A stretch of 64,000 bases of DNA from an uncultured Alphaproteobacteria bacterium (GCA_963829515.1 CAWHIP010000021.1:3614-67613), one strand, 5' to 3'. Positions 1-64,000 are shown, numbered from the stretch's first letter. The notes: a model not told the origin generated them from the letters alone. A program made the numbers and translations.

Positions 1-2
1 CG

Positions 3-1058
3 CCCGAGCCGGCGGCGACCGTGATCCTGAACCGCCGCAGCGCGCAGGGCTTCGATCGAACCGCCCAAATGGGCGGCGGCGCGTTTTATCACCTGATCGA
101 CCGCCTGCTCGCCCGCGATGTCGCGCCATGGGACGTCTGGACCTATGCGCCGCGGATTCATCCGGTCTTCTTCATTCATCGCATCGATGGTCTCGACCCC
201 GGGCTCTATATCCTGTTGCGCAATCCAGACGCCGAAATGCCGCTGCGCCAAGCGCTTCGCCCGGAATTTCTCTGGAAACGCCCAGAGCATGCGCCGCCGC
301 AACTCGAATTCTATCAACTTTTGTCAGGCGATTGCGTCAAGGCCGCGCGAACCTTGAATTGCCATCAAGCGATCGCGGCGGATGGATGTTTCGCGCTCGG
401 CATGGTCAGCGAATTCGAAAATCTCGTTCGCGGCGAGCCTTGGCGCTACAGGCAGCTGCACTGGGAGGCGGGCCTGCTCGGGCATGTACTCTATCTAGAG
501 GCCGAGACATTGGGATTTCGCGGAACCGGCATTGGCTGCTATTTCGACGACGCCCTGCATGAGATTCTCGGTTTGAAGGACGCGGCCTTCGCGTCTCTCT
601 ATCATTTCACCGTCGGGCGCGCCCTGGTCGACACGCGGATCACAACGCTGCAACCCTATGCCGACCGCAATGTCGCAAATAGGACAAATGAGCAGCCCGA
701 GCCTGACGGCGCAAAATTAGGCAAAGTGAGTAAAGGAGAAGCGGCCATGGCCGAGGAAGCCAGTTTCCAGCGGATCGGCGCCGAGGCCGCCCGCGCATTG
801 CTTTCAAGCGGGGAAGCCTTGCTCCTCGACATGCGCGACCCTGGCTCTTACGAGGGCGGCCATATCGAAGGCGCCGAACATGTCACCGAAGCGAATATCT
901 TCAACTTCCTCTCCGGGACGCCGAAAGATAAGCCGGTTCTCATTTATTGCTATCATGGCAATGCAAGCCAAGTTTACGCCAAGACCTTCGCCGACTTTCG
1001 TTTCACCAAGGTCTATAGCCTCGACGGCGGCTATGAAGGCTGGAAAAAGGGCCTCTGA
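3..1058 (+). CDS. SagB/ThcOx-type nitroreductase-family protein (5' end outside window) in frame with a C-terminal GlpE-like rhodanese domain
   Basis: Frame open from base 3. Nitroreductase-like segments RRSAQGF, YRQLHWEAGLLGHVLYLEAE and GTGIGCYFDD, followed by a rhodanese (LDMRDPGSYEGGHIEGA, YCYHGNAS, LDGGYEGW). The rhodanese part has its own AAGGAG + ATG at 747. Confidence 0.75.
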   Translation, partial: PEPAATVILNRRSAQGFDRTAQMGGGAFYHLIDRLLARDVAPWDVWTYAPRIHPVFFIHRIDGLDPGLYILLRNPDAEMPLRQALRPEFLWKRPEHAPPQLEFYQLLSGDCVKAARTLNCHQAIAADGCFALGMVSEFENLVRGEPWRYRQLHWEAGLLGHVLYLEAETLGFRGTGIGCYFDDALHEILGLKDAAFASLYHFTVGRALVDTRITTLQPYADRNVANRTNEQPEPDGAKLGKVSKGEAAMAEEASFQRIGAEAARALLSSGEALLLDMRDPGSYEGGHIEGAEHVTEANIFNFLSGTPKDKPVLIYCYHGNASQVYAKTFADFRFTKVYSLDGGYEGWKKGL

Positions 1059-1146
1059 TCACGCGGGGACCAATGCTTACGGATTTGCGTGAGCCGGTTT
1101 GACAAGGGGCGGTTCGCATAGGAGCGGCGCAGTAGGTCATAAGGCC

Positions 1147-1785
1147 CTATAAATACTTCACATCAATCGTCTCGACGACTTTCTTAACGAGCGCGAAATT
1201 GTCTGCGGTAAGCGTATCCTTGCCGTCTATGAATTTCTGGATCAATAAGTCGCGCGCGCGCTTGATCTCCAATTTCAAGATTGCGACATCCTGTTTCAGG
1301 ACGGCGGTCTCCTTCAGCATTTGCAGATGAGCCTCCGCCTTATGGTCAAAGTCCTTGAGCTTGTCCCAATAGGTTTCGGCGCCGTCAAAGGGACGCGTCG
1401 TCGAAAGAATTTTGTATCGGGCGTATTTCTTTTGGGAATGGCTGAATTCGCTCGCCTGCTTCGGCGTGAGACCTTCGGCTTTGAGCGCGCGATAGCGTCG
1501 CGTCACAGCGGAAGCTGGGAATTCAGGGCCGTAGGGCTTGATCGAGAGGATGCGCCCTTTGGCGGCGTCGGCGGGACCTTGCTCCGCGGCCTCCGAAGGC
1601 GTCAGAGTTTCCGGGCTCGCCGGTTCGCCCGGCGCCATTGGCGCATCCGCCGAATGCGCCGCGGGATCCAAGGCGGCGCGCGGCGTCGAGGCTGGTTGCG
1701 GGCCCTGGAATGGCAAGCAGATAATTTCGCTGAAGCCTTCCGCGACTGTCCTGATGAAGGACCCAAATTTGCCAAAGGTGCTCAT
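1147..1785 (-). CDS. hypothetical protein (Pro/Ala-rich N-terminal half, basic helical C-terminal half)
   Basis: 212-aa ORF with a Lys-rich C-terminus and no competing recognisable gene; no family recognised. Confidence 0.55.
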   Translation of the reverse strand: MSTFGKFGSFIRTVAEGFSEIICLPFQGPQPASTPRAALDPAAHSADAPMAPGEPASPETLTPSEAAEQGPADAAKGRILSIKPYGPEFPASAVTRRYRALKAEGLTPKQASEFSHSQKKYARYKILSTTRPFDGAETYWDKLKDFDHKAEAHLQMLKETAVLKQDVAILKLEIKRARDLLIQKFIDGKDTLTADNFALVKKVVETIDVKYL

Positions 1786-2275
1786 GCGCCATTCAAGCCT
1801 TGAAGAAAAGCGGCGGGATTCCGCCAGTTACGTAAACGCCTGTTTGCGCGACTTCATTCCTCAGGATTGAGAACCTGGAACATTACCTTTCAAAATCTTT
1901 TTCTTTTTATCGCATCATTGGCTGGCGAGAGCCGTGAGCGCTGAGAGGCTTGGCGCGCTTTGCGCACATATAGGGGCCTTGACCGAGGTCGCGGCGCCGG
2001 ATCTATCTCTACGCCAAGCCGATCCGCGACTGGTCGGCGCGCGCAACCTCCAAGCTAATTTGCTCTTTAGTCGGTCTTCGCGGCTTTGGGATGACGGAAG
2101 CCGGTCACGCCGTCTTCCCGGCTGTCGCACCCCTATAGATCAAGTCACAGATGTTTTGTTAAGGTTAACATGATTCGGGCTGATCACAGCGGCTGAAAGC
2201 CGCTTCAAGCCCGTTGTCCACAAGGCGCGGAACGCATCGAAAACGCAATCCGGCGTCGATCACGGCAAATCGCCA

Positions 2276-2392
2276 TTAGAGCGCGTTCCGATCGGATGGA
2301 GACATCCAATCGACAGGAACTCGCTGCAGATCAATAAGTTGGAGCATGTTCTGATCGAAAAAGTCGATCAACTTTTTCGGAACATGCTCTAG
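2276..2392. repeat. 117-bp palindromic intergenic element (RIME/MITE-like), copy 1
   Basis: Ends TTAGAGC...GCTCTAG. Internal hairpins GGATG-gaga-CATCC and GAGCATGTTC..GAAAAAGT-cgatca-ACTTTTTC..GAACATGCTC. Related copies at 44775 and 45125. Confidence 0.85.
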
Positions 2393-2519
2393 CGGCCCCA
2401 TGCGGCGGGCGCGACATGTCCCGAAGCGTTGACCGCTGTTTCGCGGCGCGCATCCGTCGGCCCTTAAATTTAATTTGGCCCATGCGCTTGAGTGCGTTGG
2501 CTCGGAAGGACTCCAAGAC

Positions 2520-3401
2520 GTGCCGGAACTGCCTGAAGTCGAAACGGTTCGCCGCGGCCTTGAGCCGGCGATGGTCGGCGCGCGGTTTGTCGGAATAGAC
2601 CAAAGGCGGCCTGACCTGCGCTTCCCCTTTCCGGAAAATTTCCCGAAACGCCTGATTGGCCGGCGCGTCGAGGCGCTCGGGCGGCGCGCGAAATATTTGC
2701 TCGCTGATCTCGACGACGGGGAAGTTCTTGTGATGCATCTTGGCATGTCGGGATCGTTTCGGATCGAGGCGACCGGGCCTCGGCTCCCTCCCGCGAACAA
2801 GGGCGAGGCGGCCGCCAAAAACGCGGCCCATGATCATGTCGCCTTCGATCTCTCGACCGGCGCGCGCGTCACCTACAATGATCCGCGCCGGTTCGGCTTC
2901 ATGCTGTTGATCCGGCGCGTCGAACTTGCCTCCCATCCGCTGTTCAAAACGATCGGGATCGAGCCGCTCGGCAATGCGCTCGATGCAGCGGCGCTCGCGG
3001 CGCTCTTCGCGGGAAAGACGACGTCGCTGAAGGCGGCTTTGCTCGATCAGAGCCTAATCGCGGGCCTCGGCAATATTTACGTCTGCGAGGCGCTGCACCG
3101 CGCCGGGCTTTCGCCGCGCCGCGCCGCCGGCGCCCTCGCGCGGAAGGACGGGAGTCCGAGCGAACGCGCCCATGTCCTGGCCGGCGTCATTCGTGAAGTG
3201 CTGGAGGAAGCCGTCGCTGCGGGCGGCTCGTCGCTGCGCGATCATCGCCAGACCAATGGCGCGCTCGGCTATTTCCAGCATAGTTTCCGCGTCTACGACC
3301 GCGCGGGGAGCCCCTGCCAAAAGCCCGGCTGCGGCGGCGCGGTCAAGCGAATCGTTCAGTCCGGCCGCGCGACATTCTTTTGTCCATCGTGCCAAAGATA
3401 A
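2520..3401 (+). CDS. mutM: formamidopyrimidine-DNA glycosylase Fpg/MutM
   Basis: GTG start at 2520 after GGAAGGA gives the N-terminus (M)[11 protein letters not shown]. Also contains HLGMSG, DPRRFG, GLGNIY and a C-terminal zinc finger CQKPGC...FCPSCQ. Confidence 0.97.
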
Positions 3402-3418
3402 GTCGATCAATACCGGCT

Positions 3419-4252
3419 CTAGTTATGCGCCACCTTGGCGGACTTACCCGGCTTGAGCGGCGAAGATCCAAGCACCACCACCCTGGTTCCGACCGGCGTG
3501 CGGTTATAGAGATCGATGACGTCCTGGTTGATCATGCGGATGCAGCCGGATGACACGCTTTGGCCGATGGTCCAGGGCTCGACCGTGCCGTGAATGCGAA
3601 ACAGCGTGTCCTGATTGCCCTGCCAAAGATACATGGCGCGGGCGCCGAGCGGATTTTTCGGTCCGCCATGCATCCCGACGCCGCTCTGCAGCTCGCTCAT
3701 CATTTTCTTGAGCTCGGGCTTGCGCTCGATCATTTCCTTTGGCGGATACCAATCCGGCCATTCCTGCTTGCTCTTGATCGTCGCCTCGCCTGACCAAACG
3801 AAGCCTTCGCGGCCGACGCCGACGCCATAGCGGGTCGCCCGGCCGCCGTCCTCGACATGGTAGAGATAATGATGCGCCGGATCGACCACGATCGTGCCGG
3901 GCGGCTCCTTGGTCGCGTAGGCGACGTTCGCGCGAACAAAGGCGCGGTTGATCTCGGACAGCTTCACCGCTGGCACAGGAAATGGCTCGCCCGAGACCGG
4001 CCCATAGGTCGCGCCGGACTTCGCATCTCCACCGACATCAGCCACGAAATCCGCGTCCGCCGTTTGCGGCGGCGGGAGCTGCGCTGTTTGCACGGCGGCC
4101 AGCGGCGGAACCTGGGTGGCCGACGCGTAAGGCGCGGCGGGAGCAGCCGCCTGCAGCGAAGTATTTGGGCTCGTGCTGACGCAGCCGGCAAGGCCTAACG
4201 CCGCCGAGACCGAGGCCCCGGCGATGACTGTGCGGCGGTTCACGTTTGACAT
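3419..4252 (-). CDS. L,D-transpeptidase (ErfK/YkuD family), Tat/lipoprotein-like leader
   Basis: RRTV leader, LAGC lipobox, NPLGARAMYL and catalytic IHGT...SSGCIRM. Confidence 0.93.
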   Translation of the reverse strand: MSNVNRRTVIAGASVSAALGLAGCVSTSPNTSLQAAAPAAPYASATQVPPLAAVQTAQLPPPQTADADFVADVGGDAKSGATYGPVSGEPFPVPAVKLSEINRAFVRANVAYATKEPPGTIVVDPAHHYLYHVEDGGRATRYGVGVGREGFVWSGEATIKSKQEWPDWYPPKEMIERKPELKKMMSELQSGVGMHGGPKNPLGARAMYLWQGNQDTLFRIHGTVEPWTIGQSVSSGCIRMINQDVIDLYNRTPVGTRVVVLGSSPLKPGKSAKVAHN

Positions 4253-4424
4253 GGGCGTATCATCCGGGCGGGAGATTGAAATCCAACCCTAGCCGAGATG
4301 CGGATGCGGCGATATTGCACGAAAGCCACGGTCGCCGCTTTCTTTGGCGCAAGACACGGACGATCTGGCGCGCGTCCCCAAAAATTTGCCGCCCTCGCAG
4401 GATTTTGCGAATGGCCCCCTTGCG

Positions 4425-4475
4425 AAAACACAGTTTCGATATATCTTTTATTTCGATATATCGAAACTGTGTTTT
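4425..4475. promoter_or_regulatory. perfect 21-bp inverted repeat / tandem operator upstream of the PadR gene
   Basis: AAAACACAGTTTCGATATATC-ttttatttc-GATATATCGAAACTGTGTTTT. Contains the 16-bp palindrome TTTCGATATATCGAAA (4451-4466) and a near copy at 4434-4449. Confidence 0.75.
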
Positions 4476-4511
4476 TGATGATCTTAAAAGGCAACATAAA
4501 GGACCAAACCC

Positions 4512-5081
4512 ATGAGATTTCACCCTCATTTTCATGCTTTCGCACATGGCGAAGGGCATTCCCGCTTCGGGGGCCCGGGCGAGCATGGCTTTTTCCAGCG
4601 CCACGGCCAACCCGGCGGGCGCAAGCGCATGTTCGAGCAGGGCGACCTTCGCTTCGTCGTGTTGAAGCTGATTTCGGAAAAACCCTCGCACGGCTATGAA
4701 ATCATCAAGGCGATCGAGGAGCGTCTTGGCGGCGCTTATGCGCCGAGCCCAGGCGTCATCTATCCGACGCTAACGCTTCTGGAGGAAATGGGCGCGATAC
4801 GCGTGCAGGAGACCGAAGGCCCGCGCAAGCTCTATGCGATCACGCCCGAGGGCGAGCAGCTGCTGCGGCAAAACCAAGCGGCGGTCGAGACGATCTTCAG
4901 CCGCATGGCGGATGTCAACGCCAGGCATGGCGGCGGACCCGCGCCGCAGATCATCCGCGCGATGGAAAATCTCCGAACCTCCCTGCGGCTGCGCCTGTCG
5001 CACGGCCCGCTCAATCCGGAGCAAATGGCTGACATCGCCAATATTCTCGACGCGGCGGCTAAAGCCGTCGAGGCGAGCTAG
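4512..5081 (+). CDS. PadR-family transcriptional regulator, YqjI/NfeR-like with His-rich N-terminus
   Basis: GDLRFVVLKLISEKPSHGYEIIK and PSPGVIYPTLTLLEE; N-terminus MRFHPHFHAFAHGEGH. Confidence 0.92.
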   Translation: MRFHPHFHAFAHGEGHSRFGGPGEHGFFQRHGQPGGRKRMFEQGDLRFVVLKLISEKPSHGYEIIKAIEERLGGAYAPSPGVIYPTLTLLEEMGAIRVQETEGPRKLYAITPEGEQLLRQNQAAVETIFSRMADVNARHGGGPAPQIIRAMENLRTSLRLRLSHGPLNPEQMADIANILDAAAKAVEAS

Positions 5082-5149
5082 GCTTCGACGCCGGGTCGCG
5101 CAATGGAAACGGGGGCCAGGAGCCGGCGTAATCTGGTCCCATCGCGGGC

Positions 5150-6970
5150 CTAGGCGCTCTCCTTCGCCCGGAAGGCGCGCTTGCGCTCGTTCGGGTCGAG
5201 GTAGGTCTTGCGCAGCCGGATCGACTTCGGCGTGACTTCGACCAGTTCGTCGTCCTCGATATAGGCAAGCGCCCGCTCCAGAGTCATTCGGATCGGCGGG
5301 GTGAGCCGGACCGCCTCGTCCTTGCCGGCGGCGCGGATATTGGTCAGCTGCTTGCCCTTAAGCACATTGATCTCGAGGTCGTTTTCCCGCGTGTGCTCGC
5401 CGACGATCATGCCGCGATAGACCTTCCAACCGGGCTCGATCATCATCGGGCCGCGATCTTCGAGCTTCCACATGGCGTAGGCGACGGATTTGCCATTGTC
5501 ATTGGAGATCAGCACGCCGTTGCGCCGCCCAGTGATCTCGCCCTTCCAAGGCGCGTATTCGTGAAACAGACGGTTCATGATCGCGGTGCCGCGCGTATCG
5601 GTCAGGAGCTCGCCCTGATAGCCGATGAGCCCCCGCGTTGGAGCATGGAACACCAGCCGCAGCCGATTGCCGCCGGACGGACGCATCTCGATCATCTCAG
5701 CCTTGCGTTCGGCCATTTTTTGCACGACGACGCCGGAATGCTCTTCGTCGACGTCGATCACGACTTCTTCGATCGGCTCGAGCAGCTGCTTGCCGTCCTC
5801 GCTCTTTTGAAAAACGACCTTGGGACGGGAGACGCCGAGCTCGAAACCCTCCCGCCGCATTGTCTCGATCAAGATCGCAAGCTGCAATTCACCCCGGCCA
5901 GAGACGATATAAGAATCAGACCCCGGCGAATCCTCGATCTTCAAGGCGACATTGCCTTCCGCCTCCTTGTAGAGACGGTCGCGGATGACCCGGCTCGTGA
6001 CTTTGTCCCCTTCCGTGCCGGCGAGCGGCGAATCATTGACGAGGAAGGTCATGGACAGCGTCGGCGGATCAATCGGCTGGGCCTGCAAGGGCTCGACGAC
6101 GTCCGGCGCGCATAGCGTGTCGGCGACGTTGAATTTCTCCAGTCCGGCGATAGCGACGATATCGCCCGGCTCGGCTTCGTCGATGGGGGTGCGCTCGATG
6201 CCGCGAAAGGCCAGGATCTTGGACACCCGGCCCTGTTCGACGACATTGCCGTTGCGGTCGAGAACCTTGACGCTCTGGTTCGGCTTCACCGAGCCGGCGA
6301 ATACGCGGCCCGTGACCAGGCGGCCGAGATAGGGATTGGCTTCGAGCAAGGTGCCGAGCATGCGAAAGCCGCCGTCTTCAATGCGCGGCGCCGGGACATG
6401 CTTAAGAACAAGGTCGAACAAGGGCGCCATGCCCTCCTGCGGACCCTCCGGGCTCGCGGCCATCCAGCCCTGTTTCGCCGAACCGTAGAGGATCGGAAAA
6501 TCGAGCTGCTCATCGGTCGCGTCGAGGGCCGCGAAAAGATCGAAAACCTCGTTGACGACCTCGGTGATGCGGGCGTCCGGCTTATCGACCTTATTGACCG
6601 CGACGATCGGGCGAAGGCCGATTTTCAGCGCTTTTCCGACCACGAATTTGGTCTGCGGCATCGGCCCTTCCGACGCATCGACAAGAACAATCGCGCCATC
6701 GACCATCGAAAGGATGCGCTCAACCTCGCCGCCGAAATCGGCATGGCCGGGGGTGTCGACAATATTGATGCGCGTGTCCTTCCAGGCGATCGAGGTGGCC
6801 TTGGCCATGATCGTGATCCCACGCTCTTTTTCGAGATCGTTCGAATCCATGACCCGCTCGGCGACGCGCTGATTGTCGCGAAACGCGCCCGATTGCTGGA
6901 GCAGCCGGTCGACCAGCGTCGTCTTGCCGTGATCGACGTGGGCGATAATAGCTATATTGCGGAGATTCAT
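5150..6970 (-). CDS. typA: translational GTPase TypA/BipA
   Basis: [36 protein letters not shown] and C-terminal [14 protein letters not shown]. Confidence 0.98.
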
Positions 6971-7243
6971 TTGTTCGCCAGTCTTAAGTGAAGCTGTCTC
7001 GTTCAAGTTGATTTGGTCTCTAAATCAGAGACGCGGCGGCCACTCGCGCCAAAGCCGCCCGGGCGAACTCTTGCGTCCCGGAGTCCGTGAGCGTTTCTCA
7101 AGATGACCGATTATAATATGGGGCGCCGCCTTCGCAGTTGCAGCATCCCTTATACGAAACAGCTTGATTTGGAAACCTCTTATGCGCCGCCTCCGCGAAG
7201 TTCTCATGAAGGACGCCGCTTGGCCGGGCGGGATCGCCGCGTC

Positions 7244-7486
7244 ATGGACGGACTGACCCTATTCGGCCTCATCGCGGTTTGCGCGATGCTCGCCGCCTAT
7301 GCGCTCGAAGAGCGTAGCGCATGGTTCATTCTTGGCTTCGCCTTCGCCTGTTGCCTCGGCTCGATCTATGGTTTTCTGCAGGGCGCCCGGCCCTTTGGGC
7401 TGGTCGAAGCGATCTGGAGCCTAGTCGCGCTGCGGCGGTGGCGGGTCTTCCGGCGAAAAGCGCTCCGAATCGACCCTATTCGTTGA
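7244..7486 (+). CDS. small conserved membrane protein
   Basis: MDGLTLFGLIAV...GSIYGFLQGARPFGLVEAIW; about 80 aa, 2-3 hydrophobic helices. Confidence 0.65.
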   Translation: MDGLTLFGLIAVCAMLAAYALEERSAWFILGFAFACCLGSIYGFLQGARPFGLVEAIWSLVALRRWRVFRRKALRIDPIR

Positions 7487-8807
7487 CAAGGCGGGGCGCG
7501 AAGCGGGTGCGGACCGGAGCCTCGAAAAACCGCCGCCGATCGGCGATGGCGTGGCGGACCTGGTTCAAGGCGAGCCCGGTCGCGGCCAGACGGTTGCCGC
7601 TCAAGGCATGACTCGCGTCGAGGGCCAGCGCCATGGCCAGAAGCTCGTCGGCTTCGTTTTCGAGCTCATCGAGCGCGTCGAGACGCTCCGCGCCGCGGCT
7701 GAGCCTGATGATGTCGACCAGACGCTGCAAGATCCGCTCGAAATCGGCGCCTTGACGGCGGTTGAACCGCGCCACGAGCGCGGCGGCGCCCGTGCCGAAC
7801 AGGCTGAGGACCATGGCCCCGATATAGATAAAATCGCTATAGGTGTCGAAAAAGCTTTTCTCTTCGTCGTCGAGATAGGCGCCCGCGCCCGGGTGAACCG
7901 GCAGGGCCGCGCCCTTGTCGGTCGACGGCGCCTCGATGCGATTCGCCATCGGAATGCGCGCCGCTATGCTTGGCCGCGCGTCGAGCAGGAGCTTCGTCAA
8001 TTCGGCGACGGTTTCATTGTCAAGGCTATGCCGCGCGACCAGGCGCGTGCTCGCGCCGAGCGTGTCGAGATCGGCGGCGGGTCTCGGCTGCGCCCCGCCA
8101 AACGCGCCGCGCGTCACTTCAATCGAATTCAAAGTTCGGCGAGCGCTGCGCGATTGCTTTCGCCTCGTCGATCGGAATGAATTCGGGCGGGCCTTTTCCA
8201 GCTTCCGCGACGGCCGCGATCGCAGCCATGCCGATCGGCGATCCAGGCGCTTCAATGGCGAGGATGGCGTCGACCTCGCCATGCGCGATCGCCGCCTTGA
8301 CGTCTTCGAGAGCCAGCGCGAGCTTCCGGACCGAGCCGGCGGGAACTTCATATTGCGTGAGAATCGCATCGAGCATGCTTTGGGCGCTCGTCTTCCCCGC
8401 TTCGCCGCCCAGGAGGACGCCAATTTTCTTGCCGCGCAGATCCTCGACGGCGTGAAGCTCGGATCGCGCCGGCACGATCAAAAGCGCGGCGTTGCGGCGC
8501 ATGATCAAGACGGTCTGGCCGCTGGCCGGCATGGCGACATCGCTGCGCACGACGGCGAGATCGGCGCGCTGGTCGTCGAGGACCCGCGCGCTTTCCGCCA
8601 GCGTGTCGACAATGACAGGCTTAAGCCGAACCAGTCCCGCTCATGCGCGAAGTCTTGGGCGGCGGCGGTGAAAATGGCCTGGTCGTCGCTGTCGCGCATC
8701 ACCGCGACGCGGAGAACGGTCGGCCGCTCATAGAAATAGACCGCCGAGCCAAAGGCCGCGACTAAGGCGAGGGCGCCGCCAGCGGCGGCAAGTTTAAGAG
8801 CGCGCAT
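7476..8807 (-). CDS. TAXI-family solute-binding protein with N- and C-terminal TM segments (two frameshifts in this assembly, ~8640 and ~8120)
   Basis: Three consecutive frames join: MRALKLAAAGG.. (AAGGAG upstream), ..VEDLRGKKIGV.., and ..LPVHPGAGAYLDDEEKSFF.. followed by a TM helix. Confidence 0.8.
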
Positions 8808-9190
8808 CCTAGTCTCCTTGGAGCCTGATCCGTCGAAGCGGGACTCGTCCGCTGGAAAACGCGCCCTTGGCCCCCCAAGCCCGAAGCGCTGTGTCAAGCT
8901 GGCGCCCGCCGGCCCCGGCGCCTCTCGTCCAAATGCAGCGAACCTTGAAAACAAGGCAGGATCATGAAAATTCTCTTAAATTCACTTATTCGCGCCGCCC
9001 TCCTCCCGCGCGCAAAGCGAATTCGCGAGTTCGATTCACCTTCAACCTCTGAAGACATGGCTTCAAGCATGGATTGCGCCAGCCAATAACCTATAGAGAA
9101 TGCCAACAAGGATTAAGATTCGACTCAAAAGCGGGCAAATCATTACCCTCGAATGCGCTTGAAATTACGCCAATCATCAGGACATGCGCG

Positions 9191-10687
9191 TCACTCAGCC
9201 GCGGCGGCCGACCGATCCAAGGGCGAAGCGCCGACCGATTCCTCGGATGCGGCGGCGGCGAAAGCCTCCCCAATCAGGATCACGCAAGGCCCGGAAAATT
9301 CATCGGCTGGCAATTTGCCGGGAAGATCGGCGATCGTCCCCGCGATGCTGCGCTCATCTGGCCATGTGGCGCGCTCGACGAGGATCGCTGGCGTCGCCGG
9401 GTCGAGCCCATGCGCCAAGAGCCGCTCGGATAAAGCGCCAAGCGTTTTCCGCCCCATGTAGATGACGCTCGACGCCCGCGCGTCGCAGATGGAGCGCCAA
9501 TCAATGTCCTCAGGCAGCTTGCCGTCATGGGCATGGGCGGTGATGAACTGGAGGCGGCGGGCCTTGTCGCGCTCCGTCAGGGAAAGCTTCAACGCAGCCG
9601 CCGCGCCGAGCGCGGCCGTGACGCCCGGAACCACTTCGACCGGCACGCCGGCGGCCCGCAAGGCCGAGATTTCCTCATTGGCCCGGCCGAAAATCATCGG
9701 ATCGCCGCCCTTGAGGCGAACCACGCGCCTGCCGCTTTTGGCGAGCGAGATCAAGAGCTCAACGATATGCTCCTGACGACAGGACGGCCTGTAGCCGCGT
9801 TTCCCGACCGGGATTTTCTCGGCCTCGCGCCGCGCCATTTCAACGACGCCAGGAGCCACGAGATCGTCGTACAAGACGACGTCGGCGGACTGCAAAATCC
9901 GCAGGGCCTTCAAGGTCAAGAGCTCGGGATCGCCAGGACCGGCCCCGACCAAGGCCACCGACCCCATCGCCGCGCTCGGCGCGTCGGCTTCGGTGGCGGC
10001 GAGCAGCCTGGCGAAATCAGCCTCCTCGGGTCCGCTGCCCCGCGCGGCGAGCGCCTTGGCGCTGAACAATTCCCAAAATCGCCGGCGGGCCTTGGCCGAA
10101 AGGTCGAGATTCTTCAATTTTCGCCGCCAGCCTTTAGCTGCTCCGGCCCAAAGCTTGACCTCATGCGTCAGCATGGCTTCAAGCCGTCCGCGCAGCGCTT
10201 GCGCCAGAATCGGCGAGCCCCCGTTAGTGGAGATGCCGATGACCAGAGGCGAACGGTCGACGATCGCGCCGAATTGAAAATCCGAAAACTCCGGCCTATC
10301 GACGATATTCGCGGGAACGCCGGCGGCTTGCGCCGCCGCCTTGAACGCTTGGGCGAACTCTTCGGCGTCCTCCGCATCCGCTGCGTCGGCGACGGCGAGC
10401 GCCGCGCCGCGCAGATCTTCCGGCGCGAAGCGGCGCCGGACGAGTCGCAGGGTGGAATGGCCCCGCGCAAGCTCGCAAAGGTCGGCGCAGGGATCAGCGC
10501 TATAGATTTCGAGAGCGGCCCCGGCGGCGCGGAAAAGTTCGGCCTTCCACAGGGCGGCCTTCGAGCCTCCGGCCAGAACGACCTTTTTGCCCTTGAGGCC
10601 AAAGAAAACCGGCACATTGGCCAGCCCCTGCATGAGCGGCCTTGTTTCCTTGTCGCTTAAGCCGAACGGCGGCGCTGCCCTACTCAT
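9191..10687 (-). CDS. cysG: siroheme synthase CysG (dehydrogenase/ferrochelatase + uroporphyrinogen-III C-methyltransferase)
   Basis: NIVDRPEFSDF, VIGISTNGGSP, VGAGPGDPELLTLKA, RLKGGDP and VVPGVTA. Start could be 10633. Confidence 0.95.
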   Translation of the reverse strand: MSRAAPPFGLSDKETRPLMQGLANVPVFFGLKGKKVVLAGGSKAALWKAELFRAAGAALEIYSADPCADLCELARGHSTLRLVRRRFAPEDLRGAALAVADAADAEDAEEFAQAFKAAAQAAGVPANIVDRPEFSDFQFGAIVDRSPLVIGISTNGGSPILAQALRGRLEAMLTHEVKLWAGAAKGWRRKLKNLDLSAKARRRFWELFSAKALAARGSGPEEADFARLLAATEADAPSAAMGSVALVGAGPGDPELLTLKALRILQSADVVLYDDLVAPGVVEMARREAEKIPVGKRGYRPSCRQEHIVELLISLAKSGRRVVRLKGGDPMIFGRANEEISALRAAGVPVEVVPGVTAALGAAAALKLSLTERDKARRLQFITAHAHDGKLPEDIDWRSICDARASSVIYMGRKTLGALSERLLAHGLDPATPAILVERATWPDERSIAGTIADLPGKLPADEFSGPCVILIGEAFAAAASEESVGASPLDRSAAAAE

Positions 10688-10877
10688 GGATGCGATTTTG
10701 TCCTATCTCCGTCGTCATCGACGCGCGGCGCGCCATGGCAGTAAACAGGTGGAGATCGCAAAGGCAAACCGTAAGTTCAACGCCCTCGCGATAAATCAGG
10801 ACCTGGACTAAAATCGGCGCTTCTCCGGTTAAGCAATCCAGGCGCCGCCGTAAATCCAGCCGCAAGAGGCATCCCAA

Positions 10878-11736
10878 TTGAATAGATTAGAGCCCAAATT
10901 GATGTCGGCGGCTTTCGTCCTCACCGCGTGCTTGGCCTTGGCGGCGACCGGCCCGGCGGCGGCTGACCCCGGCGTCTTCGCGCCAAGCTTCTGGGATCCG
11001 CATCATCGGGTTGAAAAACCGGAGGCCGCGGATCTCCACAGCATACGCTTCTTGACCGAAGACGATTATCCGCCTTTCCATTTCACCTCGCCCGGCGGCG
11101 CGCTCACGGGGTTCGACGTGGATTTGGCCCGCGCCATTTGCGAAGAATTGAAAATCGCCTGCACGATCCAAGCACGCAGAATTCGACACGCTGATCGACG
11201 CGCTCGACGAAAATCAAGGCGACGCCATTATCGCCTCGCTTCGGATCGACGCGCAAACGCGGGAGAAGCTCGACTTCACCGCGCCCTATTACGCGACGCC
11301 GGCCCGATTTGTGACGCTGAAGTCCAGCCAGCTCGCCGACGCGACGCCGGAACGCCTGCGTCGGAAAACCATCGGCGTCGAGGCGCATAGCGCGCATGAA
11401 GCTTTCCTCGAAACGTTTTTTCCGGACGCGATACGCAAGCCCTACAACTCGCAAAAGGAGCTGCGCGCCGCCCTCGTGAAGGGCGAAATCGACGCTCTGT
11501 TCGGCGACGGCGTCTCGCTGAGCTTCTGGCTCCAAGGCGAGGACCCGAACGGCTGCTGCGCCTTTCGCGGCGGGCCATTCCTTGACAGCCAATTCTTCGG
11601 CGAGGGCGTTGGAATCGCGGTGAAAAAAGGCAATCCGCATTTGCGCCAGGCGCTCGACTACGCCCTCGCCGCGCTGGCGGCGAAGGGAGCCTATACCGAT
11701 CTCTATCTGAAATATTTCCCGCTAGGATTTTATTGA
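10878..11736 (+). CDS. amino-acid ABC transporter substrate-binding protein, family 3 (frameshift ~11180)
   Basis: DYPPF...GFDVDLARAICEEL in one frame; GEIDALFGD...GEGVGIAVKK...YLKYFPLGFY in the next. Confidence 0.85.
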
Positions 11737-11832
11737 TTGACAGAACCCCGCCGCCGGCAATTCTGTTCACGCTTGAATGAGGGAAAGCGGCGTCCGCGCC
11801 TTGGCCGCCAACCCTATTTTAGATCCAAGCCT

Positions 11833-12444
11833 TCAAAGGTAAGCTTCCAGCTCCCGCGCCGCCTCTTTCGGCGGCTTCGACAGATTGAAGGCGTTCACGA
11901 ACCGGCCGCGCTTGTCCATCAGATAGACGACCGCCGTGTGATCGACCGAGTAATCGCCATTTTCGCTCGGCACCTTGCGAACAAACACCTTGAAGGCCTT
12001 GGCGGCCGCCTGAGCCTTGTCCGGATCGCCGGTCAACCCGATAATGCGCGGATCAAAATTCTCGAGATAGGTTTTCAAGGTCTCCGGCGTGTCGCGCGCG
12101 GGATCGACCGTTATGAAAAGAGCCGCGATCTTCTTGTCCGGCCCAAGCTCCTTGAACACTTCGGAAATGTCGAACAGCGCGGTCGGACAAAAATCCGGGC
12201 AATGGGTATAGCCGAAAAACACCAGATAGGGACGCCCTTCGAGCTCCTTATTGGTGATGACGCGCCGATCCTGATCGATCATCGCGAAAGGCCCGCCAAT
12301 CGCCGCCGCGCTTAATTCCCCGCGCTTGGCGATTCCGCTATAGGCCAAGCTCGCCAGACCCGCGAGGCCGAGCACGAACCCCGCCATAATGAAAGATAGC
12401 TGGCGCGAAGCTTTGCGGGAAACCGGACTTTTGGCTTTGGTCAT
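11833..12444 (-). CDS. SCO1/SenC family copper chaperone
   Basis: FFGYTHCPDFCP (CxxxC), ITVDPARDT and YSVDHT. Confidence 0.95.
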   Translation of the reverse strand: MTKAKSPVSRKASRQLSFIMAGFVLGLAGLASLAYSGIAKRGELSAAAIGGPFAMIDQDRRVITNKELEGRPYLVFFGYTHCPDFCPTALFDISEVFKELGPDKKIAALFITVDPARDTPETLKTYLENFDPRIIGLTGDPDKAQAAAKAFKVFVRKVPSENGDYSVDHTAVVYLMDKRGRFVNAFNLSKPPKEAARELEAYL

Positions 12445-12701
12445 GGCCGCACACCTACCAAAACGAGTTCAGAAATCCAATGCGGCAAAATAAGCTCGAA
12501 AGCCCCCCGCCGCAAAGCTGAAAAGCGCCGCCCCGGGCCAATTCGTCATGGAAGCTATAGGCGCGCCCAAACCGCGATCAAGCTTTTTTGAACACTTCCG
12601 TCGAGCCTTTGCCGTCAAGGCCTAGCCATGGGGCTGAAACCGGCAGGGCCTACGCTTGTTCGCCGCTCCTTCCGCCCCCGCGCTTGTCGGCGCGACATTT
12701 A

Positions 12702-12716
12702 CGTTATAGTGTTACA
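12702..12716. promoter_or_regulatory. putative Zur box
   Basis: CGTTATAGTGTTACA (GTTAT-N3-GTTAC, imperfect palindrome) just upstream of the RBS of the operon encoding a Zn-type ABC transporter. Confidence 0.6.
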
Positions 12717-12732
12717 TCTAGATGGAGGCAGG

Positions 12733-12879
12733 ATGAGCATGGCGCAGGAAGACGCCTCGGCCAGACCGGCGCGGGACGCCGGCTTTTCGTTATTTCGCCT
12801 ATCAGGCTTGGCGCGTTTCGGCGGCGCCTCGGTCTTGATCGCGGGCCTGTGGGCCGCTGTCTATTGGGCGTTGCATTAA
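12733..12879 (+). CDS. small single-TM protein, first gene of the metal ABC operon
   Basis: GGAGG at 12724-12728, ATG at 12733; 48 aa ending in hydrophobic VLIAGLWAAVYWALH. Confidence 0.65.
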   Translation: MSMAQEDASARPARDAGFSLFRLSGLARFGGASVLIAGLWAAVYWALH

Positions 12880-12913
12880 TGGCTTGGACGGTCGACAAGC
12901 CAAAGGGTTTGCA

Positions 12914-13654
12914 ATGAGCGCCGCCATTCGCTTCCGCGATCTGACCCTCGGCTACGACCGCCATCCAGCCGTGCATCACCTCGACGGCGATGTCGAGTCG
13001 GGCGCTCTGCTCGCGATCTGCGGCCCCAACGGCGCCGGCAAATCCACTTTGCTCAAAGGCATTGTCGGCGCGCTTTCGCCGCTGAGCGGGGCGATCTCGC
13101 TTCCGCTCGCGAAAGCGCGCGACATCGCCTATCTGCCCCAAGCGGCCGATATAGACAGAAGCTTTCCCATCCCTGTCTTCGATGTCGTCGCCATGGGGCT
13201 TTGGAAGCGGCGCGGCCTGTTCGGCGGCTTCTCCGCGCGCGACAAGGAGACGATTGGCGACGCCATCGCCGCCGTCGGGCTCGAAGGCTTCGAACGGCGC
13301 GCCATCGCGACGCTGTCCGGCGGGCAATTGCAGCGCATGCTGTTCGCTAGGCTCCTCATTCAAGACGCCGCCATTATTCTGCTCGACGAGCCCTTCACCG
13401 CGATCGACTCGAAAACGACGGCCGATCTCCTCGATCTCGTCGCCCACTGGCGCGCCGAGAAACGCACCGTGCTCGCCGTCCTGCATGATTTAGCGCTGGT
13501 TCGGACGCATTTCCCGCAAACGCTTTTGCTCGCCCGGGAGGCGATCGCCCAGGGTCGAACCGAGACTGTCCTGACCCCGGAAAATCTCCTGAAGGCGCGG
13601 TCCATGATCAAGGCTTTCGACCGGCGGGCGCAGGCCTGCGGGCGGGCGGCGTGA
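12914..13654 (+). CDS. Zn/Mn ABC transporter ATP-binding protein (AztA/ZnuC-like)
   Basis: GPNGAGKST, LSGGQ and LLDEPF; N-terminal YDRHPAVHHL. Confidence 0.93.
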   Translation: MSAAIRFRDLTLGYDRHPAVHHLDGDVESGALLAICGPNGAGKSTLLKGIVGALSPLSGAISLPLAKARDIAYLPQAADIDRSFPIPVFDVVAMGLWKRRGLFGGFSARDKETIGDAIAAVGLEGFERRAIATLSGGQLQRMLFARLLIQDAAIILLDEPFTAIDSKTTADLLDLVAHWRAEKRTVLAVLHDLALVRTHFPQTLLLAREAIAQGRTETVLTPENLLKARSMIKAFDRRAQACGRAA

Positions 13655-13664
13655 GAGCCGGCGG

Positions 13665-14540
13665 ATGTCCATGCTGAGCGACGCCTTGATCTCGCCATTT
13701 GTCGAATTCGCCTTCATGCGCCGCGCCCTTGTCGGCGCGTCCGCTTTGGCGATCGCCGGTTCGCCGCTCGGCGTGTTCTTGATCTTGCGCCGCATGTCGC
13801 TCACCGGCGACGCCATGGCCCATGCAATTCTGCCCGGCGCCGCGATCGGCTATCTCGTCGCCGGCCTATCTCTAGGGCCGATGACCATCGGCGGCTTGAC
13901 CGCCGGCCTTGTCGTGGCGGTGGGATCGGGCGTCGTCGCCCGCGCGACGATCTTGCGCGAGGACGCGTCGCTCGCGGCCTTCTATCTGATTTCGCTCGCG
14001 CTCGGCGTCACGCTCGTGTCCTTGCGCGGCTCGAACATCGATCTGCTGCATGTGCTCTTCGGCAGCGTGCTCGCCCTTGACGACGCGACCCTCATCCTTC
14101 TCGCCTCGATCGCCAGCCTTACGCTCGCGAGCCTCGCCTTTCTCTATCGCGCCCTGGTGATGGAGACGGTCGATCCCGGCTTCCTCGCCTCCGTCAGCCG
14201 CGTCGGCGGGCCAACGCAGATCATCTTTCTGGCTCTCGTGGTCTTGAACCTTGTCGGCGGATTTCAAGCGCTCGGCACCTTGCTCGCCGTCGGCATGATG
14301 ATGCTGCCCGCCGCCTCCGCCAGGCTGATCTCGCGCGACATGACTGCGATGATCGCGATCTCGGCCGCCCTCGGTTTGCTCGCGGGCTACGCCGGACTGA
14401 TCATTTCGTTTCACGCCAGCCTTCCGTCCGGCCCGATGATCATCCTGATGGCGGGCCTGTTTTACCTTTTGGCTCTGGCCTTTGGACCGGCCGGCGGCCT
14501 TATGCGTCGGCGCAAGCCAAGCCAGCATCTCGAAGCCTGA
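13665..14540 (+). CDS. Zn/Mn ABC transporter permease (AztB/ZnuB-like)
   Basis: RRMSLTGDAMAHAILPGAA and DLLHVLFGSVL; multiple TM segments. Confidence 0.93.
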   Translation: MSMLSDALISPFVEFAFMRRALVGASALAIAGSPLGVFLILRRMSLTGDAMAHAILPGAAIGYLVAGLSLGPMTIGGLTAGLVVAVGSGVVARATILREDASLAAFYLISLALGVTLVSLRGSNIDLLHVLFGSVLALDDATLILLASIASLTLASLAFLYRALVMETVDPGFLASVSRVGGPTQIIFLALVVLNLVGGFQALGTLLAVGMMMLPAASARLISRDMTAMIAISAALGLLAGYAGLIISFHASLPSGPMIILMAGLFYLLALAFGPAGGLMRRRKPSQHLEA

Positions 14541-14566
14541 CCCCACGAGCGCCAAGGAGGCGCGCG

Positions 14567-15469
14567 ATGCAAAGCAGACGTTATGTTATAACCTCATTTA
14601 TTCTTGTCCTGGCGACAGCCGGCTTCGGCTTCGGCCTGGCGCAGGCCGCCGATAAGCTTCCCGTCGTCGCGACATTCACCATTCTCGCCGATCTCGCCCG
14701 CAATGTCGGCGGCGACCGCGTCGAAGTCGCGACGCTCGTCGGTCCCAATGGCGACGCCCATGTCTATCAGCCGACGCCGGCCGACGCCAAAAATCTTGGC
14801 GCGGCCCGGCTCATATTGGTCAACGGCCTCGGGCTCGAAGGCTGGATCGACCGCCTCATCAAGGCGTCGGGCGCCAAGGCGCCGGTCGTTGTCGCGACCA
14901 AAGGGGTGCGGCCGCGCGAGATGGAGGAGGAGGGCCATGTCGGCGCCGACCCCCACGCCTGGCAATCGATCGCCAACGCCAAGATCTATGTCGCCAATAT
15001 TCGCGACGGGCTGATCGCCGTCGATCCTGAGGGCGCGGAGGCCTATCGCGCCAACGCCGCCGCCTATCTCGCCAAGCTCGACGCGCTCGAGGCCGAGGTC
15101 GCGGCGGCGATCGCCAAAATCCTGCCGGCGCGCCGCGAGATCATCACGACCCATGACGCTTTCGGCTATTTCGGCGCCGCCTATGACTTCCGCTTCATCG
15201 CCCCGCAGGGCGTCTCGACCGAGACCGAGGCCAGCGCCCGCGACGTCGCGAAAATCATCCGTCAGATCAAGGCCCAGAAAATTCCGGCGGTGTTTCTCGA
15301 AAATATCACCGATCCGCGATTGGCCCGAAGGATCGCCGCCGAAAGCGGCGCCAAAATCGGCGGCGCGCTTTTTTCCGACGCGCTTTCGCCTCCAGACGGT
15401 CCGGCCGCGACCTATATCGACATGATGCGCAACAATGTAAGGGAGCTTTCGGCGGCGCTGGAAAATTAG
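14567..15469 (+). CDS. Zn/Mn ABC transporter solute-binding protein (AztC/TroA-like)
   Basis: AAGGAGG RBS; metal-ligand motifs DAHVY, DPHAWQS and TTHDAFGYF. Confidence 0.93.
   Translation: MQSRRYVITSFILVLATAGFGFGLAQAADKLPVVATFTILADLARNVGGDRVEVATLVGPNGDAHVYQPTPADAKNLGAARLILVNGLGLEGWIDRLIKASGAKAPVVVATKGVRPREMEEEGHVGADPHAWQSIANAKIYVANIRDGLIAVDPEGAEAYRANAAAYLAKLDALEAEVAAAIAKILPARREIITTHDAFGYFGAAYDFRFIAPQGVSTETEASARDVAKIIRQIKAQKIPAVFLENITDPRLARRIAAESGAKIGGALFSDALSPPDGPAATYIDMMRNNVRELSAALEN
14579..14593. promoter_or_regulatory. putative Zur box inside codons 5-9 of the SBP gene
   Basis: CGTTATGTTATAACC (GTTAT-N3-ATAAC), AT-rich within an otherwise GC-rich ORF. Confidence 0.5.
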
Positions 15470-15533
15470 GCGGCGCCTTCAGCTTGCACCGAAAAGCGGT
15501 TAATATCCTTGGGGGTCCTGCTTCAAGGCTTGG

Positions 15534-16100
15534 ATGATTCGCGCCAAAACGGAAGCGGCGCGACGAGGGCGGGAGGTTCGCGTGCCGGAACGCGGCAAGA
15601 TAACCGCACAGCTCACCCCCGAGCAAAGCGCAACTTTCAGTCAGATTATTCGCGAGCTCATTCGCCACGAAAACGAATTAATCAATCAGCGAATTAGCTG
15701 GCTGGTTCAAAGCCAGGGCCTGTCCTTCGCCGCCTTGGCCTTCGCCTGGGAAAAGGCGCCGGTTCTGGCCTACCCTCTGGCTGTGCTCGGAACGGTTACC
15801 GCCCTCTCGGCCTGGACCGCAACTTCGTTAAGCAACTTGGCGGTCGGCAAATTGGAAAACCAATGGCGCCGGAGCGTTCCCGAGGATCAACGTACAATCA
15901 ACCCCGTGATCGGCCTTTCTGGCAAATCAATTGCTGAAGCCGAGTGGCTGCGTCCTTCGACATGGTTGCCGCGCTGGACCTTGCTCAGGCCCTGGACCGC
16001 GTTGCCGCCGCTTTTCATCGTGGTTTGGTGTCTCTTGGTCATCGCCAGATTGCTGTCTCCTGCGGAACCGCCGCCGGAAACCAGAATTCTATTTTTATAA
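15534..16100 (+). CDS. hypothetical membrane protein (about 3 TM)
   Basis: 188 aa; RHENELINQRISWLVQSQGL followed by two hydrophobic helices, plus a C-terminal helix. Confidence 0.6.
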   Translation: MIRAKTEAARRGREVRVPERGKITAQLTPEQSATFSQIIRELIRHENELINQRISWLVQSQGLSFAALAFAWEKAPVLAYPLAVLGTVTALSAWTATSLSNLAVGKLENQWRRSVPEDQRTINPVIGLSGKSIAEAEWLRPSTWLPRWTLLRPWTALPPLFIVVWCLLVIARLLSPAEPPPETRILFL

Positions 16101-16205
16101 ATTGAGCGCCTCGCCAGCGCCTTTCGCCGCCGCGCCTTTTCATTTGCGAGCCGCGCCGAACCGCTCCATATAGCGGGGTCAAGTCACATTCTGGTCGGAG
16201 CTTTC

Positions 16206-17248
16206 ATGCCGGACGAAAAAATTCCCGTCACCGTGCTCACCGGCTATCTCGGCGCCGGCAAGACCACGCTTTTAAACCGCATCCTGTCCGAGGATCACGG
16301 CCGGAAATTCGCCGTCATCGTCAATGAATTCGGCGAGATCGGCATAGACAATGACCTCGTCATCGGCGCCGACGAGGAAGTCTTCGAGATGAACAACGGC
16401 TGCATCTGCTGCACCGTGCGCGGCGATCTCATCCGCATCGTCGAGGGCTTGCTGAAGCGCAAAGGCAAGTTCGACGCGATCATCGTCGAGACGACGGGGC
16501 TCGCCGATCCCGCGCCCGTGGCGCAGACTTTCTTTGTCGACGCCGATGTGCAGGGCGCGGCGCGCCTCGACGCGGTGGTCACGGTGGCCGACGCCAAATG
16601 GCTGGCGGAGCGCCTGAAGGACGCGCCGGAAGCCAAGAACCAGATCGCCTTCGCCGACGTCATCATCCTCAACAAGACCGATCTCGTCAGCCCGGCCGAA
16701 GCGGCGGAGGTCGAGGCAGAATCCGCGCGATCAACCCCTACGCCAAATTGCATAAGACCGTGAATTGCGCCGTGCCGCTCGACGCCGTGCTCGGTTGCAA
16801 CGCATTCGACCTCGACCGCATCCTCGAGATCGAGCCGGCCTTTTTGCAGGTCGAGGACCATCATGACCATGACCATCATGACCACGATCATCACGAGCAT
16901 GGACATCACGCGCACGCGCATGAAACGCATGGGCTGAAACATTACCACGACGAGGACATGCAATCGGTCGCCTTGTCGATCGACGGCGACGTCGACCCGG
17001 ACAAATTCATGCCCTGGCTCAACGACTACATTCAGAGAGAAGGCGCCTCGATCCTGCGCTCCAAGGGGATTCTCGCCTTGAAGGGCGAGCCGCAACGGTT
17101 CGTCTTCCAGGGCGTCCATATGATCCTCGACGGCGATCTGCAGCGCGAGTGGAAGCCCGGAGAAAAGCGCGTGAGCCGACTCGTCTTCATCGGCCGGAAC
17201 TTGAAGGAAGACGAGATCAGCAAGGGATTTCTCGCCTGCGCGGCGTGA
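16206..17248 (+). CDS. COG0523/CobW-family G3E GTPase metallochaperone (frameshift ~16725)
   Basis: [28 protein letters not shown] and NKTD; His-rich loop [20 protein letters not shown] and a CobW_C domain in the second frame. Confidence 0.93.
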
Positions 17249-17302
17249 AACGCCCTCGCCAAGCGAGCCCGGAATTGAACGCAATCCTCCCCAGGCAAGA
17301 TC

Positions 17303-18307
17303 ATGACTGAGCCGACGGCTTCCCTCACCGGCAATGTCACGCCGCTCGACGCCGGCGCCCCGGTCACGGCGGCGGGCTTTCTCGGCGACACTCCAGCGCT
17401 GGCGCTTGGCGACGGCTGCATATTTCTCGCGGCGAAGGGGTCGGAGCAACGTGTCGCGGCGCATCCAGGCGGCGCCATACTCGTGGCCGCGATCGCCGGG
17501 CTAAAGCTCGTCACCGGCGGCGATGACGGCCGCGTCGCGCGCGTCGCCGCCGACGGCGCCATCGAAGAGATCGCGCGGGAAAAAGGCAAATGGATCGACG
17601 CGATCGCCGCGCGCGAGGACGGCGCGATCGCCTGGTCCACGGGCAAGCAGGTTTTCGCCCGCGACTCCAAGGGCGAGGTCAAATCCTTCACCGCTCCGTC
17701 GACGGCGCGCGGCCTCGCCTTCCTGCCCAAGGGCTACCGGATCGCGATCGCCCATTACAATGGCGCGACGCTCTGGTTTCCAAACGCCGCGGCCGCGCCC
17801 GAGCTCTTCGAATGGAAGGGCTCGCATCTCGACATTGCGGCGTCGCCGGACGGGCGCTTTCTTTTGACCTCGATGCAGGAGAACGCCCTGCACGCCTGGC
17901 GCATCGCCGACAAGAAGGACATGCGGCTCAGCGGCTACCCGGCCAAGACGCGTTCGCTGTCCTGGTCCTTCGACGGAAACTGGCTTGCGACGTCAGGCGC
18001 CGAGGCCGCCATAATATGGCCGTTCAAGGACAAGGACGGCCCGATGAACAAGGCTCCGCGCGAGAGCGGCGTCAGGCAAGCCAAGGTGACGAGCGTCGCC
18101 TTTCATCCGAACGCGCTGGTCCTGGCGCAGGGCTATGACGACGGCTGGCTGCTGCTCTGCCGCATCCTGGACGGCGCCGAAATTCTGGTGCGCGGCCCCG
18201 TCGATGCGCCAGCGGCGATCACCGCGCTGGCCTGGCACGGCTCGGGCCGCCGTCTCCTGTTCGGCGCGGCGGACGGCGCGGCGGGCCTTCTCGACATGCC
18301 TGCTTAA
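17303..18307 (+). CDS. WD40-repeat protein
   Basis: Repeated beta-propeller blades (LVTGGDDG, ASPDGRFL, WSFDGNWLATSG, AFHPNALVLAQGYDDG). Confidence 0.88.
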   Translation: MTEPTASLTGNVTPLDAGAPVTAAGFLGDTPALALGDGCIFLAAKGSEQRVAAHPGGAILVAAIAGLKLVTGGDDGRVARVAADGAIEEIAREKGKWIDAIAAREDGAIAWSTGKQVFARDSKGEVKSFTAPSTARGLAFLPKGYRIAIAHYNGATLWFPNAAAAPELFEWKGSHLDIAASPDGRFLLTSMQENALHAWRIADKKDMRLSGYPAKTRSLSWSFDGNWLATSGAEAAIIWPFKDKDGPMNKAPRESGVRQAKVTSVAFHPNALVLAQGYDDGWLLLCRILDGAEILVRGPVDAPAAITALAWHGSGRRLLFGAADGAAGLLDMPA

Positions 18308-18404
18308 AGGGCGAGCGATCCGGTTAGAATGTCTCTTGCTTAGCTTTAATGTCATATCCTGCGGCTAGTCTGCTCTGCCCGCCACCGCCCAAGGCCGATA
18401 TGAC

Positions 18405-19190
18405 ATGAAAATCGCCGATATTCGCGCTCGCGCCTTCGCCATGCCGCTCAACGATCCCTCCTATCCGCCGGGACCGTATCGCTTCTACGACCGCGAATAT
18501 ATGGTAATCTCCTACCGGACCGATCTCGACGTGCTGCGGGCGCTCGTGCCCGAACCGCTCGAGGTGGCGGAGCCGATCGTCAAATATGAGTTCATCCGCA
18601 TGCCGGATTCGGCGGGCTTCGGCGATTACACCGAGACCGGGCAGGTGATTCCGGTGCGCTTCCACGGCGAGCCCGGCGTCTTCGTCCATTCCATGTATCT
18701 CGACGACGACGCGCCGATCGCGGGCGGGCGGGAAATCTGGGGCTTTCCGAAAAAGCTGGCCCAGCCCAAGCTCGCCCATGACAAGGAAGTGCTCGTCGGC
18801 ACGCTGCATTACGGACCCGTGCTCTGCGCCGTCGGCACGATGGGCTACAAGCATAAGGAGCTCGCGCATGATCCCGTTCTGCGCGCGCTCGACGAGCCGA
18901 ATTTTGTGATCAAGATCATCCCGCATGTCGACGGCGCGCTGCGGATTTGCGAGCTCGTCCGCTATTACCTGCAGGATGTCACGCTGAAAGGCGCTTGGAC
19001 GGGCCCCGGCGCGCTTCAACTTTTCAATCATGTCATGGCCGACGTCGCCAGATTGCCGGTGTTGGAGGTGATTTCGGCGACGCATTTCATCGCCGACCTC
19101 ACGCTCGGCCTCGGCGAGGTGGTCTTTGATTACCTTTCGCCCAATGCGCCAGCTCCGGCGCCCTCTTTTCCGGCGGAGGCCTCGACATGA
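18405..19190 (+). CDS. adc: acetoacetate decarboxylase
   Basis: [24 protein letters not shown] and the Schiff-base motif [10 protein letters not shown]. Confidence 0.9.
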
Positions 19191-20352
19191 ATGAGATGCG
19201 CTCGACCCGCCGAAAGGGACGCAAGGACGATATTTCCGCGATCGCCAGCAGTTATGATCGGGTCGCCCTCGTGCTTCAGGGCGGCGGCGCGCTGGGCGCC
19301 TATCAGGTCGGCGTCTACCAGGCTCTCGCGGAGGCCGGCTGCGAGCCCAATTGGATTTCAGGCGTGTCGATCGGCGCGATCAATTCGGCGATCATCGCCG
19401 GCAATCGGCCGGAAATCGGTTGAAGAACCTCGAAACCTTCTGGGAGACGATCTCGGGCCGCAAGATCTGGCCTTATACGCCGGAAGGCGATCCGTTCCGC
19501 GATTTGCGCAACCAGACAAGCTCGCTGATGACCTTGCTCCTCGGGCAGCCCGGATTTTTCCAGCCGCGCATGCCAAATCCCTGGCTCCATGTCGTGGGGG
19601 CCGAAGGCGCCACCAGCTATTACGATTCCTCCGCCTTGAAAGAAACGCTCGAAAATCTGGTCGATTTCGACATTCTGAACGATGGCCGCAAGCGCTTCAG
19701 CGTCGGCGCCGTAAATGTCCGCACCGGAAATTTCGTCTATTTCGATTCAGAAAAGCAAAGGATCGGTCCGGAGCATATCATGGCCTCCGGCGCGCTTCCG
19801 CCGGCGCTCCCATCGGTCAAGATCGAAGGCGAATATTATTGGGACGGCGGCATAGTCTCGAATACGCCGCTGCAATATTTCCTCGAGCAAGACGAGCATC
19901 AATCCTCCCTGGTGTTTCAGGTCGATCTATTTAGCGCGCGCGGCGTCCTTCCCCGCCAAATGTCGGATGTGCTCACCCGTCACAAGGAGATCATGTATTC
20001 GAGCCGCACGCGCCAGAATACCGACGCCTTCGCCCGGACGCATAATTTGAAGATGCGCCTCGTCGAGGCCTTGAAGAGAATCCCTCCCGAAGCGCTGCAG
20101 CCGGGCGAAAGGGAGCTCATCGCGGAAGGCGCCAATCCCGCCATCGTCAATATCGTTCATCTTATTTATCAGCATAAAAATTACGAAGGCCACGCACGCG
20201 ACTATGAATTTTCCGGCACGTCCATGCGCGAGCATTGGGAATCCGGCTATGAAGACACGCTGCGCACCCTGCGTCACCCCGAATGGCTGAACCGCTCCTT
20301 GGTCTCGCGCGGCGTGACCGTCCACGACCTCCATCGCGAAGACCCGACCTAA
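19187..20352 (+). CDS. patatin-like phospholipase with DUF3734-type C-terminus (frameshift ~19415)
   Basis: [13 protein letters not shown] and DGG motifs; C-terminal [15 protein letters not shown]; start overlaps the adc stop (ATGA). Confidence 0.88.
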
Positions 20353-20557
20353 AGGCGCCTTCCGATCACATTGGCTCAAACGTAGCGGGAAACGCGCCAA
20401 ACCAAAGGATTTGGCGCTTGTTCTCGCGCCGGGCCGGCGTCGCCTTTATCCAAAAATGCTCTATACCAAAATGTTTCTCTCCTCGATTCACGTGGGTCGA
20501 GGCCAGCGGAAACGTTCGGCGCGGCGACCAGGCCGGTCCGGCGGCATAGAGCAGGGC

Positions 20558-21373
20558 ATGGTCCAAAATCTACTCTCGATCGCGGGGTCTGATCCGAGCG
20601 GCGGCGCGGGCGTTCAGGCCGATCTCAAGACTTTCAGCGCGCTCGGCTGCTACGGCATGGCCGTCGTCACCGCGCTCACTGCGCAGAACACGCGCGGGGT
20701 CAGCGACGTTCATGTGCCGCCGGCGCAATTCGTCGCGGCGCAAATCGACGCCATCTTCGACGATATAGAAGTCGCCGCCGTCAAGATTGGGATGCTCGCC
20801 ACCGGCTTCATCGTCGAGGCCGTCGCGAAACGGCTCGCCCATTATAAGCCGCGCTTCATCGTCCTTGATCCGGTGCTGGCCGCGACGAGCGGCGACGCCT
20901 TGGCCGCCTCCGATGTCGCCGAAGCCATTGTTCGTCATCTCTTTCCGCTCGCGACCCTGGTCACGCCGAATTTTTTCGAGGCGGCGCGGCTTTCGGGCCA
21001 TGTGATCGCCGCCGATCACGCCGGCATGAGGCGCGCCGCCGCGCTGCTGCACGCCCGGGGCGCCAAAGCCGTGTTGGTCAAGGGCGGCCATGTGCAGGGC
21101 GCGAGCTGCGACGACCTTCTGTTCGACGGCGCGTCGTATAGGTCCTTCTCCGTTCCCCGCGTGGCCACCCGCAACACCCATGGCACAGGCTGCGCTCTAT
21201 CCTCCGCGATCGCGGCCTATCTCGCCCAAGGCCTCCAGCTCGGAGACGCCATTGAGGCCGCAAAGGCCTATCTGACCGGCGCGCTCGCCGCAGCAGATCA
21301 GCTCACGGTCGGCCAGGGCGCTGGGCCCGTCCATCATTTCTTCCAGCTCTGGGCTCGCGCGCCGAAGGACTGA
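20558..21373 (+). CDS. thiD: hydroxymethylpyrimidine/phosphomethylpyrimidine kinase
   Basis: IAGSDPSGGAGVQADLKT, VKIGML, TPN and HGTGCALSSA. Confidence 0.95.
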   Translation: MVQNLLSIAGSDPSGGAGVQADLKTFSALGCYGMAVVTALTAQNTRGVSDVHVPPAQFVAAQIDAIFDDIEVAAVKIGMLATGFIVEAVAKRLAHYKPRFIVLDPVLAATSGDALAASDVAEAIVRHLFPLATLVTPNFFEAARLSGHVIAADHAGMRRAAALLHARGAKAVLVKGGHVQGASCDDLLFDGASYRSFSVPRVATRNTHGTGCALSSAIAAYLAQGLQLGDAIEAAKAYLTGALAAADQLTVGQGAGPVHHFFQLWARAPKD

Positions 21374-21387
21374 GCGCGCGGCGTGCG

Positions 21388-21823
21388 TCAGAGCCTCTTA
21401 AGCGTTCCGGCGTCCAGTTCGCCGCCGAAATATTTGCGCAAGGCCTGCCGAAAGACCCCATCATCATCGGCCGCGCTCGCGAAGAGGCTCATCGACGAAT
21501 GAAATTTCGTATCGTCCGGCGCGCCAAAAATTTGATGGATGGACCGCCCCTCTATGGCGTTCGCCAAGCCGGTCGCGCGTCGCAGCCTCGGCCCGAGGAT
21601 GGGGTGGCGTAAATCAGGCCGCCGCCTCGGCGCGGCCGGAAATCGCAAATCTTTGCGCCATTGGGCTGCTCCCCAACCCCTTGATCTGCGGGAAGACGAA
21701 CCACATCCAATGGCTTTCCTTGCGACCTTTGGCGAGTTCCGCGCAAGCGGTCTCGAAAACCGGCTCCTGCGCGTCGACGAATCGCTGCAAATCGTAAGGA
21801 TCGCCGCTCCTTCTCTCCGTCAT
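21388..21823 (-). CDS. DUF1810 family protein (frameshift ~21620)
   Basis: DLQRFVDAQ, GRKESHWMWFVFPQI, HPILGPRL and IFGAPDDTKFHSSMSLF. Confidence 0.85.
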
Positions 21824-21906
21824 CGCCCCGCTCCCCTCTTCCGGCCCGGCGACGCGCGGCGCAGGACAATTGACATCAGCGTCGCCGCTTGCCACCTAGC
21901 TCCGGC

Positions 21907-23484
<1,578 letters not shown>

Positions 23485-23578
23485 GGGGGATGGTTGGGGC
23501 TGGCGTTCATCCTGCTCGCGGGGAATGCTATGCTGGAGACATTGTCTCCACATTTCCTCCTCTCAACGCGAGGCCGCC

Positions 23579-23941
23579 ATGCCAAAAGCATTTCAGATCT
23601 CCCTGGCGCCGGAAAGGCTCTGGCAGGCGATCAATCCCTTGACCTTCTTTCAACAGGGCGCGCAGCTCGGCTTGGTCAACATCGACCTCGGCCAGACGCC
23701 GCATCCCGAGATGGAGCAAAGAATTCTCGACGAGGTCGGCAGCTATGGCCGCCAGCTCGGCCGCATAGGCGACGCGCTCGAAGTGCTGCTCAACCATGTC
23801 AAGCTCGACGGGCTGAGCCAAACCGAGCAGGATGCGCTCGACATTCTACGCGGTCAGCTCGCCGAGGTGCGGCAAGCAAAGCAACAGGCTCGGGAAACCC
23901 TCACGCCGCCTTCTTCTTCGGCGCGATCAGCTTGCGGTTGA
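23579..23941 (+). CDS. conserved-looking hypothetical protein; 3' end overlaps asd convergently
   Basis: 120 aa, QRILDEVGSYGRQLGRIGDALEVL, with host-like codon usage. Confidence 0.6.
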   Translation: MPKAFQISLAPERLWQAINPLTFFQQGAQLGLVNIDLGQTPHPEMEQRILDEVGSYGRQLGRIGDALEVLLNHVKLDGLSQTEQDALDILRGQLAEVRQAKQQARETLTPPSSSARSACG

Positions 23942-24935
23942 TCAGGACTTCGGCGATCTGGACCGCGTTCAGGGCCGCGCCCTTGCGCAGATTGTCGGCC
24001 ACCACCCACAACACGAGGCCGTTTTCCACCGTCGCGTCCTCGCGGATGCGGGAGATGTAGGTCGCGTCCTCGCCCGCCGCCTCATGCGGGGTGATATAGC
24101 CGCCGGGCTCGCGCTTATCGATCACCAGACAGCCAGGCGCCTCGCGGAGAATCTCCCGCGCCTCCTCGGCGCTGATCGGGTTCTCGAACTCGATATTGAC
24201 CGCCTCGGAATGGCCGATGAAGACCGGCACGCGCACGCAGGTGGCGGTGAGCTTGATCTTCGGATCGAGGATCTTTTTCGTCTCCGCCATCATCTTCCAT
24301 TCCTCCTTCGTGTAGCCGTCCTCCATGAAGACGTCGATCTCGGGAATCACGTTGAAGGCGATGCGCTTGGGAAACTTCTTGCTCTCGACCGCGTCCGACA
24401 CGAAAATCGCGCGGGTCTCGGCGAAGAGCGCGTCCATCGCCTCCTTGCCCGCGCCCGAGACCGATTGATAGGTCGACACCACGACGCGCGTGATCTTGGC
24501 CTTGTCATGCAGCGGCTTCAGGGCGACGACGAGCTGCGCCGTCGAGCAATTCGGATTGGCGATGATGTTTTTCTTGGAAAAGCCGACAATGGCGTCGGCG
24601 TTGACCTCGGGCACGATCAAAGGCACGTCCTGATCATAGCGCCAGGCCGAGGAATTATCGATGACGACGCAGCCCTGCCGGCCGATCTTCGGCGACCATT
24701 CCTTGGAGACCGCGCCGCCCGCCGACATCAGGCAGATGTCGGTTCCGGCGAAGTCGTAATTTTCAAGCGCCTTGCATTTCAGGGTCTTATCGCCGAAGGA
24801 AACTTCCGTCCCGATCGAGCGCGACGAGGCGAGCGCGACGATTTCGTCGATCGGAAATTGGCGCTCGGCAAGAATGTCAAGCATTTCCCGCCCGACATTT
24901 CCCGTCGCGCCGACGATGGCGACCTTGAACCCCAT
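23901..24935 (-). CDS. asd: aspartate-semialdehyde dehydrogenase
   Basis: KVAIVGATGNVG, IDNSSAWR, NPNCST, QSVSGAG and ADNLRKGAALNAVQIAE. Confidence 0.97.
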   Translation of the reverse strand: MGFKVAIVGATGNVGREMLDILAERQFPIDEIVALASSRSIGTEVSFGDKTLKCKALENYDFAGTDICLMSAGGAVSKEWSPKIGRQGCVVIDNSSAWRYDQDVPLIVPEVNADAIVGFSKKNIIANPNCSTAQLVVALKPLHDKAKITRVVVSTYQSVSGAGKEAMDALFAETRAIFVSDAVESKKFPKRIAFNVIPEIDVFMEDGYTKEEWKMMAETKKILDPKIKLTATCVRVPVFIGHSEAVNIEFENPISAEEAREILREAPGCLVIDKREPGGYITPHEAAGEDATYISRIREDATVENGLVLWVVADNLRKGAALNAVQIAEVLINRKLIAPKKKAA

Positions 24936-25284
24936 ATTCATCTCCATCAAAGAGGTGAGCTTCGACGCCCGGCGCAGGCGTCCGCCATCCGGGCGGGGCT
25001 TCGAATCCGAGCCCAGCCGGAGCGTCGCCGGCCCGCCGCCGATCGCTCAGGAACCTAGTTGAATAGGGCAAATGCCGCCGCGCCGCAACGGATCGGCGCC
25101 GACGCGGCGCAGGCTGCGCCGGCCATAACATGCGGGCCGTGACAAGTGCGCGCCGCGTCAACATTCGTAAATGCGGCGTTGACGCTAATTATAAAGGTCG
25201 CGCGATTAGTAACGCTTCGCGCAATCTTCCTCGCGCACAATGGCGCGCTCGAACATGCGCTCACACTTGCGCGGCGGAGGATAG

Positions 25285-26173
25285 ATGATGCGGCGCGCGG
25301 CCTTTCAAGGCGAAGTCTTAGGCGTGGACATCGACGCGCGGGCGCCTTTCGAGGGCAAGCGCCTGCCGTTGTCGCCGGCCATGCGCTCCCGCCGCCTTCT
25401 TTGGCGGCTCGGAACCGCCACGCTCGCCGCGGCCGGCCTTGCGTTCGCCGTGGCGCTTCTGGGCGCGGCCCGGGAGCCAGCCTCCACTGGCATGACCTTC
25501 GCCGCGACCCCGCCGGCGCCCCCGCCGGCCTGGATTGAGATCTCCCCGCGCCGCAGATTTTCGCGCTTCAGGCGCCCGAACTCGCCGACGAGCCGAAATT
25601 TCTTGAGGCGCGGCGGCATAGAACCGGCGGCGGGCGGCAGGATGTGCTCGCCTTCGGCGGAGCGGACGGCGCGCTTCCGCGCTTGCGCCTCACCTTCTAT
25701 CGGGTCGGCGGGGAAATTGCGCCCGACGCGTCTTTCTTCGTCGCTCTCGCCCGTCGGGCCGCCGAAATGGGACGCGCGATCACGCGCGCGACGCAGCCGA
25801 CGGCCCTGCGAACACGGCTCGGCGTTTTCGAGGCCGCCAGTCTCGATTTAACCCAGTCCTACGGCTCGGACGCGGCCTGTCTCGGATTTCGAAAATCAAC
25901 ACCGCCCCAAATCTGCGCATCACGGGCTTCGCCTGCGCGTCCGGCCCAGCCAAGCCGGCCCCGTCAAGAACCGAACTCGCCTGCCTCCTCGACCGAATCG
26001 ATTTTACGCCGGCCGTCAACGACAGCGAGCTCATCGCCTTTTTCGCCGCGCGAGACTTGAATGACGCCACCGCTTGCGCCGAACCAAGACCCGAGGCGCG
26101 TCTTGCCCGATCAGCCCAGTCGGATCCGCCTGACGCGGCGGCGATCCAAAAAACGCAAAGAAAAACGCGTTGA
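25285..26173 (+). CDS. hypothetical membrane-anchored protein (two frameshifts, ~25550 and ~25900)
   Basis: TM segment (LAAAGLAFAVALLG), then FFVALARRAAE...RTRLGVFE, then NLRITGFAC...LACLLDRID to TGA at 26173. The start is uncertain. Confidence 0.5.
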
Positions 26174-26251
26174 TTCCTATCTTCTTTGACCCCTGCCGCG
26201 AACCAAACCGCCGCTGTGGCGTTACCTCTGCAACTGCAAAGGATCAGCCAA

Positions 26252-26614
26252 ATGCTTTTGAGACCGACTACGGCCCTTCTTTTCGCCTCCACCTTGAGCG
26301 TGGTCGCCACCGCGGCCCTGGCCGAGACGCCGGCGCGCCGCCACGTCCAACACCATAAGCATATCACGCCGATCGTTTATCAAGACGAGCGCCCGCCGCT
26401 GACGGTCAACAAGCGCAGCTTCCTCGACCCTGGCCCTGTCGTGCCGGTCGGCAGCATGTCCAACTATGTGACCGCCAACACGATCTTCAACCGCACGCCG
26501 GATCAGACCTTCGCGCGATCCAAATATGGCAATGAAGAACTCCCCTGGCCGCTTGAGGTCCCAGGACGGCCCGGCCCGCTCATCGAATTCGAGACGCCCG
26601 CCTATCCTTATTAA
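26252..26614 (+). CDS. hypothetical exported protein
   Basis: Signal peptide ending AALA; LTVNKRSFLDPGPVVPVG. Confidence 0.65.
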   Translation: MLLRPTTALLFASTLSVVATAALAETPARRHVQHHKHITPIVYQDERPPLTVNKRSFLDPGPVVPVGSMSNYVTANTIFNRTPDQTFARSKYGNEELPWPLEVPGRPGPLIEFETPAYPY

Positions 26615-26764
26615 GGGCGCCGCCGGAGCGCGTCCCGAATGGCGCGCCCGGTTTGGACGGACTCATCCGATCGAAACAGGGATGCGCGTGAGTTCAAGGT
26701 GCTGAAGCGCGGCTGAACTCTGGCGCGCCGGCGGCAGGGCCGCGCCGCTTTGCTTTCGTCGCCT

Positions 26765-27877
26765 TCACTTGAAGGCGGATTGGAGCTCGGCAAGGATCGC
26801 GTCGCCCATTTGAGTGGTCGACAAAGTCTCCTTGGCGCCGGCGGCGATGTCGGCCGTCCGCAAGCCTTTGTCGAGCACGCCGGAGATGGCTTTGTCTATG
26901 CGATCGGCGAGTTCGCCGAGATCGAAGGAATAGCGCAGCGCCATGCCAAGCGATCCGATCATCGCGATCGGATTGGCGAGGCCCCTGCCCGCTATATCCG
27001 GCGCCGAACCATGCACCGGCTCGTAAAGGGCCTTGCGAGTTCCTGTCCGCGCGTTTCTTTCGCCGAGCGAAGCCGAGGGCAGCATGCCGAGCGAGCCCGT
27101 CAGCATGGCGGCCACGTCCGACAGCATGTCGCCAAAAAGATTGTCGGTGACGATCACATCGAATTGCTTGGGCCGGCGCACCAACTGCATCCCGAGCGAA
27201 TCGGCGAGTTGGTGCTCAAGCTCCACATCCGGATATTCGCGGGCGTGCAAGGCGGTGATGACCTCGTTCCAGAGGACGCCTGATTTCATCACATTGCGCT
27301 TTTCCGACGAGGTGACCTTGTTGCGGCGCTTGCGCGCCAGCTCGAAAGCAACGCGCCCGATCCGCTCGATCTCATAGGTGTCGTAAACCTGGGTGTCGAT
27401 GCCGCGCTTCTGCCCATTGCCGAGATCGATGATCTGCTTCGGCTCGCCAAAATAGACCCCGCCGGTCAATTCGCGCACGATCATGAGATCGAGCCCATCG
27501 ACAAGCTCGCGCTTCAGCGACGAGGCGTCGGCAAGCGCCGGATAGCAGATCGCCGGGCGCAGATTGGCGAACAGCGCCATATCCTTGCGCAGCCGCAGAA
27601 GCCCCGCCTCGGGGCGCAACTCGTAAGCGACGCCATCCCATTTCGGGCCGCCGACTGCGGCGAGCAGAACCGCATCGGCCGCGTCGGCCCGCGCCATGTC
27701 GGCGTCGCTGATCGCCGTTCCATGAACGTCATAAGCGGCGCCGCCGACAAGGCCCGTCTCGATTTCAAAGCCGACAATTCCCTCGCGCGTCAGCCATGCC
27801 GCGATCTTCTCGGCCTCGGCCATGATTTCGGGGCCGATGCCATCGCCGGGGAGCACGAAAAGCTTGTAAGTCGTCAT
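26765..27877 (-). CDS. leuB: 3-isopropylmalate dehydrogenase
   Basis: [35 protein letters not shown] and [12 protein letters not shown]. Confidence 0.97.
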
Positions 27878-27961
27878 GTAGGATTATCCAGACGCAAAGA
27901 GTAAGGAGGCGCGAAAGGGCGAACCCCGTCGGCGCCTCGCTGCAAAAAGTTGTTTGTTGCG

Positions 27962-30688
<2,727 letters not shown>

Positions 30689-30821
30689 GCGGAATTGTCC
30701 CGAGGAAGCAGATGGTGAAATGAAAGAGGCGTTTGACTTATAAATAATTTCTACGGCGAGAGCTACATGGATGATAGACAAAGCCATCATTCATTCGCGG
30801 CTAGGCTTCGGTTCATCCCTC

Positions 30822-31427
30822 ATGCGGCTTTCGGCTTGCGACCTCTCCGTCGAACGCGGCGGCCGAATCGTTTTCGCCAAACTGTCCTTCACGCTTGAGG
30901 CCGGGGAGAGCCTGGTCGTGACCGGGCGCAACGGCGCTGGAAAATCGACTCTTCTGCGCGCGCTCGCCGGCCTGCTGCCGCCAGCCTCCGGCGCGATTTC
31001 CTGCACCCCAGCCTCTGATGAAACGCTGTCCGAACAGGTTCATTACATCGGCCACGCCGACGCGCTGAAGGGCGCGCTGACGGTTGGCGAGAATCTCGAG
31101 TTTTTCGCCGCGGCGCTCGGCTCCGGGCGCGGCGGCGCGCCCGCCGAAACGGCGCTCGGCGCGTTCGGCCTCGCCCATGTCGCCGCGCTCCCTTCAGCCT
31201 ATCTCTCGGCCGGCCAGAAGCGGCGCGCCACGCTCGCCAAGCTCCTTGTCGCGATCCGCCCGATCTGGCTGCTCGACGAGCCGACGACGGCGCTCGACGC
31301 GGGGTCACAGCAAATCATGGCGCAGATCATGACGGCGCATCTGGCCGGAGGCGGCATGATCGTCGCCGCGACCCATGCTCGCCTCGAGCTCGCCGGGCGC
31401 GAACTGCGGCTCGGGGCCGGCGCGTGA
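30822..31427 (+). CDS. ccmA: heme export ABC ATPase CcmA
   Basis: GRNGAGKST, LSAGQKRR and WLLDEPTTALD; adjacent to ccmB. Confidence 0.93.
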   Translation: MRLSACDLSVERGGRIVFAKLSFTLEAGESLVVTGRNGAGKSTLLRALAGLLPPASGAISCTPASDETLSEQVHYIGHADALKGALTVGENLEFFAAALGSGRGGAPAETALGAFGLAHVAALPSAYLSAGQKRRATLAKLLVAIRPIWLLDEPTTALDAGSQQIMAQIMTAHLAGGGMIVAATHARLELAGRELRLGAGA

Positions 31428-32101
31428 CGGCGGAGCCTGTGACCAAATCGGCGCTGCATGCGCTCTTCGTCCGCGAATTGCGGATCGGCCAGCGAATCGG
31501 CGGCGGCGCGAGCCTCGGGCTCGTCTTTTTTCTGATTCTCGTCACGCTGACGCCTTTCGCCATCGGCCCCGATCTCGCGCTCCTCGCGCGGATCGCGCCG
31601 GCCATTCTGTGGATCGCCAGCCTGCTCGCGACATTGCTCGGCCTCGACCGGTTGTTTCAGGCCGATCACGAAGACGGCTCGCTCGATCTGCTCTTGACCA
31701 GCGGCGCGCCGCTCGAACTCATCGTCCTCGTCAAATGCTTCGCCCATTGGCTCTTGACCGGCCTGCCGCTCGTCGCCGCCGCGCCATTCTTTGGCTTGAT
31801 GCTCGCCTTGCCCGCGAACGAGCTTTGGAGCGTCGCCCTTTCGCTTCTTGTCGGCACGCCCGCATTGACCTTGATCGGCGCGATCGGCGCGGCGCTGACC
31901 GTGAGCCTTCGGCGCGGCGGACTTTTGCTGGCGGTTCTGATTTTGCCGCTTTGCGTGCCGGTCCTTATTTTCGGCGTCGCCGCGGCGGGGGCGCCAAGCC
32001 AATCGGCCGCGCCTCTGCTCATCCTTGGCGCGCTTACGCTGATGGCGCTGGCAGGGGCGCCGATCGCCGCCGCCGCGGCGCTCCGCCACATGAGCGAATG
32101 A
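31424..32101 (+). CDS. ccmB: heme exporter permease CcmB
   Basis: RLFQADHEDGSLDLL, KCFAHW and LILPLCVPVLIFG. Confidence 0.95.
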   Translation: MTAEPVTKSALHALFVRELRIGQRIGGGASLGLVFFLILVTLTPFAIGPDLALLARIAPAILWIASLLATLLGLDRLFQADHEDGSLDLLLTSGAPLELIVLVKCFAHWLLTGLPLVAAAPFFGLMLALPANELWSVALSLLVGTPALTLIGAIGAALTVSLRRGGLLLAVLILPLCVPVLIFGVAAAGAPSQSAAPLLILGALTLMALAGAPIAAAAALRHMSE

Positions 32102-32212
32102 TGGGAATCCGCCTCGCCGGCGCCCGATTGCGCTCTATAGGCGATTTACTTGCGGCCTAAAAACATTTATCAGGCGTGCATCCAAAAAGCGCAGCTTCCG
32201 GCTATCGAGGCG

Positions 32213-33124
32213 ATGATGAAACAGCTCGGCGTTCTCCTGCTCGCGGCCGCATTGAGTTTTGTTGGCGCTGGATCCGGGGCCGAATCGGGGGCTTGGGCGC
32301 AGAATGCTCCGGCCCCGAGCAAGAAGTCCCCGGCGGCCAAGAAGGCGCCGGCGGCGACGGAAAAAGCGCCGGCGGCCAGCGAGAAGGCTCCTGTCGCAAG
32401 CGAGCCGCCGGCCGCCGCGAGCGAGCCGGATCATCCGGCCATCGAGCCGGCCGCGCTCGCGATCCTCAAAGCCGCGAGCGACAAGCTCGCCCAGGCCAAG
32501 ACCATCTCCTTCGTCGCGCGCGGGGCCTTCGACGTTCCGGCCCGCAATGGCCAGCCGCTTTTCTATCTGACCCGCTCGGAGGTCCTCCTGGCGCGGCCCA
32601 ACAAGCTTCGGGTGATCGTCCCCGGAGACGGACCGCCCTCGGAGTTCTACTTTGACGGCAAGGAGATCGCGGTCTTCACGCCCGACTCCGATTTGATCGC
32701 GACGGCGAAAGCGCCCGGCACGCTCGATCAGGCGCTGGAGCACATCTATGAGAAGGCCGGGGTTTATTTTCCCTTTGTCGATTTCATCGTCGCCGATCCC
32801 TACAAGGCGCTGACGGAGGGGCTGACCAGCGCCTTCGTGATCGGCCAGTCGAAGCTCGTCGGCGACGCGACGACGGACATCGTCTCGATTTCCGATCCGC
32901 ATGTGCATCTGCAAATCTGGATCGGCGCGGAGGACAAGCTGCCGCGGCTCATCTGGGCGACGGCTGCGGACGGCCCGGACAAGCCGCGCCATTCGGTCGA
33001 ATTCTCCGATTGGAGGCTCGACGGCGTGGCCGCCGAGGAGACCGATTTCAAGCCGCATCCGACCGCGTCGACAAGGCGCATCCCGTTCGCGCGGCCGGAC
33101 GCGGAGCCGGCTCCCAAACCTTGA
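32213..33124 (+). CDS. DUF2092-domain periplasmic protein with Ala/Pro/Lys-rich linker
   Basis: Signal peptide; RPNKLRV...FYFDGKEIAVF, QIWIGAEDKLPRLI and VEFSDW. Confidence 0.8.
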   Translation: MMKQLGVLLLAAALSFVGAGSGAESGAWAQNAPAPSKKSPAAKKAPAATEKAPAASEKAPVASEPPAAASEPDHPAIEPAALAILKAASDKLAQAKTISFVARGAFDVPARNGQPLFYLTRSEVLLARPNKLRVIVPGDGPPSEFYFDGKEIAVFTPDSDLIATAKAPGTLDQALEHIYEKAGVYFPFVDFIVADPYKALTEGLTSAFVIGQSKLVGDATTDIVSISDPHVHLQIWIGAEDKLPRLIWATAADGPDKPRHSVEFSDWRLDGVAAEETDFKPHPTASTRRIPFARPDAEPAPKP

Positions 33125-33194
33125 TCGCAAACCTAGATCGCAATCCTTGAACAAAGACCGGAATCCACGGCAAGATCCGGATGAACGATCGCCA

Positions 33195-33734
33195 ATGAGG
33201 TCAACCGCCATGACTCGCAGTCTGCTTCTGGGCGCCGCTGTTCTGACCGCCGCGCTAGCTCTCGGCGCGCCGCCATCCGCCGACGCCTTTCGCGGCGGTG
33301 GATTTGCCGGCGGCGGCTTCCATGCCGGCGGCTTTGGCGGCGGCGGCGCTTGGCACGCCGGAGGTTTCCACGCCGGCGGCGTGGGCGGCGCCGGGGCCTG
33401 GCACGCCGGCGGCGTCAATCATGCCGGCGGAGCCTGGGGAGGCACGTGGCATGGCGACGGCTGGCACGCCGGCGGCTGGTATGGCGGCGGCTTCCACGGC
33501 CCAGCCGTGGTCAACAGCTATTACCATGGCGGCTGCTGGGGCTGCGGCGCTGCGGCCCTCGGCGTCGCTGCGGCGGCGAGCGCCGTTGCGATCGGCAGCC
33601 TCGTCGCGACCGTTCCGGCCGGATGCCCCTATCAAGCCGTCAACGACGTGAATTATTACGTCTGCGGCGGAACCTGGTACCAGCCCTATTACGGCGCCAA
33701 CGGGCTCTATTACCGCGTCGTGCCGCCACTTTAG
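33195..33734 (+). CDS. secreted Gly/His/Trp-rich protein with C-terminal CPY..C..WY.P domain (DUF6515-like)
   Basis: Signal peptide; (F/W)HAGG repeats; CWGC; GCPYQAVNDVNYYVCGGTWYQPYYG. Confidence 0.7.
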   Translation: MRSTAMTRSLLLGAAVLTAALALGAPPSADAFRGGGFAGGGFHAGGFGGGGAWHAGGFHAGGVGGAGAWHAGGVNHAGGAWGGTWHGDGWHAGGWYGGGFHGPAVVNSYYHGGCWGCGAAALGVAAAASAVAIGSLVATVPAGCPYQAVNDVNYYVCGGTWYQPYYGANGLYYRVVPPL

Positions 33735-33787
33735 ACAGGGCGGCAGACAGGGCGGCGCGATTTGCATTTAGGTTTGCGCGAGCCTAG

Positions 33788-34570
33788 ATGGAGTTCATGC
33801 AAAATTACGCCAATCCGACCAATTTCCTGCGCCTCGTCAAGGCCGCGGTCCCGATTCTAGGCGCGCTGACCGGCCTGCTGCTTGGCCTCGGCCTCTATCT
33901 CGCCTGGTTCGTCGCCCCGCCTGATTATCAGCAGGGCGAGACCGTTCGGATCATGTATCTTCATGTGCCGGCCGCCTGGCTTTCAATGTTTGCTTATATG
34001 GTCATGACCTCGGCGGCGCTCGGCACGCTGGTTTGGCGTCATCCGCTGGCCGACGCCGCGCAAAAGGCCGCGGCGCCTCTCGGGGCCGGCTTCACCTTTC
34101 TCTGCCTTGCGACCGGCTCGCTCTGGGGCAAGCCGATGTGGGGCGCGTGGTGGGTTTGGGATGCGCGGCTCACCTCGGTCCTGGTGCTTTTCCTGATTTA
34201 TCTCGGCCTCATCGCGCTGTGGCGGACAATCGAGGATCAAGGCAAGGCGGCGCGCGCGGCGGCGATTTTCACGCTTGTCGGCGCGGTGAATATTCCAATC
34301 ATCAAATTCTCGGTGGACTGGTGGAACACTCTCCATCAGCCAGCCTCCGTCTTCCGCCTTGGCGGCCCCGCGATCGAAGCCTCGATGCTGTGGCCGCTCA
34401 TCGTCATGGCGGCGGCCTTCACGCTCCTATTCGCGACCTTGCATCTGCTCGCCATCCGCAACGAGATCCTGCGCCGCCGGCTGCGCCGCCTGTCGATCCT
34501 CGCCGCCGACGCCGAGGAGAGGGGCCTGACCTACGCCGCGCCTTCCTTGGAGGCCGCCTATGAGCAGTGA
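33788..34570 (+). CDS. ccmC: heme chaperone-loading protein CcmC
   Basis: RIMYLHVPAAW, the WWD motif WGKPMWGAWWVWDARLTS, and WWNTLHQ. Confidence 0.97.
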   Translation: MEFMQNYANPTNFLRLVKAAVPILGALTGLLLGLGLYLAWFVAPPDYQQGETVRIMYLHVPAAWLSMFAYMVMTSAALGTLVWRHPLADAAQKAAAPLGAGFTFLCLATGSLWGKPMWGAWWVWDARLTSVLVLFLIYLGLIALWRTIEDQGKAARAAAIFTLVGAVNIPIIKFSVDWWNTLHQPASVFRLGGPAIEASMLWPLIVMAAAFTLLFATLHLLAIRNEILRRRLRRLSILAADAEERGLTYAAPSLEAAYEQ

Positions 34571-34742
34571 CCCGAATTTCGGCTTCGTCATCGCCGCCTA
34601 CGCCTTGGGCTTCGCCATCGTGGCGAGCATGACTTTGCTGATCTTGCGCGATTATCGGAGCCTGAAACGGGCGCTCGCCCGATTTCCGGCGCGCACCGGC
34701 CGCGATCAGTCCACCGACGCTGAGCGTAAGGGCTGGGAATGA
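34560..34742 (+). CDS. ccmD: heme exporter protein CcmD
   Basis: 60 aa; single TM (FVIAAY...) plus basic tail; lies between ccmC and ccmG. Confidence 0.85.
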   Translation: MSSDPNFGFVIAAYALGFAIVASMTLLILRDYRSLKRALARFPARTGRDQSTDAERKGWE

Positions 34743-35344
34743 ACGCGCGGAAATCGGCTCCCTCGAAGCCGCAAGCCGAGCGGCGGCGTGGCTCGCCCCT
34801 GCTATATATTCCCTTGATCCTCTTCGCGGCGTTGGTCGGGCTTTTTTTCGCGCGGCTCTTTTCCGGCGACGCCTCGCGACTGCCCTCCGCGCTCATCGGC
34901 AAGCAGGTCCCCGCCTTCGCCTTGCCGCCGGTGGAGGGTCTGGCGGATCGACCGGGTTTCTCCGACGCGGATCTTCGCCGTGGCGGCGCAACCCTCGTCA
35001 ATGTCTTCGCCTCCTGGTGCGTCCCCTGCCATCAGGAACATGGGCTGCTGGTGCGGCTCGCCGCCGATCCAGCGCTGACGCAGCGCGGCGTCCGCATCGC
35101 CGGCCTCGCCTATAAGGACGAACCCGCCAATATACGCAGCTTTCTCGGCCAGGATGGCGACCCTTATGCGATGCTCGGCGCCGACCGCAGCGGCCGGGTC
35201 GCGATCGACTGGGGCGTTTACGGCGTGCCGGAAACCTTCATCGTCAAAGGCGACGGCGAAATCGCCTATAGGTTCGTCGGGCCGATCACGGAAGAAGCCT
35301 ACCGGGAGACAATCCTCCCCGAAATCGAGAAAGCGCTGCGCTAA
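34739..35344 (+). CDS. ccmG: thiol:disulfide interchange protein CcmG/DsbE
   Basis: LPSALIGK, NVFASWCVPC and WGVYGVPETF. Confidence 0.95.
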   Translation: MNARKSAPSKPQAERRRGSPLLYIPLILFAALVGLFFARLFSGDASRLPSALIGKQVPAFALPPVEGLADRPGFSDADLRRGGATLVNVFASWCVPCHQEHGLLVRLAADPALTQRGVRIAGLAYKDEPANIRSFLGQDGDPYAMLGADRSGRVAIDWGVYGVPETFIVKGDGEIAYRFVGPITEEAYRETILPEIEKALR

Positions 35345-35457
35345 AACGCGCCCTGGATTCGCTTCGACTTGAAGGGAAACGCCGGGCGCATGTTTGAGGC
35401 AAGCTGGACTGCATAATCCTTGCGCTCGCAGAGAAGCACGCGGCGCAAGGGGCGGCC

Positions 35458-38400
35458 ATGGCAGGATTGACGAGCGAAAAACTTTCCTATGCGCCGACGG
35501 GCTCGCCTGCTCCAAACCAATTGACGATCGCGCTCGAATATTTTCGAGCCGGGCGTTACGACGCCGCGCAAGAGATTTACGCGAGAATTCTCGCGAACGA
35601 GCCGGACCAGTTCGTCTGCCTGCACCATCTCGGCCTGATCGCGCATCAGCGCGGTGAACACGACGTCGCCGAGCGGCTCGTCGAACGGGCGATCGCGGTC
35701 AAGCCCGATTATGTCGAGGCCCATTCCAACCTCAACGCGATCTATCGCGCCTCCGGCCGGACCGATGACGCCCTGGAGACCGCGCGGCGCGCGATAGCCT
35801 TGGACCCGAATTTCGCGCAAGCCCATTCCAATCTCGGCGCGGCTCTCGAGGATCAAGGGCGGCTCGACGACGCCCTCGCCGCCTATCGGCGCGCCGCGGC
35901 GCTCAATCCGACCTTTGTCGAGGCCTACGCCAACGCCGCCAATGTCCTGCGCAAGCTCGGCCGTCCACAGGACGCCATCGCGGCCTGCAACGATATAATC
36001 GCGCATCGGCCGGACGCGGCGACGCCCTATTTCAGCCTCGGCAATATTCTCCGGGATTTGCGCCGGCCGGGACAAGCGATCGAGGCCTATCAGCGCGCGA
36101 TCGAACTGCAGCCAAGTTTCGCCCTGGTCCACGCCAATCTAGGCAATGTCCTGCAAGGCCAGGAGCGCTACGAGGAGGCCGTCGACGCCTATCGCGAAGC
36201 CATCGCCCTGCGCCCGACTCTCGCCGAAGCGCATGTCAATCTGGGCGCCGCGCTCGACAGCCTCGGCAGGATCGACGAGGCGATCCAAGCCTTCCAAAAA
36301 GGGCTTGAGCTCAACCCGCGATTGCTCGCGGTGCGGGCGTGGCTGCATCACAAGCAGCGCTTGATCTGCAATTGGACCGGGCTCGACGCGGAAGAAGCCG
36401 AGCTTCGCGCGCTGATGGAGAACGATCCGACGCCGGTGCATCCTTTCGTGATGCTCGGCCTGCGCGCGAGCGCGGCGGAGCAGCTGCGCAACAGCCGCCG
36501 GTTCGCCGCCAGCGTCGCGGTAGGCGACAAAGCCTTCACGCATCCAAAGGGAGCGCCGGCGCGCGGCCGGAAGCTCAGGATCGGCTATTTGTCGGCGGAT
36601 TTCTGCCGCCATGCGACGGCGCTGCTCGCCGTCGAACTGTTCGAGCGCCATGATTCGTCGCGCTTCGAGATCGCCGCCTATTCGCATGGCGAGGACGATC
36701 ACAGCGAGATGAGCGCGCGGCTGCGGGCGGCGTTCGACCATTTCGTCGAAATCGGCGCCATGTCGGACGACGAGGCCGCAGCGCGAATAAACGCCGATAA
36801 GATCGATATTCTGATCGAATTGAAAGGCTACACCAAAGGCGCGCGCACGGGCATAGCGGCGCGACGGCCGGCGCCCATTCAAGCGAGCTTCCTCGGCTTT
36901 CCCGGAACGATGGGGGCGGAGTTCATCGACTATGTGATCGCCGATCCCTTCGTGCTGCCGATGGATCAGCAGGACGTCTACAGCGAAAAGATCGTTCATC
37001 TGCCGCAGTGCTATCAGCCAAATGACGCGCGCCGGCTGATCGCCGACCTCACGCCGTCCCGAAGCGAATGCGGCCTGCCCGAACAGGGCTTCGTCTTTTG
37101 CTCGTTCAACAACAGCTACAAGATCACGCCTGAATTCTTCGACGTCTGGATGCGTCTCCTGACCGAAGTTCCCGGAAGCGTCCTTTGGCTCTTGGAGACG
37201 AATGAGCTGGTCAGGGGCAATCTCGCCAAGGAAGCCGCCAAACGCGGCGTCGATCCCCAGCGTCTCGTCTTCGCGCCCAAGCTGCAATCGCCGGAGCATC
37301 TCGCCCGCCACCGGCTCGCGGATCTCTTTCTCGACACCTTGCCCTATAACGCCCATACGACGGCGAGCGACGCCTTATGGGCGGGCCTCCCCGTCCTGAC
37401 TTGCGCGGGAGACACATTCGCGGGACGGGTCGCGGGCAGCCTCCTTCATGCGGTCGGCCTGCCCGAGCTGGTAGCCGCCTCGCTGCCCGCCTATGAAACG
37501 CTGGCTTTGCGTCTCGCGCGGGAGCCCGGACTGCTGGAGCGCACGCGTCACAAACTTGTCGGCAATCGGCTGCGCGCGCCCCTCTTCGACTCCGCCGCCT
37601 ATACGCGCGGCTTCGAGGCCGCGCTCGAGAAAATGTGGGAGACCCATGCGCAAGGGCTGGAGCCGCGTCCCTTCGCCATCGCTCCTTCGATCGCCGCCGA
37701 TCCGCCGACGCCGACGATCCGGCGGCTCGCCTATCTCGCCTGTCCGCTCTGCGACGGCGCGGAGATTCCGATCATCCTCGACGCCGATTGCTCAAAACAT
37801 CCGATCTACCAACCGTCGCTTCCGCCGAGCATGACATGGCGCGAATGCCAAAGCTGCGGGCATATCTTCACCGAGGGCTATTTCAACGCCGAGGCCGCCG
37901 CGGTCCTATTTTCGAAGACGCACCCCAATCAGACCGTCGGCTACGACATGGAGCGGCAGCGGGCGGTCTCGGCGCGGATCGTCGAGCGGGTCGCGCGCCA
38001 TGGGCCGAACGGCGACTGGCTCGACGTCGGCTTCGGCAGCGGCTCGCTTCTCTTCGCGGCCGAGGAATGGGGCTATACGCCGGTCGGGCTCGACCTGCGC
38101 GAGGACGGCGTTCGCGACTTGAGCGGCCTCGGCTACGAGGCGCATCGCCTCCCGATCAAGGAGTTCCGCCATGACGAACGCTTCAGCGTGATCAGCATGG
38201 CCGACGTGCTCGAACATACGCCGTTCCCGAAAGCCGGCCTGGTTGCGGCGCGCCGGCTGCTGCGTCCGAATGGCGTCCTTTTCCTGTCGATGCCGAACAT
38301 GGACAATATGGTCTGGCGCCTGCTCCATGCCAATAAAGTGAATCCCTATTGGGGCGAGATCGAGCATTATCACAATTTCACCCGCAAGCGCCTCTACGCC

Positions 38401-38493
38401 CTCTTGGCGGAGCAAGGATTCAAGCCGGTGGAGTATCATGTCAGCGAGCGCTACCGTGTCTGCATGGAGGTGATCGCAGTCAAGCAGGGATGA
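35458..38493 (+). CDS. TPR + GT41 (O-GlcNAc transferase/SPINDLY-like) + C-terminal Zn-ribbon class I SAM methyltransferase
   Basis: About 8-9 TPRs; LRIGYLSADFCRHA, RPAPIQ..LGFPGT, SFNNSYKIT and DTLPYNAHTTASDALWAGLPVLT; then CPLC...CQSC, LDVGFGSG and DVLEH. Confidence 0.9.
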   Translation: MAGLTSEKLSYAPTGSPAPNQLTIALEYFRAGRYDAAQEIYARILANEPDQFVCLHHLGLIAHQRGEHDVAERLVERAIAVKPDYVEAHSNLNAIYRASGRTDDALETARRAIALDPNFAQAHSNLGAALEDQGRLDDALAAYRRAAALNPTFVEAYANAANVLRKLGRPQDAIAACNDIIAHRPDAATPYFSLGNILRDLRRPGQAIEAYQRAIELQPSFALVHANLGNVLQGQERYEEAVDAYREAIALRPTLAEAHVNLGAALDSLGRIDEAIQAFQKGLELNPRLLAVRAWLHHKQRLICNWTGLDAEEAELRALMENDPTPVHPFVMLGLRASAAEQLRNSRRFAASVAVGDKAFTHPKGAPARGRKLRIGYLSADFCRHATALLAVELFERHDSSRFEIAAYSHGEDDHSEMSARLRAAFDHFVEIGAMSDDEAAARINADKIDILIELKGYTKGARTGIAARRPAPIQASFLGFPGTMGAEFIDYVIADPFVLPMDQQDVYSEKIVHLPQCYQPNDARRLIADLTPSRSECGLPEQGFVFCSFNNSYKITPEFFDVWMRLLTEVPGSVLWLLETNELVRGNLAKEAAKRGVDPQRLVFAPKLQSPEHLARHRLADLFLDTLPYNAHTTASDALWAGLPVLTCAGDTFAGRVAGSLLHAVGLPELVAASLPAYETLALRLAREPGLLERTRHKLVGNRLRAPLFDSAAYTRGFEAALEKMWETHAQGLEPRPFAIAPSIAADPPTPTIRRLAYLACPLCDGAEIPIILDADCSKHPIYQPSLPPSMTWRECQSCGHIFTEGYFNAEAAAVLFSKTHPNQTVGYDMERQRAVSARIVERVARHGPNGDWLDVGFGSGSLLFAAEEWGYTPVGLDLREDGVRDLSGLGYEAHRLPIKEFRHDERFSVISMADVLEHTPFPKAGLVAARRLLRPNGVLFLSMPNMDNMVWRLLHANKVNPYWGEIEHYHNFTRKRLYALLAEQGFKPVEYHVSERYRVCMEVIAVKQG

Positions 38494-39029
38494 ATGTCGG
38501 GATGAGAAGGATCAAAGCGCCCGTCGGCGACAAGTTTCGCGGCCTCGCGCTATGCCTCCGGCGCGCCGGAACCATGCATGAGCTTAAGTATAGAATAGAA
38601 ACTCCTCCGAATTCATCTGTCTGTTTAACAAAAAAGCAACGCTCATCCATTAGAAATATATCTAATTGAGGCCGCCGTGTCCGAAAATTGGGGAGTCGCA
38701 TCTTTCTGGATAAGATTATATGTCTTCGCTTGGCTGCTCGCGGCCCAATTCGCCGGCCGAATTGGCGGTTGGATAATTAGAAAAATATATGGTAGTTTTA
38801 AGCATAATATATTCTTGAGAACTAAGACATAAAAGCTATTATATTGTTTAATATTACATCATGACTTGGATAAGACGCTCCAAGGATTAAAAGCCGGACG
38901 CGCCGCGGCGTTTTCCTGCCCTTTAACGCCAATTCGAGTTTGCCGCCGCGTGAGTTCACCCTCGAGCCCCGGCCAGCTTGCGCCTCGCCGCCCCTTCGTC
39001 TATGCCCCTGCCTTCGCCGGATCTAAGTT

Positions 39030-39539
39030 TTGGACCGCCATTTGTCCGCCACCGAAAAACCCGTCTCCATCATTATGGGTAGCGAATCGGATTGGGAGAC
39101 GATGCGGCATGCCGCCGCGCTCCTCGACGAACTCAAGATCGGCTACGAAACCTTGATCATCTCGGCGCATCGCACGCCCGACCGCCTCGTCGCCTTCGCC
39201 AAGGGGGCCAAGGCGGCGGGCCATAAAATCATTGTCGCGGGCGCCGGCGGCGCGGCGCATCTGCCCGGCATGACCGCGGCCTTCACCGAGCTTCCGGTTC
39301 TCGGCGTGCCGATCGAAACCAAAGCGCTGCACGGGCAGGATTCGCTTTACTCGATCGTTCAAATGCCCGCCGGCGTCCCGGTTGGAGCCTTGGCGATCGG
39401 CAAGGCCGGCGCGATCAACGCCGCGCTGCTCGCCGCCGCGATCCTCGCCCTGGCCGACCCCACGGTCGAAACCCGTTTGTCCGCCTGGCGCGCGGCGCAA
39501 ACCGAAGCCGTCGCCAAACGGCCCCCGGCCGAGAGCTGA
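39030..39539 (+). CDS. purE: N5-CAIR mutase
   Basis: [26 protein letters not shown] and [12 protein letters not shown]. Confidence 0.97.
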
Positions 39540-39546
39540 AGCCGCC

Positions 39547-40644
39547 ATGTCCTTCGCACTCGTTCCCGGCGCGACGATTGGGATTCTCGGCGGCGGTCAA
39601 TTGGGGCGGATGCTTGCGCTCGCCGCCGCCCGCTTGGGCCTCAAGACGCATATTTATTCGAACGACCTCGACAGTCCGGCCTTCGACGTCAGCGCCGCGC
39701 GTACCTTCGCGCCTTATGAGGATGAAAAGGCGTTGGCGGAATTCGCCGCCAATGTCGACGCGGTCACCTATGAATTCGAGAACGTGCCGGCCCGGACGGC
39801 GGCGCTTCTCGCCGATCTCGGCGTCGTGCGGCCCGGCCCGGAGGTCTTGGCGACCTGTCAGGACAGGCTCGTCGAAAAGGAGTTTCTCACCGCCAATGGC
39901 GTCGCGACTGCAGCCTATTTGCGCGTCGACGACGCCGGCTCTCTCGCCCGCGCGGTGGCGCAACTGGGTCGCCCCTCAATCCTCAAGACCCGTCGTTTCG
40001 GCTATGACGGCAAGGGCCAGGTTCTCGTCCGCGAAGGCGCTGATCTCGCCGTGACCTTCCGTTCGCTCGGCGGCGTCCCCGCGATTCTCGAGGCCATCGT
40101 GCCCTTCGCCAAGGAAGTTTCGGTTGTCGCCGCGCGCGGCCAGGACGGCCAATTCGCCGCCTATGACGTTTGCGAGAACGCGCATGAGAACCATATCCTG
40201 AAATTCACCCGCGCGCCCGCGCGCCTGGATCCGGAAACCGCCGCCGAGGCGGTCCGGCTCACGCGCGCAATCGCCGACGCGCTTGATTATGTCGGAATCC
40301 TCGCCGTCGAAATATTCGTGGTCGACCCAACGGGCGGCGCTGGCGACGGTCCCGCCGAGCTCCGCGTCAACGAGATCGCTCCCCGCGTCCATAATTCCGG
40401 CCATTGGACGCTGGACGGAGCCCTGACCTCTCAGTTCGAGCAGCATGTCAGAGCCGTCGCCGGCTGGCCGCTCGGCGCGACCCGGCGTCACGGGGAAAGC
40501 GTCGAAATGTGGAATTTGATCGGCGAGGAGGTCTTCGCCTGGGAGCAGATCCTGCGCGAGCCAGGCGCGAGCCTCCATCTCTACGGCAAGGCCGAAGCGC
40601 GGCCTGGCCGAAAAATGGGTCATGTGACGCGCATCGCGCCTTGA
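39547..40644 (+). CDS. purK: N5-CAIR synthase
   Basis: [37 protein letters not shown] and KMGHVT. Confidence 0.97.
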
Positions 40645-40879
40645 CGCGAGTGAGCTGAATCAGGCCTGGATTCAAGACGGCGCCGCTATATTCTCAGTTT
40701 TCGCGACGCGACGGGCGCGGCGGCGGAACGCGCATCGGCTCTGGACAGAAACGCCCGAGTCTGGTATCCGCGTCTACTCTGGGATCCGGCGCTTTACAGC
40801 GCCCGGTTTTTTGTTCCGTCTTTTTCAGTCAGCTTCGTCGCGGCATGCGAAAGCGTGGCGACATATCAAGGACTTTTGC

Positions 40880-41119
40880 GTGCAAGTTCTCGTTCGCGAC
40901 AATAATGTCGACCAGGCTCTCAAGGCGCTCAAGAAAAAAATGCAGCGCGAGGGCATTTTCCGCGAGATGAAGCTCCGCGGCCATTACGAAAAGCCTTCGG
41001 AAAAACGAGCCCGCGAAAAAGCCGAGGCCGTGCGGCGCGCCCGCAAATTGGCGCGCAAGAAAATGCAGCGGGAAGGCCTGTTGCCCATGAAGCCGAAACC
41101 CGTTCTGGGGGTTCGTTGA
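40880..41119 (+). CDS. rpsU: 30S ribosomal protein S21
   Basis: GTG start; (M)[24 protein letters not shown]...YEKPSE. Confidence 0.96.
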
Positions 41120-41228
41120 TTTTCACCGCGCCGGCGACGGCGCGCCCGGCGCAATGCGCTTGGCGCTCTCGCAACCGGGCGGCGTCCGTTCCGCGGTGAA
41201 GAATTGATCGGCTGGGTCGGCAAGCGTC

Positions 41229-42173
41229 ATGAAACGAACGTTTGAAACAGCCTTGCCCGATGCGTCGCGATGCGTGCGATGCGCATCCATCGCGGCTTCC
41301 TTAACATGGTTTGCATCTTGGCTTGCGTCCCTGCGACAGTGGGCGCTACCTTACTCGCTGATCGCCACGGCGTCATTCGCGCTCGCCGGCTGCGAATCGA
41401 CCAGCAATCTCATCGGCAAGGCCGGGACCGGGGTCGCCGAGGTCGCGAACCAATCACCGCAAGAGGCCTCCGCCAATCTCGCTTCCTTGAGCGAGGTCGT
41501 GCAGCGCAATCCTGGCAGCGCCGAAGCCTATAACACCCGTGGCGTCGCCTATGCGCGGATCGGCAAATTCCCGGAAGCGATCGCGGATTTCAACCAGTCG
41601 ATCAAGCTTTCGCCCGACAATGCGGCCTCTCTCACCAATCGCGCGCTGGCCTATCGCCAGGTGAACCGCAACGACGCCGCGCTGGCCGATTTCAATCGCG
41701 CCATTGCGGCCGACCCAAACCACGCGCCGGCCTATCTCGGCCGCGCCAATCTGCTGCGCGCGCAAGGCAATCTCGACGAGGCCCGCGCCGATCTCGATCA
41801 GGCGATCAAGCTCAATCCGGAAAACGCCCAGGCGTTTCACGCAAGAGGGCTCATCTATCAGCGGGAGGGCAATCACCCGCAGGCGATCACCGATTTCGAC
41901 AATGCGATCGATCGCGACCCCTTCGCCGGCGCGCCCTATCAGGCCCGCGGCCAAAGCCTCATCGCCATCGGCAAGCCGGACAAGGCGATCGAGGATTTCA
42001 ACGCGGCGCTCAATGTCGACAATAAGAACGCCGAAGCCTGGGCCGGGCTGGGGCTCGCCTATGAAAAATCCGGCAATCGCGCCAAGGCGATCGAATCCTA
42101 TCAGCGCGCCCTCGTGTTCGACCCCAATAATCAGCTCGCCAAGGAAGGCGTCGCCCGCGCTGGGCGGGCTTAG
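41229..42173 (+). CDS. TPR-repeat lipoprotein
   Basis: ALAGC lipobox; about 7 TPRs (AYNTRG..AIADFN..). Confidence 0.85.
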   Translation: MKRTFETALPDASRCVRCASIAASLTWFASWLASLRQWALPYSLIATASFALAGCESTSNLIGKAGTGVAEVANQSPQEASANLASLSEVVQRNPGSAEAYNTRGVAYARIGKFPEAIADFNQSIKLSPDNAASLTNRALAYRQVNRNDAALADFNRAIAADPNHAPAYLGRANLLRAQGNLDEARADLDQAIKLNPENAQAFHARGLIYQREGNHPQAITDFDNAIDRDPFAGAPYQARGQSLIAIGKPDKAIEDFNAALNVDNKNAEAWAGLGLAYEKSGNRAKAIESYQRALVFDPNNQLAKEGVARAGRA

Positions 42174-42252
42174 CCGCATTGGCAAAACTTTAAGACAGCG
42201 GGCGGCTGAGGGATGCGCCGGGGCCGCCCGACCTCGGCTTGTTTGACCCCCC

Positions 42253-43473
42253 TTACGCCGCCTTCGCGCCGCGCAACGCCTCGACGCCCGGCAGAAGCTT
42301 TCCTTCGAGCCATTCGAGAAAGGCGCCGCCGGCCGTCGAGACATAGGTGAAGTCATGATAGGCGTCGGCTTTGTTCAGCGCCGCGATCGTGTCGCCGCCG
42401 CCGGCGATGGTCTCGAGCGCATGGACCCTGGTCAGCAGGGCCGCGACCTTGGCGATCGCAACCGTGCCGGTGTCGAAGGGCGGAATCTCGAAAGCGCCGA
42501 CGGGTCCGTTCCAGACGACGGTCCGCGCCTCGGAGAGAATGCCGACGACTTTTGAGATGGTGCGCGGTCCGATGTCGAGAATCATGTCGGAAGAGCCGAC
42601 CGCATCGATAGCGACCGCGCGCACGCTCGCATTCGGCTCCAGTTTCGAGGCGACAATGGCGTCGACCGGAAGAACGAGCTGGCAATTCGCCGCATCGGCG
42701 TCGGCCAGGATCTTGCGCGCGACTTCGGCAAGCTGCATCTCGCAAAGCGACGTGCCGACCGCCTTTCCGCTCGCGGCGAGGAAGGTGTTGGCCATTCCGC
42801 CGCCGATAAACAAATAGTCGACGCGGCGCATCAAATTGCCGAGAAGTTCGAGCTTGGTCGAGACCTTGGCGCCGCCGACGATCGCGGCCAGCGGGCGCTC
42901 CGGATGCGCCAGCATGCTGGTCAGCATTTCGAGCTCGAGCTGCATGGTGCGTCCGGCATAGGCCGGCAGCCTATGCGCGATCCCCTCGGTCGAGGCATGC
43001 GCGCGATGCGAGGTCGAAAACGCGTCATTGACGTAAATATCGCCGAGCTCGGCCAGAGCGTTGACGAAGGCCGGATCGTTCCTGGCTTCGCCGGCGTGGA
43101 ACCGTGTATTTTCGAGCAGAAGAATGTCGCCGTCCCGCAAGGCGTTGACGGCGCTTTTCGCGACGTCGCCAATGCAATCCGAGGCGAAATAGACCATGCG
43201 GCCGAGCTCATGCTCAAGGGCGACGGCGACCGGCTTCAGCGAGGTTTCCCGCTCCGGCCCTTTCGGGCGCCCGAGATGGGACAATATGATGACCCGGCCG
43301 CCCTTGCTGGAAATCTCGCGAATGTTCGAGAGGATTCGCTCGATGCGGGTCGAATTGGTGATCCGGCCGTTCTCCATCGGGACATTGAGGTCAACGCGCA
43401 CAAGAACGCGTTTCCCTTTCACGACCACATCGTTAAGAGTTGGAAATGGAGACAAAGGAGCGGATTTCGTCAT
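42253..43473 (-). CDS. pgk: phosphoglycerate kinase
   Basis: RVDLNVP, LSHLGRP, LLENTRF, GGAKV, GGGDT and STAGGAFLE. Confidence 0.97.
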   Translation of the reverse strand: MTKSAPLSPFPTLNDVVVKGKRVLVRVDLNVPMENGRITNSTRIERILSNIREISSKGGRVIILSHLGRPKGPERETSLKPVAVALEHELGRMVYFASDCIGDVAKSAVNALRDGDILLLENTRFHAGEARNDPAFVNALAELGDIYVNDAFSTSHRAHASTEGIAHRLPAYAGRTMQLELEMLTSMLAHPERPLAAIVGGAKVSTKLELLGNLMRRVDYLFIGGGMANTFLAASGKAVGTSLCEMQLAEVARKILADADAANCQLVLPVDAIVASKLEPNASVRAVAIDAVGSSDMILDIGPRTISKVVGILSEARTVVWNGPVGAFEIPPFDTGTVAIAKVAALLTRVHALETIAGGGDTIAALNKADAYHDFTYVSTAGGAFLEWLEGKLLPGVEALRGAKAA

Positions 43474-44479
43474 AAAAGCTTCCCCAGCGCCGACTGCGAC
43501 ATCAACCATGCGGTTCGAATAGCCCCATTCATTATCGTACCAGGACACGACCCGCACGAAGGAGCCGTCCAACACGCGCGTCTGATCCGATGTGAAAAAT
43601 CGACGAATGCGGGTCGTGATTGAAGTCGGCCGACACATTGGGGCTATCAGTGAAGGTCAGAACGCCTTTCAGCTCCTGTTGGGCGGCGCGTTTCACGATT
43701 TCCGTGATCTCCTCGGCGCTGGTCGTCCGCTTGGCGACGAACTTGAAGTCGATGATGGAGACGTTCGGCGTCGGCACGCGGATCGCCGCGCCATCAAGCT
43801 TGCCGTTCAGCTCGGGCAGGACGAGGCCGACCGCCTTGGCCGCGCCTGTCGAAGTCGGAATCATCGACAGCGCGGCGGCGCGCGCCCGATAGAGATCCTT
43901 GTGGAGCGTATCGAGCGTCGGCTGATCGCCGGTGTAGGAATGGATCGTCGTCATGAATCCTTTCTCGATGCCGATCGCGTCATTCAGGACCTTTGCGACC
44001 GGAGCGAGGCAATTCGTGGTGCAAGACGCGTTGGAGACGACGAGATGATCCTTCGTAAGCTTGTCGTGATTGACGCCAAAGACCACGGTCAGGTCGGCCT
44101 TGTCCCCCGGGGCCGAGATCAGGACGCGCTTGGCCCCCGCCTTCAAATGCGCGGCGGCTTTTTCCCGCGAGGTGAAAAGGCCGGTGCATTCGAGCGCGAT
44201 GTCGACGCCGAGCTCCTTATGCGGCAATTCATGCGGATCGCGGACCGCCGTGACCTTGATCGGCCCATCGCCGATGTCGATCGTGTCGTTCGTGACCTTG
44301 ACTTCGCCGGGAAACCGGCCGTGAACGGAATCGAATCGCAAGAGATGGGCGTTGGTCTCGACCGGACCAAGATCATTAATGGCGACAACCTGAATGTCCC
44401 TGCGTCCAGACTCGGCGATCGCCCGCAAGACATTGCGGCCGATGCGGCCGAAACCATTGATAGCGACTTTGACCGCCAT
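43470..44479 (-). CDS. gap: glyceraldehyde-3-phosphate dehydrogenase (two +1 frameshifts near the 3' end, ~43590 and ~43490)
   Basis: [28 protein letters not shown] and [11 protein letters not shown]. Removing one base at each site restores the C-terminus VAVALGKLL* with an ATGA overlap into pgk. Confidence 0.93.
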
Positions 44480-44774
44480 CCGTATTGCTCCTTGTCTTCC
44501 GCCGGCTCGGACCGAACCAGCGGCTTGCCATCATGGATCGGTTTTATGGCGCGGCTTGCAATGACCGTCAATTATTGTTGCGCCGCAGCACAAAGTTTAA
44601 ATGCGCCTTGCGACAAAGCGCAAAACGGTTTGTGAAAGTTCTTGTAAAATATTTTCAAAGATCCTTAGCGGCCGCAACAGTTTCGATGCTCATCCATCCG
44701 GCGCGAAATACTTTAATCCGATAAAGTTTCGCCGCGGATGCCACGCGCGGCGTGAAACGCGGCTTATGCGGAGA

Positions 44775-44890
44775 TTGGAGCGGATCGCGAAAAAGTTGAT
44801 CGACTTTTTTCGAACCCGCCATGCTCCAACTCATTAAATTTGGGCGAATCCGTTTCAGGCCGTCAAGGCGGCCGGATTGATGCGCCCCAA
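44775..44890. repeat. palindromic intergenic element, degenerate copy 3 (opposite orientation)
   Basis: TTGGAGC...GAAAAAGTTGATCGACTTTTT...CATGCTCCAACT...GCCCCAA matches the reverse complement of copy 1. Confidence 0.7.
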
Positions 44891-45124
44891 GACGCGGCCT
44901 GCGACGAAACGCTCGCCATGAAGTGATAACATCGGACAGACATGTGTCAACGTGTCGCCTATGCCTCTTTACGCCGCAGTTCGGCTTCTTTACGGCGTAA
45001 GTTAATCGCGCGCGGCGGGTCTCGGCCGGAATCGCTCGGCGACGCGGCGGCGGGGCGCGCTCAAGCCATGCGATAATGCGCTGAATTGAAGCGTTTTCGG
45101 ATTTCCTGTCGGAACGAAAGCGCC

Positions 45125-45242
45125 TTAGAGCGCGTCCCGATCGCATGGAATCATGTGAGCGAAAAAGGGCCCGCTCAAAATCAGAGAGTTGCAGCATGTC
45201 CTAGTCGAAAAAGTCGTGCAACTTTTTCGAGACATGCTCTAA
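45125..45242. repeat. palindromic intergenic element, copy 2
   Basis: TTAGAGCGCG...GCATG-gaat-CATGT...AGCATGTC..CGAAAAAGT-cgtgca-ACTTTTTCG..GACATGCTCTAA, 118 bp. Confidence 0.85.
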
Positions 45243-45270
45243 CGTGGCGGAACTGGAAGCGAACACAAAG

Positions 45271-45561
45271 ATGAATGCGCTTGATCGCCTCGAGGCCGCG
45301 CTGAAGCGGCTCGCCGCCGCGCTCGATCAGCTCGAGGCCGCGCGCGAGCGTCGCGTTCGGGCCGACGCCTTGCGCGCAAATCTCGAGGAAGAGCTTACCG
45401 TCATGCAGGACGATCGCTCGCGCCTCGCGGTCGAACTTGACGGCGCCGTCGCGCGGACGAACGCGCTGGAATTGGCGAATGACGAGGTCGCGCGCAGGTT
45501 GAAGGGCGTCAACGCGACGATCAAGGCGGTCTTGGCCGCCGCGGACACCCGCGGAGGCTGA
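45271..45561 (+). CDS. DUF4164-family coiled-coil protein
   Basis: LEAALKRLAAALDQLEAA and DRSRLAVELD; position upstream of zapA. Confidence 0.8.
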   Translation: MNALDRLEAALKRLAAALDQLEAARERRVRADALRANLEEELTVMQDDRSRLAVELDGAVARTNALELANDEVARRLKGVNATIKAVLAAADTRGG

Positions 45562-45688
45562 ACACCTTCTCCCGGACGCCGAAGCGGGCCGAGCCCCAAT
45601 ATTTGGATCGCGTCATTTACTTTGGATTTATCATTGGCCACTATCGCCCAGCGCCTATGCGGGGCGACGGATCTGAAGGAAAAGCGCA

Positions 45689-46063
45689 ATGGCGCAGGTC
45701 GCGGTGACGATCGCAGGCCGGGTCTTCCGCGTCGCCTGCGACGAGGGCGAAGAGGATCATCTCGGCGAACTCGCGCGCGTGGTCGACGGCAAGATTTCGG
45801 GCATGCGGCAACGTTTTGGCGAGATCGGCGACCAGCGCCTCACGATCATGGCGGCGATCACCCTCGCCGACGAATTGGCCGAGGCGCGCCAGCGCGTCAA
45901 CGCGCTTCAGACCGAGATCGCGGATCTCAAGGCCAATAGCGCGCATGGGTCGACCCGGACCGATGAATGGGCCGAGCGCGTGGCCGTGTCCCTTGGCGAG
46001 GCCGCGTCTCGCATCGAACAAGTGACGCAAGACCTGAATGACTCCGGGCGCGGCGAAACATGA
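45689..46063 (+). CDS. zapA: cell division protein ZapA
   Basis: VAVTIAGRVFRVACDEGEEDHL and DQRLTIMAAITLADEL. Confidence 0.93.
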   Translation: MAQVAVTIAGRVFRVACDEGEEDHLGELARVVDGKISGMRQRFGEIGDQRLTIMAAITLADELAEARQRVNALQTEIADLKANSAHGSTRTDEWAERVAVSLGEAASRIEQVTQDLNDSGRGET

Positions 46064-46192
46064 ACGAGGCTTCGCCTTCCTCCTCAATGCACCGTTGGAT
46101 CGTGTGAGTCCCGCGCGGGACGCGGCCGGCCGGGCCCACTTTATCCTCATCCTGCTCTGGCGTTTTGCGCGCGAAGACCCTAAATTGGGTCG

Positions 46193-46346
46193 GCGGAGCT
46201 GCGAGGTTCGTGTTGGATCTGCATTCCCGGGGCCTTATCGATCTCTAAGGGAGCTGTCCCTGGCCTTGCCCGTGGGCTCGGCCACATGGCGCCCACCTAC
46301 ATTGTAGGTTCCCGGGATCGATGTCCCACGGCCATCGCGGCCCCGC
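46193..46346 (+). ncRNA. ssrS: 6S RNA
   Basis: 5' GCGGAGCTGCGAGGTTCGTG pairs with 3' CACGGCCATCGCGGCCCCGC. Internal CCCGGGGCC..AGGGAGCTGTCCCT..GGCGCCCACCTAC..GTAGGTT..CCGGG. Canonical position between zapA and ygfA. Confidence 0.88.
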
Positions 46347-46392
46347 GCTTTCTTATTCAGCGCTTTCTCCTGCATGGCTGCTTGACCGCCCG

Positions 46393-46986
46393 ATGCCCGC
46401 CTCCGCCAGCAAAGCCGCCCTGCGGGCGCAAGCCTTGTCGCGTCGGGCCGAGGAGAGCGCGGAGGCCGCCGCCGCCTTGGCCTCCCATCTCGCGACCGCC
46501 GGCCTCAAGCTAGCGCTGCGCCTGCGCCCCCAAATCGTCTCGGCCTATTTCGCCCTGCGGGATGAGCCTTCGACCCTGCCGCTGCTCGAGGCCCTGGCCC
46601 GGCATGGCGTGACGACCGCCTTGCCGATCACCGGCGCGCGCGATTCGCCGCTCGTGTTTCGCCAATGGCGGCCCGGCGATCCGACCGTGAAAGGCAAGAT
46701 GGCGATCTCCGAGCCTTTGCCGAGCGCGCCCGAAGTCGCGCCGGATCTTCTCTTCGTGCCGCTCGCGGCCTTCGACCGCGCCGGCCACAGGATCGGTTAT
46801 GGCGCGGGCTTTTACGACCGCACCCTCGCGAAGCTGCGCGCCGCCAAGCGGATTTGCGCGGTCGGCGTGGCCTACGCCAGCCAGGCCCTGCCCAAGGTCC
46901 CGCATGAAGCGCATGACGAGCCGCTCGATTACGTGCTGACCGAGCGCGAATTGATCGACTGCCGGCCTGCCTTCACGGCCCAATGA
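46393..46986 (+). CDS. ygfA: 5-formyltetrahydrofolate cyclo-ligase
   Basis: PDLLFVPLAAFDRAGHRIGYGAGFYDR and HDEPLD. Confidence 0.93.
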   Translation: MPASASKAALRAQALSRRAEESAEAAAALASHLATAGLKLALRLRPQIVSAYFALRDEPSTLPLLEALARHGVTTALPITGARDSPLVFRQWRPGDPTVKGKMAISEPLPSAPEVAPDLLFVPLAAFDRAGHRIGYGAGFYDRTLAKLRAAKRICAVGVAYASQALPKVPHEAHDEPLDYVLTERELIDCRPAFTAQ

Positions 46987-47070
46987 AAGATGGCGAGGCC
47001 TCCCTTTCTCGATTTTAGCGCCGCGCCTGGCGTCCGGTCCGCCGGACCCTGCGCTCGTTTGGACAAAATC

Positions 47071-47915
47071 ATGCGCCTTCTCTTCATCGGTGATGTCGTC
47101 GGCCGCGCCGGCCGCGCCGTTCTCATTGAGCAACTGCCCCAATTGCGGCTCGCTTGGGGCCTCGATTGCGTCATCGTCAATGGCGAGAACGCCGCCGGCG
47201 GCTTTGGCATCACCGAGGCGATCTGCGCCGATTTTCTCGACGCCGGCGCCGATTGCGTGACGCTCGGCAATCACGCCTTCGACCAGCGCGAGGCGCTTGT
47301 CTTCATCGCCAGGCAGCCGCGGCTGCATCAGGCCATTGAACTATCCGAGCGGCGCTCCCGGCTACGGCGCCAATCTCATCGAAACCGCCGCCGGCGCCCG
47401 CGTCCTCGTCATGAATTTGATGGGCCGGGTCTTCATGGACGCGATGGACGATCCTTTCGCCGCCGCCGAGCGCGAGCTCAGCGCCTGCCCCTTGGGAATG
47501 GGCTGCGACGCCGCCGTCATTGATTTCCACGCCGAGGCGTCGAGCGAGAAACAGGCTTTCGCCCATTTCGTCGACGGCCGCGTCTCACTCGTCATTGGCA
47601 CCCATACGCATGTGCCGACCGCCGATCACCAGATCCTGCCGCAAGGCATCCGCCTATATGACCGACGCCGGCATGACGGGGGATTATAATTCGGTCATCG
47701 GCATGGAGAAGGATGAGCCGATCCGCAGATTCACGACCAAGCTGCCGTCCACCCGGTTCGAGCCGGCGGCGGGCGCCGCGACGCTTTGCGGCGTCGCGGT
47801 CGAGCTCGACGGCAACGGGCTCGCGACAAAAATCGCGCCGGTGCGCATCGGCGGCAAGCTGGCGCAGGCGCGGCCGGAGTTTTGGGAAAACGCCGAGCTG
47901 ATCCCAGCTTTGTGA
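47071..47915 (+). CDS. YmdB/TIGR00282-family metallophosphoesterase (frameshifts ~47330 and ~47650)
   Basis: FIGDVVG, NGENAAGG, TLGNH, DFHAEASSEK, GTHTHVPT and D.GMTG across three frames. Confidence 0.9.
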
Positions 47916-47998
47916 AGAAGTCCCGAAGCAGCGACGGCGGCAAAATTTGCTTGAAAGAGTATCCCAACCCGATCGAACCGGGTAGTTTCGAGCCCTGA

Positions 47999-50101
47999 AT
48001 GAACCAATTCAACCTGAGCTTTACGCCGCTTTTGCCCTGGCCAGTCCTGATCGGCTTCGGACTCGTCGCGCTTTTGCTCGTCGGGCTCTGGCTTTACGCG
48101 CGCCGGCGCGGGGCGCTTTTGCGCGGGCTCGGCTTCGCGCTGCTGATCCTGGCCCTTTGCGATCCGGCCCTGGTGCGGGAAGACCGCGCCGGCTTGAAGG
48201 ATGTCGTCGCCGTCGTCATCGATCGAAGCGGCAGCCAGACCCTCGGCGAGCGGCAGGCGCCAGACCGACAAGGCCAAGGACACGCTCGTAAAGGCACTGA
48301 CCGCGCTCGGCGAAGTAGATGTCCGCGTCATCGAGAGCGGCCGCGCCGACGCCGGAGGCGGACGGCACGCGCCTGTTTTCGGCGCTAAACGCCGGCCTGG
48401 CCGACGCGCCCTCGGAGCGGATCGGCGCGCGTCTTCATGATCACCGACGGGGTCGTCCACGATATACCCGCCAATGTCGAAGCGCTCGGCTTCAAGGCCC
48501 CTCTGCATGCCCTGATCACCGGCCATGAAGGCGAGCGCGACCGCCGGATCGAGCTTCTCGAAGCGCCCCGCTTCGGCATTGTCGGCAAGGATCAGACGAT
48601 CGAACTTAGGGTGATCGACTCGGCCGGCGAGCACCGAGCCGGTGACGCTGCGCGTGCGCCGCGATGGCGCGCCGATCGCGACGCTTGTCGCCGCGCCCGG
48701 CGAGCGCCTTCGCGTGCCGGTCGGAATCGAGCATGGCGGCCCGAATGTCGTCGAGCTGGAGGTTGACGCCCTGCCCGACGAATTGACCGCGATCAACAAC
48801 AAGGCGGTGCTGACGATCACGGGCGTGCGCGACAAGCTCAAGGTTCTGCTCGTCTCCGGCGAGCCCCACGCCGGCGAGCGGATGTGGCGCAATATCTTGA
48901 AGTCGGACGCCAATGTCGATCTGGTCCATTTCACGATCCTGCGTCCGCCGGAAAAGCAGGACGGCACGCCGATCAACGAATTGTCGCTGATCGCCTTTCC
49001 GACCGCCGATCTGTTCGGCCGCAAGATCAGCGAGTTCGATCTCATCGTCTTCGACCGCTATTCGAACCAAAGCGTGCTGCCGCTGATCTATTTCGACAAT
49101 ATCGTCGCATTATGTCCGCGAAGGCGGCGCGCTTCTGCTCGCCGCCGGCCCCGATTTCGCCCGGCCCGAAGGGCTCTTTTTCTCGCCGCTCGGGCGGATC
49201 TCTCCGGCCCGGCCCGACGGCACCCTGACCGAGCGCGCCTTTCGCGCCGCGATCTCCGACGAGGGCGCCAAACATCCGGTGACCCGCGGCCTTCCCGGCG
49301 CGAGATCAGACCCCGCCGGCCTGGAGCCCCTGGTTCCGCCAAGTCAACGCCGAGGTCGCGCGCGGAACCAGCATCCTCTCGGGCGCCGACAAAAAGCCGC
49401 TGCTTGTGCTGTCGCGCGAAGGCAAGGGACGGATCGCGCTGCTTTTGAGCGATCAGATGTGGCTCTGGGCGCGCGGCTTCGAGGGCGGCGGGCCGCATCT
49501 CGATCTCCTCCGCAGGCTCGCGCATTGGCTGATGAAGGAGCCGGAGCTTGAGGAGGAGGCGCTGCGCGCCGCTGTCCACGGCCGCCGGATTGAGATCGAG
49601 CGTCAAAGCCTGCTCCAGGCGATCCCACCGGTCACCGTGACCGCTCCGTCGGGCGCGGCGCAAAGCGTCGCGCTGACGCCGGCCGAGCCCGGCCTTTCAC
49701 GCGCGACATTCGACGCCGAAGAGCTCGGCCTTTATCGGCTGAGCGACGGCGTCCTCTCGGTGCTCGCCAATGTCGGCCCGGAAAACCCGCGGGAGTTTCA
49801 GGAGGTCGTCTCGACGCCCGACAAATTGCGGCCGCTTGCCGAGGCGACCGGCGGAACCGTGCGCCGGATCGCCAATGGGGCTGGCGGCGAAATCACGCCG
49901 CCGCGCCTCGTCGCCATGCGCGAGAGCCCTGTCTATGGCGGGGCGGACTATGCCGCGATCCGACGCACCGGCTCGAGCGAAGTCAAGGGCGTCGGCCTCG
50001 TCCCGCTGGCGATCGGCTTCCTCGGGCTCGCCGCGCTGTTAGGCGGCGTCGCGGCGGCGTGGGTTTTCGAGGGCCGCGGGGCGGCCGGACGGCTGTCCTG
50101 A
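47999..50101 (+). pseudogene. membrane protein with class I glutamine-amidotransferase-like domain; about six frameshifts (decay or assembly error)
   Basis: N-terminal TM pair, VVIDRS.SQ, MITDG, VLLVSGEPHAGERMWR, FTILRPPEKQDGTP and GGGPHLDLLRRLAHWLMKEPELEEE spread across six frame switches. Confidence 0.7.
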
Positions 50102-50288
50102 AGAAAACGGGCTTGGAAGTGTCTCAGAATGAAATTTCCGCGGTGGGTGGTTTTGCGTCGGTCCGCTTCCGGGCCTGCAGTATGGAAAGCGGTCATTCGG
50201 CTTATGGCTTGTGGGCGCACTTCGGAGCATGCATTTGCAGGGATAGATGGAACTCCTCGGCAAGGAGGTCGAGGAGTTCCTCGGATCG

Positions 50289-50920
50289 CTACACCTCCGT
50301 GCCTTCCGCAAGGGCGAGCGCATCCTCTACGTCGACGCCAAGGTATCGAGCGGTGCTTTCGATTTTAGTATGGCCGAGCAATATTTGTACGGCACGCAAG
50401 TTGCCTGTCTGTTTATAGATGATGGATGCCTTGGTTCGGCGAAGCGAATGCGTCCCGTAGTCTTCCCGGCGTAATCCGATCCCGGTTACCCATTCGTCGA
50501 CGAGGCGAGCATATTGCCGCGTGCTGATATGATCGGCGTGATCGATGCGACTTGGAAAGACGAAGTCGTCGAGCGTGCCGCCGCGCCGTTCGAGCCATGC
50601 CAGAATACTGCCGCGAGCAGGTTCAAGGAGCTCGAACTGAACGGGCGCCCGGTCTTCCGCTGAATAACGGTCGCGCGTGTACGAACGCGGCCGCCGCTGA
50701 CGAGGTCGCTGATCTTGACCTTGACAACATCGCACCCGCGGAGCTTGCTGTCGATTGCGAGATCGAACATCGCACGGTCGCGAAGCCGCTGCTCTCGATC
50801 GAGCCAGAACCGGATCGCCCAAACCTGCAGCGGCTTCAGTGCGCGTTTGCCGCCAAGCTTCCGGCCCGCATTCCATGGGCGCCGCTCTTTGGCGCCCGGG
50901 TCGTATTCCGAGTGTCCCAT
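50289..50920 (-). CDS. small (about 210 aa) tyrosine recombinase/integrase, catalytic domain only (frameshift ~50640)
   Basis: PWNAGRK; catalytic R (DSKLRGCD), K (QRKTG), HSLRR, LLGH and Y (STARYLG) split over two frames at CGCCCG. Confidence 0.88.
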
Positions 50921-51054
50921 CGCCCTTCTCCTCTCGGCCCTCATTGGCCAAGAAGAAAACTCGGCGCCATCACGATCGACACCCGAGAGCTGGCGGATAG
51001 CATCCAAACCGCTTTGGGTCAGCAACCTTGAATAGCCGACCTTCTGTTGATCAC

Positions 51055-51340
51055 TAAGTGCATGTTTGATAACGGCTCAGTGAACGATGCGTCGCCATAG
51101 GAGGCTGACGAGAGCGACATGGACCATCGCCTGGAGACGTCGATCCTCTTGTAATAATTGTGGACGAAGTGGCGCCAGTGGGCCATTCAGCCGAACGTGC
51201 GTTCGACGACCCCTCGGCGGCGCAAAACCTCGAAACCGTTCTGGCCGTCGACGCATTTGATGATCTACATCGGAAGCTTAAATCACGCCGGCCAAAAGTC
51301 CGCAATCTCCTCCTCAAACGGTCTTTAGCTGGCCAAGCGC
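51055..51340 (-). pseudogene. degraded IS5-family transposase 3' remnant with its terminal end
   Basis: Minus strand reads GQNGFEVLRRRGVVERTFG*MAHWR...KRIDVS, a decayed version of GFEVLPRRWVVERTFGW, then ...TCAAACATGCACTTA. Confidence 0.7.
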
Positions 51341-51375
51341 AAAATCCGCGCCATCCTCCTGCAAGAGTTTACTTA

Positions 51376-52311
51376 AAGTCGGTCCGTGAACTTCACGCTT
51401 GATTACAAAGTCTTCTGAGCATGAGACGGATGGAGGCAAGGTGCAGAAACGCCAGCGCCTTGCGATTGAGGTTTTCGAAGTCCTTGGCCAGCCTTCGGCA
51501 GCGACCGAGCCATGAGAAGGTTCTTTCGAACACCCATCGGCGAGGCAGCGCCTCGAAACCTTTGACCGCATCCGAACGCTTGACGATCTCGGTGTCGACA
51601 AACGGCAAGGCCTTCTTCTGGGCGTCGCTGAACTGCGGGCCCTGATAGCCGCCGTCTGCAAACAGCTTTTGCAGAAACGGGAATTTCCCGAACATCGTGC
51701 GCAGGACGAGAACGCCGCCATCGCGATCCTGAGTGTCGGCAGGATGAACCAGCGCGTGAAGCAGCAGGCCTATCGTATCGACCAGAATGTGCCGCTTCTT
51801 GCCCTTGATCTTTTTTCCTGCATCGTAGCCATGCGGATCGATGCGACGCCCCCTTTTTCAGCGCTTTTCACGCTCTGGCTGTCGATGACCGCGGCGGTCG
51901 GGCTGGCCTCGCGCCCTGCCGCTTCGCGACACTTCACGTAGAGAGCATGATGGATGCGATCGAGCGTTCCGTCGTATGTCCAAAGATCGAAATAGCCGTA
52001 GACCGTGCTCTTGGGCGGCAAATCCTTGGGGACGGCGCGCCATTGGCAGCCGGTCGAGAGCACATACATCAAGCCGTTCACGACCGCGCGCATCGCGACC
52101 GTGCGTTTCCCTCCGCCCCGCTTCGCAGGTGGGATCAGCGGTTCGACGAGCGCCCACTCCACGTCCGTCACGTCGCTCGGGTAGCGCAATTTGCTACGAT
52201 CGTAGCGCGCGCGATTTTCATTCGTCCACATCGGCGGTCTCCGCGAGAATCAGACCGCCTCATTGAAATCATAAGAGATTCATCCGATTCAACTTGTCTT
52301 CGGACCGACAC
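51376..52311 (-). mobile_element. IS5-family insertion sequence (IS1031/IS427-like), about 0.94 kb
   Basis: Terminal IRs sharing GTCGGTCCG (51378-51386 and 52301-52309) flanked by TAA/TTA; two-ORF DDE transposase. Confidence 0.9.
51393..52231 (-). CDS. IS5 transposase, OrfA/OrfB joined by -1 frameshift at AAAAAGGGGG (~51850-51859)
   Basis: OrfA: YPSDVTD.EW, TGCQWRAVPKD, IDSQSVK. The -1 frame continues GYDAGKKIKGKKRHILVD...ADGGY...RRWVFERTFSWL. Confidence 0.9.
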
Positions 52312-53981
52312 TTAAAATCGCTATCGCTTGTGAATACAGTGGACAGCTCTTCGAGGTCTTCGAAGATCATTGGCTTTCCGATCTTCTCCAGCAGGCCGGC
52401 CCGTTTCAAAAGATCCATGGGTTCGCTGTGCAACTCGGCTATCCCGAATGTAATGCCACGCTCGGCAAACATGCTGCGCACCTCGTCAAGCATTGCCGCC
52501 GCCGTCGAATCCAACTGGACGATGGCGCTGGCGTCGAGCACGAACCAACGCGTATCGGACAAACCGGCCGCGATAGAGGTGAGGCGCGACTTCATATAGT
52601 CAACATTGAAGAAGAGAAGACTGCCCTCGATCAAGCAAATCGCCAGTCCTGGTATCGGTCGCGCTGCCTTCGATCTGTGTATTTTGTAGAAGCCATGTTG
52701 GCCGGGGATGAGGCCAAGCATCGCGTCGCGGGGCCGCATTTCCTTGAGCAGCGTGTACAAGAGGGTCGCCGCTACAGCGATTACGACGCCTTTCAGGACG
52801 CCAAGGCTAATCGGACCGGACATGCCAATGAGCGCGAAGACAAACTCCATCCGGCTGACGCGCCAGATCTCGCGCAGGCCGGCAATATCAATGAGGCCGA
52901 TTGCGGCGGCTACAAGAATCGCTCCGAGGGCCGGAACCGGCAAAACTCGGAGAGCGTCGTTCAAGTATAGGAGCGCCCCCGTAAGAGTGAGGGCCGCAAC
53001 GATGCTCGATATTTGTGTCCTGCCGCCAACGCTCATGTTAATGGCGGTGCGCGAGTCGGAAACGGTCACTGGAAAGCCGCCAAATAACCCCGATGCAATA
53101 TTGGCGGCTCCAAATCCGACGAGTTCCGTGTCAGCGTCCACCGCGAACTTGCCGCGCGCGCCGAAACTGCGCGCTGTGACGATGCCTGAGCCGAAGCTCA
53201 CCAGCCATATCGCCGTCGCATCGAGCAACAGCTCCTTCAAGGGCAAGTTCATCACGTCAGGAAGGGAAAACGTCGGCAGCGATCGAGGCACATTTCCCAC
53301 CACCGCCACGCCCATCTTCTCAAAGTCGAAGATAGCAGAGGCCGCGGCTGCAACCACAACAACGACTATTGGTCCCGGGACCGGTGAACGCCAAAGTGTC
53401 ATGAACTGCAGAATGACGAACATCGCGATTCCGATCATAACGGAAAGCCAGTGGATCGATCCTGCTTTTTGGAAGAGTTCGACGAATGGCGGAAAAAGGC
53501 CATCGGATTCGATCCGTATGCCAGTCAATCGTCCGATCTGACCGACAAGGATCGAAATAGAAACGCCGCCGATGAAGCCGACAAGGATCGGCTTCGACAA
53601 AAAGACGCAGACTATGCCGAGACCGAGCCTGCTCGCGACAATACAGAAGATGCCGACGGCCAACGCGAGCGCGGAAGCCGCGGCGACGCGGTCGGCCGGC
53701 AAATTTATCGAGGCATTCGCGAGTGTGGCGGCCAGAACAGTCATCGTCGGTGCGTCCGGACCAACAATCAGCTGACGCGAGGGACCAAGCAAAGCGTAGC
53801 CGACAAGTGAGAGAATGCTTGAATAAATCCCCACTTCTGGCGGCAGGCCGGCGATCGCCGGATAGGCAATCGCGCTTGGCACGGCTACCGCCGCGACGGC
53901 GAGGCCCGCTGTCGCGTCTCGGCCGAACCACTCGGGCCTGTAGCCGTTAAGGCTCGTCAAGATCCTAAACCGGGCGAACAT
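52269..53981 (-). CDS. SulP/SLC26 anion permease with STAS domain
   Basis: DATAGLAVAAVAVPSAIAY, GLYS-like GIYSS, QLIVGP, NIASGLFGG and C-terminal LDASAIVQLDSTA (STAS). The stop codon lies inside the IS left end. Confidence 0.92.
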   Translation of the reverse strand: MFARFRILTSLNGYRPEWFGRDATAGLAVAAVAVPSAIAYPAIAGLPPEVGIYSSILSLVGYALLGPSRQLIVGPDAPTMTVLAATLANASINLPADRVAAASALALAVGIFCIVASRLGLGIVCVFLSKPILVGFIGGVSISILVGQIGRLTGIRIESDGLFPPFVELFQKAGSIHWLSVMIGIAMFVILQFMTLWRSPVPGPIVVVVVAAAASAIFDFEKMGVAVVGNVPRSLPTFSLPDVMNLPLKELLLDATAIWLVSFGSGIVTARSFGARGKFAVDADTELVGFGAANIASGLFGGFPVTVSDSRTAINMSVGGRTQISSIVAALTLTGALLYLNDALRVLPVPALGAILVAAAIGLIDIAGLREIWRVSRMEFVFALIGMSGPISLGVLKGVVIAVAATLLYTLLKEMRPRDAMLGLIPGQHGFYKIHRSKAARPIPGLAICLIEGSLLFFNVDYMKSRLTSIAAGLSDTRWFVLDASAIVQLDSTAAAMLDEVRSMFAERGITFGIAELHSEPMDLLKRAGLLEKIGKPMIFEDLEELSTVFTSDSDFKCRSEDKLNRMNLL

Positions 53982-54381
53982 TGCGTGAACTCCGGCGCGA
54001 ACTTTCCGCTTAGGCAAATGCGCCCCATCTGAAGGCGCCAGGCGCCTTATCCGCAAATCCAAACATATCTGATGGGGCTCGCGCGCCCACAAGAACCGAC
54101 GCCATTGCGCCAAAATCGGCCGCGCCAGAAGCGCCGACCTGTCCCATACCAGACGCCCATGCAATAGCGGACGCCTACACTATAGCGACCCACCGCTCAG
54201 CATTGGACGCCGTATCCACATTACATACCACGACCACGAATGCCTTATCTGCGATGGGCTACGCCCACCGCAGATGATAGCCATATTCACAGCGACGGCT
54301 GCCTATTCCGCCTCGTCCGCCGAACCGCACAAAATCGCATGGTCATTGACATGGCCCAACTTACTTGGGTCGCTGCCGAAT

Positions 54382-55038
54382 TCAGGGCCGATCGCTAATC
54401 GACCAGGGGGCTGCGTCGGCGTTCGAAGTCTGCTTGTGAAAAGACGATCTCGCCAAGAGCTTCGAAACGCCGCGCCCTGACTGCTCGAGGCAGGCCAGCG
54501 CGTCTCGGTAAGAAATATTGAGAGGAGTGATGAGGTCGGCGCTGACAATCTGCACCACTCCCGACGAAGGGTCAGGCGCACCAGGCATAAAGACGACAGC
54601 TTGGCCATCATTGAACGAGTCGGCAAGGAAGCCAACCTGCCATCCATTGTTCATGCGCAGCAGGACCGGCTTGAGGTCTTCCTTGGTCCTTGCCTCCAAC
54701 CCCGCCAAGCGATCAGTGTATTTACGAAGGGCGACGTAGGGAGGCAGTTTATTTAGGACCTTGTCTTCAAGGAAAGATGCCGCGTCCTTCTCAATTTTGA
54801 AAGAACGCACGATAAGCCCAGCAGTGAAGGCCACCAGCACAAGTAAAAAACTCCCGACCACATAAACGCCGAGAACCGCCTCGCCTTTTGAAATTGGCAG
54901 CCTTTCCGCGAGTGGCATCGCGGAATCGATAGCCATCTTGCCCGCCTTGACGATAATAAGGAAAACCGCAGCGAAGGGGAGCAAGAAGATAGCTCCGCCG
55001 ACCACCGTGGTTTTCACAAAGTCGAAAATTGGCCTCAT
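54382..55038 (-). CDS. DUF502-family membrane protein
   Basis: KTTVVGGAIFLLP, LNKLPPY and VVFMPGAPDPSSG. Confidence 0.8.
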   Translation of the reverse strand: MRPIFDFVKTTVVGGAIFLLPFAAVFLIIVKAGKMAIDSAMPLAERLPISKGEAVLGVYVVGSFLLVLVAFTAGLIVRSFKIEKDAASFLEDKVLNKLPPYVALRKYTDRLAGLEARTKEDLKPVLLRMNNGWQVGFLADSFNDGQAVVFMPGAPDPSSGVVQIVSADLITPLNISYRDALACLEQSGRGVSKLLARSSFHKQTSNADAAPWSISDRP

Positions 55039-55279
55039 GGCGCCCTGCGTCCTTGGCGAAACCTGTTTTCCTTATAAGCGCAAAACACCCGCCCCCATGC
55101 GCTACCCCGACTTTTGGCGAAAATATGTCGCGCCTTCGCCCCGAAACATCCTAGCCCCAAAGGGCGTCATCGATGAAGCTAAATGCTCTAGAGTGGCTGC
55201 CGGCCCTCGCCCGCAGCCACTTGATTCACTCGACGCTCATTATAAACCCGCCACGCTCGGCGGCCATCATCTTCGCGGA

Positions 55280-55513
55280 TCAGTAGCTGTGGCGACGGGC
55301 TGTCCGGCGCGCGGTGCGGCGCACCACACGACGGGCGTAAAGCGCTTTTTCCACGAAGCTGTTGGATGCAACGAAGCCGTTGGACGCAACAATTTCCGTG
55401 CAGGCTCGCGAATAGTTCGCTGGAGCAGCCGCTTGAGCGTGGGAGCCGAGCCCTATTGCTAGCGCCGCACCTAACGCCACGGCAGCAAATCCGTGAACCG
55501 TCATCATTCTCAT
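55280..55513 (-). CDS. small secreted protein with Arg-rich tail
   Basis: Signal peptide ending HAQA; VASNGF/VASNSF 18-bp duplication; ARRVVRRTARRTARRHSY. Confidence 0.6.
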   Translation of the reverse strand: MRMMTVHGFAAVALGAALAIGLGSHAQAAAPANYSRACTEIVASNGFVASNSFVEKALYARRVVRRTARRTARRHSY

Positions 55514-55659
55514 CGCAAACTTCCTCCGTTTAAGGCATTCATTAATGGCAACGCGTGAAAGATCATGCCTGTGGGCGCGCATTTATGAAGGACCGCGCCC
55601 GGGTCTTGTCTCCGCCGCAGTCTTGTCGAAGCTTTTGAATTCTTCGCCCTCGCTAAGCG

Positions 55660-56133
55660 CTACTCAACAATTCCCCGCGCGTAGCCGCCGTAGACCTTGC
55701 AGGAGCAACCGGTCCCAAGCCAACCCGGCTCATAGAGCAAGCACGTCTTCACGGGCGTCGCGCAATAATTTCCGGAGTCCGCCGTGGCGGAGACTGCAAC
55801 GCTTCGGCCTGTCATCAGAGGCGCGGTCGCGAGGCCCGCTAACCCGACTCCATATCCATAAGTATAGGGGTAGCCGTAAGCATAGTAGGGCGCGCGCCAA
55901 CCACGGTGCCAGCCGTAATGGCGCCAGCCATGGTGCCTCCAGCCATAGTGCCTCCAGCCTGGGCGCCAGCCGAAGTGCCTATAGTGATGCCGATAGACAT
56001 AGTGGGCTTGCTCGATCTGTGTTGGCGGAGTTATAACATTCGAGCTCGACACGCTCATAGGACCCGCTGTAGCGGTGGCGGCGAACGCGAACATAGCGGT
56101 TCCGGATATGATTGTAATTCTTTTAATATCCAT
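55660..56133 (-). CDS. secreted protein with WRHxG repeats and C-terminal 4-Cys domain
   Basis: GGAGG RBS; signal peptide; GWRHYGWRHHGWRHYGW; YCATPVKTC...GCSC. Confidence 0.75.
   Translation of the reverse strand: MDIKRITIISGTAMFAFAATATAGPMSVSSSNVITPPTQIEQAHYVYRHHYRHFGWRPGWRHYGWRHHGWRHYGWHRGWRAPYYAYGYPYTYGYGVGLAGLATAPLMTGRSVAVSATADSGNYCATPVKTCLLYEPGWLGTGCSCKVYGGYARGIVE
55909..55980. repeat. coding tandem repeat of about 15 bp (CCAGCCrt.gtgcct) x5
   Basis: Units start at 55909, 55924, 55939, 55954 (12 bp) and 55966. Confidence 0.85.
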
Positions 56134-56732
56134 AACACACCTCCTATGAGGCTATTCAACAGCTCCGGTGGGGGTCAAAGAAAAAGCCTCATTTATTTCG
56201 AACGTCGCATTCTGTGGTTGGTTCCAGTTTGGTTTGCATGTCGTTTTTTGGCCATTCGTCGCAAGAAGGACAGGCGAACGGGTGCCGTTGAAGGGAATCT
56301 GGCTGTCCGGATACGGCTTCGTCAGGTTAATTGGCTATGAGCAATTGGACGGGTAGTCTGTCGGGCGGGCCGCTGCCTCCTACTGGCTACAGGCCTCATC
56401 GTTTTCCAGCCAGTTCATCGCCCGCGCCGTGTGGCTGTGCTCCGGTTTGTGTGCTTCGGTTTTCTGTTCAGTCTGCGTTTGGTTGAGGACATTTTCGCTC
56501 AAGTGTGGGATCGTCCTCTCTTGCGAAACGGTTCGAAGCTACTCGACGACTTTGTCGGAGCGCGGCAGGGAAAGCGATAACTCGGCTGCCCGCGGGGCTA
56601 TGGAGCGTGGATGCGCTTGAAGCCGCCAGCGGTATCCCGCACGCCTGAGCCCCCACAACATTCCTTACGTGCTCGCTTTTCTTTGGCGCACATCCCCAAC
56701 TTCTGTTGGGCGGCAATCTCTTCGCCGATATT

Positions 56733-57584
56733 TCATGTGGATGACCATTCCAACTCCGGCACGAGCTTATAGGGATAGTTCGATTCTTCGTAGCCGTGGG
56801 GTTTCTTCCGCTTTGGCAGTTTCGGCTTGTCTCGAGGCAGGTCTTGGTAGGGGATCTGCGAAAGCAGATGCGTGATGATATTGAGGCGCGCGCGCTTCTT
56901 GTCGTCCGATCGCGCGACGTGCCAAGGCGCCCATGGCGTGTCCGTCGCTTGGAACATATCGTCGCGGGCGCGGGAATAATCATACCAGCGCTCATAGGAC
57001 TTCAGATCCATCGGCGATAGTTTCCAAATCTTGCGCGGGTCGTTGATGCGCCCCTCCAGGCGGCGCGTCTGCTCTTCGGAGCTCACTTCCAGCCAATATT
57101 TGATGAGTATGATGCCGGAGTCGACGATCGCCTTCTCCATTTCCGGCGCGACCTCTAGGAAACGCTTGACCGTTTCCATCGAGCAAAACTCCATGACCCG
57201 CTCGACGCCGGCGCGATTGTACCAGCTTCGATCGAAAATCACGATCTCGCCCGCGGCGGGCAGATGCGGCACGTAGCGCTGCATATACATCTGCGACTTT
57301 TCTCGGTCGGTCGGCGCGGGCAGCGCGACGACGCGAAAGATGCGCGGACTCACGCGCTCCGTGATCGCCTTGATGACGCCGCCTTTGCCCGCGCCGTCTC
57401 GACCTTCGAACAGGACGCATATTTTAAGGCCCTTATGCACGACCCAAATCTGAAGCTTGACAAGCTCGGCGTGCAAACGGGCAAGCTCCCGCTCGTAAAC
57501 TTTGTTGCTCAGCTTGGCCTGAAGAGCCCGCTCGTCTTCGCCATACGTCTCGCAACGCTTTTTGTGATCATTTGTTGCGTTCAT
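56733..57584 (-). CDS. ppk2: polyphosphate kinase 2
   Basis: FEGRDGAGKGG, YMQRY, FDRSWYNRAGVERVM, WKLSPMD and SDDKKRARLN. Confidence 0.95.
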   Translation of the reverse strand: MNATNDHKKRCETYGEDERALQAKLSNKVYERELARLHAELVKLQIWVVHKGLKICVLFEGRDGAGKGGVIKAITERVSPRIFRVVALPAPTDREKSQMYMQRYVPHLPAAGEIVIFDRSWYNRAGVERVMEFCSMETVKRFLEVAPEMEKAIVDSGIILIKYWLEVSSEEQTRRLEGRINDPRKIWKLSPMDLKSYERWYDYSRARDDMFQATDTPWAPWHVARSDDKKRARLNIITHLLSQIPYQDLPRDKPKLPKRKKPHGYEESNYPYKLVPELEWSST

Positions 57585-57639
57585 CGGTTTCTCTCCGCTT
57601 GGATCTTTACAACATAGGCGCGCGTGCCTAGTAAAGTAG

Positions 57640-58908
57640 ATGAGGGCTCGGATGCTGCGGCTCGAAGGGGCAGCCTTCGCCAGCCGGCCGAAACAAGGAC
57701 AGCTGTCGGCCGGATTTTCGGTTTCCGGCGGGACGCCGAGACCGCGCGACCGACGCAGGAGGCCCGTCTTGACCATTCGTCGTCCCGCCGCTGCAGGGCT
57801 CGCCTTTTTGATCGGCGTTTGGGTTGTGCTTCCCTGGACGGGCGACGGCGGACAATCGGGCGACGACGCGTTCGTTTCCTCAGCTCGAGCGAAGACCCCG
57901 ATCCGCAATTTGATCGCGCGGTTGCGCGGCGAGAAGCTGCCCGTAAGCATCGCCAAGACGAACGGCCGGATCGAAGCCACCCAAGTCGACGTCTCATCCA
58001 AATATGCCGGGCGCTTGGCCGAGGTCATGGTGGAGGAAGGCTCCAGCGTTACGCAAGGCCAAATCATCGCAAGGGTCTTCTCGCCGGAATATGAAGCTCA
58101 GTTGCGCGCGGCCCAAGCCGATGTGCAGCGCGCCAAGGACGCGCTCATTGCCGCTGAAGCCGAAATTGTTTCGCGACAAAGCGCTCTCGAGTTCGCCAAA
58201 TCAGACTACCAGCGCGGACAAGAGCTCATGAAGACCGGGACCATCACAAAGCAGGTCTTCGAGCAGCGCAAACGAAATTATGATGCGGCCAAGTCCGCGG
58301 TGAAGAGCTTCACCTCGCAGCGCGATCAGGCCAAGTCCTCGATCAAGAACGCGGAGGCCGAGGTCGAGCGGATCGAGTCGATCATTCAGGACCTCACGCT
58401 CACATCGCCCAGAAGCGGACGGGTACAATATCAGCTCGCGCGCGCGGGCGAGGTGGTCGCTGCGGGCGCGCCGATCGCGACCATCCTTGACCTTTCCGAC
58501 GTCTACATGACCATTTTCCTGCCTGCCTCGGTCGCAGGCAAGCTCGAAATCGGCGCCGAAGCGCGCATCGTCCTCGACGCGGCGCCGGATTATATCATTC
58601 CGGCGTCCGTGAGTTTCGTGGCCTCCGACGCGCAGTTCACGCCGAAGACTGTCGAAACCAAGGACGAACGCACGAAGCTCATGTTCCGCGTCAAGCTGAA
58701 GCTCGATCCGCAGGTCCTGCAGAAATACCACACAAAGGTGAAGACGGGGCTACGCGGCATGGGCTTCGTCCGCACGGACCCATCGACGCCTTGGCCGGAG
58801 GACCTTCAGATCAAGCTTCCTGCGGTCAAAGCGTCCAAACCCGAGCCCCCTGAAGCCGCGGTTCCTGAGGCCAAGGCTCGCGGCTCCAAGCCTCGCAGCG
58901 TCAAATGA
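57640..58908 (+). CDS. HlyD-family membrane fusion protein (YhiI-like); start uncertain
   Basis: TNGRIEA, biotinyl-like halves and FTPKTVETKDERTKLMFRVK. Confidence 0.9.
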   Translation: MRARMLRLEGAAFASRPKQGQLSAGFSVSGGTPRPRDRRRRPVLTIRRPAAAGLAFLIGVWVVLPWTGDGGQSGDDAFVSSARAKTPIRNLIARLRGEKLPVSIAKTNGRIEATQVDVSSKYAGRLAEVMVEEGSSVTQGQIIARVFSPEYEAQLRAAQADVQRAKDALIAAEAEIVSRQSALEFAKSDYQRGQELMKTGTITKQVFEQRKRNYDAAKSAVKSFTSQRDQAKSSIKNAEAEVERIESIIQDLTLTSPRSGRVQYQLARAGEVVAAGAPIATILDLSDVYMTIFLPASVAGKLEIGAEARIVLDAAPDYIIPASVSFVASDAQFTPKTVETKDERTKLMFRVKLKLDPQVLQKYHTKVKTGLRGMGFVRTDPSTPWPEDLQIKLPAVKASKPEPPEAAVPEAKARGSKPRSVK

Positions 58909-61649
58909 CTAAGGAGTTTGTCGCCCGGGTCGCGAATGTGGCGCACCGCTATGGCGCGTCTGTCGCGCTCGATGGCGTCACCATCGACATACCCGCGCGA
59001 ATCATGGTGGGCGTCATCGGGCCGGACGGCGTAGGCAAATCGACTTTGCTGGCGTTGATAGCAGGCGTCCGAAAAATGCAGCAGGGCGAGATCCTCGTTT
59101 TCGACGGCGACGTCGCCGATCCCGACCATCTTTGGGACATTCGCGGCCGGATCGCCTACATGCCGCAAGGCCTCGGCCGCAACCTCTATCCAACGCTGAG
59201 CGTGTTCGAGAACATCGATTTTTTCGGCCGTCTTTTCGGACAAGGCGCAGACGAGCGGCGCGGCCGAATCACCGAACTTCTTACCGCGACCGGCATGGAG
59301 AAGTTCGAGGGCCGGCCGGCGGGCAAGCTTTCCGGCGGCATGAAGCAGAAGCTCAGCCTCTGCTGCGCGCTCATCAACGATCCGGATCTTCTCATCCTCG
59401 ACGAGCCGACGACCGGCGTCGATCCGCTGTCGCGCGGTCAGTTCTGGGACCTTATCAACAGCATCCGCGCGCGACGCCCGCAAATGAGCGTCATTGTCGC
59501 CACCGCTTATATGGACGAAGCCGAGCGCTTCGACTGGCTGATGGCGATGGACGACGGCAAAATCATCGCCACCGGCGCGTTGAAGGAGCTTCTTGCGAAG
59601 ACCGGCGAGCCCAATCTCGACGAGGCGTTCATTGCGCTGATGCCTGAGGCCAAACGCGCTTTGCACAAGAAGGTCGTCGTTCGTGCGCGCGTGGCTTCGC
59701 CCGACGAGACTCCGGCGATCGAGGCGGAGGGCTTGACGCGGCAGTTCGGCGACTTCATCGCGGTCGATCACGTGAGCTTCAAGATCGCCCGTGGCGAGAT
59801 CTTCGGCTTTCTCGGCTCCAACGGATGCGGCAAGTCGACGACAATGAAAATGCTGACCGGGTTCCTGCCCGCGACCAGCGGCTGGGCGAAGCTGTTTGGC
59901 CAGCCGATGGGGTCGAGCGACATGGAGGCAAGGCGCAACGTCGGCTACATGACCCAGGCCTTCTCGCTCTACGGCGAGCTCACGGTTGGACAAAATCTGG
60001 AGCTGCACGCACAGCTCTATCACTTGCCAAAAGAAAAAATTGCGGGACGAATCAAAGACCTCCTGGACCGTTACGACCTGAAGGCCGTCGTCAACGCCCG
60101 GCCGGATAGCCTGCCGCTCGGCATAAAGCAGAGGCTTCAGCTCGCCGTCGCGGTTTTGCACGAACCGGCGATTCTCATTCTCGACGAGCCGACGTCGGGC
60201 GTCGATCCGATCGCGCGCGATTCGTTCTGGCGCACGCTTATCGATCTCTCGCGCGACGACGGGGTGACGATTTTCGTTACGACCCACTTTATGAACGAGG
60301 CGGAGCGCTGCGACCGCATTTCGCTCATGCATGCGGGTAAGGTGCTCGCCGTCGGTCCGCCGCTGGAACTCGTCAAGGAACACGGCAGCAACTCGCTCGA
60401 AGATTGCTTCGTCGGATATCTCGCGGACGCAGCCGGGATAGATCGCTCGAAAAAGTGCGAGGCCGCGGCGGCCGGACCCGGAGCCGCCGAGACGGAGCCT
60501 CTTGCGCCGCCGAGGCGCTTCGATCTCGCGCGTCTCTGGGCCTATGCGCGTCGCGAAACGGTCGAGCTCCTGCGCGATCCGATACGCATGGCCTTCGCCG
60601 TCGTCGGTCCGATCATCCTCATGTTCGCTTTCGGCTTCGGCATCTCCTTCGACATTGAGAACCTTCAGACCGCCGCTTTCGACCAGGACGACACGCCGCA
60701 GAGTCGCGAATTGCTGCAAGGATTTGAGGGCTCCCGCTACTTTTCTGTTCAACCGCCGATCGCTTCCGCCGAAGAGATGGAGCGGCGACTGAAAAGCGGC
60801 AACACGCAGATCGTGGTGGAGGTGCCCCCAGGCTTCGGCCGCGATCTTTTGAGTAGGCGGCGACCAGAGATCGATGCGACGGTCGACGGCGCCATGACCT
60901 TTCGCGGCGAAACCGCGAAGAACTACGTCTCCGGCGTCGTAAGCAAGCAGGGTGAGGAGCTTCAGCGTCGGCAGCGTCGACCTGGAACGGCGAATGCCTG
61001 GAGCGCCGACAATATCGAAACCAGGTTCCGCTACAATCAGGCCTTCCTCAGCGTGAACGCCATGGTGCCGAGCGTTTTCATGCTGATGCTATGCCTGATC
61101 CCGGCGATCATGTCGGCGATTGCGGTGGTGCGCGAAAAGGAGACCGGCTCGATCGCCAATTTCCGCTCGACCCCGATCACCAAATTCGAGTTCCTGATCG
61201 GTAAGCAGCTCCCCTATGTCGCCGTCGCGATGATGAATTTCGTCGTCCTGTTTCTCATGGCGATCTTCGTTTTTCGCGTGCCGATCAAGGGGCCATTCCT
61301 CACTTTGCTGATCGGGACCTTCGTCTATGTTTTTGCGACGACGGGCTTTGGCCAGCTGATTTCGTCCTTTGTGCGCACCCAGGTCGCAGCCGTCTTCGCG
61401 ACGGCGATCCTTTCGATCGTTCCGGCGGTGAATTTCTCCGGGCTGTTCGCGCCGGTCTCTTCCCTGTCCGGCGGCGCAAGGATCCTGGGGCTGTCTTTCC
61501 CGTCGGCCTGGTATCAACCGATCACGGTCGGGGTGTTCGCCAAGGCGCTCGGGATGCTCGACCTTTGGCGCAACGTCGCCGCGATCACAATCATCGCGCT
61601 CGCCTTCCTCGTCCTGTCGCTTCGCCTCTTGAGCAAACAGGAAGCGTGA
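58905..61649 (+). CDS. rbbA: RbbA/YhiH-type double ABC ATPase fused to ABC-2 permease
   Basis: GPDGVGKS, LSGGMKQK, LDEPTTGVDP, GSNGCGKS, LPLGIKQR and the membrane domain VVREKETGS. Confidence 0.92.
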   Translation: MTKEFVARVANVAHRYGASVALDGVTIDIPARIMVGVIGPDGVGKSTLLALIAGVRKMQQGEILVFDGDVADPDHLWDIRGRIAYMPQGLGRNLYPTLSVFENIDFFGRLFGQGADERRGRITELLTATGMEKFEGRPAGKLSGGMKQKLSLCCALINDPDLLILDEPTTGVDPLSRGQFWDLINSIRARRPQMSVIVATAYMDEAERFDWLMAMDDGKIIATGALKELLAKTGEPNLDEAFIALMPEAKRALHKKVVVRARVASPDETPAIEAEGLTRQFGDFIAVDHVSFKIARGEIFGFLGSNGCGKSTTMKMLTGFLPATSGWAKLFGQPMGSSDMEARRNVGYMTQAFSLYGELTVGQNLELHAQLYHLPKEKIAGRIKDLLDRYDLKAVVNARPDSLPLGIKQRLQLAVAVLHEPAILILDEPTSGVDPIARDSFWRTLIDLSRDDGVTIFVTTHFMNEAERCDRISLMHAGKVLAVGPPLELVKEHGSNSLEDCFVGYLADAAGIDRSKKCEAAAAGPGAAETEPLAPPRRFDLARLWAYARRETVELLRDPIRMAFAVVGPIILMFAFGFGISFDIENLQTAAFDQDDTPQSRELLQGFEGSRYFSVQPPIASAEEMERRLKSGNTQIVVEVPPGFGRDLLSRRRPEIDATVDGAMTFRGETAKNYVSGVVSKQGEELQRRQRRPGTANAWSADNIETRFRYNQAFLSVNAMVPSVFMLMLCLIPAIMSAIAVVREKETGSIANFRSTPITKFEFLIGKQLPYVAVAMMNFVVLFLMAIFVFRVPIKGPFLTLLIGTFVYVFATTGFGQLISSFVRTQVAAVFATAILSIVPAVNFSGLFAPVSSLSGGARILGLSFPSAWYQPITVGVFAKALGMLDLWRNVAAITIIALAFLVLSLRLLSKQEA

Positions 61650-61650
61650 G

Positions 61651-62835
61651 ATGGCGTCGCTCCCGGCCCAACCCACGCCCCGTCTCGCGGAAGCGAAGCC
61701 GCTGACGTTCGCCGCTCATGTCGTCAACATCTTCCGCCTCGTGATCAAGGAATTGCGCAGCATCCGGGCCGATCCGACGATGTTGATCCTCGTCGTTTAC
61801 GCGTTCAGCATCTCCGTCAACACGGTCGCCACCGGGGCGGTGACCGAAGCGACCAATCTCTCGGTGGGCGTCGTGGACGAGGACGGCTCGGACCTGTCGC
61901 GGCAGATCGCCGAGGGGCTGAGGCGCCCGACCTTCCAGCCGCCCGTGCAGATCACGGCGTCGGAGATCGACCCGATGATGGATCAGGGCAAGCTCCTCTT
62001 CGTCGTCGAGATCCCGCCCAATTTCGAGGCCGATATCCGCGCCCAGCGCAAGACTGGCATCCAGATCAATGTGGACGCGACGGCGGTCGCTCAGGCCGGC
62101 AATGGCGCGAGTTATCTGAGGACAGCGATCGCCAACGAGATCCAGGGATTTATCGCCGGCAAGGAGGGCTCGAAGGCGATGCCGATCAATCTCGTCTTGC
62201 GCGCGGCTTTCAATCCGAACCTGAAGACCGCCTGGTTCTCGGCGATGACGCAGGTCATCAACCAAATCACGCTCCTCACCGTCATCCTGACCGGCGCCGC
62301 CCTCATCCGCGAGCGCGAGCAGGGCACGGTCGAGCATCTCCTCGTCATGCCCGTCGTGCCGACGGAGATCATGCTGGCGAAGATGATCGCCAACGGCCTC
62401 GTCATCCTGGTCGCGGCGATGTTTTCGCTGCAATTCGTCGTGCATTGGTGGATCGGATCGCCGATCGCCGGCTCCTTGCTGCTGTTCCTGCTCGGCGCGG
62501 CGATCTACGCCCTTGTCGTGGCCGCGCTCGGCATCATGCTCGGAACGCTGACGACGACGATGGGCCAGTTTGGATTGCTGGCCATGCCGGTGCTGATGGT
62601 CACGCAACTGCTTTCCGGCAGCAGCACGCCGATGGAAAGCATGCCGGTCTGGCTTCAGCACGTCATGCAGACGATCAGCCCAACGCCGCATTTCGTCTCC
62701 TTTTCGCAGGCGGTGCTGTTTCGCGGCGCCGACGTCACGCTCGTCTGGCGTCCGCTCATTGCGATGATCATCATCGGCGCGGTCTATTTCGCCGTGGCGG
62801 CGCGCCGTTTCCGTCGGGTGATCTTCGGAGGCTGA
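61651..62835 (+). CDS. YhhJ-like ABC-2 permease
   Basis: GAALIREREQGTVEHLLVMP and LSGSSTPMESMP. Confidence 0.9.
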   Translation: MASLPAQPTPRLAEAKPLTFAAHVVNIFRLVIKELRSIRADPTMLILVVYAFSISVNTVATGAVTEATNLSVGVVDEDGSDLSRQIAEGLRRPTFQPPVQITASEIDPMMDQGKLLFVVEIPPNFEADIRAQRKTGIQINVDATAVAQAGNGASYLRTAIANEIQGFIAGKEGSKAMPINLVLRAAFNPNLKTAWFSAMTQVINQITLLTVILTGAALIREREQGTVEHLLVMPVVPTEIMLAKMIANGLVILVAAMFSLQFVVHWWIGSPIAGSLLLFLLGAAIYALVVAALGIMLGTLTTTMGQFGLLAMPVLMVTQLLSGSSTPMESMPVWLQHVMQTISPTPHFVSFSQAVLFRGADVTLVWRPLIAMIIIGAVYFAVAARRFRRVIFGG

Positions 62836-63214
62836 CGCCGGCTGCAGGGGCACCGTCGCGGGCGATCAAGCCACGCTGTGTTGTCTATTTCCATCAACAA
62901 GGGCCAAGCTTTGTGCGGCAAAAGCGTATTGCTGATAATACTCTCGCTAGGCTTGACGCTAGTCCAGGGTGCGCGTCGCGTTTGAAATCGGCTATCGTCC
63001 GTTTGATGGCCCAAATGGCCGCAAGCGGTCATGACGAAAGGAGCGTGAGGGCGGACTGTCTCCTGTGTGGGGGCTCCGGCCAAGGCGGACATTCGCACCG
63101 GAGTGCTGCACGAGGTAAGTCGGGGGATCAAGTTCGGGGTACGAAAATCTTGATTTTCGCAAGCGTCCATTCCATTGCAGGGAATCCATGAAGCCTTGAA
63201 TTGCGAGTATCGAA

Positions 63215-63685
63215 ATGGCGGCGACGGCAGTAGAGGCAATCAATCATTTCATCAAAGCCAGAGGCTTTCGAGAAGGGGAAACCTTTTTATTCGCGTCTCT
63301 TCAAATCCGCTATCCTCACCAAGACGAGTTGCGCGCCGTTTTGAAGCAGATGGGCGAAGATGGTGTGATCGAACAAACCTCTGAAGGCTCTTACAAAATG
63401 ACGATGGCCGGATATGTCAAATTCTTTGGCGCGCCGCCGTCGGAAGACGATACGATCCAGGCGATCATGACCGAAATCGGCGCGCGCGGCGTCAAGGTCG
63501 GAAAATCATTCATTTGGGCGCCCGTGCAAGAGAGCCTGGTCCTCAAACGCTTTCGCGATGGCGACCTCAAACCAGCTTTGGAAAAAATCTTGACGAACCG
63601 ATGGCTGGAAAATGCCTCAATGCCAGGTTTCTACAGGCTGACGGACGCTGGTTTTAAGGCACTCAACACCGGCAACGCCGAGTAG
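63215..63685 (+). CDS. hypothetical protein with two internally repeated winged-helix-like units
   Basis: Unit 1: IKARGFREGE...G.IE...SYKMTMAG. Unit 2: IGARGVKVGK...WLE...FYRLTDAG. Confidence 0.7.
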   Translation: MAATAVEAINHFIKARGFREGETFLFASLQIRYPHQDELRAVLKQMGEDGVIEQTSEGSYKMTMAGYVKFFGAPPSEDDTIQAIMTEIGARGVKVGKSFIWAPVQESLVLKRFRDGDLKPALEKILTNRWLENASMPGFYRLTDAGFKALNTGNAE

Positions 63686-64000
63686 CGAAGATTTTACCCT
63701 GAGGTGGCAAAGCTACCGTTTCGAAGGGCGATCGCCGCTCGGCGTCATAAATCGTTCAAATCGCGCGTACTTCGAGACGGGCTCGGCGGACAGGTCGAGG
63801 CGGAAGAGCGCAGTGTGCTTTTTTTTTGCAAAGCCGCTTCATTGCAAAAATCTTGAACTGCGCACCATTCAAGGTCTGCTTTCTGGAACGATTGGCACGC
63901 CAGTCTATGGCCATGTTGGGTCGAAAGCCGAAATTCAAACTGACCCGCCACCATGAGCTTTGCGCCGCCGCTTTAGCCGGTCTCGTCCCCCGCCTCCGAA

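What the first reader, a model, noticed from the sequence alone, without database searches (positions are those of the whole stretch)
50115..63952. 13.8-kb island with a minimal tyrosine recombinase and inverted boundary motifs
Seen: left end GGAAGTGTCTCAGAATGAAATTTCCGC (50115-50141) aligns with the reverse complement of the right end, GGTGGCGGGTCAGTTTGAA-TTTCGGC (63952-63927), at 18 of 27 positions. Host-like sequence lies outside both ends: a stop codon at 50101, and a probable minus-strand gene end near 63971. No tRNA or direct-repeat att site is visible. The recombinase is only ~210 aa, keeps R-K-H-R-H-Y and lacks N-terminal arm/core-binding domains. Known: catalytic-domain-only tyrosine recombinases such as FimB/FimE act on short inverted sites. 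Inference: a mobile or invertible element class defined by GGnnGnGnnTCAGnnTGAA ends and this small recombinase family, which I cannot match to a named element.
Basis: partly seen in the sequence, partly recalled or inferred. Interest (0 to 1): 0.68.

Follow-up and report, generated by a model that had tools for sequence, protein, structure and literature searches.

The report
Cargo transposon with IS1-type ends
The 13.8-kb island is real and its inverted end motifs are genuine, but they are the terminal repeats of an IS1-family transposon lineage that ferries cargo genes in Methylocapsa. The small tyrosine recombinase inside it is a broken passenger, not the engine.

Summary
The 18/27 pairwise match is not above chance by itself.

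The two ends belong to a repeat family. The consensus GGTAGTGTCTCAGTTTGAA occurs as inward-facing pairs in 53 of 58 Methylocapsa genomes, and a reversed control pattern gives 0. Pairs bracket 0.04 to 20 kb of cargo.

Of 20 pairs tested, 16 have flanking 8-bp direct repeats matching at 6/8 or better. Displaced control flanks reach at most 4/8. Copies that carry a transposase, including a 3.4-kb one in this genome, encode an IS1-family DDE enzyme and have perfect repeats and 8/8 duplications.

The island spans 50115-63952 and has these ends plus a 6/8 duplication (ACGGGCTT/ATGAGCTT). It lacks a transposase. I read it as a very large non-autonomous IS1-type cargo element.

The 210-aa recombinase is frameshifted. 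It occurs in only 11 of 58 genomes of the genus. It belongs to a very large, horizontally spread family.

One link is unexplained. The roughly 70-nt inner part of the left end also lies 126 nt downstream of intact copies of this recombinase in Methylobacterium. Earlier scan notes on other DNA proposed cassette sites for this recombinase. I could test that idea only partly.

The parts
50107..50114 (.). Left copy of the putative 8-bp target-site duplication, ACGGGCTT
   Evidence: It matches ATGAGCTT at 63953-63960 at 6 of 8 positions. Displaced control flanks match at 2/8.
50115..50211 (+). Left ('A') end. It consists of an IS1-type terminal inverted repeat (50115 to about 50137, GGAAGTGTCTCAGAATGAAATTT) plus a conserved subterminal module of about 70 nt containing a hairpin (GTCCGCTTCC...GGAAAGCGGTC).
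   Evidence: There are 7 full copies in the genome, with nhmmer E-values from 1e-13 to 1e-24. A copy also lies at the left border of the related island in M. aurea. The inner module is found 3' of recombinase genes in Methylobacterium.
50212..50991 (-). Conserved cassette of about 780 bp carrying the small recombinase. This is the only stretch shared at nucleotide level among the recombinase copies in the genus.
   Evidence: blastn and MAFFT against 18 loci.
50249..50280 (.). 13-6-13 palindrome GGAACTCCTCGGC-AAGGAG-GTCGAGGAGTTCC, lying 9 nt 3' of the recombinase stop codon
   Evidence: The only other good copy in the genome lies beside the second recombinase on C13. Distant homologues have a hairpin at this position but with a different sequence.
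50289..50920 (-). Pseudogene of a 210-aa catalytic-domain-only tyrosine recombinase, with a -1 frameshift near 50645
   Evidence: An intact 210-aa homologue exists in M. aurea.
51372..52314 (-). IS5-family insertion sequence (DUF4096 transposase, two frames), a recent secondary insertion
   Evidence: Three other copies in the genome are 99.7-99.9% identical. The site is empty in M. aurea contig 18. Pfam result.
52269..54164 (-). SulP-family anion permease with a STAS domain (longest ORF; the true start is probably near 53981)
   Evidence: Pfam PF00916 at 3e-85 and PF01740.
54382..55038 (-). 218-aa membrane protein with no family match
55280..56133 (-). Two small predicted secreted proteins: 100 aa, and 157 aa with GWRH repeats
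   Evidence: Both are partly conserved in the closest relative, G006.
56733..57581 (-). Polyphosphate kinase 2
   Evidence: Pfam PF03976 at 6e-96.
57640..62835 (+). Operon of an HlyD-type adaptor, a fused double-ATPase/ABC-2 permease, and an ABC-2 permease
   Evidence: Pfam. A paralogous operon lies in the second island on C13.
63215..63685 (+). 156-aa orphan protein. It lies outside the block shared with M. aurea, which ends at about 62877.
63823..63952 (-). Right ('B') end. It consists of an IS1-type terminal inverted repeat (63952 to about 63930 on the minus strand, GGTGGCGGGTCAGTTTGAATTT) plus a B-type subterminal stretch.
   Evidence: It shares the exact 29-mer TCAGTTTGAATTTCGGCTTTCGACCCAAC with the end at C5:479962. 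See also the B-end alignment. It was the best hit in a restricted nhmmer search, E 0.02. An orthologous but degraded copy lies beside ruvB in G006.
63953..63960 (.). Right copy of the putative 8-bp target-site duplication, ATGAGCTT

Best explanation
Window 50115-63952 is a non-autonomous cargo element of an IS1-family transposon lineage. In ISfinder terms it resembles a very large mobile insertion cassette or transporter IS.

Its two ends carry the lineage's terminal inverted repeats. The consensus is GGTAGTGTCTCAGTTTGAA, which fits the IS1 signature GGnnnTG. Each repeat is followed by a conserved subterminal module of about 100 nt, called A on the left and B on the right.

An IS1-family DDE transposase supplied in trans would bind both repeats, cut, and insert the whole unit with an 8-bp staggered cut. 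Such an enzyme is encoded by an intact 3.4-kb sister element on contig 18 of the same genome. That mechanism would leave the imperfect ACGGGCTT/ATGAGCTT duplication seen here.

The cargo is a mosaic of a frameshifted small tyrosine recombinase, a later IS5-family insertion, a SulP permease, PPK2, an HlyD/ABC exporter and small orphan genes.

Shown: the end family, the target duplications, the transposase family of the autonomous copies, presence/absence of small members at orthologous sites, and the broken recombinase.

Inferred: that this particular 13.8-kb copy moved as one unit, and that the contig-18 enzyme can act on it.
For: 1. Inward-facing end pairs occur throughout the genome and genus. 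The 20-mer gives 24 hits against 1 in a shuffled genome. The motif is in 53 of 58 genomes, against 0 for a reversed control. In the window only 50118(+) and 63951(-) match.
2. The target-duplication test gave 16 of 20 pairs at 6/8 or better, with 6 perfect. Displaced controls reach at most 4/8. The island scores 6/8 at zero offset, against 2/8 for its control.
3. The autonomous copies are G000:C18:13509-16904, L078, L080 and L081. All have perfect 22-nt repeats and 8/8 duplications. Their ORF passes the Pfam DDE_Tnp_IS1 cut-off (32.9 against 24.1 bits). Its best NCBIfam hit is transpos_IS1. Homologues on plasmids are annotated 'IS1 family transposase'.
4. A published table copied from ISfinder gives 8-9 bp direct repeats and GGnnnTG ends for the IS1 family (PMC10425158).
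5. Small members are missing from orthologous sites in G006, G041 and G043. Identical cargo appears at other loci in other genomes.
6. A related island in M. aurea has the same A end in a different chromosomal context.
7. The IS1-type transposase is in 35 of 58 genomes. The small recombinase is in 11 of 58.
Against: - The right repeat is degraded: GGTGGCG rather than GGnnnTG. The left repeat has a 2-nt indel, and the duplication is only 6/8.
- No empty site exists for this island. In G008, G004 and G023 the left-flank gene and ruvB lie 0.2-1.1 Mb apart or on different contigs, and each has another neighbour there. A rearrangement could therefore have joined two ends from different insertions.
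- The closest relative, G006, has the right end and the PPK2-ABC part but lacks the left end, the recombinase and SulP.
- At 13.8 kb the island is far larger than IS1-family elements recorded in ISfinder. From memory, these reach about 4.6 kb in the ISMhu11 group.
- In M. aurea the shared block sits inside a different A...B shell. Cargo therefore enters these shells by some second route that transposition does not explain.
- Trans-mobilisation is not tested.
Confidence: 0.62

Rival explanations
1. The shell and the cargo have separate histories. An ordinary small A...B element of about 1.2 kb (A end, the 156-aa gene, B end) was inserted next to ruvB by IS1-type transposition. The 12.7-kb block at 50212-62877 entered it later, just inside the A end. 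The route was homologous or site-specific recombination, possibly by the block's own recombinase, whose gene and palindrome lie at the block's extreme left end.
For: - The block shared with M. aurea ends at about 62877, short of the 156-aa gene and the B end.
- In M. aurea the block lies inside a shell that also exists without it, as the 5.2-kb element G000:C5:438912-444126.
- Typical family members are 0.8-1.6 kb with one gene.
- Homology among recombinase cassettes begins at 50212, directly after the A end.
- At one locus G000 and G041 carry different cargo between the same ends.
Against: - The block is not a fixed unit. Its order differs between G000 and M. aurea, since segment 54336-56236 lies on the other side of the recombinase there.
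- No repeated site was found at the block's right border. The palindrome occurs only beside the two recombinase genes.
- In M. aurea about 930 bp separate the A end from the block.
Confidence: 0.25
2. The A and B modules are recombination sites of the 210-aa recombinase, and the elements are cassettes exchanged by it. This is integron-like, as earlier scan notes proposed for other bacteria. On this view the resemblance of the outer repeats to IS1 ends is secondary.
For: - The inner part of the A end, about 70 nt, lies at a fixed 126 nt downstream of intact recombinase genes in nine Methylobacterium loci. It also lies 3' of the recombinase gene in an Acetobacteraceae MAG and a Demequinaceae MAG.
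- A B-like segment lies about 100 nt upstream of some of these genes.
- Both recombinase copies in G000 and both full copies in M. aurea lie within 14 kb of an A end and are transcribed towards it.
- Cargo is usually one gene, as in integron cassettes.
Against: - 8-bp target duplications are the mark of DDE transposition, not of tyrosine recombination.
- Copies with perfect ends encode an IS1-family transposase and no recombinase.
- 53 of 58 genomes have the ends, but only 11 of 58 have the recombinase.
- Only 11 of 80 recombinase loci from other genera show the A module just 3' of the gene.
- In the window the module has the opposite orientation relative to the gene.
Confidence: 0.1
3. There is no element. 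The two motifs are unrelated solo repeats or a chance match, and the low-GC stretch is ordinary variable DNA.
For: The two flanks are not neighbours in other species.
Against: The right end shares an exact 29-mer with other element ends. The orientation is correct and inward-facing. No other copies of the motif occur in the 64-kb window. The flanks match at 6/8.
Confidence: 0.03

Closest known systems
IS1 family insertion sequences (ISfinder), including members with passenger genes
   Same: GGnnnTG-type terminal inverted repeats of about 20 nt and 8-bp target duplications. The autonomous sister copies encode a DDE transposase matching PF03400 and NF033558.
   Different: The island has no transposase. 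It is 13.8 kb against 0.7-1.2 kb for classical IS1. It carries conserved subterminal modules of about 100 nt. The single-ORF transposase of the sister copies is only distantly related to E. coli IS1 InsAB.
Mobile insertion cassettes (MICs), MITEs and transporter ISs (defined in PMC3129680; Tn3-type MICs in Xanthomonas, PMC4337579)
   Same: IS-type inverted repeats bracket passenger genes without a transposase. A cognate transposase is present elsewhere in the genome. Presence varies between genomes.
   Different: The parent family is IS1, not IS231 or Tn3. The size range is very wide, from 39 bp to about 20 kb. Different cargo sits in the same shell at the same locus.
Integrase-bearing genomic islands at tRNA genes
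   Same: Low-GC accessory block with a tyrosine recombinase gene at one extreme end, next to a structured repeat of about 95 nt.
   Different: No tRNA and no direct-repeat att sites. The recombinase is broken and lacks arm- and core-binding domains. The ends are inverted and have a target duplication.
FimB/FimE-type invertases and integrons (IntI, attI, attC)
   Same: The recombinase is about 200 aa and consists of the catalytic domain only, as in FimB/FimE. Small single-gene cargo units recall integron cassettes.
   Different: The match to the invertase model is very weak (E 0.004, 16.7 bits against a 222-bit cut-off). There is no short invertible segment, no IntI insertion and no attC array. 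The mobility marks are those of transposition.

Membership tests
IS1 family (element or derivative) | Terminal inverted repeats beginning GGnnnTG | tested here: met
   The left end is GGAAGTG. The right end is GGTGGCG, one base off. The family consensus is GGTAGTG in 15 or more copies. The signature is taken from PMC10425158, Table 8.
IS1 family (element or derivative) | 8-9 bp direct target duplication | tested here: inconclusive
   The island scores 6/8 (ACGGGCTT/ATGAGCTT) against 2/8 for its control. The family as a whole is clear: 16 of 20 pairs score 6/8 or better, and 6 are perfect.
IS1 family (element or derivative) | Encodes an IS1-family DDE transposase | tested here: not met
   No transposase of this family lies in 50115-63952. 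The only transposase there is that of the nested IS5-family element. Sister copies encode one: C18:14956-15822, and L078 at 32.9 bits against the 24.1 cut-off of PF03400.
IS1 family (element or derivative) | Size 0.74-1.18 kb (to about 4.6 kb in the ISMhu11 group, from memory) | tested here: not met
   13,838 bp.
Mobile insertion cassette or non-autonomous IS derivative | IS-type inverted repeats around passenger genes, no transposase, cognate transposase elsewhere in the genome | tested here: met
Mobile insertion cassette or non-autonomous IS derivative | Demonstrated mobility (filled versus empty orthologous sites) | tested here: inconclusive
   Shown for small members of the family. No empty site could be found for this island, because its flanks are not neighbours in other species.
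Tyrosine recombinase (Phage_integrase, PF00589) | Catalytic domain with R, K, HxxR, H and Y | tested here: met
   PF00589 at 1.8e-13 on the C-terminal part. The residues can be read in P0003 and P0002. It aligns to XerD residues 125-282.
Integrase-driven genomic island | Intact integrase plus direct-repeat att sites, usually at a tRNA or tmRNA gene | tested here: not met
   The gene is frameshifted. There is no tRNA. No direct repeat of the A end's 3' part lies at the far end.
FimB/FimE-type invertible switch | Short inverted repeats flanking a small invertible promoter segment beside the recombinase; membership of the invertase family | tested here: not met
   The inverted repeats are 13.8 kb apart and of IS1 type. 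The NF007371 match is only 16.7 bits against a cut-off of 222.
Integron | IntI with its specific insertion, attI, and an array of attC-bounded cassettes in direct orientation | tested here: not met
   The integron-integrase models score 16-23 bits against cut-offs of 265-435. No repeated site occurs at internal junctions.

The most novel reading that the evidence does not exclude
The A and B subterminal modules of about 70-110 nt are the recognition sites of the widespread 210-aa 'mini' tyrosine recombinase. That enzyme would load and swap cargo blocks inside IS1-type shells. The result would be a two-tier system, with a recombinase for capture and a transposase for spread, comparable to an integron riding in a Tn402-type transposon but built from unrelated parts.
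Probability: 0.1. Interest if true: 0.75.

Novelty: new variant of a known kind. Interest (0 to 1): 0.45.

Why it matters
It turns an unexplained island into a testable case of IS1-family ends moving 14 kb of transporter and phosphate-metabolism genes. That is well beyond the size usually credited to this family.

It also shows that Methylocapsa genomes hold dozens of one-gene cargo units in the same shells. These methanotrophs are important in peat and upland soils. Such units are missed by annotation pipelines, which look for a transposase or an integrase.

The finding warns against crediting an island to the nearest 'integrase' gene.

The unexplained co-occurrence of the A module with a recombinase family of more than 8000 sequence clusters gives a concrete starting point for finding that enzyme's sites.

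Tried and rejected
- **Empty site for the island.** The left-flank gene and ruvB are not adjacent in G008, G004 or G023. G006 breaks its contigs inside the region. No empty site could be obtained.
- **Tn3-type ends.** No Tn3-family transposase is in the genome, and the duplication is 8 bp rather than 5 bp.
- **A known RNA at the left end.** Rfam gives nothing in 49900-64000 at E up to 1 apart from a spurious IRES hit.
- **The 13-6-13 palindrome as a repeated recombination site.** Only the two copies beside recombinase genes exist in the genome. The other intergenic palindromes in the island have unrelated sequences. In distant homologues the hairpin keeps its position but not its sequence, which is more like a terminator.
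There are 2 + 2 occurrences in 15 kb and they are not at module junctions.
- **Plasmid dimer-resolution role for the recombinase.** On three plasmids it lies between cargo modules, not beside rep or par genes.
- **A direct-repeat att site at the far end.** A shared 10-mer, AAGCGGTCAT, occurs near 63023, but it is not significant and nhmmer does not detect it.
- **Literature.** I found no paper describing this recombinase family or IS1-type cargo elements of this kind.


Full report
**What is at the coordinates**

The window is contig 21 (3614-67613) of a 3.66-Mb, 62% GC genome in 23 contigs. A recombinase hit on a 63,783-bp Methylocapsa aurea contig, the same length as G023:C18, places the genome in the genus Methylocapsa.

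The left flank is the 3' end of a gene conserved across the genus, with its stop at 50099-50101. The right flank is ruvB on the minus strand, with its stop at 63973-63975. No tRNA is predicted in the window. GC content falls from 65-68% to 55-62% inside the region.

The genes in order are:
- a frameshifted small tyrosine recombinase
- an IS5-family IS
- a SulP permease
- a 218-aa membrane protein
- two small secreted proteins
- PPK2
- HlyD, a fused ABC ATPase-permease and an ABC-2 permease
- a 156-aa orphan

**The pairwise match is weak, but the ends are real**

Between the two ends, the best ungapped inverted 27-mer match is 16/27. Of 300 random window pairs 13.8 kb apart, 22% do as well and 1.3% reach 18. 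The repeat finder lists 185 inverted pairs in this 16-kb stretch.

The evidence changed when I searched the whole genome. The left end is the first part of a 95-nt repeat with seven full copies. I call this the A end.

The right end shares the exact 29-mer TCAGTTTGAATTTCGGCTTTCGACCCAAC with another locus. It belongs to a second family of ends of about 110 nt. I call this the B end.

A and B share about 20 nt in inverted orientation, with the consensus GGTAGTGTCTCAGTTTGAA. A 20-mer with up to 4 mismatches hits the genome 24 times and a shuffled genome once. Nearly all hits form inward-facing A(+)...B(-) pairs 0.8-5 kb apart. Two pairs are long: the window's at 13.8 kb, and one on contig 13 at 12.4 kb. 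In the window only 50118(+) and 63951(-) match.

**What kind of ends they are**

Across the genus the 19-mer, with up to 2 mismatches, occurs in 53 of 58 genomes. The reversed control pattern occurs in none. Hits usually form inward-facing pairs 0.04-4 kb apart.

Most pairs enclose one or a few ordinary genes and no transposase. Examples are ArsR with an SRPBCC protein, a serine hydrolase, a GFA-family protein and a TPR protein.

Several pairs of 2.3-4 kb contain an ORF of about 295 aa. It passes Pfam's DDE_Tnp_IS1 cut-off (32.9 against 24.1 bits), and its best NCBIfam hit is transpos_IS1. Its plasmid homologues are annotated 'IS1 family transposase'.

This genome has an intact copy at C18:13509-16904, with perfect 22-nt repeats.

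I then tested target duplications. I compared the 8 nt outside each repeat for 20 pairs. Sixteen scored 6/8 or better: six were 8/8 and seven were 7/8. Flanks displaced by 12 nt never exceeded 4/8. All four transposase-bearing copies scored 8/8.

ISfinder's description of the IS1 family, as reproduced in PMC10425158 Table 8, gives GGnnnTG ends and 8-9 bp direct repeats. The ends here read GG(T/C/A)A(G/A)TG. This is therefore an IS1-family lineage with many non-autonomous, cargo-carrying derivatives. ISfinder calls such objects MITEs, mobile insertion cassettes and transporter ISs (PMC3129680).

**Mobility of the family**

- The 1.3-kb element at C5:187893-189221 is missing between conserved flanks in G006 and G041.
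- The 0.8-kb element at C5:479187 is missing in G041 and G043.
- The cargo of the C5:542970 element occurs at 87-92% identity at other loci in four genomes. At its own locus G041 carries 3.7 kb of different cargo between the same ends.
- One genome has a 39-bp perfect palindrome made of two repeats with nothing between them. Its flanks match at 7/8.

**The island itself**

The island has an A end at 50115-50211 and a B end ending at 63952. Its 8-nt flanks, ACGGGCTT and ATGAGCTT, match at 6/8 at zero offset, against 2/8 for the control. It contains no IS1-type transposase. I therefore read it as a very large non-autonomous member of the family.

This reading has four limits.

1. No empty site exists. 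In G008 and G023 the left-flank gene is followed by homologues of G000:C3:879 kb. ruvB is followed by homologues of C5:597 kb. The G000 arrangement therefore involves at least one other rearrangement.
2. G006, at 88% identity, joins the left-flank gene directly to about 55302. It is then colinear through 62664 and lacks the A end, the recombinase and SulP. It does have a degraded B end beside ruvB.
3. M. aurea carries most of the block (50213-62877, at 81-93% identity, mostly above the roughly 82% of the flanking core genes) on another contig, behind an A end. There segment 54336-56236 lies on the other side of the recombinase.
4. That M. aurea shell also contains cargo which, in G000, forms a separate 5.2-kb A...B element. 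Blocks therefore enter these shells by a second route. The shell here may originally have been a small A, 156-aa gene, B unit.

**The recombinase**

Reading across the -1 frameshift near 50645 gives 210 aa with R, K, HxxR, H and Y. An intact copy in M. aurea has the same length. It aligns only with the catalytic half of XerC, XerD and XerH.

The family is very large. The family occurs in 447 PLSDB plasmids.

In the genus it is patchy, in 11 of 58 genomes, and often lies at contig ends. Nucleotide homology between copies is confined to about 50212-50991.

A 13-6-13 palindrome lies 9 nt after the stop codon. Its only other good copy lies beside the second, TAG-interrupted recombinase on contig 13. 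In distant homologues the hairpin keeps its place but not its sequence.

On three plasmids the gene lies between cargo modules. Nothing here shows that it acts on the island's ends.

**An unexplained link**

Earlier scan notes on other genomes proposed that this recombinase works on short palindromic sites at cargo junctions. I treated these notes as leads.

In 80 recombinase loci from other genera, the inner part of the A end lies 126 nt downstream of the stop codon in nine Methylobacterium loci. This part is about 70 nt and reads TTTCCGC..TGGGTGG..GTCCGCT-loop-AAGCGG.CAT. It also lies 3' of the gene in an Acetobacteraceae MAG and a Demequinaceae MAG.

A B-like segment lies about 100 nt upstream of the gene in four of the loci. 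The IS1 repeat itself is not seen there.

The orientation relative to the gene is opposite to that in the window. Sixty-nine of the 80 loci show nothing near the gene.

This is compatible with a shared lineage-specific block, or with a real functional tie. I rate the functional reading at about 0.1.

**Verdict**

The object is a new variant of a known kind: an IS1-family cargo element of unusual size with conserved subterminal modules. It is of moderate interest.

Noticed in passing
G000:C13:49985-62385 (locus L023:1-12390): A second, paralogous A...B island of 12.4 kb. It carries DUF3141 genes, an HlyD/ABC/ABC-2 operon 65-71% identical to the window's, a second small recombinase interrupted by a TAG codon, and a YkuD L,D-transpeptidase. 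Its B end has lost the terminal repeat.
   Followed up: partly
L114, L127-L130, L143, L154:4756-4836; L121:4905-4985; L153:4779-4860; L088:788-873: The inner part of the A end, about 70 nt, lies at a fixed distance (126 nt) 3' of intact small-recombinase genes in Methylobacterium. It also lies near the gene in an Acetobacteraceae MAG and a Demequinaceae MAG. B-like segments lie about 100 nt 5' of some of these genes.
   Followed up: partly
L066:321-359 (G016:C119:2220-2258): A 39-bp perfect palindrome made of two IS1-type terminal repeats with no interior. Its 8-nt flanks match at 7/8. It is either a minimal MITE or the footprint of one.
   Followed up: partly
window 51372-52314: A 943-bp IS5-family IS with three other copies at 99.7-99.9% identity (two on C3, one on C18). 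The site is unoccupied in M. aurea contig 18, so this is a recent insertion.
   Followed up: yes
L078, L080, L081; G000:C18:13509-16904: The autonomous IS1-family elements carry passenger genes that look like defence or toxin-antitoxin parts, including a SocA/Panacea-domain protein and an AbiEii-like AAA ATPase.
   Followed up: partly
L052:1972-3263 versus L065:186-3943 (G041:C2): At one orthologous locus two species have the same A and B ends but different cargo. G000 has a 1.3-kb twin-arginine secreted protein. G041 has 3.7 kb holding a pentapeptide-repeat protein, a nucleotidyltransferase and an IS1182-like transposase.
   Followed up: partly
L019:4556-4640 (G006:C322) and dozens of G000 loci, e.g. 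C21:83723-83802 and C21:68722-68794: A separate, very abundant dispersed repeat of about 80 bp (REP-like, more than 60 copies at 75-96% identity) appears throughout the genome. One copy lies just beyond the window's right end.
   Followed up: no
window 49406-50101 and 63973 onward; L014-L017: The left-flank gene and ruvB lie on different contigs in G023 and 0.2-1.1 Mb apart in G008 and G004. Each has its own conserved neighbour in G008 and G023. The G000/G006 lineage therefore has rearrangement breakpoints at or near the island.
   Followed up: partly
G000:C5:445280-445693: A full-length (430-aa ORF) tyrosine integrase lies 1.2 kb outside the A end of the 5.2-kb element C5:438912-444126.
   Followed up: no
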